A stretch of 64,000 bases of DNA, from the NCBI GenBank assembly GCA_045561295.1, contig JBJKYD010000012.1:27690-91689 (forward strand), in the 5' to 3' direction. Source of the stretch: Gammaproteobacteria bacterium. Its GTDB lineage: Bacteria; Pseudomonadota; Gammaproteobacteria; GCA-002705445; GCA-002716945. Below the pieces are notes generated by a model, which saw only the letters and a list, made by a program, of their open reading frames with translations, searched no databases and had not been told where the DNA came from. Positions 1 to 64,000 of the stretch are shown here, piece by piece (positions within the stretch are counted from its first letter, which is position 1; each line of letters starts with the position of its first letter). The translations under genes and the position numbers were made by a program.

Positions 1-216
1 AAGAGCCTAGAGGGTAAAGATTCGTTATTATCTATCCTGCAGATGCCAGCTGGAATTCCAGTAGCTACAGTTGCAATAGGTAAAGCAGGATCTATAAACG
101 CAGGTCTACTCGCAGCCTCTATATTAAGTATAAAATATCCTAATATAAATAAAAAACTTTTAGAATTTAGGAAAAAACAAACAAAACGTGTACTAAAAGC
201 AAGTAAGTTACTCTAA
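1..216 (+). CDS. purE: N5-CAIR mutase, 3' part only
   Basis: Frame 1 reads ...[21 protein letters not shown]...; its TAA overlaps the purK ATG. Confidence 0.95.
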
Positions 217-1298
217 TGAAAATAGCTATATTTGGTGCTGGTCAGCTGGCTATGATGATGATAGAAGAGTCATCCAAATTAAATCATGATTTCATAGTTG
301 TAGATCCTTCTCGAAATCCACCTGCAGGTAAACATGCTAAACATCTACAAACTGATTATACTGACCAAAAGACATTAGATTATATTGTTGCTAACTATGA
401 TGTTGCAACTATAGACTTTGAAAACGTAGATATATCTGCAATGAGGTTTTTAGAGAAGAAAATTAAAGTCTTCCCTCCCACTAAAGCGCTTGAGGTATGT
501 CAAGATAGACTTCTGGAGAAAAATCTTTTTAGAGAATTGAATATCAATGTTACTGAATATAAAGAAATAAAAAACATATCAGATTTAAAAAATTATTGTC
601 AGGGAAATGAATCGAGGTATTTACTTAAATCTAGAAGATTTGGATATGATGGAAAAAATCAACTAAAATGTAACTCGAAAATAGATTTACTAGAAAAGCT
701 TCTATCAGAGTGCTCGTGTATAGTTGAAGAGATTGTAGATTTCTCAACTGAAGTATCATTAGTTTGCGTAAGACAGGAAGATAATAATATAGTTTTCTAT
801 CCTCTTATCGAAAATTTCCATGAAGATGGAATCTTAAGATATAGTAAATTCCCTTATATAAATAAAGAATTACAAGATACTGCAGAGAAGTATGGAAAAG
901 AGCTGCTAAATTATTTTAAATATGTAGGTGTTCTGGTAGTTGAGTTTTTTATATCAAAGGACGGAAAATTAGTAGCTAATGAAATGGCTCCCCGCGTTCA
1001 TAATTCAGGCCATTGGTCAATAGAGGGCTCCTCTACAAGTCAATTTGAACTTCATGTGAGAGCAATTACTGGGAATCTAGACAACAATCCGATTAACTTC
1101 AAATCTTCACTGATGTTTAATATATTATCAAAATATCCGGATGATAATATATTGAATGACCTAGAGTCACATTATTTTCACAGTTATGATAAAGAAGAGA
1201 GGAATTTGAGAAAACTTGGACACATAACTATTACTAAAAATAGTGCTGAGCAGCTAGAATCAATTCTACCAGAGTGTTTAAAAGTGTTAGTTAATTAA
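216..1298 (+). CDS. purK: N5-CAIR synthetase
   Basis: GAGQLA, GYDGKNQ, NEMAPRVHNSGHWS, RKLGH motifs; follows purE. Confidence 0.95.
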   Translation: MKIAIFGAGQLAMMMIEESSKLNHDFIVVDPSRNPPAGKHAKHLQTDYTDQKTLDYIVANYDVATIDFENVDISAMRFLEKKIKVFPPTKALEVCQDRLLEKNLFRELNINVTEYKEIKNISDLKNYCQGNESRYLLKSRRFGYDGKNQLKCNSKIDLLEKLLSECSCIVEEIVDFSTEVSLVCVRQEDNNIVFYPLIENFHEDGILRYSKFPYINKELQDTAEKYGKELLNYFKYVGVLVVEFFISKDGKLVANEMAPRVHNSGHWSIEGSSTSQFELHVRAITGNLDNNPINFKSSLMFNILSKYPDDNILNDLESHYFHSYDKEERNLRKLGHITITKNSAEQLESILPECLKVLVN

Positions 1299-2716
1299 TT
1301 TTTCAAAAGATTTTTCTTAGCTAAGATTTTACCCTCTTCAACACCCCACTGATCATAGCTATTTATGTTCCATATCACACCCTCAACGAAGACTTTATGT
1401 TCATACATACTTATAATTTTGCCTATCCTATCCGGAGAAATTCTATCTAGAGAAATTAAATTAGATGGCGAATTACCATTTAGTGATTTGTATAAATATT
1501 GTTTTTTCTTACCTTTAAGTAGTAAATCTGCTTGAGCATGAACATTGGCTGCCAGAAATCTATTTGAATTAGTATTGGGTTTCTTAACATATATGAAATC
1601 AAAATATACATTTAAGGTTCCTTGGTGTGCAGCTTGAAAAAAAGAATGTTGACATTCCGTACCAGACGTACCAAAAACTATAGGTGATGTCATATTCAAG
1701 GTATGTTCAAAATTATTTGTCATTGATTTCCCATTACTTTCCATCTCGATTTGTTGGATATAATTTGAAATATTTCTAAGTCTGTATGAGTAAGGAACAA
1801 TTACGTTTCCATGTTTAGAAAGACAATTGATATTCCAAATATTAATTAGAGCTAAGTTAATAGGTAAATTAGATTCAATTTTAGCTTTTAAAAAATGTGA
1901 ATCCATTGATCTTATTCCTTTGACAAATTTTATGTAATTTTCTATGCCTATTTCAAACATATTAATCAAAGTAACTGGCGAAGCAATTGAAAATCTGCCA
2001 GGGATTGTTTTTGGAAAGGAAAAGATATTTTTAGGTAAAAAATTTAGAGATTTACATAATAGCTTATTTGACGAGACTGCTATAAATTGGTTTTTATAAA
2101 TATAATCCGCTTGGTCAGAGAGATTTTTCTCTAAATAATTATCAATAAATAATTTTATTCTCATCGTTTCATCAGTCTTAAAGCTTTTAGAAACAAAAAT
2201 AAATAGTGTACGCTCTACATCTATTTTTTTAATTAGATCAGCTATTTCATCAGTATCTCCACTTGAGATAAAATATGTTACAAAATCATTTCTTTTAAAA
2301 TTTTCTAATGCTTCTGATAAAAATCTTGGTCCCAAAATAGAACCTCCGATACCAATATGAATGACAGTATCAATTTTATTCCCATTAGAACTTTTAATTT
2401 TATTTTCTTTAATCTGTAAGTAAAATTTAGACATTTTCTCTATAGCTTTGTCATACATTTGGCTATTACGATAATGTATAAATGAAACTTTTTGTGATTC
2501 AGTTTTACTTATTAGCTTATTTGTAAAAAGTTTTTTTCTTTTTTCCAAAAATTTATTCACTGTCAGCAAAGATTTCATTTTTATAAAAACATCACTGTTA
2601 ATAAAGTTCCTAGACAAATCAAGAGTGATTCCGCTGAATGTTTTATTCTTTAAAAGTGTACTTCTTCCTTTTTTTGATTTGGATGAAATATTTCTTAGCC
2701 GATCTTTGATATCCAC
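1295..2716 (-). CDS. pgi: Glucose-6-phosphate isomerase (divergent, short)
   Basis: IGIGGS.LGP, SKSFKT.ET, QQIEMESNGK, QHSFFQ..HQG, DQWGVE.GK. Confidence 0.9.
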   Translation of the reverse strand: MDIKDRLRNISSKSKKGRSTLLKNKTFSGITLDLSRNFINSDVFIKMKSLLTVNKFLEKRKKLFTNKLISKTESQKVSFIHYRNSQMYDKAIEKMSKFYLQIKENKIKSSNGNKIDTVIHIGIGGSILGPRFLSEALENFKRNDFVTYFISSGDTDEIADLIKKIDVERTLFIFVSKSFKTDETMRIKLFIDNYLEKNLSDQADYIYKNQFIAVSSNKLLCKSLNFLPKNIFSFPKTIPGRFSIASPVTLINMFEIGIENYIKFVKGIRSMDSHFLKAKIESNLPINLALINIWNINCLSKHGNVIVPYSYRLRNISNYIQQIEMESNGKSMTNNFEHTLNMTSPIVFGTSGTECQHSFFQAAHQGTLNVYFDFIYVKKPNTNSNRFLAANVHAQADLLLKGKKKQYLYKSLNGNSPSNLISLDRISPDRIGKIISMYEHKVFVEGVIWNINSYDQWGVEEGKILAKKNLLKN

Positions 2717-2718
2717 AG

Positions 2719-3099
2719 CTATATGGCGTTAAGTTTTTGGTTTATGGGTTTATCAATAATTTGATTTGATTGATTTACATATATTATTGTTGGTACATGA
2801 TTTATGCGTTCATTTTCATTCAACATTGTGTAACTACAGATTATTATTTCATCATTTACCTTAATCTTATGACAACATGCGCCGTTAATTCCAATAATTC
2901 CTGTATCGGGCTTGCCAGCAATAGCATATGTAGATAATCTCTCGCCATTGGTAATATCATAGATATCTATCTTTTCATAAGGATCTATATTTGCTGCTTT
3001 TAAAAGAGCCACATCAATTTCACAAGATCCTTCATAGTCAATGTTTGAGTTTGTTACCGTTGCCTTATGTATTTTTGAATTTAAGTACTGCCTCTCCAT
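2719..3099 (-). CDS. panD: Aspartate 1-decarboxylase
   Basis: SKIHKATVT...YEGSC self-cleavage site, NGERLSTYAI. Confidence 0.95.
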   Translation of the reverse strand: MERQYLNSKIHKATVTNSNIDYEGSCEIDVALLKAANIDPYEKIDIYDITNGERLSTYAIAGKPDTGIIGINGACCHKIKVNDEIIICSYTMLNENERINHVPTIIYVNQSNQIIDKPINQKLNAI

Positions 3100-3134
3100 G
3101 AATTTATATTACTATCTTTTTTATGTGATTATAA

Positions 3135-3962
3135 CTAAATTTCAATATTATCTATTAGTCTAATGTTATCTATATAACAAGCAATAAAAATTCCACATGG
3201 GTGATTAATATTTACTTGCTCTTTTAATGTATCTAGACGTCTTAAATCTAAGTACTCGACTGATATATTATTATCTTCTAAGTCTAATAAACTACTTTCT
3301 TTAACAGCATTATATTCCAATCCGCTAAGTAATTTTTTTTTCATTGTCATCAATGTTTGAAAAATCAATTTAACTTGATGAATTGATTCGCAAGATACTT
3401 TACTTAATCTTGAACTGAGAGCAATATTATTTGAGTCTCTTACAGTATCAACATCAATGATTTTCAATTTTGGAAAATAGGTACTAGCTATATATTTTAC
3501 CAATAAAAGTTGTTGAAAATCTTTCTTACCAAAGTATGCATAATTTGGCTCAATTATTTCAAAAAGTAATTTAACTATCCTAAATACACCCGAGAAATGT
3601 CCCGGTCTATTTGCCCCGCACATATATGATGTAAATTTAGGAAGGTCATTTTTATCACCATCAAGCTGTTTGCATATGACAGAGTTATCGGGAGTAAATA
3701 CTAGATCTACATTATTATCTTCACAAATAGATAAATCATTAGCTAGGGTTCTTGGATAGCTTATATAGTCATTTCTATCATTGAATTGAAGTTCATTGAC
3801 ATATATTGAAACAATTTTTAGTGAAGAACTTGATGCGCTGTTAATAAGCTTTAAGTGACCAGAATGAATATTTCCCATTGTAGGAATTAATGATATTGTC
3901 TCATCAGATTTATGATCGTTTATGAAAGATTTTGTATCATCTAGAGAACTTATTACTTTCAT
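3135..3962 (-). CDS. panC: Pantoate-beta-alanine ligase
   Basis: PTMGNIHSGH, RPGHFSGV, FGKKDFQQ, RLIDN. Confidence 0.95.
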   Translation of the reverse strand: MKVISSLDDTKSFINDHKSDETISLIPTMGNIHSGHLKLINSASSSSLKIVSIYVNELQFNDRNDYISYPRTLANDLSICEDNNVDLVFTPDNSVICKQLDGDKNDLPKFTSYMCGANRPGHFSGVFRIVKLLFEIIEPNYAYFGKKDFQQLLLVKYIASTYFPKLKIIDVDTVRDSNNIALSSRLSKVSCESIHQVKLIFQTLMTMKKKLLSGLEYNAVKESSLLDLEDNNISVEYLDLRRLDTLKEQVNINHPCGIFIACYIDNIRLIDNIEI

Positions 3963-3965
3963 AAC

Positions 3966-4709
3966 CTAGGTTTTTTTTATGAACGCTTGTATTACTTTAT
4001 TTATGACTTTTTCATTTTTTTTAGTAAGTGATGTAATTTTATTAAAACTAATCCCTAAGAGATCATAGATGACAGCAACCTGTCCATCTAGACCTAAGCC
4101 TGAGCCAATACCTATAACTGGACAACTGCATGTGTTTGCTATTTTTCTAGCTAACGCAACTTCTACACATTCTAAAAGAATAATTTTAGCTCCGATTTCA
4201 TCACAGAATATTGCATTATTATATATCGAGTTAGCTTCCTTTTTAGTTTTACCATATTTTCTAAATCCTGACTTATTTTTTACCGATTGTGGCAAAAGGC
4301 CTAGATGACCACATATAGGTATATTTTTTTGAACAAGATATTTAACAATATCTAAGTTATCAGAATTAACTTCAATTTTTATAAGATCAGCTAGGTTATT
4401 GTTTATTAATTTTTTTGAATTTTTGCATGCAGTCGATTTAGTATTATAAGTATTTTTTGGAAGATCAACCATAACAGTTGCTTTATTAGTACCTGAAGTG
4501 ACACATTTTGCGTGATAAATTATTTCCTCAAATGAAACATTGTGCGTAGATTTATCACCTTTAATAACCTGCCCCAAAGAATCGCCTACAAGTACAATAT
4601 TAACTCCTTGGGTTTCAAGATATTTAGCTATGCTTGCATCATAAGCAGTGACACATGAAAGCGAAGTCCCATTTCTGTAAGACTTTAATAAATTGTCTAA
4701 AGCAGTCAT
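3966..4709 (-). CDS. panB: 3-methyl-2-oxobutanoate hydroxymethyltransferase
   Basis: TAYDA, LVGDSLG, CGHLGLLPQ, IGIGSG...DGQV. Confidence 0.95.
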   Translation of the reverse strand: MTALDNLLKSYRNGTSLSCVTAYDASIAKYLETQGVNIVLVGDSLGQVIKGDKSTHNVSFEEIIYHAKCVTSGTNKATVMVDLPKNTYNTKSTACKNSKKLINNNLADLIKIEVNSDNLDIVKYLVQKNIPICGHLGLLPQSVKNKSGFRKYGKTKKEANSIYNNAIFCDEIGAKIILLECVEVALARKIANTCSCPVIGIGSGLGLDGQVAVIYDLLGISFNKITSLTKKNEKVINKVIQAFIKKT

Positions 4710-5338
4710 TATTTTATTGAAGAAGGATTGAAATATTTTTTACCATTGATATCAGATGATATTTCTTCTATCAATAACTGATAATCATTCTGATCATTTA
4801 TATTTACATTGGAAGTGTTAATTATCAGAACAGGTGACGATGTGTATTCGTGGAAATGTTTCATATATAGATCATTAACAGATTCTATATATTTTTTTTT
4901 TATATTTTTTTCTACATCCAAGCCTCGTTTCTTAATTCTTTCAATTAATATATCTGTTGAGGCTTGAAGATAAATAATCAAATCTGGTAAAGGTGGAATA
5001 AAATTAAGCTTTTGACGGATACTACTGTACATTTCAAATTCTAGCTCTGATAAATTCAATTTAGCGAATAACTCATCTTTACCAAAATAGAAGTCAGATA
5101 TTAGCATATCATTTGTTCTATTGATTTTTTCAGATTGATCGATTCTTTTTAAAAGAAAATATAGCTGCGTAGAAAAAGAATTGCTCTGATTTTCATCATA
5201 AAATTTTTTTAAGAATGGATTATCAGCATAATCTTCAAATAGTGTCTGGCATTTCATGGTATTAGATATAGTTTTAGCCAATGTAGTCTTACCAACACCG
5301 ATTGCACCTTCTATAGCAATATATTTGTTATTTATCAT
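4709..5338 (-). CDS. Deoxynucleoside kinase
   Basis: IAIEGAIGVGKTT P-loop, PDLIIYLQA; typical position between folK and panB. Confidence 0.9.
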   Translation of the reverse strand: MINNKYIAIEGAIGVGKTTLAKTISNTMKCQTLFEDYADNPFLKKFYDENQSNSFSTQLYFLLKRIDQSEKINRTNDMLISDFYFGKDELFAKLNLSELEFEMYSSIRQKLNFIPPLPDLIIYLQASTDILIERIKKRGLDVEKNIKKKYIESVNDLYMKHFHEYTSSPVLIINTSNVNINDQNDYQLLIEEISSDINGKKYFNPSSIK

Positions 5339-5793
5339 TATAAGTTTTTAATTAAATTTGAAACTTTGCCATATTTTGGTATTTCATAACCATAGTTTGT
5401 TATTTCATATAACGGTATTAAGACAAACTCTCTATATTCTAGCCCTGGATGAGGAATTGTTAGATTTTTTGACTCCATAGTAATTCTATTATAAATCAGT
5501 ATATCTAAATCTATGCTTCTGGGTCCCCACTTTTTTGTCCTTTTCCTATTATGTTGTTTCTCAAGTCCTTGAAGTTCATCCAATAATTCATGTGGATTCA
5601 AATTTGTTTTAATTTCTATTACAGCGTTAATAAAATTAGGCTGACTTTGAGGTCCTAGAGGTTTCGTTTCGTATAAGCTTGATTTTTTTAAAATTCTAGT
5701 AGATTTAATTCGATTTATTTGTTTTAAAACAGAATATATTCTGAAGTAAGGATGATTTTTATTACTTCCTATACCTATGAAAACTTGATTCAA
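5338..5793 (-). CDS. folK: HPPK (folate synthesis)
   Basis: IGIGSN, SSLYETKP, KWGPRSIDLDIL, IPHP...REFVL.P. Confidence 0.95.
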   Translation of the reverse strand: MNQVFIGIGSNKNHPYFRIYSVLKQINRIKSTRILKKSSLYETKPLGPQSQPNFINAVIEIKTNLNPHELLDELQGLEKQHNRKRTKKWGPRSIDLDILIYNRITMESKNLTIPHPGLEYREFVLIPLYEITNYGYEIPKYGKVSNLIKNL

Positions 5794-5803
5794 TTTTTAG
5801 TGC

Positions 5804-6148
5804 TTAGTTAAGCTTTTCTTTAATCCTTGCAGATTTTCCAGATCTTTCACGTAAATAATACAACTTAGCCCTTCTTACAGCTCCCTTACGTTTGACTTGG
5901 ATTTTATCAATGATAGGGCTGTGAGTTTGGAAAACTCTTTCAACGCCTTCTCCGTATGAGATTTTTCTAACAGTAAACGATGAACTGATGCCTCTATTTT
6001 TTACTGCTACTACCACGCCTTCAAATGCTTGAATACGTTCTCTTTTGCCCTCTTTAACTTTTACAGACACAACAATAGTGTCTCCAGATGAGAAATTCGG
6101 GACAGATTTAATCTGTCTTGTTGTGATATTTTCAATTATTTTACTCAT
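5804..6148 (-). CDS. rplS: 50S ribosomal protein L19
   Basis: [33 protein letters not shown]. Confidence 0.98.
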
Positions 6149-6881
6149 TTTCTTTAGCTTTTAACTCAGTAATAAATTCTTGCAGTAGTCTATCATCTTC
6201 TTTTGTAAGTTTCACGTTTTTTAACAAGTCTGGCCTTTTTACAAATGTTGCTCCTAGTGCCTGCTTTCGTCTCCATGACATAATTTCTCTATGATTGCCG
6301 GAAAGAAGAGTATCAGGCACAGACATGTCATCAATAATTTCTGGCTTAGTATAATGGGGATGATCGAGAATTCCATTATAAAATGAATCATTGTAGATAG
6401 ATTCTATGTCCTCTGCTACTCCCTCTAATAGTCTTGTTACAGACTCTATTATTATAGCTGCAGGCAACTCTCCTCCTGATAAAACATAGTCTCCGATAGA
6501 TATTTCTTCATCTACCAAGTTATCTATAACTCTTTGATCAACGCCCTCATACCTTCCGCATAAAAGAGTAATATTTTTTTCTTTTGATAGTTTTATAAGT
6601 TTTTTTTGATTCAGCGTCTTTCCTTGTGGTGACAAGAAGTAACATTTACCAGATTTTATTGTTTTTAGTGAATCTTTAACTGGCTGATACTGTATGACCA
6701 TGCCAGGTCCACCGCCATATGTTTTAAAGTCCACTCTATTATGTTTATCTTGAGTATGTAATCTAAGATCAATTATGTTTATATGAATTATTTCTTTTTC
6801 AAGGCCTTTTTTAATCAAACCATGTTTATTAAATGATTTAAAAAAATCTGGATAAATAGTTAATATATTAAATTGATTCAT
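6141..6881 (-). CDS. trmD: tRNA (guanine-N1)-methyltransferase
   Basis: [32 protein letters not shown]. Confidence 0.97.
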
Positions 6882-7362
6882 GTTTTATGATAATTTTTTT
6901 ATTTGGAACTAACGTTATATTATCTTTTATGAGAGCTATGTAAATATATTTATCATTATGCTTTATCGCGAGAACATCATTTGATCCATTATTAAAAATG
7001 AAATCTACCACCCCGAGAAACTTCTTCTCTGATGTCATCACCTCTAAACCTTCGAGCTCCCTCCAATAATATTCCCCATCAACAAGTATAGGCATGTCAG
7101 ATTTATCAATTAGTATATCTTTTCCTAAGATATTTTCTGATGAAGTAATATCATTATAATCCTTGATCTTTATAATAACTTTCTTAGGCATTACTTTAAT
7201 ATCAGTGATGTCAATTTGTCTTATTAGGTCATTTAAAAATATGAAAGTATTATAATTTTTTAAATTCTCTGGAGGATGTGCATAACAATAAATAGATAGC
7301 CACCCATAAATACCATGTGTGGATATAACCTTCCCTATAATTACAGAGTCTCGTTTATTCAT
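6868..7362 (-). CDS. rimM: Ribosome maturation factor RimM
   Basis: IGKVISTHGIYG, GEYYWRELEGL, GSNDV; between rpsP and trmD. Confidence 0.93.
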   Translation of the reverse strand: MNKRDSVIIGKVISTHGIYGWLSIYCYAHPPENLKNYNTFIFLNDLIRQIDITDIKVMPKKVIIKIKDYNDITSSENILGKDILIDKSDMPILVDGEYYWRELEGLEVMTSEKKFLGVVDFIFNNGSNDVLAIKHNDKYIYIALIKDNITLVPNKKIIIKHESI

Positions 7363-7385
7363 GTTTGTGGATAAGTGAGAAAAGG

Positions 7386-7931
7386 TTAAGCTTTGTCTTT
7401 GTCAGTAGATTCCTCGTCGGGTGCTGCTTCAGCTGTTGTTTCTTCAGCGGGTGCTGCTTCAGCTGTTGTTTCTTCAGCGGGTGCTGCTTCAGCTGTTGTT
7501 TCTTCAGCGGGTGCTGCTTCAGTTGTTGTTTCTTCAGCGGGTGCTGCTTCAGCTGTTGTTTCTTCAGCGGGTGCTGCTTCAGTTGTTGTTTCTTCAGCGG
7601 GTGCTGCTTCAGATTCTTTAGCTTTTAATTTTTTACCTTTTATTTTATCTAGAAGAGCACTCTTAATCTTTTTTCTTTTTTCTAAATTATCTGGATCCAA
7701 AGTGTATTTTTGAAGAAGCTTTACTCTATTAGACATTTGAGCGCCTAGATTTACCCAGTGGTCTAATCTATCATGTTTTAAAGTAATACGCTTTTCTGAT
7801 TCTAGATTAGGATCATAGCTTCCAATTCTCTCAATACATTTGCCATCTCTTTTAGCTTTTTGGTCTACAACCACAATATGATAATACGGTCGTTTTTTAC
7901 CTCCGCCTCTTGATAGTCTTACTCTTACCAT
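7386..7931 (-). CDS. rpsP: 30S ribosomal protein S16 with long acidic repeat tail
   Basis: MVRVRLSRGGGKKRPYYHIVV...IERIGSYDP...GAQMS; C-terminal EAAPAEETT(A/T) repeats. Confidence 0.97.
   Translation of the reverse strand: MVRVRLSRGGGKKRPYYHIVVVDQKAKRDGKCIERIGSYDPNLESEKRITLKHDRLDHWVNLGAQMSNRVKLLQKYTLDPDNLEKRKKIKSALLDKIKGKKLKAKESEAAPAEETTTEAAPAEETTAEAAPAEETTTEAAPAEETTAEAAPAEETTAEAAPAEETTAEAAPDEESTDKDKA
7418..7612. repeat. 30-bp tandem repeat, about 6.5 units, inside rpsP
   Basis: cgggtgctgcttcag recurs at 7418, 7448, 7478, 7508, 7538, 7568, 7598. Confidence 0.97.
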
Positions 7932-8111
7932 TTAATCCTCTTATTTTGAACAACGTGATTATAGCACCACAATGTCAAAATACTCAGCTTTTTGACTAAA
8001 AAACATAAAATATTAGTCTAAAAGAGTATTTTTTATATATAATCATCAGAGATGCACCTCAATATAATATGTGAAGCTAAACCATTGAATATCAGCGCTT
8101 TTAAATAGGCA

Positions 8112-8882
8112 ATGACTTATTTGCCTCATATTATTGGAATAATTTATTTTGCCATGTCAGCCTGCTTATTAAATTTATATATGGGCAGAGACTGTAAAAT
8201 ACCATTGAGCATCTCATATCTAAGAGTTATCGGATTATTTCTATTCGGAATATTCGTATTCAACATAGCATACCCTTTTAATATTTTTAGTTTCGTGAGC
8301 GCTTTATTTATTACTCTTTTTATAATTAATATTTTTTATATTATTTTAAATTATTACAGGTCGATAGATTACATAGGATTAATACTTAACCCTATTATAT
8401 TTATATCTTTGCTTTTTTATTTGACTCTTAGTTTTTCATCTAGTGGAACTGAAGTTGAAAAGAATTTATATATTCATATAATTTTTTCACTAGCTTCATA
8501 TGGGTTCCTAGTACTTGCAGGCATGCAAGCATTTATCTTAAAGTATCAAATAAATAGTGTGAAAAATATTCGGAACTCTTCTATATTGAACTCATTTCCA
8601 TCTATTGAGGAAATGGGAAGTATTATGTATCAGTTAATTATTGTAGGGTTCATTTTACTTACGTTGTCTCTTCTCTCTGGACTTCCATATATTTCTAATA
8701 GAGTTGATATAGATATAGAACAAAAAATATTATTTTCCATAATAGCATGGCTGACATTTTTATATTTAGTAATTAAGAAAGCGTATTATGGAATTAAAGA
8801 CATTGCTGCAGCTAACATGACTATTGGTGGTTTAATATTTCTACTTCTTGCATACTTAGGTACAAAGTTACTAATTAACTAA
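8112..8882 (+). CDS. CcsA/YpjD-family inner membrane protein
   Basis: HIIFSLASYG, PSIEEM, LTLSLLSG, LLLAYLGTKL; hydrophobic. Confidence 0.85.
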   Translation: MTYLPHIIGIIYFAMSACLLNLYMGRDCKIPLSISYLRVIGLFLFGIFVFNIAYPFNIFSFVSALFITLFIINIFYIILNYYRSIDYIGLILNPIIFISLLFYLTLSFSSSGTEVEKNLYIHIIFSLASYGFLVLAGMQAFILKYQINSVKNIRNSSILNSFPSIEEMGSIMYQLIIVGFILLTLSLLSGLPYISNRVDIDIEQKILFSIIAWLTFLYLVIKKAYYGIKDIAAANMTIGGLIFLLLAYLGTKLLIN

Positions 8883-8893
8883 AATATATTTAA

Positions 8894-10150
8894 ATGACTA
8901 CTTTATCTATAGATAGCTTATTTCTGATTTTAGTACTTCTACTAGTTCTATCGGCATTTTTCTCTGGCTCAGAAACAGCTTTGATGAGTGTAAATAGATA
9001 TAAACTTAAGCATCGTGTTAAAAAAAAGGATGAATCTGCTTTAAAAGTTAATTACCTATTAAATAATCCTGAAAAGACCTTGGGATTAATTCTTCTATTA
9101 AATAACTTCGTAAATATACTTGCATCAGCAATCACAACTCTTATTGCAATAGAATTATATGGTGATAATGGAGTTGCTATAGCTGCAGGATTTTTAACAT
9201 TCATAATACTAGTTTTTTCAGAGGTGACACCCAAAACATTTGCCTCTCATTACTCTGATAAAATAGCTTATAAAATTTCATTCTTCTTTTATTATAGTCT
9301 AAAGATATTTAATCCAATTGTTAAATTCATAAATTTTTTTTCTAGGATCATACTAATGATATTTGGTTTTGATAAAAAAAAGAATCGTCATGATGATTTG
9401 TCAAATGAAGAAATTAAAACGATCATACAAGAATCGTCAAATAAAATTACAGAAAATTATGAAGAAATGGTTTTAAATCTGCTTGATTTACAAAAAGTGA
9501 GTGTAGAAAATGCTATGATACCTAAAAATGATATAAAAGGTCTTGATATTAATGAAAGTGAGGAAAATATAAATTCTAAATTAATAGATATTAAGCACAC
9601 TAGGCTTCCAGTCTATTCTAAATCATTAAATAATCTCAAAGGTTTTATCAATAAAAAACATGTTCCCGGTTTACTTAAAGAAAATAATATTATTAATATT
9701 AATCAATTGATTTCTTGCTTATCAGAGCCTTATTATATTCCTGAAGATACATCCCTGCTAAGTCAGCTTATTATATTCAAAAAAGAAAAAAAGCGGATTG
9801 GCTGTGTTGTTGATGAATATGGCGATATAAAAGGTATTCTAACTCTAGATGATATTCTTGAAGAAATAGTAGGTGAATACAATGCGGATCAACAGAAAAA
9901 AAATATAGTAAAAACTATTTCTAGGAATCAGATAGAAGTTCATGGATCTGTTCAGCTAAGAGAGGTAAATAAAATTTTATCGCTAAGTCTCTCGGAAAGC
10001 TCAATTACGACGATTAATGGGTATATACTTGAGTCTTTACAGGAGATACCAGAAGTGGGTATGACTTTTAAAAAAGATAATACTATTATAGAAGTTAGAG
10101 AGGTTAATAATAATTTTGTTGAGAAAGCACTAATTACAAAAAAAATATGA
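8894..10150 (+). CDS. HlyC/CorC (CNNM-CBS) family transporter, YfjD-like
   Basis: SAFFSGSETA, FSEVTPKT, VVDEYG..KGILTLDDILEEIVGE. Confidence 0.93.
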   Translation: MTTLSIDSLFLILVLLLVLSAFFSGSETALMSVNRYKLKHRVKKKDESALKVNYLLNNPEKTLGLILLLNNFVNILASAITTLIAIELYGDNGVAIAAGFLTFIILVFSEVTPKTFASHYSDKIAYKISFFFYYSLKIFNPIVKFINFFSRIILMIFGFDKKKNRHDDLSNEEIKTIIQESSNKITENYEEMVLNLLDLQKVSVENAMIPKNDIKGLDINESEENINSKLIDIKHTRLPVYSKSLNNLKGFINKKHVPGLLKENNIININQLISCLSEPYYIPEDTSLLSQLIIFKKEKKRIGCVVDEYGDIKGILTLDDILEEIVGEYNADQQKKNIVKTISRNQIEVHGSVQLREVNKILSLSLSESSITTINGYILESLQEIPEVGMTFKKDNTIIEVREVNNNFVEKALITKKI

Positions 10151-10350
10151 ATAAAAAAGGTAATAAAATAAGTAACTTTGAAGAAGATTTGAAAAAACTT
10201 CAGAGTATCCTGGATGATATTGAGTCAGATAAACTTACTTTAGAAGATTCCATAAAAAAATATAAAGAAGGTATGGAGTTGTCTAAGAAATGTCAAGATG
10301 CTCTTAATGAAGCTAAACAAGTAATAAAAGTACTTGAAGATGAAAAATAA
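10147..10350 (+). CDS. xseB: Exonuclease VII small subunit
   Basis: FEEDLKKLQSIL...LTLEDSIKKYKEGMEL...C..AL..A. Confidence 0.93.
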   Translation: MNKKGNKISNFEEDLKKLQSILDDIESDKLTLEDSIKKYKEGMELSKKCQDALNEAKQVIKVLEDEK

Positions 10351-12214
10351 AAGTTATCCTATACTTGATCAGGTAGAAACACCCGAGGACATTAGAGTTC
10401 TAGATATAAAAGAACTTGAAAGCCTAGCCTCAGATATAAGGGAATATATTTTAGATACAATTTCTAAAACTGGTGGACACTTAGCTGCCGGATTAGGTAC
10501 GGTCGAGCTCTCAATTGCAATTCATTACGTTTTTAACACACCCATAGATAAAATTATTTGGGACATTGGCCATCAGTGTTATCCACATAAAATATTGACA
10601 GGCAGAAAAAATAAATTGGGTTCAGTGAGAAAATATAAGGGAATCTCAGGTTTTTTAAAAATAAAAGAGAGTGAGTATGATGTATTTGGCGCTGGCCACT
10701 CAAGCACATCAATCAGTGCTGCTCTAGGTATGGCTATTGCAAGAGATTTTCAAAACAAAAAACACAATATTATTTCCATAATCGGTGACGGAGGCATGAC
10801 AGCTGGAATGTCTTATGAGGCGATGTGTCATGCAGGATATTTGAAAACAGATATGCTTGTCGTACTTAATGACAACGAGATGTCAATATCACCAAATGTT
10901 GGAGCACTTAATAAGTACCTAACCAGGTTAATGTCTGCTATAAAGGAAAAGGGTGATAATCTACTTGATGAGAGAAATCCTATCAAAAAGATTGCAAAAG
11001 CTATCAAAGATAATACACAAAATATACTAACCCCTGGGCATTTATTTGAAGAGATTGGTTTCAGTTATCATGGTCCTATTGATGGGCATGACCTACGGTC
11101 TCTCAATAAAGTATTAAAAAATTTGAAAAGTAAGAAAGGTCCGATATTACTCCATGTTATTACTAAAAAAGGTAAAGGCTATAAAATAGCGGAGAAAAAT
11201 CCAATAAAATATCATGGAGTCACGCCATTTGATATTGCTACAGGCGCTGCTGACAAACCTAAGCTTAAAAACTCTCTTACATATACAAATATTTTTACTA
11301 AATGGATTAATTATTCAGCTCAATATAATGAAAATTTTGTAGCTATTACACCTGCAATGAGAGAGGGTTCTGGTTTAGTGGAATTTGAGGAAAACTATCC
11401 GAAAAGATTTTTCGATGTTGGTATTGCAGAACAACACTCCGTAACTCTTGCTGCCGGATTGGCTATTGGTGGATTAAAGCCAATCGTTGCAATCTATTCA
11501 ACATTTCTTCAAAGAGCATATGATCAGTTAATACATGATGTTAATCTTCAGAATTTAAATGTTATGTTTGCCATTGATAGAGCAGGCCTTGTAGGTGCAG
11601 ATGGTGAAACTCATCATGGTATATATGATATCTCTTTTATGAGAGTACTTCCTAATATTGTTATCATGACTCCCTCCAATGAAAATGAAATGTGGATGAT
11701 GTTGAATACAGGTTTACAGTTTGAGGGACCATCTGCAATTAGATATCCGAGAGGTAATTCATCTGGTAACGAAGTTATAATTACAGACGAAACTATTGAA
11801 GTAGGTAAATCATTAACTGTTTGTGAAGGAGGTACTATAGCAATATTAGTTTTTGGTGAGCTTTTGAATAATGTCTTTGATATATCAAAAAGACTATCAC
11901 TAACGCTTATTGATATGAGATTTGCAAAGCCTTTAGATACAAAAAAAATAAACGAATTGTCTAAAACTCACAAATATTTTATCACACTAGAAGATAATGT
12001 CGTGATAGGAGGTGCGGGCTCTGCAGTAAATGAACATATAATGCAAAACGGTTTAGATATAAATATTATAAATTTAGGTATCCCTGACAAAATTATTTCT
12101 CATGGTAGTCAAGACGAACTTTATTCCGAAATTGGCTTGGATAAGAAATCATTAGAAATAAAAATAAATGAGTTATACAATTACATCTCTAAAAACGAAA
12201 AAGTGCTTAAATAA
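10340..12214 (+). CDS. dxs: 1-deoxy-D-xylulose-5-phosphate synthase
   Basis: GGHLAAGLGTVEL, GAGHSSTSISA, GDGG..G, DVGIAEQH, DRAG; ATG at 10340 preferred. Confidence 0.97.
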   Translation: MKNKSYPILDQVETPEDIRVLDIKELESLASDIREYILDTISKTGGHLAAGLGTVELSIAIHYVFNTPIDKIIWDIGHQCYPHKILTGRKNKLGSVRKYKGISGFLKIKESEYDVFGAGHSSTSISAALGMAIARDFQNKKHNIISIIGDGGMTAGMSYEAMCHAGYLKTDMLVVLNDNEMSISPNVGALNKYLTRLMSAIKEKGDNLLDERNPIKKIAKAIKDNTQNILTPGHLFEEIGFSYHGPIDGHDLRSLNKVLKNLKSKKGPILLHVITKKGKGYKIAEKNPIKYHGVTPFDIATGAADKPKLKNSLTYTNIFTKWINYSAQYNENFVAITPAMREGSGLVEFEENYPKRFFDVGIAEQHSVTLAAGLAIGGLKPIVAIYSTFLQRAYDQLIHDVNLQNLNVMFAIDRAGLVGADGETHHGIYDISFMRVLPNIVIMTPSNENEMWMMLNTGLQFEGPSAIRYPRGNSSGNEVIITDETIEVGKSLTVCEGGTIAILVFGELLNNVFDISKRLSLTLIDMRFAKPLDTKKINELSKTHKYFITLEDNVVIGGAGSAVNEHIMQNGLDINIINLGIPDKIISHGSQDELYSEIGLDKKSLEIKINELYNYISKNEKVLK

Positions 12215-12583
12215 ATGTTTAAACTAATTGTAAAAAAGGAATTTTCATCAGCCCATATACTTCATGGTCATCCAGGAAACTGTAAAAGAATGCATGGGCA
12301 TAACTGGCTTGTTGAGGCAGAAGTTCAAGGAGATAATACCAACGAAATTGGTATGGTAATAGATTTTAAAGATATTAAAAATAACCTTAAAGAAATAATT
12401 TCTAATCTAGATCATCAATTTCTTAACGATTTAGAACCTTTTATCAATGAAAACCCAACAGCAGAAAATATATCGAAATATATTTATAAAGAACTATCAA
12501 ATAATATTAATACTGATAATATAAAAGTCAGTAAAATAAAACTGTGGGAAACTAGTAACGCAGCAGTAACTTATACAGAGTGA
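12215..12583 (+). CDS. queD: 6-carboxy-tetrahydropterin synthase
   Basis: FSSAH...[23 protein letters not shown]; adjacent to folE2. Confidence 0.92.
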
Positions 12584-12587
12584 ATAT

Positions 12588-13397
12588 ATGTCAACATCAA
12601 AGTCAAAATTAGAAATTTCAAATTTACCAGATACACAAGGACAGGCTGATACAAGAAATATGCCTATCAATAAAGTAGGAATAAAAGATATTCTACATCC
12701 TATGGTTATAAAACAAAGGTCTGGAAAACAGCAATCAACCATTGCTAACTTTAATATGTATGTAAATCTTCCTCATGATTTCAAAGGAACACACATGTCT
12801 AGATTTGTTCATATTTTGAATAATCATGAAGAACAAATAACGGTTGATTCATTTAGAAAGATGATTGATGAAATGCTAATACTTTTAGAAGCTGACTCAG
12901 GTCATATAGAAATGAAGTTTCCATATTTTATAAAAAAAACTGCTCCAGTTTCTAAAGTGCAAAGTCTCCTTGACTATACAGTCTCGTTTATAGGAGAAAT
13001 TGAAGATGGTAAATCCAAGCTTAAAGTAAAAGTTTTGGTTCCAGTTACAAGCTTGTGTCCATGCTCAAAGAAAATATCTGAATACGGAGCCCATAATCAA
13101 AGATCACATGTGACTATTACTGTAGCAATAAAAGATTTCATTTGGATTGAAGAAATCATTGATATTGTCGAGAGTGAATCTTCTTCAGAATTATACGGTC
13201 TTTTAAAAAGACCTGATGAAAAGTTTGTTACAGAGCGAGCTTATGATAATCCAAAGTTTGTTGAAGACATGGTTCGTGATATTGCCGTTCATTTTAAGAA
13301 TGATGAGAGAGTAACAGAATATACAGTTGAATCAGAAAATTTTGAATCGATTCACAATCACTCAGCATATGCACAAATTCATAAAGTTAAAGACTAA
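12588..13397 (+). CDS. folE2: GTP cyclohydrolase IB
   Basis: [37 protein letters not shown]. Confidence 0.95.
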
Positions 13398-13401
13398 AAA
13401 G

Positions 13402-14490
13402 TTATCTAAGTTTAACGTATAACCCTCTGAGTACCTCGTCTGATGCTAAGCTTTGTATTTGATTGAAGACGTCATCTTCAATAGTAATAAGCGTTGATTC
13501 ACCAGTTTCACCGCCAGCATCGACTTTTATATTCATAACTTCAGATGAATCACTGCCAAATAGGCTCGACAAGAACCCTTTCGCTTCTTTTTCTTTATCA
13601 TCCAAAGAAACTTTAATTAGACCGCTGGTTTGATCCTTTTCAATAATTTTCACTCCCAAAATATCAAGGGAACTCACCACAGAGGGAAAGACTCTTTCAT
13701 ATATATCAGGCACGAAGAGCGTTTGAAGGCCTTTTTCATCAGTATATATAGATACTGTCTTTCTAATACCTGTTGTTCTAGCAACTATGTATCCAGAATT
13801 TTTAGCTTCATCTCCACCTAGATAGATATACATTCTGCTGATCATCTCATTTTGAAATTCCTTATCTCTAGGTCTATTCTGCCATTTGAATTCTGTATCT
13901 CCATCTGACATGAACTCTTTACCATAGTGTGAAATTACTACATCAAATCCATTTTCTTTTTTTACTATTCTTGTCTTATAGCTATCTCTTGTTTCTGGTG
14001 AGACTAGTAGTGGCACATATCTGCCAACGTATCTTTGTATAATACCCAGTTGTACCTCACTAAGGTTTTCAAGATAATTAGTTCTCATAGATGATATCGT
14101 CAAGTCTTCGCTGAGAATTTGAAATCCCTCCTCTAGCCAGAATGATTTGATTCTCTCCCATAAAAAGATTTTATCCTCAGTTTGGACTGATAAGAACATA
14201 TCCTGGCCTTGCTTAAAAAGTTTTATACCTTCAAGTTTTGTATCAATCGTAAAGAGCTTGCTACTATCATTATCTATAACTTCTGGCAATGATAATGCAT
14301 CTATTGTGTTTGGTTGGCTAAGATTAGGCGGTATGATCAAGTCAATCTGACCTGATGAATAATCTTCATCTGTTTTATATACAAGTTTTTCATTTCTAGG
14401 GTCCGATATAACATTTTTAACATAGTCAGACATCCCAGCACATCCTGTTAACGTAAGTACTAATAAAAAGCTAAAAAAATATTTATTCAT
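13402..14490 (-). CDS. bamC: Outer membrane assembly lipoprotein BamC/NlpB-like
   Basis: LTGC lipobox, LIIPPNL, FWLEEGF, RDSYKTR; directly downstream of dapA. Confidence 0.75.
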   Translation of the reverse strand: MNKYFFSFLLVLTLTGCAGMSDYVKNVISDPRNEKLVYKTDEDYSSGQIDLIIPPNLSQPNTIDALSLPEVIDNDSSKLFTIDTKLEGIKLFKQGQDMFLSVQTEDKIFLWERIKSFWLEEGFQILSEDLTISSMRTNYLENLSEVQLGIIQRYVGRYVPLLVSPETRDSYKTRIVKKENGFDVVISHYGKEFMSDGDTEFKWQNRPRDKEFQNEMISRMYIYLGGDEAKNSGYIVARTTGIRKTVSIYTDEKGLQTLFVPDIYERVFPSVVSSLDILGVKIIEKDQTSGLIKVSLDDKEKEAKGFLSSLFGSDSSEVMNIKVDAGGETGESTLITIEDDVFNQIQSLASDEVLRGLYVKLR

Positions 14491-15370
14491 TTATTATACC
14501 AGATTTAATGAGAGCGTTATTTAATGATTCATCATACTTATCATCCATCCATGTTAAAGGTAGTCTGATGCCTTTTTTTATTAAACCCATTTTGTTTAAA
14601 CACCACTTCACAGGTATCGGATTAGATTCACAAAATAATATATCATGGAGAGTTTCTATTTTGGAATTAATTTCTTCAGCTTTTTCTTTGTTACCTTCAA
14701 TAGCATACTTACACATCATATGCATTTGAAGTGGAGCCACATTCGCTGTTACCGAAATATTTCCAGAAAAGCCATCAATAATATCTGACATTGAAGTCTT
14801 GTCATCTCCAGTGAAAATTTGGATATTTTCCGAGCATAGTTTCATAAGCTTCATAGATCTGTCTTTGTTCCCAGACGCCTCTTTAATTCCTATTATATTA
14901 TTATGTGTAGATAATCTCTGAACAGTTTCTGGAAGCATGTCTACAGATGTTCTTCCAGGTACATTGTATAATATTTGAGGAATAGCAACGGTGTCAGCAA
15001 TTTTTTTATAATGCTGAAAAAGTCCTTCTTGAGTTGGCTTGTTATAATAAGGGGTTACCAATAAGCAACCATCAGCGCCATTTTTTTTTGCACTTTCAGT
15101 AAGTTCAATAGCTTCTGATGTAGAATTTGCTCCTGTACCGGCAATTACAGGTATCCTACCTTTGACTAATTCAATAGTTGTCTTGATTACGCTAGAATGT
15201 TCTTCAAAATCAAGAGTTGCAGATTCCCCAGTTGTCCCTACAGAAATTATTACATCTGTTTTATTATCTACATGGAATTCTATTAGTTGATGAAGCGAAT
15301 CAAAGTCAAGTGAACCATCTGGGTTCATCGGTGTTACTATTGCAACCATACTTCCTTTAAAAATACTCAT
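14483..15370 (-). CDS. dapA: 4-hydroxy-tetrahydrodipicolinate synthase
   Basis: GTTGES, PYYNKP, YNVPGRT, GIKEASG, ESNPIPVK. Confidence 0.97.
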   Translation of the reverse strand: MSIFKGSMVAIVTPMNPDGSLDFDSLHQLIEFHVDNKTDVIISVGTTGESATLDFEEHSSVIKTTIELVKGRIPVIAGTGANSTSEAIELTESAKKNGADGCLLVTPYYNKPTQEGLFQHYKKIADTVAIPQILYNVPGRTSVDMLPETVQRLSTHNNIIGIKEASGNKDRSMKLMKLCSENIQIFTGDDKTSMSDIIDGFSGNISVTANVAPLQMHMMCKYAIEGNKEKAEEINSKIETLHDILFCESNPIPVKWCLNKMGLIKKGIRLPLTWMDDKYDESLNNALIKSGIINE

Positions 15371-16431
15371 TTATAACCTGGTGAAGCCTGTTGAGGCCAT
15401 ACATTTAATATTGTACTAATTAATACTGCAAGTGGTATAGCAAAGAAAACTCCCCAGATACCCCAAACGGATCCAAAAAATAGTATAGATAATAATATAG
15501 CAAATGGGTGAATGTTTACAGCATCAGAGAACAAAATAGGCACAACTACATTTCCATCTATTGCCTGTATAATTAGGTGTCCGATAATTATGTACCAAAA
15601 TTCAGATCCTACTGCCCATTGAAAGTATGCAACTAGAACTAATGGGATGGTTACCGCAATCATTCCTACATAAGGAATAATAACTGACAACCCGCATAGG
15701 AAACTCAATAGCAGTGAATAATTAAGACCTAATGATAGAAATAGTATAAAAGAAGCTATCCATACAATTACAATTTCAATAAACTTACATCGAATATAGT
15801 TTCCAATTTTGAGGTTCAATTCTTTGTAAGCTTTTTGGGTAAGATCTAATTTTTTTGGAAAGAATTTTGAAATCCAACCATTAATTGCTTCCTTATCAAA
15901 TAACATAAAGAAAATCATTATTGGAACTAATATTGCATAAACAATTACAGCAAATAGCCCCCCTGCTGATGCTAGTGAAAAAGTAAATATAGAATTTCCT
16001 AACTTTGATGTTTCACCTTGTAAACCCAGAAATATACTATCGATGTAATCTTTTGGCATGTATTCATTCTCATCATATAACCCTAAAATAAATTGTTTAC
16101 TTTTATTAAATATTTCTGGGAGTGATTTAACAAATAATGTAAGTTGATCTAGAAGTAAAGGTAGCAGCATAAATAATGTTAAAATGCTCAAAATTAAAAA
16201 TACAAGAAAGACGATTACCACGGAAAACTTTCGAACTAAATTACTAATTTTCATTAGGTACTGTACTAATCCCTCTAACATATAAGCAAGAACTATGGCC
16301 ACTAAAATAGGCGCTATAGTGTTGATGAGTATGTACGTTATGAGTACAGAAAATATCAATACTATCGCTAAAGAAACTTGATTTGGATCAGTAAAGTTAT
16401 TTGTATACCAGTCTTTTATTAACTTTAACAT
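15367..16431 (-). CDS. AI-2E family transporter (PerM-like)
   Basis: YIRCK.IE, IPYVG, IQAIDGNVVVP, FFAIPLA. Confidence 0.9.
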   Translation of the reverse strand: MLKLIKDWYTNNFTDPNQVSLAIVLIFSVLITYILINTIAPILVAIVLAYMLEGLVQYLMKISNLVRKFSVVIVFLVFLILSILTLFMLLPLLLDQLTLFVKSLPEIFNKSKQFILGLYDENEYMPKDYIDSIFLGLQGETSKLGNSIFTFSLASAGGLFAVIVYAILVPIMIFFMLFDKEAINGWISKFFPKKLDLTQKAYKELNLKIGNYIRCKFIEIVIVWIASFILFLSLGLNYSLLLSFLCGLSVIIPYVGMIAVTIPLVLVAYFQWAVGSEFWYIIIGHLIIQAIDGNVVVPILFSDAVNIHPFAILLSILFFGSVWGIWGVFFAIPLAVLISTILNVWPQQASPGYK

Positions 16432-16516
16432 TATTTTAGTTTTGTTTAATTATTGATATATGATACATACAAACATGTTAAACTTAAACACATAATAGAA
16501 ACTTAATATATTCTTA

Positions 16517-17773
16517 ATGAAAGCATCAAAATATCCATTATTTACTCAAAAAAATAATCCTTCAGATGCAGAAATTATAAGTCATAAATTAATGCTAAAA
16601 GCAGGTCTCATTAGGCAACAATCTTCTGGTCAGTATAGCTTTCTCCCAGTTGGGTATCGTGTCTTAAAGAAAATTGAAAATATCATAAGAGAAGAGATGA
16701 ATGCTATAGGTTCTGCTGAAATACTTATGCCATCAGTCCAACCCTCAGAGTTGTGGGAAGAATCAGGTCGATGGGAAACATATGGCTTAGAATTACTTCG
16801 GCTGAAAGATAGACATCAAAGAGACTATTGTTTAGGGCCAACTTTTGAGGAAGTAATAACAGACTTAGTTAGAAAAGATTTAAATAGCTATAAACAATTG
16901 CCTATTAATATGTATCAAATTTCCTCAAAATTTAGAGATGAGATTAGACCAAGATTTGGAATCATGCGTGCAAGAGAATTCATAATGAAAGATGCATATT
17001 CATTTCATTTGAATCAAGAATGCCTTGATGAATGGTATGAAAATTATAAAAAAGCTTACAACAAAATTTTTACTCGATTACAACTTGAATACACAATGGT
17101 TGATGCTGATAGTGGAAACATAGGTGGCAGTAAATCAAATGAATTCCATGTTATTGCTGATACAGGTGAAGATGATTTATTGATTGACCAAGACGGTATT
17201 GGTGTTAATTATGAAATTGCAAAAACAAAATATAATTCTGATGATATCAAAAAAATTATTAATGAAAATAATCTAGTTCATAAGAAAGGTATCGAAGTTG
17301 GGCATATCTTTAAGCTCGGAGATAAATATAGTAAAGCAATGAATCTATCAATTGCTGATGTAGAATCAAAAATATGCAATATAGAAATGGGTTGCTATGG
17401 TATAGGCGTCTCAAGAATAATTGCTGCAGCAATAGAACAAAATCATGATGATAAAGGAATAGTTTGGCCCGCAACCATAGCTCCATTCAAAATTGTAATT
17501 ATTGAAATAGATGGTCATAAGAATGAATCTGTTAGAATATATTCTTCTGAACTTTATGAAAAACTATCTGCAAAAGGCGTTGAGGTTATTTTAGATGATA
17601 GAAATTCTAAGCTTGGAAATAAACTTAATGATTGGGAATTAATTGGCATTCCTAATATTGCGATAGTTGGAAAATCTGAGGCAGAGACTAAGTCTGTGAC
17701 TTTCAAGAAACGAGGTCAAGATGATAAGAGCAGTCTATCGATTGAGAATTTAATAAAAATTACTTCAGATTAA
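16517..17773 (+). CDS. proS: Proline--tRNA ligase, short form without INS editing domain
   Basis: SHKLMLKAG, KFRDEIRPRFG..RAREF.MKDAYSF, GIEVGHIFKLG, MGCYGIGVSR; 418 aa. Confidence 0.96.
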   Translation: MKASKYPLFTQKNNPSDAEIISHKLMLKAGLIRQQSSGQYSFLPVGYRVLKKIENIIREEMNAIGSAEILMPSVQPSELWEESGRWETYGLELLRLKDRHQRDYCLGPTFEEVITDLVRKDLNSYKQLPINMYQISSKFRDEIRPRFGIMRAREFIMKDAYSFHLNQECLDEWYENYKKAYNKIFTRLQLEYTMVDADSGNIGGSKSNEFHVIADTGEDDLLIDQDGIGVNYEIAKTKYNSDDIKKIINENNLVHKKGIEVGHIFKLGDKYSKAMNLSIADVESKICNIEMGCYGIGVSRIIAAAIEQNHDDKGIVWPATIAPFKIVIIEIDGHKNESVRIYSSELYEKLSAKGVEVILDDRNSKLGNKLNDWELIGIPNIAIVGKSEAETKSVTFKKRGQDDKSSLSIENLIKITSD

Positions 17774-18075
17774 TCTAGAAATCTATAGTTATCTTTTTGT
17801 TTTTCGTATTGCTCAATAGCCATATTAGCTTCATTGAGTGCTTTTTTTGCAAGAACAGTTGATTTTTTGTAATCTTTTTTATCGTGTGCTTTTTTAGCCT
17901 TTTTAATTATCTTTTTAGTATCTCTCCATGCATTTTTTAATTTAAGAGCTTTTTTATAATTTATCTCAGCTTCTTTAATAATCTTTGATGATGTGGCTTG
18001 GTCATATGTATTTGCAGCTATATTGAGTGCAGGCACAAGAAGAATTAATGCGATTAATATATTAAGACCTTTCAT
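17770..18075 (-). CDS. Exported helical protein resembling SoxK (SoxAX-binding)
   Basis: Signal peptide; WRDT.K.IK.A..A....Y..S..LA..A..EA..A..Q pattern recognised by eye. Confidence 0.5.
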   Translation of the reverse strand: MKGLNILIALILLVPALNIAANTYDQATSSKIIKEAEINYKKALKLKNAWRDTKKIIKKAKKAHDKKDYKKSTVLAKKALNEANMAIEQYEKQKDNYRFLD

Positions 18076-18476
18076 TAGTTGTTCTCCAAAAATTTTATGT
18101 CTGATTCCTCTCTATAACCGACTACCCATAGACCTCGATTTTTTGCATATGTCTGAGCGCTCTCTTTCGCGGCAGAAGAAATATTTTTATGTATTATGAT
18201 GCTTTGACCTGGCAAAATCAAATCTGCATCATATATTTTATCTACATTATTTTTGTATATATTTGGCCAATAAAATGGGTTCCCATAATGCATTGACGCT
18301 ATACTCCATAATGAATCACCATACTCTACAGTATGAAATTCATGAATATTTGAATCCGCTTGAATTGTCGAAAAGTTAGATGTGCCCTCAATATTAGCCA
18401 CATTAGATGAACAAGAAGAGATCAATAAAAAGCAGCTGAATGAAAATATTTTAAAACTATTCTTTTTAATGCTCAT
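18075..18476 (-). CDS. LysM-domain lipoprotein
   Basis: ISSC lipobox; HTVEYGDSLWSIA...WPNIY..N...I.DADLILPGQ. Confidence 0.9.
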   Translation of the reverse strand: MSIKKNSFKIFSFSCFLLISSCSSNVANIEGTSNFSTIQADSNIHEFHTVEYGDSLWSIASMHYGNPFYWPNIYKNNVDKIYDADLILPGQSIIIHKNISSAAKESAQTYAKNRGLWVVGYREESDIKFLENN

Positions 18477-18494
18477 AACAGGTATCCTAATTAC

Positions 18495-19058
18495 ATGAAA
18501 GACATATTAATTCTATATTACTCAAAGAATGATTCAACTAAAAGAATGGCTCGTGCAATATCAAGAGGTATAGAATCGGTATCAAACACAACTGCTATAA
18601 TAAGGACAGTAAAATCAAAACATTACAGTGAAAGTGATGACCTGCTCGTGAACAAAGATGACTTAAAAAACTGTTCTGGCATGATTATTGGAAGCCCGAC
18701 TCATTTTGGTAATATGGCAGCACCATTAAAAGAATTTTTTGATAGTACAACAGAAGAATGGCTCAACAATACCCTAGAAAGTAAATTAGGTGGCGTTTTT
18801 ACTTCAACCTCAAGTATGCATGGAGGTCAAGAAACCACTCTTTTAAGCATGATGCTTCCATTGCTTCATCATGGTATGTTGATTGCAGGCGTACCCTACA
18901 GTGAAAAAGCATTGTCCTCTACAAAATCTGGCGGAACGCCATATGGCCCTACTCATGTAGCTCACAATCAAAAAAGTGAGTTGACAGCTGAGGAAAAAAT
19001 AATATGCATGTCCTATGGAAAAAGATTTGCTGAGATTGTATGTGATTTGAAAAATTAA
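18495..19058 (+). CDS. wrbA: NAD(P)H:quinone oxidoreductase WrbA
   Basis: GSPTHFGNMA, STSSMHGGQETT, GGTPYG. Confidence 0.93.
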   Translation: MKDILILYYSKNDSTKRMARAISRGIESVSNTTAIIRTVKSKHYSESDDLLVNKDDLKNCSGMIIGSPTHFGNMAAPLKEFFDSTTEEWLNNTLESKLGGVFTSTSSMHGGQETTLLSMMLPLLHHGMLIAGVPYSEKALSSTKSGGTPYGPTHVAHNQKSELTAEEKIICMSYGKRFAEIVCDLKN

Positions 19059-19744
19059 CTTGCTAGTTTACTAATGGCTTTTTTTATAAAAGGTATCGTT
19101 ACTCTTTTTTTCATAGACAACGATGCATTATCAAGCGTCCTTATAAATGCACAAAGAAAAAATAAATCGCGACTACAATTGTTAATAATATAATTAAAAA
19201 CCTTCTCTGAAACGACTAAACCTCTCTCTGAGCAATATGACATAAGAAGTTTTATCTTATTTTCATCATCAAGGTCTTTAATATGAAATATTTTATCAGA
19301 TAGTAATCTTGACAATAAATCACTTAAACCTATGCCACAAGTCTCGATCTTATCTGTTGAAGTAATAACAACTGACTTCTTATGTAATATTTGATTATCT
19401 ATAAGAGTAAATAATATTTCTTCAGTTTTGCGATTAGAACTTATCTTATCAATATCATCAATTATTACTAAATCATAATAATCTGACATTGATAAGGTAT
19501 TAAAATCTGTCTGTTGATTGACACAAATAGAATTGATTAGTTCTAAGTTCATCAAAGCTTCAGATATATGAGATTTTCCTGAGGATTTTGAACCGTAAAT
19601 TAAAATTAACTGATTCTCATTATTGATACTTTTGAGTGAGTCAAATAAATCTTGATTATTGCCAACAATGAAGTTATCGAAGGTTTTATTTGAGTAAAAA
19701 CCAAAGTTTATTGGAATTTGATCATATAGAAGGTCTTGTGTCAT
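19055..19744 (-). CDS. hda: DnaA regulatory inactivator Hda
   Basis: TFDNFIVG.N, G...SGKSH, DLLSRL, KRVTIPFIK; divergent from purM. Confidence 0.88.
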   Translation of the reverse strand: MTQDLLYDQIPINFGFYSNKTFDNFIVGNNQDLFDSLKSINNENQLILIYGSKSSGKSHISEALMNLELINSICVNQQTDFNTLSMSDYYDLVIIDDIDKISSNRKTEEILFTLIDNQILHKKSVVITSTDKIETCGIGLSDLLSRLLSDKIFHIKDLDDENKIKLLMSYCSERGLVVSEKVFNYIINNCSRDLFFLCAFIRTLDNASLSMKKRVTIPFIKKAISKLAS

Positions 19745-19796
19745 TTCAGTATCTATAGTAATTTCTTTGAGCTATAATTATAACCTATCTGGTGCT

Positions 19797-20837
19797 ATGA
19801 GTAGTAAGCAAAAAAAGAAAATAAATTACCAAGGTGCTGGAGTCAGTATCCACAGAGCTGACAAACTTATAGATTCAATTAAATCCAAAGCCGAAAAAAA
19901 AGATAGGAACGTAATATCGGGTATAGGTGGTTTTTCTAGTCTTTATAAAATTGATAAAAAGATTAATGATCCTGTAATTGTATCTGGAACAGATGGCGTA
20001 GGGACAAAACTCAAAATAGCTAAAGTATTAAAGAATCATAAATACATTGGTCAAGATCTAGTAGCAATGTGCGTAAATGATGTTATTACGAGTGGTGCAA
20101 AACCATTATTCTTCCTAGATTATTTAGCTACTAGCAAGATAGATCATAAAGTTCACTCGGATGTACTAAGAGGCATTAATAATGCCTGTAAGAAGTGCAA
20201 AATGACCTTGATTGGTGGTGAAACTGCTGAGATGCCTGGAATGTACAATGGTAAAGACTATGATCTTGCAGGTTTCTGTGTCGGGATTGTCTCCCAAAAA
20301 GAGATAATACAAAATAAGCTTATTAAAGAAAGTGATGTTATCTTAGGATTATCTTCAAACGGACTTCACTCTAATGGCTATTCCCTCATCAATAAACTTA
20401 TCGAAAAAAGAAGGCTGAAATTAAAAAATGTATTTGGATCAATGCCTGTAGGTAACTATTTAATAAAGCCAACAAAACTATATGTAGGTATAATCTCAGA
20501 GCTGTTAAAAAAAATTAAAATAAATGGTTTGGCTCATATTACAGGTGGAGGTATTACTGATAATATTCCAAGAATTTTGCCTGATAAGCTTTCTGCGTGT
20601 ATAAATTTATATTCTCTAAAGATTCCAAAAATATTTAGATATATACAGGAGCTATCTAAGATAAATGACAAAGAATTGTTAAAAACTTTTAATTGCGGCA
20701 TAGGTATGGCGGTAATAATTGATAAAAAATATCTATCTAAAGCTCACTCGGTTTTAAAACAACATAAGACTTCATATAAAATAATTGGTCAAGTCGTAAG
20801 AAAGCCATCTGATTCTAAAATAATTTATGTCGACTAA
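19797..20837 (+). CDS. purM: AIR synthase
   Basis: GTDGVGTK, DLVAMCVND, GGETAEMPG, AHITGGG, TFNCGIGM; ATG start chosen over upstream TTG. Confidence 0.96.
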   Translation: MSSKQKKKINYQGAGVSIHRADKLIDSIKSKAEKKDRNVISGIGGFSSLYKIDKKINDPVIVSGTDGVGTKLKIAKVLKNHKYIGQDLVAMCVNDVITSGAKPLFFLDYLATSKIDHKVHSDVLRGINNACKKCKMTLIGGETAEMPGMYNGKDYDLAGFCVGIVSQKEIIQNKLIKESDVILGLSSNGLHSNGYSLINKLIEKRRLKLKNVFGSMPVGNYLIKPTKLYVGIISELLKKIKINGLAHITGGGITDNIPRILPDKLSACINLYSLKIPKIFRYIQELSKINDKELLKTFNCGIGMAVIIDKKYLSKAHSVLKQHKTSYKIIGQVVRKPSDSKIIYVD

Positions 20838-21468
20838 GAGATGTGTAGTTTTATTTTCTGGGAATGGCTCTAATGTTGAGAATCTTTTGAATAAACGCGA
20901 TGTAGTTGAAGATAAGCTAAGTTATATCTCAGCTTTCACAGATAATGCAAAAGCAAAAGGAATAGAGATTTGCAAAAAATTTAATTTAGATATTTGTGTA
21001 GGGAGAAAAGATACACTCAATGAAGATTTAAATAAGTTTCTTGATGATAATAATCCTGACCTAATAATACTGTCAGGATATATGAAAATAGTTACAGAAT
21101 TAATAGTAAACAAATATTTAGGGAAAATAATTAATATACACCCCTCCTTATTACCTAAATATCCAGGATTAAATACCTATGAAAAAGTGATAGAAAATAA
21201 TGATCAATATCATGGTGCGACAGTCCATTTTGTTACAAAAGATTTAGATGAAGGGCCCATAATATTACAAGGTTCATTTCCCGTTAAAGAAGGAATGACA
21301 AAAGCTGAGCTTGAGAAATTTACACACAAAACTGAATATATTATATTTCCAATAGTGGTGGAATGGTTTGCTGAGAATGTAATTCAATATAAAGAAGGAA
21401 ACATTTATTTAAAAGATAAACTCATAACTGAACCTATTGTTTATCAAGTTAATGTAAGTAATGATTAA
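20827..21468 (+). CDS. purN: GAR transformylase
   Basis: SGNGSN, NIHPSLLPKYPG, HGATVHFV..LDEGPII. Confidence 0.96.
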   Translation: MSTKRCVVLFSGNGSNVENLLNKRDVVEDKLSYISAFTDNAKAKGIEICKKFNLDICVGRKDTLNEDLNKFLDDNNPDLIILSGYMKIVTELIVNKYLGKIINIHPSLLPKYPGLNTYEKVIENNDQYHGATVHFVTKDLDEGPIILQGSFPVKEGMTKAELEKFTHKTEYIIFPIVVEWFAENVIQYKEGNIYLKDKLITEPIVYQVNVSND

Positions 21469-22183
21469 TTTTTTTAAAAAGTACCTACCAGTTCTTTTGA
21501 TATTTGTCTTTTCTGAAAAAGTAAATGCTTTACCAAATATATATAATGCAACATATAGTTTACAAAAAAGTGGAATAGAATTTGGGCATTCAATTCATAG
21601 TTCAAGCTATGATACTGAATCCAATGAATGGTGCCTAAAAATAGATAGCTATACCGTAGGAATATTTAGCATAAAAAAAGATAATAGAAGCGAAATGAGC
21701 TGTTTTTATTATAATAAAAAAAAATATTTAGAATTTCTAAATAATGAATCAACAGAAAATGACTTTGTAAAAACAAATAGTTATATGTTTTCTAGAATTA
21801 GTTCTAAGAAAAATCAAATGATTCAAATTAGAAGAATTAATAATCTTCTGGTTACTTCAAAAGACGGGAAAACTATAACTCATGGAGCAGATATTAATAT
21901 TGATAGATTAGTAGCGCAATCATTTGGTTATGCTTATACAAATGTTTTAGTTAACGATAAAGGGAGAGAACGTGAATATAGGTTTGAGATTCTTGGAAAA
22001 GATACTATTGCTTCACCATTTGGATTAACTGAAGCGCTTATTGTTAAAAAAAATATTAGCCAAAGTAAAAGAAGTACCATCACTTGGTATTCAATAGAAA
22101 ATAATTATATACCTATTGTAATTGAACAATATAGATTAGATAAACTTAAAGTTACTGCAAAACTTATTAACCTTGAGCAGTGA
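21461..22183 (+). CDS. Exported protein, DUF3108-like
   Basis: Signal peptide; position after purN; W(Y)S...YIP C-terminal pattern. Confidence 0.55.
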   Translation: MINFFKKYLPVLLIFVFSEKVNALPNIYNATYSLQKSGIEFGHSIHSSSYDTESNEWCLKIDSYTVGIFSIKKDNRSEMSCFYYNKKKYLEFLNNESTENDFVKTNSYMFSRISSKKNQMIQIRRINNLLVTSKDGKTITHGADINIDRLVAQSFGYAYTNVLVNDKGREREYRFEILGKDTIASPFGLTEALIVKKNISQSKRSTITWYSIENNYIPIVIEQYRLDKLKVTAKLINLEQ

Positions 22184-23380
22184 CTATTTTTTTCTTGTTT
22201 TCAGCCTAAGTGCATTAATTTTTATAAAGCCCTCAGCGTCCCTTTGATTATATGCTCCAGAGTCGTTCTCAAATGTTGATAAATCCTCAGAATATAATGA
22301 ATATTCAGATCTTCTCCCCTCAACAATGACATTACCTTTATATAATCTAAGTCTAACATCACCAGAAACTCTCTTTTGAGATTGATCAATCAAGCTTTGA
22401 AGAGATTCTCTCTCCGGGCTAAACCAATAACCATTATAAATTAATCTTGAGTATCTATTAGTTAAATCTTCTTTTAAATGAAGCATTTCTCTGTCTAGCG
22501 TTATCGATTCTATTGCCTTGTGAGCCTTGAAATAGATTGTTCCGCCCGGAGTTTCATAACATCCTCTAGATTTAATACCAACGTATCTATTCTCAACAAT
22601 ATCATCTCTGCCAATGCCATGATTACCAGCTATTATGTTAAGTTGATTTAATACTTTAGAAGGGCTCATTTTTTTATTATTGATAGCAACTATGTCGCCC
22701 TTATCAAAAGTCAATTGGAGTAACTCTGATCTTGATTTACTTTTTTCAAGAGATTTTGTTCTCAACCACATTACTTCTTCAGGTCTCTTCCATGGATCCT
22801 CCAAAATACCTCCCTCATATGATGTATGAAGAATGTTTGCGTCCATAGAGTATGGGCTTTTTTTACCTTTATCAAAATCAACGGCAATTTTATGTTTCTT
22901 TGCATAACCCATTAAATCTGATCTAGATATAAAGTCCCACTCTCTCCATGGCGCTATAACTTTAATTTTAGGATTTAATGCATAAGCAGCTAATTCGAAT
23001 CTTACTTGATCATTGCCTTTACCGGTTGCTCCATGACAGATATATTCAGCTTTTTCTTTCTTTGCTATTTCAATAAGTCTCTTACTTATAAGAGGACGAG
23101 CAATAGATGTTCCCAGAAAATATTCACCTTCGTAAATTGCATTTGCTCTGAACATTGGATAAACATAATTAGATACAAAATCCTCTCTAAGATCTTCGAT
23201 ATATATTTTTTTTATACCAAGTTTCTTAGCTTTTACTTTGGCATCTCTAGTTTCTTCACCTTGACCAATATCAGCAGTAAAAGTAATGACTTCAAGATCA
23301 TAGTGCTCCATAAGCCATTTAGCTATTACAGATGTATCTAGACCGCCAGAATAAGCTAATACAACTTTTTTAGGCTTCAT
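22184..23380 (-). CDS. argG: Argininosuccinate synthase
   Basis: [38 protein letters not shown]. Confidence 0.98.
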
Positions 23381-23828
23381 TCATTTCCTCTGATGATTGC
23401 ATTTCAGGCTCTACCCATCTGAAACCCTTATCAGTTGCTTCTTTTTTCCAAAATGGCGCTTCACTTTTTAGTGCCTCCATAATCTGTCTTGTAGCTTCAA
23501 AAGCTTCGTCTCTGTGTTCTGACCACGAAGCAACAAGCACAATTGGATCTGAAGGGTTTACAAGCCCTACTCTGTGTAAGACGATTGAATCGATAATCTT
23601 ATATTTCTTTGTTGCATTTTGAACAATTTTCTCGAGGTAACCCTCTGTCATATCAGGATAATGTTGCAATTCCATAGATTTAATTGCATCCCCAGAATTA
23701 ATGTCTCTCATAGTTCCTAGAAAGACGCTACAAGCTCCTATATTATTTTTTTCTTTGAGTTGGGATCTTTTATATTCGACAAGTTTTTGCCAAGGATCGA
23801 ATTCTTCATTTATAATTTCAATATACAT
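23370..23828 (-). CDS. moaE: Molybdopterin synthase catalytic subunit
   Basis: [27 protein letters not shown]. Confidence 0.95.
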
Positions 23829-23830
23829 TT

Positions 23831-24064
23831 TTAACCACCTGTTACTGGAGGAAAGAATGCAATCTCATCATTTTCAGATAGCAGATAGGACATATCTACA
23901 TATTCATGATTTACTGCAACCATCACCTTTCCAGTGTATTTAATATTTTTTGAAACATCTGCCCAAATATCACCAGCGGTTATTTTATCCTGCCATTCTA
24001 TTTGTTCAGAGGTTTTTCCTATCGCATCACTGATACTTGCAAAGTATTTTACTACAATTACCAT
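23831..24064 (-). CDS. moaD: Molybdopterin synthase sulfur carrier
   Basis: VKYFA, AVN.EY, EIAFFPPVTGG C-terminus. Confidence 0.93.
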   Translation of the reverse strand: MVIVVKYFASISDAIGKTSEQIEWQDKITAGDIWADVSKNIKYTGKVMVAVNHEYVDMSYLLSENDEIAFFPPVTGG

Positions 24065-24125
24065 TATTATGACTGAATGATACATTCATGTGTCGGTAAA
24101 CTCAAATCTAATATATTTATCTAAA

Positions 24126-24383
24126 CTATGATGCTTTAGATTTATTGCTTAAAATTACACCCAATAGAATACTTACATAACAAATGATTAGATATATCCA
24201 GTCACCATCATTTATTAAAGGATAAATTGGTATCAAAGGGAAAAACATAGCTGTCCCAATAAAACCGACAAGAATATGAAATATTCCATATTCAGGAAAG
24301 GTTTGTGCGAGTATTCCAAAGCTTGCAAAAAATGATGTGATGATAGCTATGCTGTAAAAAATATAAGATAGAATCTTTAACAT
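24126..24383 (-). CDS. Small membrane protein of unknown function
   Basis: Three hydrophobic segments; start placed at the ATG just after the moaA stop. Confidence 0.65.
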   Translation of the reverse strand: MLKILSYIFYSIAIITSFFASFGILAQTFPEYGIFHILVGFIGTAMFFPLIPIYPLINDGDWIYLIICYVSILLGVILSNKSKAS

Positions 24384-24384
24384 A

Positions 24385-25404
24385 TTATCCGCCGATATAA
24401 GACATCTCGACTTTTGGTGAATCAATTTTATTTATGAATCTGAGCTCTGAATATCTATCTGCTCTCTTACTCCATATATTATAAAAGTAGTCTAAAACAT
24501 CTTGGCCACTTGCTCCCGCTCTAATAATTTTTTTAAGATCATGTCCCTCCGTAGCAAATAGACATGTGTATAACTTTCCATCAACAGAAAGTCTTGCCCT
24601 ATTGCATCCATTGCAAAATGGTTCGGTAATAGATGAAATAAAGCCCACAGAAGTATTTGTATTATCTATAGACCATTTTTGTGCTGTGGAAGATTTATTA
24701 GTATCAATCAGCGAAAGGTTATATTTTGAAATGATCAATTTTAAAAGTTGACTTGATGGCACAACTTTATCTAGGTTCCAGTTATTTGATTCACCAACAT
24801 CCATATATTCAATGAATCTTACTTCTGAATTTATCCCAATCATTTTATCAATAATATCTAATACTTCTTCATCATTTATACTTTTAATAACAACAGTATT
24901 TGTCTTTACTATATTGAAATATTTTTCTATGCCTTCTAAGACTTTATCAAGGTCAAATGTTTTTTTAGTCCCATTTATTTGTACAGTCTTATCAAAGTGC
25001 AATGTATCCAGGCTGAGAGTAACTGAATCTAAGCCTGAAGCTTTTAGCTCATTCAGTTTCTTGTCTGTAAGAAGAGAACCGTTTGTGGTCATACTTACAT
25101 CTTTGATACCTACTTCATTTTTTAGTTTATAAATTAACTTATCTATATTTTTTCTTAATAAGGGTTCTCCACCGGTAATCCTTATCTTTTTTAGTCCAAT
25201 TTTCTTTAATATTGTTGATATTTGAATAATCTCCTCATAGGATAAAATTTTACTTTGTTTGATATAACTATAGTCCTTATTAAATATTTCAGAAGGCATA
25301 CAATAGCTACATCTATAGTTACAACGGTCTGTAACTGATATCCTAAGATATTCGAATTCACGTGATAGCATGTCTTTGTATTTATTTACAGTATCGACAT
25401 TCAT
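24385..25404 (-). CDS. moaA: GTP 3',8-cyclase (radical SAM)
   Basis: LRISVTDRCNYRCSYCM, TGGEPLLR, FCNGCNRARL, MSYIGG C-terminus. Confidence 0.96.
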   Translation of the reverse strand: MNVDTVNKYKDMLSREFEYLRISVTDRCNYRCSYCMPSEIFNKDYSYIKQSKILSYEEIIQISTILKKIGLKKIRITGGEPLLRKNIDKLIYKLKNEVGIKDVSMTTNGSLLTDKKLNELKASGLDSVTLSLDTLHFDKTVQINGTKKTFDLDKVLEGIEKYFNIVKTNTVVIKSINDEEVLDIIDKMIGINSEVRFIEYMDVGESNNWNLDKVVPSSQLLKLIISKYNLSLIDTNKSSTAQKWSIDNTNTSVGFISSITEPFCNGCNRARLSVDGKLYTCLFATEGHDLKKIIRAGASGQDVLDYFYNIWSKRADRYSELRFINKIDSPKVEMSYIGG

Positions 25405-26149
25405 CGTCTTTATTGATTTTGATTGTTTTAAAATCATTATTTTTTAGATCTAATAGAAAAAGTTTACTTTCAAATGTTTTTCCAAATTTGCACAACACTT
25501 TGATACATTCTGTCGCTAAGATAGTGCCAACGAAACCAGTAACACTTCCAAGAATACCTGAATCTAGACATGTATTTTTTGTATTAGGAAGATCTGAATA
25601 TAAACATCGATAACATGGTTCGTTATCAATATCATTTCTAAAGACTGCAACTTGCCCTTCAAACTTTAATGCTGCTCCTGATATAAGTGGTATTCGATGT
25701 AAAAGAGATATTTGATTAATAAGGGTTCTTGCCTCAAAGTTATCTGTACAGTCAATAATTACATCAAATTCTTTGAGTTTGCTTGTATCAAATCTTTGAT
25801 CAACCCTAGACTTATCAGTCTTTATTATTAAATCAGAGTTGAGTTCCAGTAGTCTTTTTGATGCCGCATCTACTTTGTTTTTATTAAGATCGTTTTCAGT
25901 GAATAGAGTTTGTCTATTAAGATTGGTTAATGATACTGTATCGTCATCTATTAGCAATAAGGTCCCGAGGCCAGAAGATGCAAGGTATGTAGATACCGGA
26001 CAACCTAGACCGCCTAGACCAATGATTGCAACTTTTGAATTTATAAGTATTGTTTGTCCATCAATATCAACTTCAGGAAGAACAATATGTCTATTATATC
26101 TTAGTAATTGTTTGTCAGTTAAATCAGCCTTTGTTTTTTTGGCTAGCAT
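25382..26149 (-). CDS. moeB: Molybdopterin-synthase adenylyltransferase (MoeB/ThiF)
   Basis: RYNRHI, GLGGLG, NLNRQ, DCTDNF, PCYRC, C-terminal CRYC; upstream of moaA. Confidence 0.9.
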   Translation of the reverse strand: MLAKKTKADLTDKQLLRYNRHIVLPEVDIDGQTILINSKVAIIGLGGLGCPVSTYLASSGLGTLLLIDDDTVSLTNLNRQTLFTENDLNKNKVDAASKRLLELNSDLIIKTDKSRVDQRFDTSKLKEFDVIIDCTDNFEARTLINQISLLHRIPLISGAALKFEGQVAVFRNDIDNEPCYRCLYSDLPNTKNTCLDSGILGSVTGFVGTILATECIKVLCKFGKTFESKLFLLDLKNNDFKTIKINKDDECRYCK

Positions 26150-26417
26150 TAAATTTATCCAGTTGTTCTTTTGTTGCCTCTTTCTGATATTTTTCTTTAT
26201 AACTATCATAAGGCATTCCATATATTAACTCTCTTGCAGCATCATATGATAATTCTTCACCTTGGGAGGAAGACTCTGATACATACCATTTTGAAATACA
26301 ATTTCTGCAAAAGTTCGCCAAATTCATTAAATCAATATTTTGGACATCAGGATTCTCTTGCAAATGCTTCACAATTCTCCTGAATGTTGCAGCTTCAATT
26401 TCTGTTTTTTTATTCAT
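26124..26417 (-). CDS. DUF1244 family protein
   Basis: DVQNIDLMNLA.FCRNC.SKWY...ARE.IYGMPY. Confidence 0.9.
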   Translation of the reverse strand: MNKKTEIEAATFRRIVKHLQENPDVQNIDLMNLANFCRNCISKWYVSESSSQGEELSYDAARELIYGMPYDSYKEKYQKEATKEQLDKFNASQKNKG

Positions 26418-26456
26418 GACCTAATACTACTATATATATAGTGATGGATAAATAAA

Positions 26457-27338
26457 TTAACGCCTAGAATTTGCTAATTTAATACCCGATAAGATTACTG
26501 CTAAACCTAAAATATAATTCCAACTAAATGCATCATCCAGTATCAATATGCCAAAAAGAATAGCCCAAAGCGGTATAAGGAAGTTCATAATTGATAAAAA
26601 GGATGCGCCTGATGTTTGTAATATTTGGAAATAAATTATTGTTGCAATGGCAGTACACAATATGCCTAGTAGAAGAATATTAGTATTAAGCATCAACTCG
26701 CTTATATCAGGATTACTTTTATCTATAAATAACAGATATATTGACATGAAAAATGTCGCAAAGAGTATTGTTCCTGTAGAGGCACTGACAGGATCAGTCA
26801 TTTTATATTTTTTACCGTAAATAGCAGCTACAGAATACAAGGTAGATCCTAGCATTACCAACAATTGAGATTCTAAAGTCAAGCTAAATGAATTATTTAT
26901 AAACAGATCATCTCGGTATATAAGAATAAAAACACCAAAAAAAGATATTATAAATCCGATGAACTTCTGTTGATTCATTTTTTCATCTACTAGAAAGAAG
27001 TGTGATAGTAGAATTGTAGTTATCGGCATCGTAGCCATAAGTATACCGGCCATAGCACTATCAATATTTTTTTGTCCGTTTATAATTGCAATGAAAGGAA
27101 TAACAATTCCTACAAGACTCATAAAAAGATAATAATTTAACTCAGAGAAACTGATTGTGAATCTCTTATACATAAAATAGACAAGCACAACAAGAAATAT
27201 TGAACCTGAGATTAATCTACCTGCAACAATGACCTCCGGAGTATAGAAATCTAGAGCTAATTTATTCAAAGTGAATGCTCCGCCCCATATAGCAGATAGT
27301 ATTATTAGAAGGAACCAGTTAGTTTTAAATAAATTCAT
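26457..27338 (-). CDS. EamA/DMT family transporter
   Basis: About 10 TM segments, IWGG.F, LG..CTAIA..YF. Confidence 0.9.
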   Translation of the reverse strand: MNLFKTNWFLLIILSAIWGGAFTLNKLALDFYTPEVIVAGRLISGSIFLVVLVYFMYKRFTISFSELNYYLFMSLVGIVIPFIAIINGQKNIDSAMAGILMATMPITTILLSHFFLVDEKMNQQKFIGFIISFFGVFILIYRDDLFINNSFSLTLESQLLVMLGSTLYSVAAIYGKKYKMTDPVSASTGTILFATFFMSIYLLFIDKSNPDISELMLNTNILLLGILCTAIATIIYFQILQTSGASFLSIMNFLIPLWAILFGILILDDAFSWNYILGLAVILSGIKLANSRR

Positions 27339-27361
27339 GTTAATATAATTAAGGTAAGTGT

Positions 27362-28021
27362 ATGAAAATTCTGTCTATAAATGTTTCTGAGCCACAAAAG
27401 GTTACTTTTAATGGTAAAGAGCTTATCACAAGTATTTATAAAAAGCCTGTAAGTAACAAAGTTACCGTATCATCGCAAGGAATTGAAGGTGATAGACAAG
27501 CAGATTTAACTGTTCATGGCGGTTATGATAAAGCTGTATATGCATATTCATATACACATTATCAAACGTGGAGTGAAAAGCTAAATAGTGCTTTCAAAGA
27601 TTATGGTTTAGTCGGCGAGAATTTGACAATTGATGATTTCGATGAAGACAAAATTAATATTGGAGATCAATTCAAAATAAATGAATGTTTACTCCAAGTA
27701 AGTCAGCCAAGAATCCCATGCTACAAAATAGGAATTAAACTAAATAGCAGAGAATTTCCAAAAATGTTTTCTCAATCAGGATTGCTTGGTAGTTATCTAC
27801 GCGTAATCCATGATGGTGAAATTAGCACAGGTGATGTAATTCATAAAGTGCACTCTGAAGAAAACTCTATGAGTATAAAAGATATTGCTCATTTGTTGTT
27901 TGTTGATGTAAAAAATATTGAATTAATGAAACAAGCATTAGATATAAAGCCTTTGACTGAAGAGATAAAAGAAAAATTTAGGGAACGACTAATGAAGTTA
28001 GGTGATTTTTCCTCTTTATAA
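27362..28021 (+). CDS. MOSC domain protein (YiiM-like)
   Basis: GDRQAD..VHGG.DKAV, GENLT, VSQPRIPC.K. Confidence 0.92.
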   Translation: MKILSINVSEPQKVTFNGKELITSIYKKPVSNKVTVSSQGIEGDRQADLTVHGGYDKAVYAYSYTHYQTWSEKLNSAFKDYGLVGENLTIDDFDEDKINIGDQFKINECLLQVSQPRIPCYKIGIKLNSREFPKMFSQSGLLGSYLRVIHDGEISTGDVIHKVHSEENSMSIKDIAHLLFVDVKNIELMKQALDIKPLTEEIKEKFRERLMKLGDFSSL

Positions 28022-28023
28022 AT

Positions 28024-28242
28024 ATGCTGAAACGTCAGAACCTAAAAATAGTAGAGAACCATGTGACAGTCGCATCTTGTAATGGAGATGTTGTTTCTGG
28101 CAAGCATCCTAATGTATATCTAACATTAAAAGATGGGAGTGCAGAATGTTATTACTGTGGTAAGATATTTGTCACAAAGGATGTACATGAAAAGCATCTT
28201 AGTAAAACTAGAAAAAACTTTAAGAAAAATAAGAATGTTTAA
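28024..28242 (+). CDS. zf-CHCC zinc-finger protein
   Basis: C.G...HP.VYL...C.YC. Confidence 0.85.
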   Translation: MLKRQNLKIVENHVTVASCNGDVVSGKHPNVYLTLKDGSAECYYCGKIFVTKDVHEKHLSKTRKNFKKNKNV

Positions 28243-28690
28243 AAAAAGAGAGACAATAAAACAAGTAGAAGAAGGAAATGACCTAGCTCCTAAATTTGAT
28301 AAAAATGGTTTTATTCCTGTAGTAACCACGGATGCTAAAACAGGAGTTGTTCTAATGCATGCATATATGAATGAGGAAGCATTAAAAAAGACAATAACAA
28401 CAAGACAAGCTCATTATTACAGTCGTAGTAGAAAGTGTTTATGGCATAAAGGTGCTACTAGCGGCCTAATCCAAGATATAAAAAATATTTTTATTGATGA
28501 TGATCAAGATTGTATATGGCTCAATGTTTCAGTAAGAGGTGAAGCAAGCTGTCACGTTGGATACAAGTCATGTTTTTATAGAGAGATTGACTTAAAATCA
28601 AAACAGCTAGAATTGAAGTTTATTGAGGATGAAAAAATATTTGATCCTGAGGAAGTTTATGGCGACGTGCCAAATCCAACCATACTATAA
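28235..28690 (+). CDS. hisI: Phosphoribosyl-AMP cyclohydrolase
   Basis: VLMHAYMNEEAL, YYSRSR..LWHKGATSG, DDDQD, SCHVGYKSCFYR. Confidence 0.92.
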   Translation: MFKKRETIKQVEEGNDLAPKFDKNGFIPVVTTDAKTGVVLMHAYMNEEALKKTITTRQAHYYSRSRKCLWHKGATSGLIQDIKNIFIDDDQDCIWLNVSVRGEASCHVGYKSCFYREIDLKSKQLELKFIEDEKIFDPEEVYGDVPNPTIL

Positions 28691-28691
28691 A

Positions 28692-28919
28692 CTACAAATT
28701 TAAATTTCTGATAAAGAAGTTAGCTAACAGTCCTATTATGTATAGAGTAATTGCTAAATAAATTATTCCAAATGACATTGAAGAGAAAAAATATAAGATT
28801 GATGGAATTGGACTATATTGAGAAAAATACCCATGAGTAAAATGAATGAATATTAATAGTGGAACAGAAATTAAAGCTCCATGGAGTATGTTATTAATTA
28901 CATTTTTTAAAAAATTCAT
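28692..28919 (-). CDS. Small membrane protein
   Basis: Two hydrophobic segments; fills the gap between flanking genes. Confidence 0.6.
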   Translation of the reverse strand: MNFLKNVINNILHGALISVPLLIFIHFTHGYFSQYSPIPSILYFFSSMSFGIIYLAITLYIIGLLANFFIRNLNL

Positions 28920-28931
28920 ATAATCACTAGT

Positions 28932-29711
28932 ATGTCTAAAATCAGTATAACAAAAAAAACTGCCTGGTCACTTATTTTAAATATTAATGCTAAAACAAAA
29001 TATAAAGCTAAAAGAAATATTATTGAAATAAGTGAAGAGTTTCAGAAAAATACTTTTCAAATTCGATATAACCGAAAAAAAAATTATATTGAAGATACTA
29101 ATATAAATTTAAAAAAAGATATTGAAAATCTATTCCATATTTTTTTGCCCATAGTCTGTTTTCAAGGTAAAATTCAATATATCGCTCACATTGCTCAATC
29201 TCTTGATGGGTTTATTGCTACAGAATCAGGTGAGTCAAAATATATTAGTGGTAAAGAAAATCTTGAACATATTCATAGATTAAGAGCTGTCTCAGATATC
29301 ATCATCGTTGGCGCAAAGACTTATCTTGAAGATAAGCCAAAACTAACAACTAGATTAGTAAAAGGCAATAATCCGTTGATTTATGTTTTTGATCCGAAGA
29401 GAATTTTGAGAAAAAAAGATATCATGGGTGATATAGTCCATTTAAGAGATAATCTGGATGAATTGAAAAAGACTTTACATAATAAAGATAAACAGACTAT
29501 TTACATTGAGGGTGGTGGAAGGACTATATCTTATTTTATGAACAAAAATATTTTAAATAAAATTCACATTTGTTTGTGTCCTATCATTTTAGGAGGTGGA
29601 CGACCATCGTTTGTACCTGATAAATATATCGAGCTTAATAATCAAAAATCCTTCAAGCCAAATCATTATCACATGGGTAAAGATATACTGTTTGATATTG
29701 AAATTAACTAA
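28932..29711 (+). CDS. RibD C-terminal (reductase) domain protein
   Basis: AQSLDGFIA, HRLRA.SD.IIVGA.T..D.P.LT.R, IEGGG, PIILGGG; no deaminase domain. Confidence 0.88.
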   Translation: MSKISITKKTAWSLILNINAKTKYKAKRNIIEISEEFQKNTFQIRYNRKKNYIEDTNINLKKDIENLFHIFLPIVCFQGKIQYIAHIAQSLDGFIATESGESKYISGKENLEHIHRLRAVSDIIIVGAKTYLEDKPKLTTRLVKGNNPLIYVFDPKRILRKKDIMGDIVHLRDNLDELKKTLHNKDKQTIYIEGGGRTISYFMNKNILNKIHICLCPIILGGGRPSFVPDKYIELNNQKSFKPNHYHMGKDILFDIEIN

Positions 29712-30578
29712 TTTTTCTGTTGATTAAGAAATACATACCAGGAAGTGAACAGAACAAATTAGTTAAACCATATACAATGGCGACAGTAACGCTTGCAGAA
29801 ACCGTTAGCCCCAAAAGAAAAGATATTGCTAACGCAGTTGTTTCCCTAACACCCCCAGCCGCCCTATGCTTACAGGCAGAGTCATTGAAAATAATATAAT
29901 TGGCGCAAAGACAAAGAAGCTAATGATATCGATATCAAGATTAAGTGAAAATGCACAAATTATGTATGTAGTTATATAGGTTAATACAATTATTAATGAT
30001 AAAAAGAAATGCTTGTAAAAAAGCTTGCCGCTAAAAATATATTTAAAATTAATAATATATTTATTATTTTGTTTGTATCTAAAAAATAATCTTATTAATA
30101 AGAAAAGTATGAGAATAGTCCCTATTACATAATAGAATGCAGTATATTTTTCATTAATAAAAAAAAATAATGACAGAGATATTATAAATGTTACAACTAA
30201 TGTTATTTGACCTGATAACCTTTCAAGAATGACGGATTGCAAGGATTTTAAGATATTTCCTCTTTTTTCCCCATTGATTTTTATATTTATACTTCTATAG
30301 ATATCACCTAGTATCCCAGTTGGAAGAATATTATTTAAAAATCCAGATATATAGTAGAATCTTATTGCATCTTTGTAGTCGATTCTTGATCTTGTTTTAG
30401 AGGCAATGAAATGCCATCTCCATGCCGATAAAAAATATTGAAGCAAGCTTAATAAAACAATTAAAGGTAAATATAATAGATTTACTTCTTTAATTATTAG
30501 TTTGATATCGTTTCCATAGTACACAATGAGATAGCTCATCAGTACTATTGAAAGAAAGTATTTAAGATTATTTTTCAC
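29704..30578 (-). CDS. Lysylphosphatidylglycerol-synthase-TM (flippase-like) protein with apparent frameshift
   Basis: AWRW, FLNNILP...GD..R, ERLSG; the PVSIGGWGVRE motif is restored by removing one G from each of two G-runs (29852-29864), and that frame stops at 29704. Confidence 0.8.
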
Positions 30579-31447
30579 TTTTTATAAAGTAAGATATCAT
30601 TATGCCCAACATATAATTGGATTTTTTTATTATCAATTTCAGATTTTTTATCTTGATACCATTTTCTGAGTATATTTTTATCTATTCCCTCCATATGAAA
30701 TAAAGACTTCTTGATATCGAGAAGATATCTTTTCATAAATACTTTATCTTTATCAAATCTATTTTTAATAATCCATGGTGAATCTTTTACAGTTATATTG
30801 AGATTAAGTTTGACTGCTTTTTGTTTTATAAATTCAATAGATTTACACCCCAGTGCCTTTCCAAATCCTTTGTCTGATCTTTGGTGATTATTAAAAAATG
30901 TTAGTATATATTTATCAAATGTATTTGTAGGCGTCCACCTGACTTGGCCATTAAAACATAAGGAGAAATAAAGAATATTGTTTTTTTTAATTCTTTTTAA
31001 TGCGCTAGCTATTGATGGCTTAGGCATAATATCGAGTGCAGCTGAGTAACTTATTACATGATATTTTTCACTAGAGCATCTGTAACTATCACAATCATTT
31101 TTTTTAATTGAAATCGTAGATAATATTTCGTTATTTTTTTTAATAAGAAAATCAAGATTATTTGTATTTGACTGAATACTATACATTGGCCTTAAATGAG
31201 TTCTTAAATTACTCTTTATTGATTTAAGTAATTTTATGTCGTGATCAACTAATATACAGTTGTTGAATAAGATATTTTTATCTAATGACCATATTAAAAA
31301 GTTACCTGATCCACAGTATAAATCTATAAGATCAATATCATGTTCTTGAGATAATTTATTTATATGATCAACTAAGACCGTACTTCGAGAAATATTATCA
31401 TAGTCTACTCTCATATTAATCCATGATTTACTAAATTTATTACCCAT
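30575..31447 (-). CDS. Class I SAM-dependent methyltransferase-like protein
   Basis: W...R...D..SR, DL.CGSG, LVDHD, SAALD, FN.HQR, SPW, VGH.D. Confidence 0.75.
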   Translation of the reverse strand: MGNKFSKSWINMRVDYDNISRSTVLVDHINKLSQEHDIDLIDLYCGSGNFLIWSLDKNILFNNCILVDHDIKLLKSIKSNLRTHLRPMYSIQSNTNNLDFLIKKNNEILSTISIKKNDCDSYRCSSEKYHVISYSAALDIMPKPSIASALKRIKKNNILYFSLCFNGQVRWTPTNTFDKYILTFFNNHQRSDKGFGKALGCKSIEFIKQKAVKLNLNITVKDSPWIIKNRFDKDKVFMKRYLLDIKKSLFHMEGIDKNILRKWYQDKKSEIDNKKIQLYVGHNDILLYKK

Positions 31448-32426
31448 TTAATACCTGCTTAAAACTAGAACCGACATCTTCCCAACTTCTAGTCCTTAAA
31501 TTAATGTGATTATCATCAAATGATGTTTTGATAATAGCATCTGCAACTGCCCGTGGAGATTTTGAATCTGTGTAAGTTCTATTAAACCCCCTTAGGTTTT
31601 CTCTAAATACTGGTAAATCTGCTACAACTAGAGGTAGTCCAATAGTTGCACTCTCTATATTAGCCATTCCATAACCTTCATACTTACTTAGGCAAAGATA
31701 AACTCTGGAGTTTTTAAGATGTTCAATTAATATTTTTTCGTCATCAATAGTATTATGAAAAACAACTCTATTTTCTAAATTATAATAATTTATTTTTGAA
31801 ATAAGATTCTTATAATAAGGATCGCTGTCATAAAACCCGCCAAATATTGAAAGCGTCCACTTTTCACTAAGATGACTAAGCGTTTCAATACATTTTTCTA
31901 TATTTTTTCTTGGGATAACAGAACCTGTAGTGGCTATATTATGGTTAATATTTAAATTTGTAATTTTATTCTGGTAATAAATATTGTCAACTCCAGGATA
32001 TATAACATCAATATTTTTATTTTTAGTTAACATATTCTTTATAATTTTTTTCATGGTATGGCTAACTGTAATGATTCTTTTTGCATGAGAAAATACTTTC
32101 CTTTCTTTAAGCTTAGAACTAATATCTCCATTTTTATTCTCCTCATAAGATACTGGGTGATGAATCAGCAAAATAATATTATATTTTTTTGAAAGTATTT
32201 TTATAAGATAATTCATTTTCGATGCGACAAGACCATCAATTAGTAAAGTAGAGTTTTTTGGAATCATATTAATTTTAAAGAAGAACTTATATGATAATAA
32301 ATTAATATCTTTTAGCATAACATTGATTATTTTACATCTATGAGTGTTAAGATAGTCGATAACATTTAAGTCATACTTGTTCCCACCAGATATACTTTTG
32401 AGATCTGGAGTAATAAAATAGTTCAC
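31440..32426 (-). CDS. Glycosyltransferase family 4
   Basis: SGGNKYD, LIDGL, LIHHP, GSVIPRKN, YEGYGMANIE. Confidence 0.9.
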   Translation of the reverse strand: MNYFITPDLKSISGGNKYDLNVIDYLNTHRCKIINVMLKDINLLSYKFFFKINMIPKNSTLLIDGLVASKMNYLIKILSKKYNIILLIHHPVSYEENKNGDISSKLKERKVFSHAKRIITVSHTMKKIIKNMLTKNKNIDVIYPGVDNIYYQNKITNLNINHNIATTGSVIPRKNIEKCIETLSHLSEKWTLSIFGGFYDSDPYYKNLISKINYYNLENRVVFHNTIDDEKILIEHLKNSRVYLCLSKYEGYGMANIESATIGLPLVVADLPVFRENLRGFNRTYTDSKSPRAVADAIIKTSFDDNHINLRTRSWEDVGSSFKQVLNG

Positions 32427-32427
32427 T

Positions 32428-32820
32428 TTAGATAGTTTTTATATATGAAGCTGAAGCTATATGATTTTCTTTTAATTCAATCTTAACTGAATAAAGCTTG
32501 TTTATTGGATAATTAATATTCTGTAATTCCATACAAATATCATCAACAAATTGTTTTGCCATATACTCTGTAGTAGTAATGTGATTGTTAAATTTATCTA
32601 TTTCGTCAAGATTTTTGTAGTTATATTGTGCAATAACATTCTTTAATACTTTATTCGCTATACCAATATCAATAATTACATTTTTCTCAATAAGTTCCTT
32701 CGAAGAAATAATCAGATCAACTACATAGGTAACACCATGAAGATTTTTAGCTGGTCCAAAAAATTCATCTTTTAGACTATGTGCTACAAAACAATAGTCT
32801 CTAATTTTCAGTTCATACAT
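32428..32820 (-). CDS. Atypical 6-pyruvoyl-tetrahydropterin synthase family protein (PTPS-IV-like)
   Basis: AHSL...FGPAKNLHGVTY, YKNLDE, TTTEYMA; lacks the Cys of the CxxxHGH motif. Confidence 0.85.
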   Translation of the reverse strand: MYELKIRDYCFVAHSLKDEFFGPAKNLHGVTYVVDLIISSKELIEKNVIIDIGIANKVLKNVIAQYNYKNLDEIDKFNNHITTTEYMAKQFVDDICMELQNINYPINKLYSVKIELKENHIASASYIKTI

Positions 32821-33789
32821 TTAATATCTCACAACTTTACAAAGACCATTCGAATTTCCTTTTTTAAAAAAAGACGGCAAGTCTTTTAAAAAGATTTCTT
32901 TTTTATCAATCAAGGCATCTAATCTTTTGTCTTTCAACATATTTAGAGCCAATAATCTTCTACTTAAATTATTCCATTTTTTTGATTTATATGCTGATAT
33001 ATTCCCAACTTGCGAGAATATAATTTTTAATCTTCTTGAAAAACAGTTTTCCCCCATTTTGATTTTAGTTTGTTGCTTGCCATACCAGCTGAGAATGCAT
33101 ACCTTTGTTTCTAATGAGCATTTTGATAGTAATTCATTTATCACATCTACGTTACCAGAACACTCATAAATAATGTCGGCCTCATTTATGCAGCTTAGAT
33201 CACTTTTATATATTAACCCTAGAGCTTTACAAGTCTTCCTCTTTTTAGAATCCTTATCAATAATAATAACATCAATGCCAAAACTCTTAGATAAAACATA
33301 GGCCATGAGAATTCCAACAATGCCTGCACCTATCACATATGTTTTATCGCCTATTGTTGGTTTTGTATCCCACATGGCATTAATTGCTGTTTCCATATTT
33401 GCCGTAAGAAGCGCTCTTCTCAATGGTATATCATTTGGAATAAGTGTGGCTAGCGATGCTTGAATAATATACATAGACTGGTGAGGAAACATTGTATAAA
33501 CATGCTTATGGAGATATTTTTTTGGGCCCTTTAGTACCTTCCCTATATTTAAGTAACCATATTTTAGATCACTATCAAACTCGCCCTCTTGATGAGGAGC
33601 TCGCATAAAACTAAATTGATTCTTCGGGACTTGTCCATCAAAAACTATTTTTTCAGTTCCATAACTTATCCCAGAATATAATGTCTTAACTAAGATTTCA
33701 TCTTTTTCCATAGAAGTATCAAGGAGTTCTTTTTTGATACTACCTTTTTTCTTAGATACCCAAAATGATTGTGCTGTATACTGATTCAT
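32821..33789 (-). CDS. Zn-dependent (MDR) dehydrogenase
   Basis: SGISYGTE, KYGY..IG, PHQ, ANMETAINAMWD, GAGIVG, SWYG, SQVG. Confidence 0.88.
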   Translation of the reverse strand: MNQYTAQSFWVSKKKGSIKKELLDTSMEKDEILVKTLYSGISYGTEKIVFDGQVPKNQFSFMRAPHQEGEFDSDLKYGYLNIGKVLKGPKKYLHKHVYTMFPHQSMYIIQASLATLIPNDIPLRRALLTANMETAINAMWDTKPTIGDKTYVIGAGIVGILMAYVLSKSFGIDVIIIDKDSKKRKTCKALGLIYKSDLSCINEADIIYECSGNVDVINELLSKCSLETKVCILSWYGKQQTKIKMGENCFSRRLKIIFSQVGNISAYKSKKWNNLSRRLLALNMLKDKRLDALIDKKEIFLKDLPSFFKKGNSNGLCKVVRY

Positions 33790-33791
33790 GT

Positions 33792-34502
33792 ATGAATTAT
33801 AACAAAAATATAATCAGTGGATACCTAAGCATTCAAGTTATTATGACTAATTTAATATTTTTATTATTTCTTATTTTTTCTTTAACGGATAAAAATACTA
33901 TCCCTTTGATAATACATGACTCTATTATGATATATATAATTACCTGCATACTTTTTTATTTCCTGCTAAGACAAGATAAATTTTCTTATAATATTCCAAA
34001 TGTGATAACTAACTATAGATTAATTATCAATTGCTTCATTTTAATATTAGTGATGAATATAAATTACTATGATCATTACCTTCTTCTTGTACTAAGCGTA
34101 ATAAGTCTATTATTAGATGGGGTTGATGGCTACCTATCAAGATTTCTTAAACAACAAACGGATTTTGGAGAGACTTTTGATCAAGAAGTTGATAATTTTT
34201 TGATATTTATTCTTAGTTTTTCTCTTGTATATAATTATTCTTTTTGTTTTATGATTATGTGCGTCCCAATTTATAGATATATTTTCTTATCTTTAGTAAA
34301 ATATGGGTATGTAAGTAATGGCAACCTTCGTAGCTCGTACTTTAGAAAGATTATATGCGTATCAATGATAATCATATTAATCCTCTCTAACTATTTATAT
34401 ACAATAGACGCAATAATTTATTTATTATATGTCATTATTACATTGTTAACTTACTCTTTTGTTAGAGATACAATATGGTTATATAGGAGAAGAAATGTTT
34501 AA
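33792..34502 (+). CDS. CDP-alcohol phosphatidyltransferase family protein
   Basis: PN.IT..R, LDGVDGYLSR...TDFGE.FDQEVD; start could be 33843. Confidence 0.88.
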   Translation: MNYNKNIISGYLSIQVIMTNLIFLLFLIFSLTDKNTIPLIIHDSIMIYIITCILFYFLLRQDKFSYNIPNVITNYRLIINCFILILVMNINYYDHYLLLVLSVISLLLDGVDGYLSRFLKQQTDFGETFDQEVDNFLIFILSFSLVYNYSFCFMIMCVPIYRYIFLSLVKYGYVSNGNLRSSYFRKIICVSMIIILILSNYLYTIDAIIYLLYVIITLLTYSFVRDTIWLYRRRNV

Positions 34503-35070
34503 GAAATATATTTTAATAATCTTATTCCCGGTCGCTGTATGGGCCTCAGAAGATGAGTATATTATTGATAAATCACATTTTTCAGTAGGTTTCTTAGTTG
34601 AGCATGTAGGTTATGCAAAAACTTTAGGTATGTTTAAGCATATAGATGGAAGTTACACACATGATGTAACAAATAAAAAGATTAATGATATAAAAATTGT
34701 CATCAAAACTAGCAGTGTATTTACTAATGATGAGAAAAGGGATGAGCATCTGATGAGTCCAGATTTTTTACATGTAGAAAAGTATCCAGAAATGATTTTC
34801 GAAGCCACAGATATTAAAATTGATGATAAGCAATCAATTATAAATGGAAATTTAACATTACTGGGAATCACCAAACCACTTATCCTTACTGGCAAGATAA
34901 ATAAAATAGGCAAATATCCTTTTGGTGGCATTATTAAACCTTACGTGATGGGAATTTCAGCCAGAGGAACAATAAAAAGATCGGATCATGCAATGATGTA
35001 TGCGATTAAGGATAATCTAGTTGGAGATGAAATAGACTTGATCATAGAGTTTGAAGCAAGAAGACAATAG
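34495..35070 (+). CDS. YceI family protein
   Basis: Y.IDKSH.SVGF.V.H.G, RDEHL.SPDF, GNLTLLGITKP, IKRSD. Confidence 0.93.
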   Translation: MFKKYILIILFPVAVWASEDEYIIDKSHFSVGFLVEHVGYAKTLGMFKHIDGSYTHDVTNKKINDIKIVIKTSSVFTNDEKRDEHLMSPDFLHVEKYPEMIFEATDIKIDDKQSIINGNLTLLGITKPLILTGKINKIGKYPFGGIIKPYVMGISARGTIKRSDHAMMYAIKDNLVGDEIDLIIEFEARRQ

Positions 35071-35732
35071 TGTCAGTAGAATCACCAATAATATCTGATG
35101 ACTTACGAGAATATGTTGATTCTGTAGGATATGCTGAATCGAACATTCTTAAAGAAAATAGAAAAGAGACAAAAAAGCTTGGGGCAATATCAATCATGCA
35201 AGTAGGTGCAGCACAAGGAGCTCTTTTATCTATATTGTGTAAGATTTCAAAGTTTAGAAATTGTTTAGAAGTTGGTGTCTTCACAGGTTATAGCTCTCTA
35301 TGTATTGGTACATCTATTTCTGAGGACTCCAAACTGACATGTATCGATAATAATAAAGAGTATTTAAATGTTGCAAAAAAGTATTGGAACAAAGCGAAAA
35401 TAGCACATAAAATTAATTTAATCGAAGATAATGCAATTAATGCATTGAATATGCTTAGTAAAAATGATCTCAACAGTTTTGACTTTGCATTCATCGATGC
35501 AGATAAATCTAATTACTGTTTGTATTATGAAAAAATTATTCCATTGATGCAAAAAGGTGGTGTGCTATGTATAGATAATACTCTTTGGAAAGGTAGAGTT
35601 TATGACAATAGCGTTAACAATAGTAGCACTCAATCTATAAGAGATATCAATAAATTAATTAACTCTGATAAAAGAGTTGAACACTCTTTATTAACTATTT
35701 ATGATGGCATGACAATTTGCTATGTTAAATGA
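35070..35732 (+). CDS. O-methyltransferase (caffeoyl-CoA OMT type)
   Basis: LEVGVFTGYS, FDFAFIDADK, DNTLW.G, DG.T. Confidence 0.92.
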   Translation: MSVESPIISDDLREYVDSVGYAESNILKENRKETKKLGAISIMQVGAAQGALLSILCKISKFRNCLEVGVFTGYSSLCIGTSISEDSKLTCIDNNKEYLNVAKKYWNKAKIAHKINLIEDNAINALNMLSKNDLNSFDFAFIDADKSNYCLYYEKIIPLMQKGGVLCIDNTLWKGRVYDNSVNNSSTQSIRDINKLINSDKRVEHSLLTIYDGMTICYVK

Positions 35733-36421
35733 TGTACGTGTATAGTTTCTATAAATTCCAAAAGTTAGACAACCTTTCTAAATTGAGAGAGGAAATCTAT
35801 AATTCTTTAAATAAATATAGTGTTAAAGGTACAGTCCTGCTGTCGCATGAAGGAATCAATGTTAACATGAGCCAACAAAAATATTTACTCGATTTGGCGA
35901 TTAAAGATATTAGCAAAATAATTAATCTAACAAAAGTATTAATCAACAAGTCTAAAACTAAAGAAATAGCATTCCAAAAAATTAAAGTTAAGATAAAAAA
36001 TGAAATCATTAAATTTGACTACTCTATTGAGAGTCATAATATGAAGAAAAGCGGTCTTCAATCAATAAGTCCTAGAAAATGGGAGGAATTACTTGATGAA
36101 GATATCCAATTAATTGATATGAGAAACAATTTTGAATATTCATTAGGTACATTTAAAAATGCAATTGGTTTAAGACTAAAGAACTTTACAGATTTAAAAG
36201 ATAGGTCTAAAGATCTAGAGATTCTAGATAAAGATAAAAAAACTGCAATATTCTGCACTGGTGGTATAAGATGTGAAAAAGCAGGTTTGTACCTAAATAA
36301 AATAGGATTTAATAATGTATACCAATTAGATGGGGGTATAATCAATTACCTTGATTCATCTGAAAAATCAAATAAATGGATTGGTAACTGTTTTGTTTTT
36401 GATGACAGAATTTTTTATTAG
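35729..36421 (+). CDS. Rhodanese-domain TrhO/UPF0176-like protein
   Basis: FYKF, GTVLLSHEGIN, FCTGGIRCEKA, L.GGI..Y, G.CFVFD.R. Confidence 0.88.
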   Translation: MMYVYSFYKFQKLDNLSKLREEIYNSLNKYSVKGTVLLSHEGINVNMSQQKYLLDLAIKDISKIINLTKVLINKSKTKEIAFQKIKVKIKNEIIKFDYSIESHNMKKSGLQSISPRKWEELLDEDIQLIDMRNNFEYSLGTFKNAIGLRLKNFTDLKDRSKDLEILDKDKKTAIFCTGGIRCEKAGLYLNKIGFNNVYQLDGGIINYLDSSEKSNKWIGNCFVFDDRIFY

Positions 36422-37386
36422 AAACTAACTTTAAGAATACTATCTTTAATTGAAGCATAGTCTTCAATGGTCATCTTGAAAACTTCAATAGGTTTGTTTT
36501 CGGATGAGAATCTTTCCATATTTGAGTGCTTGATTACAAAATCAAACTTATTAGGTATTTTCATGTTTTCTTTTATCATGAAATCATTCTTAGTAAAATT
36601 AACTAATATATTATCTTGATTTGCAGATATTCTTTTAATAGCGAAAGGCTGATTAACATTTATTTCTTTCAAAATCATAAAAAAATAACCCTGATAATTC
36701 ATATCGGTTGATACGCGGATATCTAATATAGAGTTGAATTCAGATGAGTTATCCTTTAGTTGAGATAGTAAGTCTTTATATTGTATTTTATTTTTGATAT
36801 CAGGGTGTTTAATAATTTTATTCAGTGTTTTTTGTGCAAGTGAATTATCATTTATCGTAAATGAAAAGCTTAATTGATCTAGAAGGCCTTGTGCATCATT
36901 GGTAGACGCAAGGTAGATATTAAAATATTTTTTTATAAGTTCCTTATTAATTGTCTCGCTATCACTTCTTAGTACTAAAATATACTCTTTGATAGCATCC
37001 ATGTTATTTGGTCTTAGATTTATGGCGATTTGATAGGCCCGTGATGCTTTTTGATAGTTTTTTAAAATAGAGTATGACTTACCTAACATGAGCCATCCAT
37101 TAAAATCATCTGGATTATTTAATAATTTTGATTCCAGCATGGGAACGTTATCCTTAATGGTCTTAATATTATTTCTTACACTTAAATTTTTAGAATAAAT
37201 ACTCTTATAAGCCTTTGTGTTTGTATAATCATATGAGTTCGAAAATACATATACGATAATTAACGATAAAATCAATGATAGAGTAATCTTTATTTTCTTA
37301 TTCTGTTGTTGTGACTCTGTTGTCTTATTGATAGTTAGGAAAAAAAAGTAAACTAATGTAGATATAAGAATGAAAAAATAAATCAT
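36418..37386 (-). CDS. CcmI/CycH-like TPR protein
   Basis: NPDD..GWLMLG TPR; last gene of the ccm operon. Confidence 0.75.
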   Translation of the reverse strand: MIYFFILISTLVYFFFLTINKTTESQQQNKKIKITLSLILSLIIVYVFSNSYDYTNTKAYKSIYSKNLSVRNNIKTIKDNVPMLESKLLNNPDDFNGWLMLGKSYSILKNYQKASRAYQIAINLRPNNMDAIKEYILVLRSDSETINKELIKKYFNIYLASTNDAQGLLDQLSFSFTINDNSLAQKTLNKIIKHPDIKNKIQYKDLLSQLKDNSSEFNSILDIRVSTDMNYQGYFFMILKEINVNQPFAIKRISANQDNILVNFTKNDFMIKENMKIPNKFDFVIKHSNMERFSSENKPIEVFKMTIEDYASIKDSILKVSF

Positions 37387-37733
37387 CTAATGTATCGCCT
37401 AAAAAGAAAATAACTCAATATAACTATAAATACTAGTGGACCAAACCATAAAATTATATTTTGGTTATTTACTGGCGGTTCATAGAGTATATAAGAGCTG
37501 TATCTCTCAGACAAAAAAGTTTTTATTTCCTCTTCATTTTTCCCTGATTCTAACATTTCTTTTATTTTCTGTTTCATATCGACCGCAAGAGGTGCTTCTG
37601 ATTCAGACAGGTTTTGATTTTGACAAACCATGCATCTAAGTTCCTCTATAAGTGACTTATATTGTTTATCAATATCTGCTGAGAAACTATTGCTAGAAAA
37701 TAAAAAGGCAACTACTATAAATATTTTCTTCAC
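37383..37733 (-). CDS. ccmH: Cytochrome c biogenesis protein CcmH
   Basis: LRCMVCQNQ...S.APLA.DM, RY...ILYEPP. Confidence 0.95.
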   Translation of the reverse strand: MKKIFIVVAFLFSSNSFSADIDKQYKSLIEELRCMVCQNQNLSESEAPLAVDMKQKIKEMLESGKNEEEIKTFLSERYSSYILYEPPVNNQNIILWFGPLVFIVILSYFLFRRYIR

Positions 37734-38251
37734 TCATTCATTCCCAATAAAGGCATCATTTCCTGTTGAATAATTTTATTATTAATTGGTCCGATATGTT
37801 TGTATAGAATAACTTGATTTTCATCAATTATATAAGTTTCTGGCACTCCATAAACACCTAAATCCAAGGATAGGTCACCTGAAAAATCAGCAATAATAAT
37901 ACGATATGGATTACCTCTCATATTGAGCCATCCTTTTGCATCATCAGCATTGTCTTTGTAATTAATACCGACTAAATCAAAATTTTTATTATTTGAAAGA
38001 GCAATCAAATGTGAATGTTCTCTTTCGCACTCAAGGCACCAACTTGCCCATACATTAATTATTGTTCTTCTGTCCTGAAAACTATCATTGTCATGTGATG
38101 TATTCAGGAATAAATCATTTAGTTTAAATTTTGGAAATTCCTTTCCTATTAATGGAGATTCAACTTTTTTTGGATCATTATATAAACCTTGATATAGAAA
38201 AAAGCTCATAAAACTAAATGCTACAATAGCAAAAATACTGCTTTTACTCAT
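37730..38251 (-). CDS. ccmG: Thiol:disulfide interchange protein CcmG/DsbE
   Basis: NVWASWCLEC..EH, GINYKD, GVYGVPETY. Confidence 0.95.
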   Translation of the reverse strand: MSKSSIFAIVAFSFMSFFLYQGLYNDPKKVESPLIGKEFPKFKLNDLFLNTSHDNDSFQDRRTIINVWASWCLECEREHSHLIALSNNKNFDLVGINYKDNADDAKGWLNMRGNPYRIIIADFSGDLSLDLGVYGVPETYIIDENQVILYKHIGPINNKIIQQEMMPLLGMNE

Positions 38252-40131
38252 GATAATTTCTTTTTAAATCTTATGCTAAATATGGAACCTATAATCATAA
38301 ATATAGTACCTATCCATATGAATCTAATAAATGGTTTATCATATATTCTAAGGGACCATTTATTATCATCTATCATATTTCCTAGAGAGACATAGAGGTC
38401 CCTATCAATCCTCCCATGAATTCCAGCTTCTGTCATGGGTGATTCGCTTGAATGATAGAGTCTTTTTTCAGGATTAATCTCCGTTATGAACTGATTGTCT
38501 TTACTAACAAGTACTGATGCAATAATTGCATCATAATTAACTGATTTAAGTTCACTTAATTTTTCAAGTTTATATTCAAATAGACCAATTTTTTTCGATT
38601 CACCTACATTCAATACTAATTCTTTTTCTATTTTATTATTTTCAGAAATGCTGGCGCCTAGTATAAATATTGCTAATCCAAAATGAGCAAAGTACATACC
38701 TGTTCTATTTTTCAATTTAATTTTATTATCTAGGGAAGAAAATACATCATATAGAATGTTTACTATTATCCATGTTGCTGAGAATATTCCAATAAAGAAT
38801 AAAATAGAGCTAACAGAAAAAGTTAAAGACAAAATAATACTCAAAATCAAAATAACTACTAGTTGAATTACTTGTGAGTTTTTCGAACTTCTTGCTAAAA
38901 GAATAGGTATGTATCCTACTAATAACATTAAAGGAATCATGAGAGGTATGAAAACCGCATTATAGTATGGTACGCCTACTGAAATTTTCTCAAGACCAAG
39001 AACATCTAAAAATAAAGGATACATTGTGCCTAGAAGTATTGTAAACGTTGCAGTAACTAAAAGGATATTATTAAGCAAGAAAAAGCCCTCTTTAGAAAAA
39101 AGTGTAACTTCATTATCATCAACAAATTTTTTTGAATTCATGCTGTATATAATAAGTCCTCCTCCAATAAGAGCTAGTAACATGAGCAAAATGAAAATTC
39201 CGCGCGTTGGATCGCTGGCAAAAGAATGAACGGAAATTAAAATACCTGACCTTACTAGAAATGTTCCTAATAGACTAAGTGAAAATGTAAATATTGATAG
39301 AAGAATTGTCCAGCTTTTAAACATCCCCTTCTCACCAGTTGCTATTACAGAATGAAGAAGTGCGGTTGACATAAGCCACGGCATAAAAGATGCGTTTTCA
39401 ACGGGGTCCCAGAACCACCATCCGCCCCAACCTAATTCGTAGTAAGCCCACCAACTTCCTAAAGCAATACCTAGTGTTAAAAATGACCATGATGCTAAAA
39501 TCCAAGGTCTTATCCATTGTGCCCACTCTTTTTTAAAGTCGCTTTCGAAGCAGCATGCAATAGCAAAGGAAAAGACAACTGATAAACCAACATAACCCAT
39601 ATAGAGCATTGGTGGATGAACTATCAGTCCAAAGTCTTGGAGTAAAGGGTTAAGATCACTACCATCAATAGGAACAGTCATTGTTCTATCAAATGGATTC
39701 GATGTAGCAACAACAAATAATAGAAATCCAAGATTGAGTATACCCATCGTTGCTAGAAAATTGATACGTAAAGATTTATGTAAATCTTCACTAAATATAC
39801 TAGCTAAAAACATCCAAAAGCTCGAAACCACACACCAAAGAAGCATAGAACCCTCATGGCCGGCCCAAGCTGCAGAAATCTTATATATTAAAGGTAAGTT
39901 AGAATTAGAATTTTTCGCAACATAATCTAAAGAATAATCCTCACCAACAAAAGTAACGATAAGGCATATAAATGATATAAGTAGTATTGGGAAATGAAGT
40001 TTACTGGCTGACAATAAAATATTGCTAGAAACATTTAGGCCTGATACAAACTTTGGTGTAAGTAACAACATGCAGTTCATCAGACCTAGCAAAAGGAGAA
40101 AATAACCGATATAACCTATTTCAATAATCAT
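38248..40131 (-). CDS. ccmF: Heme lyase CcmF
   Basis: W.GHEGS, HPPMLYMGY, WGGWWFWDPVEN, SVHSFA. Confidence 0.98.
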   Translation of the reverse strand: MIIEIGYIGYFLLLLGLMNCMLLLTPKFVSGLNVSSNILLSASKLHFPILLISFICLIVTFVGEDYSLDYVAKNSNSNLPLIYKISAAWAGHEGSMLLWCVVSSFWMFLASIFSEDLHKSLRINFLATMGILNLGFLLFVVATSNPFDRTMTVPIDGSDLNPLLQDFGLIVHPPMLYMGYVGLSVVFSFAIACCFESDFKKEWAQWIRPWILASWSFLTLGIALGSWWAYYELGWGGWWFWDPVENASFMPWLMSTALLHSVIATGEKGMFKSWTILLSIFTFSLSLLGTFLVRSGILISVHSFASDPTRGIFILLMLLALIGGGLIIYSMNSKKFVDDNEVTLFSKEGFFLLNNILLVTATFTILLGTMYPLFLDVLGLEKISVGVPYYNAVFIPLMIPLMLLVGYIPILLARSSKNSQVIQLVVILILSIILSLTFSVSSILFFIGIFSATWIIVNILYDVFSSLDNKIKLKNRTGMYFAHFGLAIFILGASISENNKIEKELVLNVGESKKIGLFEYKLEKLSELKSVNYDAIIASVLVSKDNQFITEINPEKRLYHSSESPMTEAGIHGRIDRDLYVSLGNMIDDNKWSLRIYDKPFIRFIWIGTIFMIIGSIFSIRFKKKLS

Positions 40132-40583
40132 TGTTGAATGCTTTGTGTTGTTTTATTTTTACTTTTTTCACTTATACCAAGTGATTCTTGAATTTCTGGA
40201 GGCATGTATGTTTCATCATGTTTAGCTAAAACCTCCTCAGCTACAAAATAATCTTGCTCAACATGGCCTCTAATTACTACGCCTTGGCCCTCTCTGAATA
40301 AATCAGGTAGTATTCCATCATATTTAATTAACATTTTATTATCAAAATCAGTAACAAAGAATCTTACTTTTTTAGTACCTTTTACTCTTACTAAAGATCC
40401 TTCCTCAACCATGCCACCAATCCTAAATATATAATTTTCAGGAAAATTACCATTAACAAGTTGTGTAGGGCTCCTGTAGTACAAAAGATTATCATTGAAT
40501 GTCTTCACAAAAAGAAACAACACAAAACCAAGAATGACTAGCAAAAATGAAACATAATAAATTCTGACTGATCTCTTTTTCAT
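40128..40583 (-). CDS. ccmE: Heme chaperone CcmE
   Basis: RIGGMV, Y.GILPDLFREGQG, VLAKHDETYMPPE. Confidence 0.97.
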   Translation of the reverse strand: MKKRSVRIYYVSFLLVILGFVLFLFVKTFNDNLLYYRSPTQLVNGNFPENYIFRIGGMVEEGSLVRVKGTKKVRFFVTDFDNKMLIKYDGILPDLFREGQGVVIRGHVEQDYFVAEEVLAKHDETYMPPEIQESLGISEKSKNKTTQSIQQ

Positions 40584-40588
40584 GCTAT

Positions 40589-40711
40589 CTAGGACTTAGT
40601 GATGTTTTTTTTGATTTGCCTACCATTATACACCAACACAGCGACCACGATAATCATTGGCACGAGGACCAAAAAATATGCCCAAAATATGTAACCTGCG
40701 TAATCAAACAT
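40589..40711 (-). CDS. ccmD: Heme exporter protein CcmD (40 aa, not in ORF track)
   Basis: MFDYAGYIFWAYFLVLVPMIIVVAVLVYNGRQIKKNITKS; single TM, YxxYxWxxY pattern, directly upstream of ccmE. Confidence 0.75.
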   Translation of the reverse strand: MFDYAGYIFWAYFLVLVPMIIVVAVLVYNGRQIKKNITKS

Positions 40712-41178
40712 AGTTAGAAATATACCTTATAATGTAGTTAATAAAAACATTAAGATTCTAACAGGAACTCAATATTTTTACTGTGTTTTTGGTATGTTTC
40801 GGGTGGTTAAAAAGGATGAAAGATGGTGAAATTTATTAATTATAGTCTAGCTTGGCCGAAGCTTATCTAGAATGAATTCGCGGGATTGATTCTTATGATT
40901 TTTATGATGAAGAATTTCATCGACAGAGTGCTCTGTCGTGTGTTGAGCATTTATGTACATATCCGTAATAAATATCCTCATACATAAAACATACACCTAA
41001 AGTAAACTAAGTTTAAAAAAAAAATAAATTATTATTATTGACATATTTGTCTATGAGGATTCACTAAATTACATCAAATAAATCATTCATAATTATTAAA
41101 TATAAACAAGATGGTTATTGATAAAAACATTTATTATAATGTTGCCTATTCTAAATATTTGATAAAAATTCCCGAATA

Positions 41179-41370
41179 ATGATGAATCAAATAACTCTCA
41201 TTACACTTTTATCAGCTGCAATAGTCTTTTTTATCTTACGACCTATCTACATGAAAGATATTGTCGATTACAAATTCAAAACACTTGCAGATATACTTGC
41301 TTTTCTATTTTTATCTTGGGTTGTTGGTACAGTCCTTGGTTTATTATTAGCAATGAATTTAGCGCCGTAA
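41179..41370 (+). CDS. Small 2-TM protein
   Basis: 63 aa with two hydrophobic helices. Confidence 0.6.
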   Translation: MMNQITLITLLSAAIVFFILRPIYMKDIVDYKFKTLADILAFLFLSWVVGTVLGLLLAMNLAP

Positions 41371-41497
41371 GAGTTTTCTATCACTCTTTTATAGTTAAAA
41401 TAAATTTATTTAAATAAATATCTCGACAACATTGTATATAAAAGTTAATATATAATCAGGTAGTTACATTAGTCTTTTAACTACACGAATCCAAAAC

Positions 41498-41668
41498 ATG
41501 AAATCCAAAAAAACTTGTTCTATATGTTCAACTTCGGCAAATGCGTTATATAGATGTAGGTACAATTATAAAAAAGAATGGGAATTCTTATGTCAACAAT
41601 GCCTCACTATAGTCAAAGCTAAATATTCTAAAAGCTATCAATATGGTGGTACAAAGAAAAATAAATAA
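41498..41668 (+). CDS. Small CxxC...CxxC protein (56 aa, not in ORF track)
   Basis: MKSKKTCSICSTSANALYRCRYNYKKEWEFLCQQCLTIVKAKYSKSYQYGGTKKNK. Confidence 0.75.
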   Translation: MKSKKTCSICSTSANALYRCRYNYKKEWEFLCQQCLTIVKAKYSKSYQYGGTKKNK

Positions 41669-41669
41669 A

Positions 41670-42038
41670 CTACTTATTTAAGATAGAATTACAAAGATCC
41701 TTATATTCACTCTCAATTTTCATGTTTGCAAAACGCTGTCCTTTTTCTTGGGCTATATATGACCATGACTCTATAACGCTTGTCGCTGATAGGATGAATC
41801 CCGCCTGAGAAGAATTAGGGCTTATACTTAAGAACTTCTTATTAAGAGTATCAAAATATTTTCCATGGTATTCATATTTTGCTTTATTAGAATATTGATT
41901 ATTTAATTTAGCTTTCAAATGGTATGCAGAACATTTTATAATATTATTCCTCTCACTTTTCAAATCTGCTTCATCTGATGAAACTAGTCCAGGTATAATT
42001 ATTAAGATAATGAAAAATATTTTAATTAAATTTGACAT
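41670..42038 (-). CDS. Exported hypothetical protein
   Basis: Signal peptide; two Cys. Confidence 0.7.
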   Translation of the reverse strand: MSNLIKIFFIILIIIPGLVSSDEADLKSERNNIIKCSAYHLKAKLNNQYSNKAKYEYHGKYFDTLNKKFLSISPNSSQAGFILSATSVIESWSYIAQEKGQRFANMKIESEYKDLCNSILNK

Positions 42039-42109
42039 TGGTAATTTAGTATAGGCATATTAGAATTAACTTACAAATATATTTAAAAATATGATTCTTT
42101 TAAAAAATA

Positions 42110-42232
42110 ATGACTAAAAATACCAAATCAATAATATTAATAATTTTTAGTGCAGTCGCTTTCTATGTTTATCAGTTTGTAGTTGGTATTTTAGTTCTTG
42201 CTTTAGCTATACATACATTTTTTAGAGAATAA
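42110..42232 (+). CDS. Small membrane protein (40 aa)
   Basis: MTKNTKSIILIIFSAVAFYVYQFVVGILVLALAIHTFFRE. Confidence 0.5.
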   Translation: MTKNTKSIILIIFSAVAFYVYQFVVGILVLALAIHTFFRE

Positions 42233-42248
42233 TAAATTCATAGTCGAA

Positions 42249-42359
42249 CTATAAGACCAGTAGTATCAATGCTGAACTGGAAATTATTATTGCAGCAATA
42301 GCCAGTAACTTAAGCACCTCTAAAAGTATTTTATTTATTGATTTGTCTTTTTCAGCCAT
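42249..42359 (-). CDS. Small membrane protein (36 aa)
   Basis: MAEKDKSINKILLEVLKLLAIAAIIISSSALILLVL. Confidence 0.5.
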   Translation of the reverse strand: MAEKDKSINKILLEVLKLLAIAAIIISSSALILLVL

Positions 42360-42381
42360 TGATAAAAATATCATTAAATAA

Positions 42382-42573
42382 TTATCCAAATATGAAGAAC
42401 CAGATGATGATTAGAACTAATGGAAATACAACGCTACCAAATGGGTTAGCCTTTAACAATTCAAAAGACATTCTCGGGCTACTAAACCAAGTATTAAGAA
42501 ACCTATATAAGTCAAAGGCAATGAAAACTGCTATTGCACCAACAATTAGATAGGTGAGTATATCGACAATCAT
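42382..42573 (-). CDS. Small 2-TM protein
   Basis: 63 aa with two hydrophobic helices. Confidence 0.6.
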   Translation of the reverse strand: MIVDILTYLIVGAIAVFIAFDLYRFLNTWFSSPRMSFELLKANPFGSVVFPLVLIIIWFFIFG

Positions 42574-42604
42574 ATATTTAATATAACATACACAGATCTA
42601 AGAC

Positions 42605-42639
42605 TATCTATACCGAGAAAGTTTTTCACGGTATAGATA
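42605..42639 (-). terminator. Stem-loop downstream of the TonB receptor
   Basis: tatctataccg...cggtatagata perfect 11-bp inverted repeat 17 nt after the stop. Confidence 0.7.
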
Positions 42640-42656
42640 AGTTAAATTATAAGTAT

Positions 42657-44627
42657 TTAGAACTTATAATCGACCGATACATCAAATCCAAAGCTTGCAC
42701 CGGGCAATGGGACGTGTGCTTTTACGAATGATGCATGATTTCTTCTAGTTTGATCAAGTAAATTACTTGCAAAAAGATTTATGTTTAAATCGTATAGATT
42801 ACTCAACGCAATCTTATCTGAATACTTAATCGATAAATCTAAATGAGAATTTGTTTTAGTCTCGATAGATGAGAAATCACTTTGCTTTTCAAAATGGGTA
42901 AGATTTAATGAGTATATTCTATTTTTTTCACCAAAAACTGTGATATCAATCATATTACTTGCACTTGGTATTCTAGGAAAATAAGTATTATCATCAAATG
43001 TTGCAGAAATATCATCTCTACTCATCATAAGAAGTACATCAGTGCCTCCAACAAGAAAAGAATTTTCTAGTGAAATTTCATACCCTTGAATAACACCATC
43101 TTTTTGAGACCAATTAGCATCTTGGTGATCACCATCATAATTTGTAGTCCCTAAGTCTCTTAAATAAATATAGTTATTTGTATTATTCCTATAAATGTCA
43201 AAAGAAATGAGAGTATTATTTAATTTATAATCTATCCCAAGGTCAATATTTCTTGATATCTCTCTTTTCAGATTGCTATCACCTCTTTCATATCTGTTTG
43301 TAGGTCCGTGTTTTCCATCCGCAAATAACTCTGCCGTATTAGGACTTCTCGATACGTGTGAATATCCAACTGAATATTTCAGATTATCTGTAATGGAGAA
43401 GATAGAATTCGCAGAAAAACTTATAGCTGAGTCTTCATAGTTTTTACCAGCAGTCAGTCTCTCATTGTTGTCATACCTTATTGCAACATCAACATCATGT
43501 CCTAGATAGTCACTATTCATGAAATACGCAACAGATTTATCATAAGACTCTGATGTAGGGATATATGCACCTGATGACATAGGTGACTTTGCATGACTAT
43601 ATGCAACTAATAATCTTCGATTCATATATTCATTATCTAAATTAAATTTTAAATTCAAAGCTGATGAATTGTTGTTTAATACTTTAAAGCTTCCATCTTC
43701 TTCATGTTCTTTAATAGAAGAATTAGAATTATTAAATGAAAAATCAACAGAATTGGCTATAGCAAGATTATCAAACCTGCCTTTAACTTTGTAATTATCT
43801 GTTTTATGAGTACTGTATATTCTGTGCTCACCCTCTTCTTCCTCCTCTTCCTCTTCCTCTTCAGCATGATATGGAATCCCATAGGTTCCTTTATTGTCTT
43901 CAACTGAAAATCCAATGAACCCCCAATCTTTAATTAAAGACAGTCCAGCAGTTAAATTTTTATCAGCAAAGTCTGAGTTAGCTAATGTATGTTTCTCTGC
44001 GCCCTCTTCATATAAAGATCCCTCTGACATGTCATAGTTAAAATGATCTCTTTTATTATGAGAGAAATACATACTGAGGTCTCCTATATTTCTTTTCATA
44101 AGAATATTATTTGAAAAGCCTTCACTTACAGTATCATAAGTCCTGCCTAGACGAATCATTTGGTCAGAATAAGCTTGATCCGTTATAGAGCCTATAATGA
44201 CATTGACTATACCACCAGTTGTTCCACCATAGTTAAATATAGATGCGGGTCCTTTGATTACTTCGATATGAGATGCATTACTGGTATTAACCATATTTGG
44301 ATGATCTGCACTTATATGACTCAAGTCGTTTACAGTATCATTATCTGATAACACTTTGACTCTGTTGCCACCTAAACCACGAATTACTGGTTGGCCCACT
44401 GCCGCACCATAATCAGAGTTCGATATGCCCGGTATTCTTTTAATAATTGTTCCAATACTCTGTGTTGAGTTAATATCTGTGCTTCCAATTACTGCAAGTG
44501 GGTATTTACTATCCCTTACTGTATTTGATAAAAGTGATGACTCCACTTCAAGAGGTGTTAAATCATCCGCTTGTACAAAAGTTGCACTCGTAATTATCAA
44601 AACGTAAAATAAACGTTTTAAAAACAT
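42657..44627 (-). CDS. TonB-dependent receptor, ZnuD-like
   Basis: GQPVIRGLGGNRV, SADH, IEVIKGP plug; RSP..ELFADGKH..T.RYE.G; C-terminal Phe. Confidence 0.88.
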   Translation of the reverse strand: MFLKRLFYVLIITSATFVQADDLTPLEVESSLLSNTVRDSKYPLAVIGSTDINSTQSIGTIIKRIPGISNSDYGAAVGQPVIRGLGGNRVKVLSDNDTVNDLSHISADHPNMVNTSNASHIEVIKGPASIFNYGGTTGGIVNVIIGSITDQAYSDQMIRLGRTYDTVSEGFSNNILMKRNIGDLSMYFSHNKRDHFNYDMSEGSLYEEGAEKHTLANSDFADKNLTAGLSLIKDWGFIGFSVEDNKGTYGIPYHAEEEEEEEEEEGEHRIYSTHKTDNYKVKGRFDNLAIANSVDFSFNNSNSSIKEHEEDGSFKVLNNNSSALNLKFNLDNEYMNRRLLVAYSHAKSPMSSGAYIPTSESYDKSVAYFMNSDYLGHDVDVAIRYDNNERLTAGKNYEDSAISFSANSIFSITDNLKYSVGYSHVSRSPNTAELFADGKHGPTNRYERGDSNLKREISRNIDLGIDYKLNNTLISFDIYRNNTNNYIYLRDLGTTNYDGDHQDANWSQKDGVIQGYEISLENSFLVGGTDVLLMMSRDDISATFDDNTYFPRIPSASNMIDITVFGEKNRIYSLNLTHFEKQSDFSSIETKTNSHLDLSIKYSDKIALSNLYDLNINLFASNLLDQTRRNHASFVKAHVPLPGASFGFDVSVDYKF

Positions 44628-44656
44628 TTTTTTCTCCTAAATTTATTTTTTACTAT

Positions 44657-44956
44657 TCAAATAAAATTAGAAGCTGGTGGTCCACGAGTATGAAAGTTAG
44701 TGACTAAATATTCTTCAAAATCTTTAGATGGAATATTGAACAAGGTCTGACAAACACAATAGTGATTTTCGATGAAATACTTGGAATGCAACTTACCGCA
44801 TTGTCCACAAACTTGATCATGGTCATGATTATGGTCATGGTCATGGTCATGATGACAAATATGTTCTTGGTGACTTTGCACAGATTGATTATGTTTAACT
44901 ATATCTTCGAACATAATAAGGCATGCTAACAAAAAAGCGTATATTATGCGAGTCAC
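44657..44956 (-). CDS. His/Cys-rich leader protein ending in RGPP (DUF2946/CutF/CruR-like)
   Basis: Hydrophobic N-terminus, HHDHDHDHNHDHD, CGQC, HYCVC, C-terminal TRGPP; 29 nt before the receptor ATG. Confidence 0.75.
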   Translation of the reverse strand: MTRIIYAFLLACLIMFEDIVKHNQSVQSHQEHICHHDHDHDHNHDHDQVCGQCGKLHSKYFIENHYCVCQTLFNIPSKDFEEYLVTNFHTRGPPASNFI

Positions 44957-45034
44957 ATAATTTTATTAATGAAATTATTTTTAATAACCTGAGGAAATAG
45001 ACATATTGTCAGTAAAATAATAATATAAATATGT

Positions 45035-45433
45035 ATGCCAATCGAGATTACAATCACATATACCATCGTACTTATAATCTTTATGTTAATTTTAGCTTTT
45101 AGAGTAATAGACTTGCGAGGGAGTCCGGTCACTAAATTTCTCCACTCTGACGATCGCGTAGTAGATGAGGATACCTTATACAGAGCCGTCAGGGCACATG
45201 GTAATTTAATTGAGTACGCGCCACTATTTTTAATTTTGATGCTCATAGCAGAGCTAAATGGTTTATCCTCATTATATTTACATATCAGTGGTAGCATTTT
45301 TACAGCAGGAAGATTCATGCACGGCATAGTTTTCTCATTTATGAAACCAAATCTATTCCTAAGAGTAGGTGGGATGATACTTACATTCACAGGATTTATT
45401 GTATTAATAACTGCAATAGTCTATTCACTATAA
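45035..45433 (+). CDS. MAPEG family membrane protein
   Basis: RAHGNLIEYAP, GRFMH. Confidence 0.9.
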   Translation: MPIEITITYTIVLIIFMLILAFRVIDLRGSPVTKFLHSDDRVVDEDTLYRAVRAHGNLIEYAPLFLILMLIAELNGLSSLYLHISGSIFTAGRFMHGIVFSFMKPNLFLRVGGMILTFTGFIVLITAIVYSL

Positions 45434-45494
45434 TACTAGCCTCTTATTGTTAAAAATCAGAGATATAAAACGATTGAATCAGGTTGATCAATAT

Positions 45495-45517
45495 TATAAT
45501 ATACCCCATATGGGTAT
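45495..45517 (+). promoter_or_regulatory. -10 box plus CsoR-type operator
   Basis: TATAAT at 45495-45500 followed by ATACCC-catat-GGGTAT at 45501-45517, heading an operon that ends in a CsoR-family gene. Confidence 0.8.
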
Positions 45518-46118
45518 AATAAATAAAACGATTATTATTCTACTGTTGGTTGTGACTGCTGATTCCGCATTCTCACGACCTATCTCATGGTCGGGGGGCT
45601 CAACGATAATGTATAAAACTAATAGTATGCACTCATCGTACTATTATCATTATTCGCCTTCTTATAAATACTCTATGGGGTTAGAATATATTAATAATCG
45701 CCATTTTAATGATCAATACATTAACCTAAAAACAACATATCTTTTAGGAAGGAAAAATACCAAAAAGTCACAAGCCAATTTGTATTTAACGGGAGGCATA
45801 TCAACTAAATCAAAGAATAATCACTTTTATGGTATTCATGGTGATTGGGAAACAAGAAGATTATTTACGTCATTCTCAGTCATTAATAAAGACACAGATG
45901 TAAAAGACTATACGGAAAATGAACTTACGTTTGGAGTAGCTCCATATCTGGGAGAATATAATGATTTACATACCTGGGTTATGGTAAAAGCTAAAAAAGA
46001 TACAATTAATAATAATTGGGAAACGTATCCATTTATGAAATTTTTTAAAGGTGATTCCCTGATAGAGGTGGGTACTAAAAATTCACACTGGGATATTCAC
46101 TATATGTTAAGGTTTTAA
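45510..46118 (+). CDS. Exported/outer-membrane hypothetical protein of the metal module
   Basis: Signal peptide then RPISWSGG, DWETRR, GVAPY.G.Y.DLHTW; C-terminal Phe. Confidence 0.7.
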   Translation: MGIINKTIIILLLVVTADSAFSRPISWSGGSTIMYKTNSMHSSYYYHYSPSYKYSMGLEYINNRHFNDQYINLKTTYLLGRKNTKKSQANLYLTGGISTKSKNNHFYGIHGDWETRRLFTSFSVINKDTDVKDYTENELTFGVAPYLGEYNDLHTWVMVKAKKDTINNNWETYPFMKFFKGDSLIEVGTKNSHWDIHYMLRF

Positions 46119-46136
46119 ATTAAAAGGAGAACTGTT

Positions 46137-46547
46137 ATGTATAAAATACTATTATCGATAATTATATTATCATCAAATACTGTCCTAGCCATGGATGGTA
46201 TGCATAATCATGATTCACATAATCATAATAAACATCAAGATATGACCTATGTTGACGGGTCTAAAACTAAGATTACAGATGAAATGTTTTTAAGTTTTAG
46301 TGCTGGCTTGTCTAATACACAAATTGTGATGGTCGATGTTCAAGGAATGGTATGTGATTTTTGTGCTAGAGGAATAGAAAAAACATTCAGCGACGACAAA
46401 GATGTCAAAAAAGTTGATGTAAGCCTAGATAAAGGAAAGGTCATGATTGCTTATTCTATGAACAAAAAAGTTGATCTAGATGAGATTAAAAATATTTTCT
46501 TATCTAATGGACAAACAGCTACTGGTATTGTAATCAGAAAAGTCTAA
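46137..46547 (+). CDS. Exported His-rich HMA-domain metal-binding protein
   Basis: GMVCDFCARGIEK HMA motif; HNHDSHNHNKH; AAGGAG RBS. Confidence 0.88.
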   Translation: MYKILLSIIILSSNTVLAMDGMHNHDSHNHNKHQDMTYVDGSKTKITDEMFLSFSAGLSNTQIVMVDVQGMVCDFCARGIEKTFSDDKDVKKVDVSLDKGKVMIAYSMNKKVDLDEIKNIFLSNGQTATGIVIRKV

Positions 46548-46550
46548 TTT

Positions 46551-46928
46551 ATGTTCAGAGATAATGAATCAATTAAACTGGGGTTGATCACGCTTTTTGC
46601 TTCTTCATCAACACTCATATGTTGCGCTTTACCTGCTCTATTTGTTCTACTTGGAGCAGGAGCAACGTTTGCATCAATAGTGAATTTTTTCCCACAATTA
46701 ATCATCATCTCACAATATAAAATTACTATATCTATAATTACAGGTATTATTTTAATAATTGCAGGAATTTTAATAAAAAAAGCTTCGTTACTTCCATGCC
46801 CAATAGATCCAAGCTTAAAAGATACGTGTCTTAAAACAAGAAAAAGGTCGAAAGTTATTTATTTTATCTCTACAGCAATATTTGTTTTCGCTAGTTTTTT
46901 TACTTATATACTACCTATATACTTATAA
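46551..46928 (+). CDS. MerT/MerF-like 3-TM metal transport protein
   Basis: TLICCALP in the first TM; CP.D....C loop. Confidence 0.75.
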   Translation: MFRDNESIKLGLITLFASSSTLICCALPALFVLLGAGATFASIVNFFPQLIIISQYKITISIITGIILIIAGILIKKASLLPCPIDPSLKDTCLKTRKRSKVIYFISTAIFVFASFFTYILPIYL

Positions 46929-46929
46929 C

Positions 46930-47193
46930 ATGACAGAAAATCCAACACATAAAAAGCAACTAGCTTCATTAAAGAGGATTGAAGGCCAAATAAGAGGAAT
47001 TATTAATATGATTGATGATGGTAAATATTGCGTTGATGTTCTTAACCAAATTAAGGCAGCAAAATCAGCATTGGTATCGGTAGAGTCAAAAGTACTTAAA
47101 GTTCATATGGAATCATGCGTAAGGAGTTCATTTAAAAATAAAAAATCTCTAGATACGAAAGTTGATGAGCTTTTGAAGCTAATCAATAAGTAA
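46930..47193 (+). CDS. csoR: CsoR/RcnR family metal-sensing repressor
   Basis: LKRIEGQIRGI..M...YC.DVL.Q..A...H...C (x-C-H-C fingerprint). Confidence 0.88.
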   Translation: MTENPTHKKQLASLKRIEGQIRGIINMIDDGKYCVDVLNQIKAAKSALVSVESKVLKVHMESCVRSSFKNKKSLDTKVDELLKLINK

Positions 47194-47743
47194 TCTTATA
47201 TTTAATTCTATGATGATGAAGGTCTTTTGACATTTGTATCCTGATATCTTCTTTAAGACATTCATCAGCTATCTTTATTTCTTGGGATGTTAGCTCTTTT
47301 TTGTTGAGAGCTATAAATATATCCAAACCAAATCTAGATAATTCCCTTGTACCAAAATCATGATTTTTTCTTTCAAACCCAATTCTTACATCATCTATTG
47401 ATGTAGATAACATTTGAGCTGTTTTTTCATATGCTAAGGATAAAGGCCTGCCATCAAATATAAATTGCCATGTCTGAGCATTGATAAAAATATATTTAAT
47501 CTCTGTTTTAGACCTGCCCCATTTATCAATCAAGCCGAAGGCTTCTGATAAATGTATTTTATCTTTGGAATATTTGGCTAAAATCTCATCAATATAAAGT
47601 TGTAACTCTTCTGTACAGTCTGTTTTGTTAAGTATATGAGCCGAATATTCTTTGATTAACGCTTCAGCTAACTCAGCATTAGGATCATTTTTATATTTTT
47701 TTACGAGGTTTGTCTCAAATACTTTCCATTCATCATCAGTCAT
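47183..47743 (-). CDS. Hypothetical protein
   Basis: 186-aa ORF with TATAAT 7 nt upstream; no motif recognised. Confidence 0.7.
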   Translation of the reverse strand: MTDDEWKVFETNLVKKYKNDPNAELAEALIKEYSAHILNKTDCTEELQLYIDEILAKYSKDKIHLSEAFGLIDKWGRSKTEIKYIFINAQTWQFIFDGRPLSLAYEKTAQMLSTSIDDVRIGFERKNHDFGTRELSRFGLDIFIALNKKELTSQEIKIADECLKEDIRIQMSKDLHHHRIKYKITY

Positions 47744-47760
47744 TTGATATATTATAAATT

Positions 47761-47850
47761 ATGGATGGCTTCTTTGTATTATCTTTTTTTATAGGGGCAA
47801 TAGTTTTTGCAGTCATTATGATGTGCTTTGATGATAATACTGACATTTAA
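47761..47850 (+). CDS. Small membrane peptide (29 aa)
   Basis: MDGFFVLSFFIGAIVFAVIMMCFDDNTDI. Confidence 0.4.
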   Translation: MDGFFVLSFFIGAIVFAVIMMCFDDNTDI

Positions 47851-47851
47851 T

Positions 47852-48001
47852 ATGAATAAGAAAAACGCTAATACGGTGCCTATAGATAGTAAAGTGAAGA
47901 AAAAAGAGCGTGATAAAAAATTTGTTAAGGATTATCTAAAACCTGAGTGTGAAGAAGAGTTGTCTGAAGAAGAATATCCTAAAATTAAAGATCGCGACTA
48001 A
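47852..48001 (+). CDS. Small charged protein (49 aa)
   Basis: MNKKNANTVPIDSKVKKKERDKKFVKDYLKPECEEELSEEEYPKIKDRD. Confidence 0.45.
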   Translation: MNKKNANTVPIDSKVKKKERDKKFVKDYLKPECEEELSEEEYPKIKDRD

Positions 48002-48006
48002 TGTTT

Positions 48007-48423
48007 TTATTCAATATTTTTCATGGATACCCATGGCTCTTTAGGTTCAAGCTTTTCACCTTCTTGCAATAATTCAACGGAAATATTGTCTGGAGATTTT
48101 ACAAAAGCCATATAACCATCTCTTGGTGGATAATTAATCTTTATACCCATGTTTATAAGATGTTCACAGGTATCATATATATTTTTAACTTTATATGCGA
48201 TGTGTCCAAAATTTCTTGAGGACTCTTCTAAGCTATCACCATCCCAGTTATATGTAAGCTCTAATTCTGCATCCTCATTATTTGGAGCAGATAAAAAGAT
48301 AAGGGTGAATCTATCTTCTTCAAATTCCATTCTTCTTGCTTCTTTTAAGCCAAGTCCATCACAGTAAAATTTTAATGATTCCTCTACATCAGATACCCTA
48401 AGCATTGTGTGCAAATATTTCAT
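48007..48423 (-). CDS. gloA: Lactoylglutathione lyase (glyoxalase I)
   Basis: LHTMLRV, ELELTYNW, FGHIA, PPRDG.MAFV.SPD..SVELL. Confidence 0.9.
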   Translation of the reverse strand: MKYLHTMLRVSDVEESLKFYCDGLGLKEARRMEFEEDRFTLIFLSAPNNEDAELELTYNWDGDSLEESSRNFGHIAYKVKNIYDTCEHLINMGIKINYPPRDGYMAFVKSPDNISVELLQEGEKLEPKEPWVSMKNIE

Positions 48424-48492
48424 AAGAAACTACTATTCTAATACTTTAAACTATGTTAAAAATTTATAAATTATTTTTGTATATTTTTAATT

Positions 48493-48594
48493 ATGTCTGA
48501 TTTAGCAAAACTACTCAAAGGGTTTATTGTCGCTGTTATTATATTGACAGTCTTTGCATATGTTGGGGTTTATGTAATATCATTACTTATTTAA
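48493..48594 (+). CDS. Small membrane peptide (33 aa)
   Basis: MSDLAKLLKGFIVAVIILTVFAYVGVYVISLLI. Confidence 0.5.
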   Translation: MSDLAKLLKGFIVAVIILTVFAYVGVYVISLLI

Positions 48595-48650
48595 TTTCAT
48601 AGCAAGAAAAATTTATATTATTTTTTTCATTATTCAGGTTAATATGAATT

Positions 48651-48818
48651 ATGGTTAAATGGGAATATAAAACATTTGAGTGGGAAGTACTTAAACACGC
48701 ACTCAATGAAAGCCAAAAGCCGGAGAATCTAGGCGGACAAGGTTGGGAGCTGGTTTCAACCAATTATGATACAGATTACCGTGTCTGGGTCTTGATGTTC
48801 AAAAGGCCAATAGAATAA
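48651..48818 (+). CDS. DUF4177-like small protein (55 aa, not in ORF track)
   Basis: WEYK...LN...LG.QGWELVS...FKRP. Confidence 0.8.
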   Translation: MVKWEYKTFEWEVLKHALNESQKPENLGGQGWELVSTNYDTDYRVWVLMFKRPIE

Positions 48819-48828
48819 CTTAAATTAT

Positions 48829-48921
48829 TTATATTAGTGCTATTACCACAAAAACAATCAGTGCATATACGGCTAACTCTACAAATGGGCTTCCGTTTGG
48901 TCTTTCGTTAAAGAATTTCAT
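48829..48921 (-). CDS. Small membrane peptide (30 aa)
   Basis: MKFFNERPNGSPFVELAVYALIVFVVIALI; AGGGG RBS. Confidence 0.5.
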   Translation of the reverse strand: MKFFNERPNGSPFVELAVYALIVFVVIALI

Positions 48922-49033
48922 GTCTTTTCCCCTGCTAATGTTTGAACTTATTATTACACAAATTTATGGTCATATGTATATTTAGGGTTAAGATAAAGAT
49001 TATGAAATATATACTTAATGAGAGAGTTATAAT

Positions 49034-49396
49034 ATGAATTTAATAAAAACTATAGAAAAAGGATTACTAGGTGTGATTGCATTACTAACGATTGTTGCAA
49101 CCATACAAGAGATAATCAGTATATACGCGGTAGGCAGAGTGAACTTGCCTGATTTGTTATTACTGTTTATATACACAGAGGTTTTAGGAATGATAGGTGT
49201 GTTTTATGTGAGTAATAAGATACCTATCACATTGCCATTATTTATTGCCATGACGGCATTATCAAGATTGATAATACTACAAGGTAAAGACATGGAACCA
49301 AGTACATTAATTTATGAGGCAGGTGCGATATTATTAATTGCAATTGCTTGTCTGATTATTAGATATAGACCCCCTAATCAGAGCACAGAGTTGTGA
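49034..49396 (+). CDS. psiE: Phosphate-starvation-inducible PsiE family protein
   Basis: DLLLLFIYTEV.GM, P..IAMTALSR.II. Confidence 0.85.
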   Translation: MNLIKTIEKGLLGVIALLTIVATIQEIISIYAVGRVNLPDLLLLFIYTEVLGMIGVFYVSNKIPITLPLFIAMTALSRLIILQGKDMEPSTLIYEAGAILLIAIACLIIRYRPPNQSTEL

Positions 49397-49436
49397 TATT
49401 AATCGATATGAATCAAATCTCATTAAAACATTAAAA

Positions 49437-49461
49437 AATTAAGATTCATGGTCATGGGTGC
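49437..49461 (-). repeat. tRNA-Met 3'-end copy (att-like) A
   Basis: agattcatggtcatgggtg at 49442-49460 is identical to 56103-56121. Confidence 0.9.
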
Positions 49462-49562
49462 ATTTGTAACATTAATTCATTTGCCTATATCCGGGTACAA
49501 AAGCAATATTCATATGTGTTTCTTTATGCTTGGTACGTTCCTTGCATAATAATGAGGAGGCG

Positions 49563-51824
49563 ATGAAACGAATCTATAAAAGTTTATTAATACCACTACT
49601 TCTTCTTGCATCTATTGATATCTATGCTGCATGCACTATAGGCGGTGTTGCATATAATGAGGCTGGACGAGCTGGTGCAGGTGTGACAGTTGTTACAGGT
49701 ACTCCAGGTGGATTTGTAACCAAAGCCGATATTCAATCTTGGGTCCTTACTGATAATATAACAACGTGCGATGTCTCACGAATTACGGATATGTCTGAAC
49801 TGTTTATGGCCAAGGGAGATTTTAACCAAGATATTTCAAGTTGGGATGTGAGTAATGCGACTACTATGCAAGGTATGTTTATGCTCGCTTCTGTGTTTGA
49901 TCAAGATATTTCCAATTGGGATGTGAGCAGCGTGACTAATATGGCAACTATGTTTGAGCTCGCTAATATGTTTAACCAAGACATTTCGGGTTGGGATGTT
50001 AGCAGCGTGGTTGATATGACTGCTATGTTTTTTCGTACTAACTCCTTTAATCAAAATCTTGGAAGTTGGGATGTGAGTAATGTGTCAAGTATGAATATAA
50101 TGTTTGTGTTAACATCCCTATCTAGCGATAACTATGATGAAATCTTAGTTGGCTGGAGTCAGTTATCATTGAAAACTGGTGTGACCCTTGAAGTCACAGG
50201 TGTTCAGTATACTGCAGTTTCTGCACGAAACGTTTTAACAACGACTTATAGCTGGACTATTTTGGATGGTGGTCAAGGAGCAGATATCTCTACTCCAAGT
50301 ATCACTATTACATCCTCAACAGTTGCTTCTGGTGCTTCAAGTTCTGATGCCTCCATTGCATTAATATTTACATTAAGTGAAGGTTCATCTAATTTTGCAC
50401 AAGCTGATATTACAGTCACTAATGGATCTTTATCAAGCTTCAGCAAAACATCATCAAAAATATATACAGCAACTTTCACTCCGTCAGCTTCAGGACAAAC
50501 AACTATCAATGTGGCTGCAAATACTTTTACCGATTATGCAGGAAATAATAATACGGCGGCTACTCAATTTACATGGACTTATACCGGCGAATCCTCAGAC
50601 CCAGGCGAATCCTCAGACCCAACAGAAACAGACCCAACAGAAAAAGCAGATGTCAAAACATCGGTCATCGTAATGTCTCATATCGTAACTAATTTCGCAC
50701 AAGCTAATCAAACAGTCATCGAAAATAGACTGCAATGGTTATCAAGACAAAAAGATAACGCTAAAACTTCTTATCAAGGTATTAAATTTAAGTTCGCAAA
50801 TCCTATTCTTAATAAAATTGCAAACAACAAAGAAGGATCCTATTCACCTGATCTTAATCAGATGGTAAACAGTGTCAATCAAGACCATGATCTACTTACT
50901 GCATCTAAACAAATGATTACATCTGATGCGACTGATTTATTAATCAGTGAAGCAGCTAAAGTAAAAGGTGAATATATTGGAACGCTTAATCCTGTTTTTA
51001 AAGCTATCGATGGATGGTCTGTCTGGACTGCAGGACAAATCACTATCGGTAAAGTCAAAGGAAATAGCACAAGCTCTGAATCTGATATAGACGATCAAAT
51101 GCTATCTATCGGACTGGATAAAAAAAATAAGTATGGCCTTGTGGGCTATATGTTATCGGTTGGACAAGCAAGAGCTGATATTAAAGGTAATGCAAGTGAA
51201 ATTAAATCTGATAACTACAGTCTTGCAACTTATAGAAGTTATTTATATGAAACAAGAAGTCTTGATGTGATGACAGGGGTAAGTTTATTTAAAATGGATA
51301 CTGTAAGAATCGATGGATCAGATCGCTTGGAGGGTAGACGTGATGTAAGACAAATTTATCTCATGACTAAATACAATGATCACAAAATTAAACTCAATCA
51401 CTTTACGCTAACCCCTTACGGGAGAGTATCTCTTGCATATAGTGAACTCAAAGCCTTTAGTGAATCAGGAGCATCAACAGCACTCCATTATAAAAAACAA
51501 AGTATAAGCGATACCTTATTGTCAGTTGGAACAGATATCAAGTTTAATAAAACTTACAAACATGGGACCTTATCTCCTTATGCTTTAGCTGAATACTCAG
51601 TCGATGTCTCGGATAGCTCAACCGCTGATATGTATTATGTTGGTCAATCTACCGAATACAGTTTAAGAATCAATAAAAAAGCTAGCAGTATTTACAAACT
51701 TGGTATAGGTGCTGATTATCTATCCAACAATGGGTTGACCTCATCATTGTATTATGAACGAGCACAAGCGATCAACTCAGGTCATAATGACAAACTTAAT
51801 TTAAGCATTAACTTCAAGTTTTAA
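49563..51824 (+). CDS. Autotransporter with DUF285/BspA-like repeats and an Ig-like domain
   Basis: GAGGAGG RBS; signal peptide; [11 protein letters not shown] repeats; T/S-rich Ig-like domain; beta-barrel ending INFKF. Confidence 0.88.
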
Positions 51825-51873
51825 AACATTCTGCATGAATAAGTTGTAGTTTTGGTTATATGAATTATTTCTT

Positions 51874-51898
51874 AATTTAGATTCATGGTCATGGGTGC
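51874..51898 (-). repeat. tRNA-Met 3'-end copy (att-like) B
   Basis: tagattcatggtcatgggtg at 51878-51897 is identical to 56102-56121; 24/25 identical to copy A. Confidence 0.9.
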
Positions 51899-51946
51899 TA
51901 CCGAATTTCCCTATTTATAGCTATATATGAGTAGTGAAGATTCCTG

Positions 51947-52000
51947 TATTCCCATCCATATTCCCATTTTTTATTAACGTATACCCTCGTATATACCCAT
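51947..52000. repeat. Four TATWCCC(AT) direct repeats, putative integrase arm-type sites
   Basis: Copies at 51947, 51959, 51980, 51992 (two pairs, 12-bp period), about 50 bp from att copy B. Confidence 0.6.
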
Positions 52001-52100
52001 GTGATTAATATTCAGTGGCGTTTTGAAAACAAAGAATCCAGTGTTTATGCGGGTTGTAGTTAAGGTCTTTTGGCATAGATTGTGCATGTTTTAACATGTA

Positions 52101-52886
52101 GTGAGTAAAATATCTAAAAAAAAATATGATAGTGAATTGAAAGCACTAAGGGTTGAACTTGTTAAACTACAAGAATGGATCAAACAAGAAGGGCTGAAAG
52201 TTGCTGTTTTATTTGAGGGCAGAGATGCAGCAGGTAAAGGTGGGGTAATAAAAAGAATTACTGAGCCACTCAATCCAAGAGTCTGTAGAGTGGTTGCTCT
52301 TTCGACACCAACAGAGCGTGAAAAGAGCCAGTGGTATTTCCAGAGATATGTATCTCACTTACCCTGTGCAGGTGAGATAGTATTGTTTGATAGAAGTTGG
52401 TATAACAGATCTGGCGTAGAGAAAGTCATGGGGTTCTGTTCTGCTGAAGAGTATGATGAATTTCTAAGATCGTGTCCGATTTTTGAGCAAATGCTAATAA
52501 GGTCAGGAATAATACTTATAAAATATTGGTTTTCTGTTAGTGACGAGGAACAAGAAAGGCGATTTGAGGCGAGATTACAAGATCCAACAAAACAATGGAA
52601 ACTTAGTCCAATGGACTTAGAGTCGAGAGCAAAATGGATAGAGTATTCTCAAGCTAAAGATAATATGTTTAATTATACTGACACAAAAAAATCGCCATGG
52701 AGAGTTGTTCATGCTGACGATAAGAAGAAAGCTAGACTTAATTGCATAAGAGATCTTCTAGCTTCGATCTCCTATGAGGCTATTAAATATAAAAAAATTG
52801 ACTTACCAAAACGACAATCAGATAGAGGGTATGCAAGACCTCCCATGTCTGATCAGTCCTTTATAAAAGATTATTACAATGATTAA
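52101..52886 (+). CDS. ppk2: Polyphosphate kinase 2
   Basis: FEGRDAAGKGG, QWYFQRY, FDRSWYNR, WKLSPMD. Confidence 0.96.
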   Translation: MSKISKKKYDSELKALRVELVKLQEWIKQEGLKVAVLFEGRDAAGKGGVIKRITEPLNPRVCRVVALSTPTEREKSQWYFQRYVSHLPCAGEIVLFDRSWYNRSGVEKVMGFCSAEEYDEFLRSCPIFEQMLIRSGIILIKYWFSVSDEEQERRFEARLQDPTKQWKLSPMDLESRAKWIEYSQAKDNMFNYTDTKKSPWRVVHADDKKKARLNCIRDLLASISYEAIKYKKIDLPKRQSDRGYARPPMSDQSFIKDYYND

Positions 52887-52917
52887 GGCTAGTAGAATAT
52901 CTATATTTGATATAATA

Positions 52918-52936
52918 GTCATGGGTGGACTTGAAC
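52918..52936 (-). repeat. tRNA-Met T-arm/acceptor copy (att-like) C
   Basis: gtcatgggtggacttgaac is identical to 56112-56130. Confidence 0.88.
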
Positions 52937-52947
52937 ATTCCTCTATT

Positions 52948-52992
52948 TTTTAATAAAAATGTCACTGAGATATAATAATTTAAGACTATAAT
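52948..52992 (+). promoter_or_regulatory. Putative Pho box and -10 element of phoX
   Basis: TTTTAAT-aaaa-ATGTCAC-tgag-ATATAAT (11-bp period) ending 10 nt before TATAAT at 52987. Confidence 0.5.
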
Positions 52993-52998
52993 TTTTAG

Positions 52999-54177
52999 AT
53001 GGACTCCACCAAAAGATTTTTTTTAAGAACATCTTTATATGCAGGTTTATACACCTCAGCATTGACTAGTTTTGCTTCTGCAAAAGATTCCGGCTATTCA
53101 CTCAAATTGAATACAGCTGATCAAAACGACATTATGCTTCCTAACGGATTCACATCAAGGATTATTGCGATATCGGGACAACCAGTTCTAAACTTGTCAG
53201 GAAAAAACTGGCATTTTGCTCCAGACGGCGGGCATGTTTTTAAAACATTAAACGGCGGATGGATTTATGTTTCAAATTCAGAAGTCAAAAATAATGGTGG
53301 TGTAGCATCGATAGTTTTCGATAATAATGGAGAGATAGTTGATCATAGAATAATTTGCCACAACACAAATAATAACTGTGCTGGAGGGCCTACCCCATGG
53401 AATACCTGGCTGACATGTGAGGAAGTACCTAATGGATATATTTATGAATGTGATCCTGCTGGAGTCAAAGTTCACAAGAAGCTGCCAAACCTTGGAAAAT
53501 TCATGCATGAGGCAGCGTGTATAGATTCAGAAAGCAAGATTATGTATATGACGGAAGATGACAAGAGTGGAGGTTTTTATAGATTTATACCTTTAAATAA
53601 ATTTTCAAAAACACCTTATATGAAAGGCCGTCTAGAGGTTGCTCATATAAAAGATGATAAAGTTGTTTGGAATAAAATACCTCAGCCATCAGCCTCATAT
53701 ATAGAAATTAAAAATGGTCATAAAATTACTATAAAACCTTTAATGTTTCGAGCTCCCAATAAGAGAACAATGTATACCCCTTTTAATAGAGGCGAAGGGA
53801 TGAGTATAATTGATAAAAAGGTTTATTTTTCCACTACTGGTGACAATAGAATAAATGAATATGATATAGAACAAAATAGTCTATCAGTTATTTATAACGG
53901 CACTGGGCCATTAACTGACCCGGATAATATTTCTGTAGGACCCTCTGGTTCATTGGTTGTAGCTGAAGATTCAGGAAATATGGAACTTGTTGCAGTCTCT
54001 AAAAAAATGAGAAAAATGTTTCCAATACTCAGAGTTACTGGACATAAAAACTCTGAAATTACTGGCCCTTCTTTTACGGAGGATTTCACTAGACTATACT
54101 TCTCATCACAAAGAGGCAGAGACGGGAAGCATGGAATAACTTATGAAGTGAGAGGTCCTTTCACATCTATTCTGTAG
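52999..54177 (+). CDS. phoX: PhoX-family (DUF839) alkaline phosphatase
   Basis: PDG, SNSE, NCAGGPTPWNTWLTCEE, G.F.HEA, TED, PDN, AED, SEITGP.F, SSQ. Confidence 0.88.
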   Translation: MDSTKRFFLRTSLYAGLYTSALTSFASAKDSGYSLKLNTADQNDIMLPNGFTSRIIAISGQPVLNLSGKNWHFAPDGGHVFKTLNGGWIYVSNSEVKNNGGVASIVFDNNGEIVDHRIICHNTNNNCAGGPTPWNTWLTCEEVPNGYIYECDPAGVKVHKKLPNLGKFMHEAACIDSESKIMYMTEDDKSGGFYRFIPLNKFSKTPYMKGRLEVAHIKDDKVVWNKIPQPSASYIEIKNGHKITIKPLMFRAPNKRTMYTPFNRGEGMSIIDKKVYFSTTGDNRINEYDIEQNSLSVIYNGTGPLTDPDNISVGPSGSLVVAEDSGNMELVAVSKKMRKMFPILRVTGHKNSEITGPSFTEDFTRLYFSSQRGRDGKHGITYEVRGPFTSIL

Positions 54178-54204
54178 ATTAGGATATTTTAAATCACCCT
54201 AGAT

Positions 54205-54297
54205 TTAATACTTCAAGTAGCCCGTAAGATATAATATAAGAGCTATAAGAGCAGAAAGACCCAGTATGACTAATATTATAGTTATTATAATTTCCAT
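54205..54297 (-). CDS. Small membrane peptide (30 aa)
   Basis: MEIIITIILVILGLSALIALILYLTGYLKY. Confidence 0.45.
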   Translation of the reverse strand: MEIIITIILVILGLSALIALILYLTGYLKY

Positions 54298-54330
54298 AAA
54301 TGAACTTTAAGATATTTTTTTTATGTTTTT

Positions 54331-54957
54331 ATGAATCAATTATTAAATAATTTTTACGAGAGGAAAGATAAATATTATGAACTATTAATTATTTTTATTA
54401 TTTTACCAATCTTCTCAATTGTAACTGGTCAGGAGCCAATAAATAACTTTATATCAATGTATATCATTTCGATATTCTATTGGTACTTTCTATATCGAAA
54501 TAAAGTAAAAATATTTAATAACAATAAATATTCAGAGCGACATGTGATAATAACATTTGTAGCTATATTTATTTTTAGCTTTAGCTATTGTTATGATGCG
54601 GATAATTTTATGGTTTTCCCAAGAGAAAACCCTTTAACATTTCTATTAGTCATCTTCCTCTATCCTTTCCTTAGCGTAATTCCACAAGAGATAATTTTTA
54701 GAAAATATTTCTTTTTTAAATTTAATGCCTTAATGCCTAGAAACTACCTAATTTTTATTAACGGTCTGGTGTTTTCTCTGGCACATGTTTTCTTCAATAA
54801 TTATATTGCAATTATTTTTACTTTTTTTGGTGGCATCTATTTATCCTGGAGCTATCTTAGAAGTGAGTCATTAGCTTTGGTTATTTATGAGCATACTTTA
54901 TTTGGAATATTCATTTTTGCTTCTGGGTTAGGTAGATATTTTTATCATGCAATATAG
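54331..54957 (+). CDS. CPBP/Abi family intramembrane metalloprotease
   Basis: PQEIIFR, FSLAH, EHTL.G. Confidence 0.85.
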   Translation: MNQLLNNFYERKDKYYELLIIFIILPIFSIVTGQEPINNFISMYIISIFYWYFLYRNKVKIFNNNKYSERHVIITFVAIFIFSFSYCYDADNFMVFPRENPLTFLLVIFLYPFLSVIPQEIIFRKYFFFKFNALMPRNYLIFINGLVFSLAHVFFNNYIAIIFTFFGGIYLSWSYLRSESLALVIYEHTLFGIFIFASGLGRYFYHAI

Positions 54958-54995
54958 ATAATTATCCCCTTCTTAGGGAGACTGTTCCTGATTAG

Positions 54996-56000
54996 TTACT
55001 CGTTTGTTAAAACTGCGCGATACCTAATCTTATTGGATTTAACTTTATCTATAGCTTTATTCACATCTTTGAATGAAAATTTTTCGATTATAGGTTTAAT
55101 GCCTTTATTGGCAGCAATTTTTAACATTTCTTTCATCATTTTTCTGCTACCACCTGGATTGCCTGAAATTTTGATACGTTTCATAATTAAACTAAAAGCA
55201 TGAATACTTATCGGGCTAGGAGGAACTCCAACGAAACAAATATTTCCATCGACATCTAATGTATCTGCTAAAGATGTCCAATCTAAATCAGCGTGAGCAG
55301 TTACAAGTATAAAATCAAAACTATTTTTATAGTCTTTTAAATCTTTATAAGTAATAACTTGATTGGCTCCAAATTTTTTAGCTTCTGTAAGTTTATTTTT
55401 AGAGGATGTTATGGCTGTTATATGAAAATCAAGAGCTTTACCATATTGAATGCCAAGATGCCCCAAACCACCGATTCCTAAAACTGCAACTCTAGATTTT
55501 GATTTAACCTTATACCCTCGATATGCACCATGTACCGTCCAACCTGCGCACATTAATGGGGCTGCATGCTCAGATTTCAGTTTAGGCGGTATTGGAAAGA
55601 CGACGCTTTCATCTACTATTACATGATCTGCAAAACCACCATTTCTACCAACGGCAGTCATTTCGGGTGCGCTGCACATGTTATCTCTATCAGATTTACA
55701 ATAAGTACATTTCCCACAGACCTTTGAGAACCAACCTACACCAACCCTTTGACCAATTTTTAAACCTTTGACTAATCTTCCTACAGACGAAATGGTTCCA
55801 ACTACTTCATGTCCAGGGATAAATGGGTATTGAGATATGCCCCAATCATTATCAATAAGGTGTATATCGCTGTAACAGATGCCACAATGAGTAATATCTA
55901 CAACAACCTCTTTGTGCCCTGTCTTTTCATGGCAATAAGTTTGTTTAGTTAACTTTTCTTTAGATTTTTTCGGACCATATCCGGTAACTGTTAAGGTCAT
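54996..56000 (-). CDS. NAD(P)-dependent Zn alcohol dehydrogenase (CAD/YahK-like)
   Basis: CGICYSD, PGHEVVG, C..C..C.......C, PLMCAG, GIGGLG, RYRAVL. Confidence 0.92.
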   Translation of the reverse strand: MTLTVTGYGPKKSKEKLTKQTYCHEKTGHKEVVVDITHCGICYSDIHLIDNDWGISQYPFIPGHEVVGTISSVGRLVKGLKIGQRVGVGWFSKVCGKCTYCKSDRDNMCSAPEMTAVGRNGGFADHVIVDESVVFPIPPKLKSEHAAPLMCAGWTVHGAYRGYKVKSKSRVAVLGIGGLGHLGIQYGKALDFHITAITSSKNKLTEAKKFGANQVITYKDLKDYKNSFDFILVTAHADLDWTSLADTLDVDGNICFVGVPPSPISIHAFSLIMKRIKISGNPGGSRKMMKEMLKIAANKGIKPIIEKFSFKDVNKAIDKVKSNKIRYRAVLTNE

Positions 56001-56109
56001 GATTTTAGTTTATCTCAAAATCTCATCAAGGTATACCTTGACTTAGATTTAGTCATAGGCGGCATAACTTCACTATAAGACTTGGTGTAAATTTCTATTT
56101 CTAGATTCA

Positions 56110-56183
56110 TGGTCATGGGTGGACTTGAACCACCGACCGCAGCGTTATGAGTGCTGTGCTCTAACCAACTGAGCTACATGACC
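56110..56183 (-). tRNA. tRNA-Met(CAT), probably elongator; CCA not encoded
   Basis: GGTCATGTAGCTCAGTTGGTTAGAGCACAGCACTCATAACGCTGCGGTCGGTGGTTCAAGTCCACCCATGACCA folds as a cloverleaf; G1-C72 pair argues against initiator; Ile2 not fully excluded. Confidence 0.92.
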
Positions 56184-57260
56184 TTATATATTAAATCTAA
56201 AATAGATTACATCGCCTTCACAAACGATATAATCTTTACCTTCTTGTCTCCAAACGCCATTAGCTTTTGAAGCCTGCTCGCTTCCACTTTCTATGTAATC
56301 ATTATATGAAACAGTTTCAGCTCTTATAAATCCTTTTTGGATGTCTGTGTGTATGATACCTGAACATTCCTGAGCATTAAAATACTTTTTTGCTGCCCAT
56401 GCTCTTGATTCTTTTTCGCCCGATGTAAAAAATGTTTTAAGGTCAAGAAGACTGTAACCCGTTTTGATAATTTTTGATAATGCAGACTCATCTATACCAA
56501 ACTCTTCCATAAATTCTTTTTTTTCGTCTTCCGAGAGCTCATCAAGATCTGTTTCCACTTTAACATTCACCTGAACTAATTTTATATATTCTGGCATTGA
56601 TTCAATGAAGTCACTAATTTCCTGTTTTGAAGTATTTTCATTAATATTAGCAATCACAAACATTGGTTTTTGAGTTAATAATTTAATGTCAGGGAAAAAT
56701 TCTTGAATCTTCTCTAAATCTTTTTTTTGTAAAAAATTATTACTATTCAGTTTATCGAGAGCATTTATCGCTTCTTCTTTTAAAAGATTTTTTTCTTTTT
56801 CAGATGTTTTACTTTTAGTAATTCTATTTGTAATACTTTCTAATGTAGTAATATCCGATAATATCAATTCTGTATTAATATCATTAAAGTCTGACACAGG
56901 GTCAGGTTTCCCGTTGACATGAATAATATCATCATCAATAAAGAATCTTACTACATGTGCTATGGCATCAGTATTTCTGATATGTGTAAGAAAATCATTT
57001 CCAAGCCCCTCTCCCTTAGATGCTCCTTTTATTAATCCAGCAATATCCACAAACTCAATCACTGCATTAATTTTACTTTTTGATGAGTTTAATTCTGATA
57101 ATTTATCTAATCTGTCATCCGGTACTTCAACAGTTGCTATGTTTGGATCAATTGTACAAAAAGGGAAGTTTTTAGCATCAATTTTTTGTGAAGTTAATAA
57201 ATTAAATATTGATGACTTACCTACGTTTGGCATACCTACCAAACCACATTTAAATCCCAT
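56184..57260 (-). CDS. ychF: Redox-regulated ATPase YchF
   Basis: GMPNVGKS, FPFCTIDPN, DIAGL, GEGLGN.FL, IHTD..KGFIRAE, EGKDYIV..GDV. Confidence 0.97.
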   Translation of the reverse strand: MGFKCGLVGMPNVGKSSIFNLLTSQKIDAKNFPFCTIDPNIATVEVPDDRLDKLSELNSSKSKINAVIEFVDIAGLIKGASKGEGLGNDFLTHIRNTDAIAHVVRFFIDDDIIHVNGKPDPVSDFNDINTELILSDITTLESITNRITKSKTSEKEKNLLKEEAINALDKLNSNNFLQKKDLEKIQEFFPDIKLLTQKPMFVIANINENTSKQEISDFIESMPEYIKLVQVNVKVETDLDELSEDEKKEFMEEFGIDESALSKIIKTGYSLLDLKTFFTSGEKESRAWAAKKYFNAQECSGIIHTDIQKGFIRAETVSYNDYIESGSEQASKANGVWRQEGKDYIVCEGDVIYFRFNI

Positions 57261-57849
57261 TGTTATCACCATTTAAATTATTCATAAAATTTGTATAAGA
57301 GCCATCTAGTAAATCTTGAGAATTTTGAATGATATTCTCTATCCCCTCTAATATTTGTTTTTTATCATCAGGTGATGGCTTACCCAATACATAGGAAATG
57401 ACATCATCTTTATGCGTAGGCTTACCGATTCCTATTTTTAATCTCCAAAAATCTTTTGTACCAATTTTTTCTATTATATCTTTTATACCATTGTGTCCAC
57501 CACTTCCACCTGAGAATTTGAGCCTAATTTTGCCGGCGGCTAAATCTAAATCATCGTAAGCGACAATTATCTGAGATGGTGTGATATTTTTATTTTTAAT
57601 GAAGTTTTTTAAAGGCGTCCCGCTATCATTAATAAAAGTCATTGGTTTAAGTAATTTTATATCTATACCCTCTGAATGATAATCAGTATCACAAAAACCT
57701 TTTTTCAAGTTATCGTTGAAGTGGATTCGTAGGCTATCAACCAAAGAGTCAATGAACCAAAAACCTATGTTATGTCTTGTATTAAGAAATTTATTATCAG
57801 GATTACCTAATCCTACAATCAATGCTGGAGGGTTATCTTCAGGAATCAT
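57250..57849 (-). CDS. pth: Peptidyl-tRNA hydrolase
   Basis: VGLGNP, TRHNIGF, KPMTFIN.SG, DDLDL, GGHNG. Confidence 0.96.
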   Translation of the reverse strand: MIPEDNPPALIVGLGNPDNKFLNTRHNIGFWFIDSLVDSLRIHFNDNLKKGFCDTDYHSEGIDIKLLKPMTFINDSGTPLKNFIKNKNITPSQIIVAYDDLDLAAGKIRLKFSGGSGGHNGIKDIIEKIGTKDFWRLKIGIGKPTHKDDVISYVLGKPSPDDKKQILEGIENIIQNSQDLLDGSYTNFMNNLNGDNNGI

Positions 57850-57860
57850 ATTAAAGGAGG

Positions 57861-58550
57861 CTATTTACTATCTTCTTCTTCTTTGGAATCAGCGTCAGCA
57901 TCTGCTTTGGTATTATCATCAGTATCGCCAGCTTCATCATCAGCTGGTGCTGCCTCAACTTCTTCAATTTTTTCAGCTTTAGGCTCATAACAACTGACAA
58001 CAGGCGAATCATGTTCTTCGTCAACAGGTGTCGCAAGTTCTACATTTGCAGGTAATTTAACTTCTGATAAATGAACACTATGTCCCAATTCTAATTCAGC
58101 GACATCAACAGTGATGTTTTCAGGAATATCTTTAGGTAGACAAGAGATTTCAAGTTCAGATTGTATGTGGGATATCATGCCACCACCTAATTTCACCCCA
58201 GCACATGTATCTTCATTTACGAACATAATAGGTACATTTACAACAACTGCTTTATTTTTATCTACAGCAAAGAAGTCCATATGTGTAATATCTGATTTTC
58301 TAGGATCTCTTTGTAGATCTTTTAATATTACATCTATTGTGTTTTTATCTATTGTAAGTTTGATTACACTACTGTAGAAACCAGCGTCTCTGACTTGCTT
58401 AGCTACTTCATTTGCATCAAGAACTATGTTGCTGTTATCAACGTCTCCATACACGACAGCAGGTATACCATTTTCCCTTCTAATTTTCTTAGAAGTGGCT
58501 GTCCCTATGCTTTCTCTTGGTTTTGCTTGTAATATATATTCAGTGTTCAT
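57861..58550 (-). CDS. rplY: 50S ribosomal protein L25/Ctc with acidic tail
   Basis: IPAVVYG, H.DF, GVKLGG, CLPKDIP. Confidence 0.95.
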   Translation of the reverse strand: MNTEYILQAKPRESIGTATSKKIRRENGIPAVVYGDVDNSNIVLDANEVAKQVRDAGFYSSVIKLTIDKNTIDVILKDLQRDPRKSDITHMDFFAVDKNKAVVVNVPIMFVNEDTCAGVKLGGGMISHIQSELEISCLPKDIPENITVDVAELELGHSVHLSEVKLPANVELATPVDEEHDSPVVSCYEPKAEKIEEVEAAPADDEAGDTDDNTKADADADSKEEEDSK

Positions 58551-58576
58551 AAACTATTTTTCAATGGATTATACTC

Positions 58577-59530
58577 TTATTCTATGAAAAGTGAACTAAC
58601 AGATTCTTTATTATCTATTCTTCTTAATGTTTCAGCTAGCATCTCTGCAACAGTTATCTGCCTTATTTTGCCTGTATCATTAATTTTCTTTGAGAGTTTG
58701 ATCGTATCTGTAACAATTATTCCATCTATAGTAGAGTTATTAATATTTTGATCAGCCTTACCTGAGAATATCGGGTGAGTGATATAAGCAAAAACTTTTG
58801 ATGCACCTTGATCTTTAAGCGCGTCTGCTGCATGGCATAGTGTTCCTGCTGTGTCACATATATCATCAACTATGATGCAACACTTATCTTTAACATCTCC
58901 TATAATTTGCATAACTTCCGAAACATTAGCTTCTGGTCGCCTTTTATCTACGATCGCTAAATCTGAATTCAATTGTTTAGCTAATGCCCTTGCCCTTACA
59001 ACACCTCCTACATCAGGAGAAACAATAATGGTGTCCTGGTAATTCTGTTTATGTATATCCGCTAAAAATAGTGGTGTTGCGTAAATATTATCGACTGGTA
59101 TATCGAAAAAGCCTTGAATTTGATCAGCATGTAAATCAATAGTTAATAATCTTTCTACACCCATACTTGTTAACATATTAGCAACAACTTTTGCTGTGAT
59201 TGGCACTCTAGCAGATCTTGCTCGTCTGTCTTGTCTTGAATAGCCAAAATATGGAAGCACTACTGATATTCTCTCAACCGATGATCTTTTAAGAGCATCG
59301 ACCATTATAAGTAGTTCCATGAGGTTATCATTAACAGGATCACACAGTGGCTGGATTATATAAATATCCTGACCTCTCACATTTTCTTCAATTTCTACAG
59401 AGATTTCACCGTCACTAAATGTTTTAACAGAAGCTTTCCCTAGGGTAATTCCTAAGTTTTTAGCAACAGATTTAGCAAGTGCTTTATTAGCATTTCCTGA
59501 AAATATCATCGATGTTTTTATATCAACCAT
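58577..59530 (-). CDS. prs: Ribose-phosphate pyrophosphokinase
   Basis: [42 protein letters not shown]. Confidence 0.98.
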
Positions 59531-59545
59531 TTCGTGACCTAATGT

Positions 59546-59617
59546 CTGGGGTGGAAGGATTCGAACCTCCGAATGACGGGATCAAAACCCGCTGCCTTAC
59601 CGCTTGGCTACACCCCA
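59546..59617 (-). tRNA. tRNA-Gln(TTG); CCA not encoded
   Basis: TGGGGTGTAGCCAAGCGGTAAGGCAGCGGGTTTTGATCCCGTCATTCGGAGGTTCGAATCCTTCCACCCCAG; usual site between ispE and prs. Confidence 0.95.
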
Positions 59618-59622
59618 AATTA

Positions 59623-60444
59623 TTAAGAAAAAATATCATACGACTCTAGACTACTCACCATTAATGATTTGTATTTTCGTCCAATCTCCTTATTGGCTTC
59701 TAATGCACCTTCGTAATTATCATACTCAATGTATAGCGTGCTTCCCGTACCGGACATTCTAACGCTACCAAAGGCGGAAAGCCAATATTTTGTCTCTTTT
59801 AATGAAGGATATTTAGACATAACTATTTGTTCAAAGGAATTTACATTTGATGCCATTAACTGATCAAGACTATATGAATTCATATAGTCTTTTGAGGATA
59901 AAGATTCATAAATATCTTTTGTTGATATATTTAAATTTGACAAGATAAGAACAAAGTATTTCTTGTCTATAGGAATATTATTAATAATTTCTCCTTTTCC
60001 CCCTATATAAGCTGCTCCACCATTTATGAAGAAAGGTACGTCTGCTCCAATGTCCCTTGATATTTTTAACAAGTTATCTTTTGATATATTTAATTTGAAA
60101 ATGTCATTTAATGCCAATAAGGTAACTGCAGCATTTGAACTGCCTCCACCTAAACCAGAACCTATAGGTATTTTTTTATCTAAAAATACATCTACACCTT
60201 CAATGTCATATAACTTAGAAATTGCATCATATGCTTTAGTAACTAAATTATATGTAGAGTCAATTTCATTAGCATTAGTTTTAAAATTGATTTTAGTTGA
60301 ATTATTTTTTTGAAAAGATAACCTGTCATAGAAATCAATAATACAAAAGATACTCTCTAAATTATGATAACCATCTTTCCTTCTATCAAGAATATGTAAA
60401 CACAAGTTAAGTTTTGCAAATGACTTACAAGTTAATGGCTGCAT
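59623..60444 (-). CDS. ispE: CDP-ME kinase
   Basis: AKLNL.L, DGYH.LES, IP.GSGLGGGSSNAA, GADVPFF, MSGTGS. Confidence 0.95.
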   Translation of the reverse strand: MQPLTCKSFAKLNLCLHILDRRKDGYHNLESIFCIIDFYDRLSFQKNNSTKINFKTNANEIDSTYNLVTKAYDAISKLYDIEGVDVFLDKKIPIGSGLGGGSSNAAVTLLALNDIFKLNISKDNLLKISRDIGADVPFFINGGAAYIGGKGEIINNIPIDKKYFVLILSNLNISTKDIYESLSSKDYMNSYSLDQLMASNVNSFEQIVMSKYPSLKETKYWLSAFGSVRMSGTGSTLYIEYDNYEGALEANKEIGRKYKSLMVSSLESYDIFS

Positions 60445-62137
60445 TTTTACTATTGTCTAGAAGCTTTAGTAACTTTTCGCTGTTGGGATTATTTTTTATA
60501 GATTGCTCTAAGATAGATTTTGCCTCATCAGAGTTACCGTTTTTTAACAGTATTAAATAATGATGTTCTACAATTTCAGGGTCTTGATCTTTAGAGTAAG
60601 CCAAAGACGAGTATTTCCCAGCTTCTTTGTAAGAACCTTTTAAATACAGAACCCACGCTAAACTATCCAAGATTGCTGCCTGACCGGGTCGGATATCAAG
60701 AGCTTTTCTTACTAGCTTTTCTGATTTATCCAAATGAAGTTTATGTAATGCAAGGCTGTAACCATATGCATTCAAAGCTATTGAATTATATTTATTAAGC
60801 TTGATCATCTCATCAAAATCTTTACTCATATTTAAAATATTTCCTTCTTTTTCATAAGCCAGTGCACGACTATAAAGTGCTCTTTCATTATTTGGAAAAG
60901 TTTGAAGTATTTGAGTCGACAGATTAATAATATCAGCTGGTTCACCTATTTCCTCAAAGATAGATAGTTTAAGTGATAAAGAGTTGAGAAGATTATTCTG
61001 ATTATTGATTTTAATTTCCTTGTCAATGTAAGTTAAAGCTTTTTCTAGATTATACTTTTTTAATAAAGCCATGGAAACATTAAGAGCTTTAGTATTAACA
61101 AATGTTCCCTGTTGGATTCTTTGATAATGTAACAGTGCCTCATCATATCTTTTATTTTTATAATCAATCTGGCCCAAGAAAAAATTAATATTATCAGGTG
61201 CGTAAAATTTGGATAATAATATATTAAAATATTTTTCTGATAGATCATATCTCTCATTATCAAAACATAATAAGGCAATCCTAAAAATAAAATCATCATC
61301 AGAAGGATCAATGCTTATGAGTTTTTCAATGAGTGGAATTGCATAATCCAACTTTTCTTCTTTAAGATAGAACATTAAAAGTTCAAATGAGACTTCCCTG
61401 TCTAAAACAGATGAAGATTCAATAAATTTTTCTAACGTAGATATTGCTTCATCAGTCTTGTTTAATTGTGAGAGCGACTTTGCATACTTCCTAGTTAATA
61501 TTCTATTTTTTTTGAAATCAATGTCTTCTATATATAAAACAGCAAGCTCATCCATATCATTTTTTTGTAATATATTAATATAAGACAGTAAAATTATTTG
61601 GTCATTGTATCTTATAAGGTTTGTCTCAAAATAATCTACTATATTCTTTGTAATTACATTTCTTGATAAAATACTTTCAATATCAACATAGGATTCATTT
61701 TTATTCTCTAAGTATAATTTGTATAAAAAATCGAAATGTATATTTGCCGATTGATATTGCTCAAGTTCTATGTATGCAGAAAATGCGGCTTTACGAGCAT
61801 AGATATTTTGATTATCTAGTTCTATCCATCTATTAACTATTGTCATAATTGAATCAAATTTATTAAGCTCTCTTGCTCTATTAATCATATTCAAGAAATC
61901 GGCTTCATTATAGAAATAGGTTATGTTTGACGTAAATATATTGATGGCATCATTGGTCCTGCCCTTATGAAGCAGTAGCTCCACTAATATTTTGTAATAT
62001 GCATAATTGTATTTTAAATCCGAACTTTTATATGAAATATCCTCTTGAAAATCCCTCTGTTCAGAGTCGATCTTCGAGCCACAAGATATAAGAAATAAAA
62101 GGCTAATTAATACTACAAATTTCAAATTTTTGACCAT
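60425..62137 (-). CDS. TPR-repeat lipoprotein
   Basis: LISC lipobox; ALNAYGY, ILDSLAWV TPR motifs; divergent from hemA. Confidence 0.85.
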   Translation of the reverse strand: MVKNLKFVVLISLLFLISCGSKIDSEQRDFQEDISYKSSDLKYNYAYYKILVELLLHKGRTNDAINIFTSNITYFYNEADFLNMINRARELNKFDSIMTIVNRWIELDNQNIYARKAAFSAYIELEQYQSANIHFDFLYKLYLENKNESYVDIESILSRNVITKNIVDYFETNLIRYNDQIILLSYINILQKNDMDELAVLYIEDIDFKKNRILTRKYAKSLSQLNKTDEAISTLEKFIESSSVLDREVSFELLMFYLKEEKLDYAIPLIEKLISIDPSDDDFIFRIALLCFDNERYDLSEKYFNILLSKFYAPDNINFFLGQIDYKNKRYDEALLHYQRIQQGTFVNTKALNVSMALLKKYNLEKALTYIDKEIKINNQNNLLNSLSLKLSIFEEIGEPADIINLSTQILQTFPNNERALYSRALAYEKEGNILNMSKDFDEMIKLNKYNSIALNAYGYSLALHKLHLDKSEKLVRKALDIRPGQAAILDSLAWVLYLKGSYKEAGKYSSLAYSKDQDPEIVEHHYLILLKNGNSDEAKSILEQSIKNNPNSEKLLKLLDNSKNAAINL

Positions 62138-62181
62138 ATATGTATAATAGCACATGCTAATATGTTAATAAGGAAACAAAA

Positions 62182-63423
62182 ATGACCATATCAGTTATAG
62201 GGCTTAATCATAAATCTGCTAGCTTAGATGTAAGAGAAAAATATTCTTTTACAAGTGATGCTTGTTCATTGTTACTAAGAAGAATAAAAAAAATGCCCGA
62301 GATAAAAGAGGTCCTTGTCATTTCTACATGCAATAGGACCGAAATTTATGCAGACAGTGAATCAGGATCTCGTAATATTCAAGATTGGCTTACGGCAGAA
62401 AAAGAATATCGAACTTTTACTGATCATATGTATGTTTATCAAGAAGAAGATGCAATAAGACACTTATTTAAGGTAGTTTCTGGACTTGACTCAATGGTAG
62501 TTGGTGAAAGCGAAGTTTTAGGACAAGTTAAAACATCTTATAAGATTGCCTTAGAAAATAAAACAATAGACAGTAAATTGAAAAGGTTGTTTGAATATTC
62601 ATTTTCTGTTGCGAAAAATGTTAGAACAAATACAGATATAGGTGGTAATGCTATATCTTTCATGTACACATCGATTCTACTTATTAAAAAAATATTCTCT
62701 AATATCGAAGAAAAAAAATGTTTATTAATAGGCGCAGGTGAAATGACCCAGCTTGCATTAAAATATCTAAAATCAAATAATGTAAATGACATTACTATAT
62801 GTAATAGAAAAGAAGAAAAAGGTAAAAAATTAGCCTTAGAAAATAATTGTAGATATTCTCATTTGAATAATTTGTCCAATGTCATTCATGAATACGATAT
62901 GATAATTACATCTACATCAAGTTCTCTTCCGCTTATTGGTAAGGGTAATATTGAGAGCGCTCTTGACAGAAGAAATAACCAGTCCATCGTTCTGATTGAT
63001 CTTGGTGTGCCTAGAGATATAGAATCTCAAATTAAAAATCTTGATAATGTATATCTTTATACTATTGATGATCTTGGTGAAATTATTGAAAAGAATTATA
63101 AGATTAGAGAAAAATCTATAGAACAAGCTGAAGAGATAATCAAATTTAAAATTATTGAATACAAAAATTGGCTTTCTGAAAATAATAGCTCAGAAGTTAT
63201 AAAGAATTATAGAGAATATGTTGATGATATTGCAAAGGGCATTGTGATAAAAGCCAAAAAAATGTCAAAAAATGGAGATGATGTAGACTCTATAATTGAC
63301 TACATATCAGAATCTCTTAAGAAGAAACTGGCACATGAAACAACAATAAAATTAAAAGAGCTTTATCCACATTTAGATGAAGATAAAGTTCAAAGACTTA
63401 ATGATCTTTTCAAAGAAAACTAA
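62182..63423 (+). CDS. hemA: Glutamyl-tRNA reductase
   Basis: STCNRTE, GLDSMVVGE..VLGQ, GAGEM, DLGVPRDI. Confidence 0.97.
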   Translation: MTISVIGLNHKSASLDVREKYSFTSDACSLLLRRIKKMPEIKEVLVISTCNRTEIYADSESGSRNIQDWLTAEKEYRTFTDHMYVYQEEDAIRHLFKVVSGLDSMVVGESEVLGQVKTSYKIALENKTIDSKLKRLFEYSFSVAKNVRTNTDIGGNAISFMYTSILLIKKIFSNIEEKKCLLIGAGEMTQLALKYLKSNNVNDITICNRKEEKGKKLALENNCRYSHLNNLSNVIHEYDMIITSTSSSLPLIGKGNIESALDRRNNQSIVLIDLGVPRDIESQIKNLDNVYLYTIDDLGEIIEKNYKIREKSIEQAEEIIKFKIIEYKNWLSENNSSEVIKNYREYVDDIAKGIVIKAKKMSKNGDDVDSIIDYISESLKKKLAHETTIKLKELYPHLDEDKVQRLNDLFKEN

Positions 63424-64000
63424 TGAATCAAGAATTAAGAGCTAAACTTGAGAATCATGTCTCAAGTTATAAAGATATTACCAATCAATTAAGCACGCCA
63501 GAAGTCTATTCTGATAGAACTCTTATGAAAACACTTAACCAAAAACTCACAAAAATAGAACCTGGCGTTAAATTATTTCAAAAGTATCTTAATATTGAAA
63601 AATCAATTAAAGATACTCAAGAACTTCTGGAAGATGAAGATAAAGAGATGAGAGAAATAGCTCAAGAAGAATTAAAAAATCATGAACAATCATTAAAAGA
63701 AATTGAAAATAAAATAATTGAAGCAACGGTTGAAAAAGATCCAAATGATTCACGAGATATCTACATGGAAATTAGAGCAGGTACTGGTGGCGAGGAGGCA
63801 GCTATATTTGCTGGTGATTTATATAAAATGTATTCAAAATTCTCAGAAAAAAATAAATGGGTTATTGAAATTATCAATAGTAATGTCAGTGATCATGGAG
63901 GATTCAAAGAAATAATTTTCAAAGTTATTGGTTCTAATGTTTATAGTAATCTTAAATTTGAATCAGGAACACATAGAGTACAAAGAGTACCAAATACAGA
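63423..64000 (+). CDS. prfA: Peptide chain release factor 1, 5' part only
   Basis: ATG overlaps the hemA stop; EIRAGTGGEEAAIFA, LKFESGTHRVQRVP. Confidence 0.95.
   Translation, partial: MNQELRAKLENHVSSYKDITNQLSTPEVYSDRTLMKTLNQKLTKIEPGVKLFQKYLNIEKSIKDTQELLEDEDKEMREIAQEELKNHEQSLKEIENKIIEATVEKDPNDSRDIYMEIRAGTGGEEAAIFAGDLYKMYSKFSEKNKWVIEIINSNVSDHGGFKEIIFKVIGSNVYSNLKFESGTHRVQRVPNT

Follow-up and report, generated by a model that had tools for sequence, protein, structure and literature searches.

An additive flexible genomic island, probably built by tyrosine integrases, at the 3' end of a tRNA(CAT) gene in a marine gammaproteobacterium

Several genes beside a tRNA gene with anticodon CAT are preceded by copies of that tRNA's 3' end, which raises the question of how the copies arose and whether the genes between them arrived as discrete units. 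The window, i.e. the whole 64,000-nt stretch that was analysed (contig JBJKYD010000012.1, positions 27,690 to 91,689), belongs to the draft genome G000. We propose that its region from about 47.2 to 56.1 kb is probably an additive flexible genomic island, built by tyrosine integrases at the tRNA(CAT) 3' end from a two-layer pool of units. The tRNA lies on the minus strand, so that 'downstream' of it means lower coordinates, and its sequence is identical in all nine genus genomes in which it was located. ARAGORN labels it as Met, its closest E. coli match (86% identity) is annotated as tRNA-Ile, and judged by its sequence it may be a tRNA-Ile2 instead. The parts of the locus are:

46882-47193, plus strand: CsoR/RcnR-type repressor (NCBIfam), last conserved gene on the far side
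49034-49441, plus strand: psiE (49034-49396) and a 45-nt arm remnant preceding copy A
49442-49460, plus strand: copy A, distal core, 19 nt, tRNA orientation
49461-51877, plus strand: unit 1, single-gene autotransporter (ORF 49530-51824)
51878-51897, plus strand: copy B, core, 20 nt, tRNA orientation
51898-51970, plus strand: arm of class R2 adjoining copy B, with two TATTCCCAT repeats
51956-52059, plus strand: remnant of the opposite arm of an R2-type unit, with no core after it here
52054-52917, plus strand: ppk2 module (ORF 52101-52886)
52918-52936, plus strand: copy C, 19 nt, tRNA orientation, trailer half degenerate
52931-54189, plus strand: PhoX-family single-gene unit, 1.26 kb (ORF 52999-54177, 392 aa)
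54331-54957, plus strand: Rce1-like CAAX protease, within segment 54331-56102
54996-56000, minus strand: Zn-dependent alcohol dehydrogenase (ADH), same segment
56023-56102: tRNA-proximal arm end, same segment
56103-56121, plus strand: core at the intact tRNA, 7 nt of trailer and the tRNA's last 12 nt
56110-56183, minus strand: tRNA with anticodon CAT, integration target, 3' end toward the island

A sequence-only reading of this DNA had reported three exact 19-20 nt copies in the orientation of the tRNA, and re-reading the sequence recovered them at these positions. Copies A and B each consist of 12 nt of the tRNA 3' end and 7-8 nt of trailer; as described, they agree at 24 of 25 positions, trailer included, and bracket one gene, the autotransporter ORF, at a spacing of 2437 nt (repeat family D2). 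Copy C is indeed a shifted version that takes in the T-loop region, spanning the T-arm to the acceptor without the last 2 nt (repeat family D4, 78% over 41 nt). The suggestion that this shift reflects a second crossover specificity is not supported: at the site of copy C, L101 has the complete last 21 nt of the tRNA, and with the tRNA-like bases after copy C the arm of the PhoX unit itself begins. Each of the three copies is intergenic, and they stand upstream of plus-strand genes (autotransporter, ppk2 and PhoX-family, respectively), again in line with that reading. With up to three mismatches allowed, the 19-mer occurs three times in the window, at A, B and the tRNA, whereas 100 shuffled versions averaged 0.01 matches. 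The 10-mer common to all four sites had five against 0.00 expected, the fifth (position 38432) covering only 10-11 nt within a gene. In the genome-wide search that had been suggested (blastn-short, 1,026,543 bases), A, B and C were the only copies of the tRNA 3' part to reach 19 nt or more, the next-best match being 13 nt, so such 19-mers are not common in the genome. Together with the shuffle counts, this excludes chance for the tRNA-end copies.

The variable region extends from the repressor, which has homologues in all seven genus loci that reach the far side, up to the tRNA. Its most distal unit is the widely shared psiE unit, with 96-98% amino-acid identity for psiE in G004, G006, G011 and G009 and 60-88% for the core neighbours. 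In G011, psiE lies 146 nt from the tRNA. Its homology between genomes stops at the stop codon and not at the core, and G004 has an R1 arm immediately after the stop, with no intervening core. The autotransporter carries DUF285 repeats, Big_12 and a beta-domain, and its unit terminates in the 24-nt arm-end motif GGTTATATGAATTATTTCTTAATT. A homologue of this unit was absent from the loci of the 15 relatives compared; it is 93% identical in L065, where the left homology limit (49449) falls within the core of copy A, and in L105 the gene is placed behind another arm class.

Among the three copies, arm-type repeats are kept only at copy B, where the two TATTCCCAT repeats (51947-51955 and 51959-51967) have a spacing of 12 nt. 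The right flank of copy A is of the 'CATTTGTAAC' type and weakly conserved, and a search to the right of the cores found no arm repeat pair at copies A and C. Arms of the copy B type, 86-99% identical, follow cores in L083, L112, L086, L097, L107, L063 and L096. Homologues of the remnant at 51956-52059 stop right before cores in L107, L115, L112 and L063, and one contig of the public run X1 fuses 52059 to the tRNA at 56110. The ppk2 product is a PPK2 (Pfam 1.6e-106; TIGR03707 1.2e-114) whose module joins its neighbour within an arm and not at a core, homology with L101/L078 beginning at 52052-52054. The PhoX unit is 93% identical across its exact span in G009 (L059), L064 and L103, each time with a degenerate core before it and a full core after it, and its end adjoins four different partners. 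The ADH is 91% identical in G005. The last 86-99 nt before the tRNA are 96-100% identical at the start of L094, L122, L083, L105 and L098, in which other units come after this shared arm end; the core at 56103-56121 is the entry point of new units. As the earlier reading held, the array is integrase-less, no ORF between 49034 and 56000 matching an integrase family.

Related genomes show the locus to be an 'additive' genomic island that is hypervariable. In seven genus genomes it measures 1.3, 1.4, 3.3, 4.7, 8.9, 9.6 and 10.2 kb, its gene content is mostly unshared between them, and in nine of 24 family relatives the contig ends no more than about 1.1 kb from the tRNA. Partial tRNA-end copies were also found in G001, G006 and G009, and those of G013 and G024 bear acceptor variants of their own. 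In L101, which is 98-99% identical to the window, 49409-52053 is absent and replaced by 181 other bases; the breakpoints lie 33 nt left of copy A and 156 nt right of copy B, i.e. off the cores, and this difference is therefore attributed to another kind of recombination. Breakpoints in relatives coincide with the repeats, as had been anticipated, at the limits of the PhoX unit, but not at the L101, psiE and ppk2 junctions.

A metagenome scan with the 19-mer returned 65 contigs with 72 sites (18 intact tRNAs, 51 partial copies and three contig ends); eight contigs were set aside as unrelated and the architecture was seen in 57. This population evidence comes mostly from short-read metagenome contigs, in which chimeras are possible at repeats. 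Of 56 partial sites, 39 have an exact direct-repeat pair in the 130 nt that follow the core on its right, compared with 223 of 3000 random 130-mers from the same genome; in 36 of these 39 pairs the repeats are spaced 12 nt, and the pair begins 48-61 nt from the core. The motifs form three classes. From their position and pattern we infer that the pairs are arm-type sites, which an integrase would bind. Integrase-less units with the same arm class on both ends include L088/L123, L094, L083, L107, L103, L075, L068, L110 and one in G006.

Recurring unit ends are joined at the 19-nt core to many different partners. When flanks of 40 nt were compared, 15 of the 16 left clusters that recur met at least two right clusters; at 250 nt three of six did, and 13 different families precede the tRNA across 16 sites. 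These junctions support the earlier proposal that units are joined at the tRNA-derived core by site-specific recombination. The existence of cargo-only cassettes is likewise borne out: 30 of 35 complete units have no integrase match, and 20 of the 35 are no longer than 2.6 kb. In the larger ORFs of integrase-less units, Pfam detected cargo only (a two-component system, an HNH/EVE protein, a C-5 methylase, UvrD-like helicases and a GT2/GtrA protein), and the units examined contained no integrase fragments. Gene orientation within units is mixed.

The same tRNA and core also host autonomous elements of 4-5 kb with their own tyrosine integrase (L115/L073, L077 and L081). The integrase has 437 aa in L115/L073 (Arm-DNA-bind_3, 1.8e-20; Phage_integrase, 1.2e-15) and 437 aa in L081, and that of L077 is 64% identical to that of L115. 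L115/L073 is a 4.08-kb element with the integrase and a TerS-like gene, present as three tandem copies in one contig; no replication module was identified among the three L115 element ORFs scanned. These elements share the arm motifs of the cassette units on both arms, and in them the motif occurs three times, partly inverted, between the integrase gene and the core. For R2, the arm class adjoining copy B, no integrase was found. L094 is a clean insertion into a window-identical background: a 5112-bp integrase-less insertion around which the 23-nt core (56102-56124) is duplicated, with flanks 100% identical to the window over 99 and 98 nt. Its arms (147 and 166 nt) share 92% and 97% identity with the L077 element's arms, and the cargo between them is wholly different. 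Circle junctions of integrase-less units were not observed.

The tyrosine integrase for which a search had been suggested exists in the population, as cognate integrases at the same tRNA, but not in G000, where the only matches are two Xer-like ones and a 144-aa arm-domain fragment and no cognate integrase for the island units was found in the assembly. G000 has two full PF00589 matches, as do nearly all 37 family genomes, none of which has one at the mapped tRNA(CAT) positions; many of these assemblies break at the locus.

On the reading that we prefer, an incoming unit would bring its own core of about 19 nt (the tRNA's last 12 nt and about 7 nt beyond) and recombine with the intact tRNA end, which would restore the tRNA and shift older units outward, to give the order psiE, copy A, autotransporter, copy B, ppk2, copy C, PhoX, Rce1-like protease, ADH, tRNA. 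The ppk2 module would have arrived by recombination inside an arm. The population-wide pool would have a first layer of autonomous 4-5 kb elements with a heterobivalent integrase (an arm-binding and a catalytic domain), one of them resembling a phage satellite through its TerS-like gene, and a second layer of many non-autonomous 0.6-7 kb units that hold cargo only and keep the core and often arm-type repeats. Integrases of autonomous relatives would move the latter, either in trans or, once units have accreted in tandem, in cis. The earlier idea of cassettes mobilised in trans largely stands for the population (L115/L073, L077, L081, L094), but the window's own array is partly decayed. Because of this partial erosion and the lack of a cognate integrase in the assembly, the array is probably static at present.

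The units could also all be decayed autonomous elements that lost their integrases by deletion and spread as relics vertically or by homologous recombination. We regard this as unlikely, even if the missing arm sites at copies A and C, the ppk2 junction inside an arm, the off-core breakpoints of L101, the integrase remnant elsewhere in the genome and the coreless R1 arm after psiE in G004, which has the form of a deletion scar, fit such decay. Fragmented integrases and extra partial tRNAs are likewise described for tycheposon islands in the available part of a preprint (10.1101/2020.12.28.424599). Relics would not readily account for the many units of 2.6 kb or less, several with matching arms on both sides, for the same unit ends meeting many partners exactly at the core, or for the lack of integrase fragments in the units examined. 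L094 argues against decay as well, its arms being 92-97% identical to those of an integrase-bearing element around different cargo in a clean insertion.

Site-specific integration might play no part, if homologous or illegitimate recombination between flanking genes shaped the locus and the paired repeats are regulatory sites, e.g. response-regulator boxes. OmpR/PhoB-type boxes are also paired direct repeats about one helical turn apart, the window's cargo is phosphate-related (psiE, ppk2 and the PhoX-family protein), and the breakpoints in L101 and at psiE lie away from cores. We nevertheless consider this very improbable, since the repeats keep a fixed offset from the tRNA-derived core whatever the cargo (defence genes, adhesin, regulators), the motif recurs, partly inverted, in the arm beside the integrase gene of autonomous elements, and the core is duplicated around the L094 insertion. 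Movement by the host's XerC/XerD, as in integrase-less elements that exploit Xer at dif, has still less to recommend it: these are the only complete tyrosine recombinases in the assembly, but the site is a tRNA end and not dif, and the arm-type repeat pairs, which match integrases that have an arm-binding domain, indicate heterobivalent integrases. A chance repeat or assembly artefact can practically be dismissed, even for a draft genome of 19 contigs with 6.8% estimated contamination, given the 0.01 matches expected from shuffles, the same architecture in other genomes and 57 metagenome contigs, and contigs from public runs that bridge copy A (X1 record 1), copy B (X1 record 4 and X7 record 27) and copy C (X1 record 5 and X7 record 29), those at B and C being independent and from runs of different studies (X1 is possibly the sample from which the window's genome came).

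Among known systems, integrons share with the island an ordered array of small, mostly single-gene units, a tyrosine recombinase, a short site and entry at one end. The island lacks intI, attI and Pc, its sites are direct tRNA-end copies with arm-type repeats and not attC hairpins, its genes have mixed orientation and the integrases are heterobivalent and P4/lambda-like; the earlier description as 'integron-like' therefore fails in the literal sense and is an analogy only. Tycheposons of Prochlorococcus, as far as the preprint's available text describes them, likewise integrate at tRNA genes with partial tRNA flanks, displace older elements outward in tandem, carry nutrient-acquisition cargo and include PICI-like terS members, but have their own integrase by definition (937 of 937 were found via integrases) and usually a replication module. 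That text attributes integrase-less island DNA to imprecise excision, whereas here discrete units keep core and arms (10.1101/2020.12.28.424599).

CIMEs (cis-mobilizable elements) of streptococcal ICE/IME islands, where accretion-mobilisation is described, have, according to the available passages, lost their integration and transfer genes while keeping attL and attR. They form tandem arrays with autonomous elements at the 3' end of a tRNA and can be mobilised by a neighbour's integrase, but they belong to Firmicutes, depend on conjugative transfer and usually measure many kilobases (PMC5704250). The units here are often single-gene, 0.6-2.6 kb long and in a 1 Mb marine genome, and the vehicle is likely a phage-satellite-like element with TerS and not a conjugative one. 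Marine VEIMEs and PICI-like elements resemble L115/L073, known here from sequence, as small tandem elements with an integrase and a TerS-like gene. VEIMEs, whose monomers range from less than 5 kb to 16.8 kb, are packaged in concatemeric form, and about 20% have no integrase and may borrow one from elsewhere; the main text, as available, does not contain the word 'tRNA', so tRNA targets go unmentioned there (PMC9618062).

Islands of this general kind have been described before, as the additive flexible genomic islands of Alteromonas, 'Ca. Actinomarinales' and 'Ca. Methylopumilus', which share the fixed tRNA-adjacent hotspot and strain-specific sets of gene cassettes (PMC4898812, PMC7771536, PMC10872708). 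The available passages of these papers describe no integrase arm sites in cassettes and no cognate autonomous elements, and 'integrase' occurs in them zero (PMC4898812, PMC7771536) and one (PMC10872708) times; here, in contrast, the cassettes fall into arm classes and can be connected with relatives that carry an integrase. What is less described is the non-autonomous layer seen at this locus, in which many units without a recombinase still keep their docking sites.

A tRNA gene with anticodon CAT lies on the minus strand at 56110-56183 (ARAGORN), with its 3' end pointing to lower coordinates. Three partial copies of this end in the same orientation, noticed by the sequence-only reading, were confirmed when the sequence was read again:

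49442-49460, in the orientation of the tRNA, copy A
51878-51897, in the orientation of the tRNA, copy B
52918-52936, in the orientation of the tRNA, copy C

Copies A and B consist of the final 12 nt of the tRNA followed by 7-8 nt of its trailer; they lie 2437 nt apart and are identical at 24 of 25 positions, as had been noted. Copy C is a 19-nt stretch that runs from T-arm to acceptor. With up to three mismatches the 19-mer occurs three times in the window against 0.01 expected, and a genome-wide BLAST search of the tRNA 3' end showed that such 19-mers are not common: in the whole 1.03 Mb draft genome copies of at least 19 nt are A, B and C only, and the next best match has 13 nt. Chance is therefore not the explanation of the copies. 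A 28-mer from trailer to T-arm matched the tRNA alone at up to three mismatches, because any one copy spans just part of it. Two weaker candidates were taken as chance matches, one of 10-11 nt inside a gene at 38432 and the other of 11-12 nt at 44818-44852 within a short coding repeat. This repeat (GGTCATG units, 44814-44849) belongs to an ORF at 44657-44956 that adjoins genes for a ZnuD-like TonB-dependent receptor and CopZ/CsoR-type proteins, and it may encode a His/Asp-rich metal-binding stretch. ARAGORN labels the tRNA as Met from its CAT anticodon, one of three CAT tRNAs in the genome. The best E. coli match (86%, 65 nt) is annotated as tRNA-Ile, and judged by this similarity the integration target may be tRNA-Ile2 (lysidine type).

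The order of the island is psiE, copy A, autotransporter, copy B, ppk2, copy C, a PhoX-family gene (392 aa), an Rce1-like protease, a zinc alcohol dehydrogenase and the tRNA, beyond which lie ychF and pth. The surrounding gene order ispE, tRNA-Gln, prs, ctc, pth, ychF, seen together with a TonB-dependent receptor, is one that we take to be gammaproteobacterial, possibly SAR86-like. The autotransporter gene contains four tandem 75-nt repeats (DUF285 units, 49821-50120). Contigs from public runs make several skips and back-steps across them, so the number of repeats probably varies in the population.

Comparison with related genomes showed that the block is not fixed, which agrees with the sequence-only reading. 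All 12 genus genomes and all 24 family relatives searched have the tRNA(CAT)-ychF junction, and in nine of the 24 relatives the contig ends no more than about 1.1 kb from the tRNA, which is what a variable, repeat-bearing spot would lead one to expect. In the seven genus genomes whose contigs cover the island side, the distance from the tRNA to the last conserved gene (homologues of 46882-47193) was 1.3, 1.4, 3.3, 4.7, 8.9, 9.6 and 10.2 kb, and gene content was largely unshared. Homologues of the autotransporter, ppk2 and the Rce1-like gene were absent from the loci of all 15 relatives, and the dehydrogenase was found again in one genome (91%). psiE is present in four genomes with 96-98% amino-acid identity, against just 60-88% for the core neighbours, and in one of the relatives (G011) it lies 146 nt from the tRNA. 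Its homology across genomes ends at the stop codon (gene at 49034-49396), which looks like a recent exchange of psiE alone. Partial copies of the tRNA end also occur in three relatives (G001, G006, G009), and in two others (G013, G024) the copies bear the host's own acceptor-stem variant. In yet another relative (G003, contig C2 near 309,900; L017/L044) the tRNA gene is without its last 7 nt, with ATTCTAA instead of TGGTCAT, and the 12-mer core is absent from the entire genome; the target may have been damaged or hit by a mis-integration, or the assembly may have made a false join at the core.

A scan of metagenomes with the 19-mer core returned 65 contigs with 72 sites (18 intact tRNAs, 51 partial copies and three contig ends). 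Eight of the 65 contigs (L072, L089, L092, L121, L111, L126, L118 and L125) were set aside before counting, as their flanks resembled neither the tRNA nor any arm family; four of them were GC-rich. To the right of the partial copies, the flanks can be grouped into a few families. At 39 of 56 sites the first 130 nt right of the core contain an exact direct-repeat pair, compared with 223 of 3000 random 130-mers from the same genome, and 36 of these 39 pairs have a 12-nt spacing and start 48-61 nt from the core. The repeats form three classes: TTTGTACACT (R1), TATTCCCAT (R2) and CAGTACCCAA (R4). For the 53 sites with enough flank, R1 was counted 15 times, R2 10 times and R4 nine times, and 19 sites had none. 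In the window, copy B has an R2 pair (51947-51955 and 51959-51967); the same search of the flanks of copies A and C gave no pair. R1 arms also contain a conserved hairpin-like inverted repeat between core and repeat pair (CACCCC, 11 nt, GGGGTG; for example in the right flanks at L066 901 and L097 4366), which could be a bending-protein site, an excisionase site or a terminator. Viral contigs scanned with the 19-mer core gave no match. Scans with the patterns of the repeat pairs gave five contigs for R2, none for R1 and two for R4, mostly tandem repeats in unrelated viral MAGs, and none contained the core.

Most units between two cores carry no integrase. By tblastn this holds for 30 of 35 complete units, and 20 units are 2.6 kb or shorter; the five integrase-bearing units represent two distinct elements. 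Pfam searches of the larger ORFs in integrase-less units found cargo only: a response regulator with histidine kinase, an HNH/EVE protein, a C-5 methylase, UvrD-like helicases and a GT2/GtrA-like protein. In nine integrase-less units the two ends share one arm class. The clearest case is a contig (L094) in which a 5112-bp integrase-less unit is bracketed by a duplicated 23 nt (window 56102-56124), with the first 99 nt and the last 98 nt of the contig 100% identical to the window around the tRNA-proximal core. This unit shares only its two arms with an integrase-bearing element on another contig (L077), 147 nt at 92% and 166 nt at 97%.

The junctions at the core are also shuffled. When sites were clustered by 40-nt flanks, 15 of the 16 left clusters that recur were joined to at least two right clusters and seven of the eight recurring right clusters to at least two left clusters, counts that are partly inflated by a 24-nt arm-end motif common to different units. 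The clustering was therefore repeated with 250-nt flanks. Several partners were then found for three of six recurring left families, the end of the PhoX unit was joined to four different partners, and 13 different families preceded the tRNA in 16 sites.

Integrase-bearing elements with the same core do exist. On one metagenome contig (L115), a partial copy and the intact tRNA enclose a unit of 4080 bp. It has a TerS-like gene (Terminase_2, small subunit, 2.2e-08, over the Pfam cut-off) and encodes a 437-aa tyrosine integrase with arm-binding, central and catalytic domains. Judged by Pfam, the element thus combines an integrase with a packaging-redirecting gene, as satellites do; the three ORFs scanned (integrase, TerS-like gene and one without a family) included no replication gene. 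The same unit occurs three times in tandem on another contig (L073), two of the units being identical and the third having five mismatches and one indel, a pattern that a tandem array, a concatemer or a loop in the assembly could each produce. The integrase of the L077 element is 64% identical to that of L115, and a third one (27% identical) is encoded in a 5017-bp unit with R1 arms (L081). In the arm from integrase gene to core, the integrase-bearing elements contain the class motif three times, partly inverted. Arm-type sites in such a layout are typical of lambda-like and P4-like attachment sites, and since the layouts match we regard the class motifs as putative arm-type sites of the integrases.

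The sequence-only reading had supposed an integrase acting in trans, and the genome was searched for one. In the window, no ORF of 47183-57849 matched an integrase family. The whole genome contains only two Xer-like, Xer-sized frames with PF00589, both on other contigs, and a cognate integrase was not found in the assembly, which is 92% complete. A 144-aa ORF on a further contig (C7, 21173-21607; L129 5174-5608) has the arm DNA-binding domain of an integrase (Pfam 8e-22) and is without the catalytic domain. Its neighbours are genes for a KAP P-loop NTPase and a GIY-YIG-like protein, and it looks like the remains of an integrase within a further island-like stretch. PF00589 matches in 37 family genomes were nowhere at the mapped tRNA(CAT) positions; additional integrases were near tRNA-Glu (G004, G005) and tRNA-Arg (G008). 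Beside tRNA-Glu(TTC), an element of about 4.5 kb (L055 9064-13615 on G004 contig C3, and L056 on G005 contig C34) encodes a 402-aa tyrosine integrase (L055) and five small ORFs, so small integrase elements do live in the genus, at another tRNA. Against genome contigs, the L115 integrase had just two relatives, with 27-29% identity, in unrelated phyla. Elsewhere in the window's own genome, tRNA-Ser(GGA) (contig C18, 1029-1115) is followed about 1 kb downstream by a 16-nt copy of its 3' part (2126-2141), which makes it a candidate for a second small additive site. On contig C14 an identical 30-nt end of this tRNA may reflect the estimated contamination of 6.8% or a duplicated region.

Copy C, with its shifted stretch of the tRNA, had been read as a possible sign of two crossover specificities. 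The window and one relative (G009) have 52931-54189 in common at 93% identity, and the left limit of this homology falls inside copy C and the right limit 12 nt past the PhoX stop codon; in the relative a full core follows the right limit. The same 1.26 kb PhoX unit is present on two metagenome contigs (L064, L103). On a third (L101) copy C equals the entire last 21 nt of the tRNA, from which the window differs by one G-to-A change. The additional tRNA-like bases of copy C are the start of the PhoX unit itself, so that a separate crossover specificity is not needed, and we did not adopt it. A scan of viral contigs with a 22-mer inside the tRNA gave one match, a contig of 9396 bp (L061, IMGVR_UViG_3300033553_000547) that has the same stretch at both ends, including 29 nt identical to the 3' part of the tRNA, a longer tRNA-internal identity than in copies A and B. 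It encodes a 434-aa integrase and an S49 peptidase; the element is probably circular, and its attachment site would suit this type of tRNA. It was rejected as the source of copy C because the element type and the left flank are different.

Not every boundary in the island coincides with a core. Firstly, in L101, which is 98-99% identical to the window, 181 other bases replace 49409-52053 (copies A and B, the autotransporter and the R2 arm), with breakpoints 33 nt and 156 nt off the cores. Secondly, in the relative G004 an R1 arm directly follows the psiE stop codon with no core between. Thirdly, at 51956-52059 the window has the arm from the other end of an R2 unit, and ppk2 begins there with no core after the arm. 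Lastly, another metagenome contig (L105) has the autotransporter gene behind a different arm class. Arm-internal recombination and small deletions therefore shape the array too, and the window's own array is eroded. At least half of the stretch is present in twenty marine runs from eight studies, and evidence from runs was taken from assembled Logan contigs of four of them. Contigs from runs of different studies bridge copies B and C. Depth over 49402-51911 was lower than over 52163-55927 in all four runs, but per-contig depth cannot rank the parts. The joints 49421 to 51874 (X1, X4), 49389 to 51874 (X7) and 51873 to 52942 (X4) are ambiguous, because little more than the repeated core makes up their short side. 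A further joint, 49401 to 52031 (X3), is similar to the form of L101.

The locus belongs to a known kind of island. Additive flexible genomic islands are described as hotspots beside tRNAs in which a direct repeat of the tRNA end marks the cassettes (PMC4898812, PMC7771536, PMC10872708). The locus described here is likewise a tRNA-adjoining hotspot whose cassettes have copies of the tRNA end, and relatives have the same tRNA-adjoining position with differing combinations and numbers of cassettes and with tRNA-end copies. The integrase-less units could be compared with CIMEs, described as decayed elements with attL and attR kept (PMC5704250), and with marine phage satellites, of which about a fifth have no integrase (PMC9618062). 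The units do have attL/attR flanks and no integration or transfer genes, and in the window the flanks are present in part (an arm at B only). That a neighbouring or related element's integrase may move them, as with CIMEs, is hinted at only indirectly, by the L094 insertion polymorphism and the arms it shares with L077. Tycheposons integrate in tandem at tRNAs with their own integrase, and integrase-less island DNA was put down to imprecise excision (10.1101/2020.12.28.424599). Integration at a tRNA with partial repeats is found here as well, and the L115/L073, L077 and L081 elements have their own integrase, but 30 of 35 units and the window do not. The defining features of an integron are absent at this island: no intI with attI beside the array, with no integrase family in any ORF of 47183-57849, and no attC, the unit boundaries being direct copies of the tRNA end and the inverted repeats in the region weak and away from these boundaries. 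Cargo-only units joined at the core, as in the proposed integron-like capture, do occur.

Overall, we consider it fairly probable that site-specific accretion built this additive island and that its integrase-less units are moved by the integrases of related elements. The sequence-only reading is partly supported: additive, site-specific accretion is upheld, a second specificity is not needed, and 'integron-like' holds as an analogy. More tentatively, and with slightly less than even confidence, we propose a tRNA-anchored gene-capture platform in streamlined marine bacteria, in which the units are miniature non-autonomous integrative elements moved by the integrases of satellite-like elements. 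Units of one or a few genes would relate to satellite-like integrase elements as MITEs do to insertion sequences. Every unit would retain the shared 19-nt tRNA-derived core together with class-specific arm-type sites, and use of the same core by at least three integrase/arm classes would allow different classes to be stacked and reshuffled in one array. Mobilisation would take place in trans or in cis by integrases encoded on phage-satellite-like elements of 4-5 kb, and these elements may also ferry units between cells. The available passages of the literature did not combine miniature single-gene units with class-specific arms, several classes on one core and matching autonomous satellite-like elements.

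At issue is how the tRNA-linked islands of abundant, streamlined ocean bacteria acquire their integrase-less bulk, here phosphate-scavenging genes, an adhesin, and defence and regulatory genes in discrete units. Since the units keep a core and putative docking repeats and have autonomous relatives with matching arms, this question becomes testable with named integrases on named substrates. If true, the proposal would supply a concrete mechanism by which additive islands gain their integrase-less bulk, and an integrase-free cell, such as the one described here, would hold units ready to move once a satellite-like element arrives.
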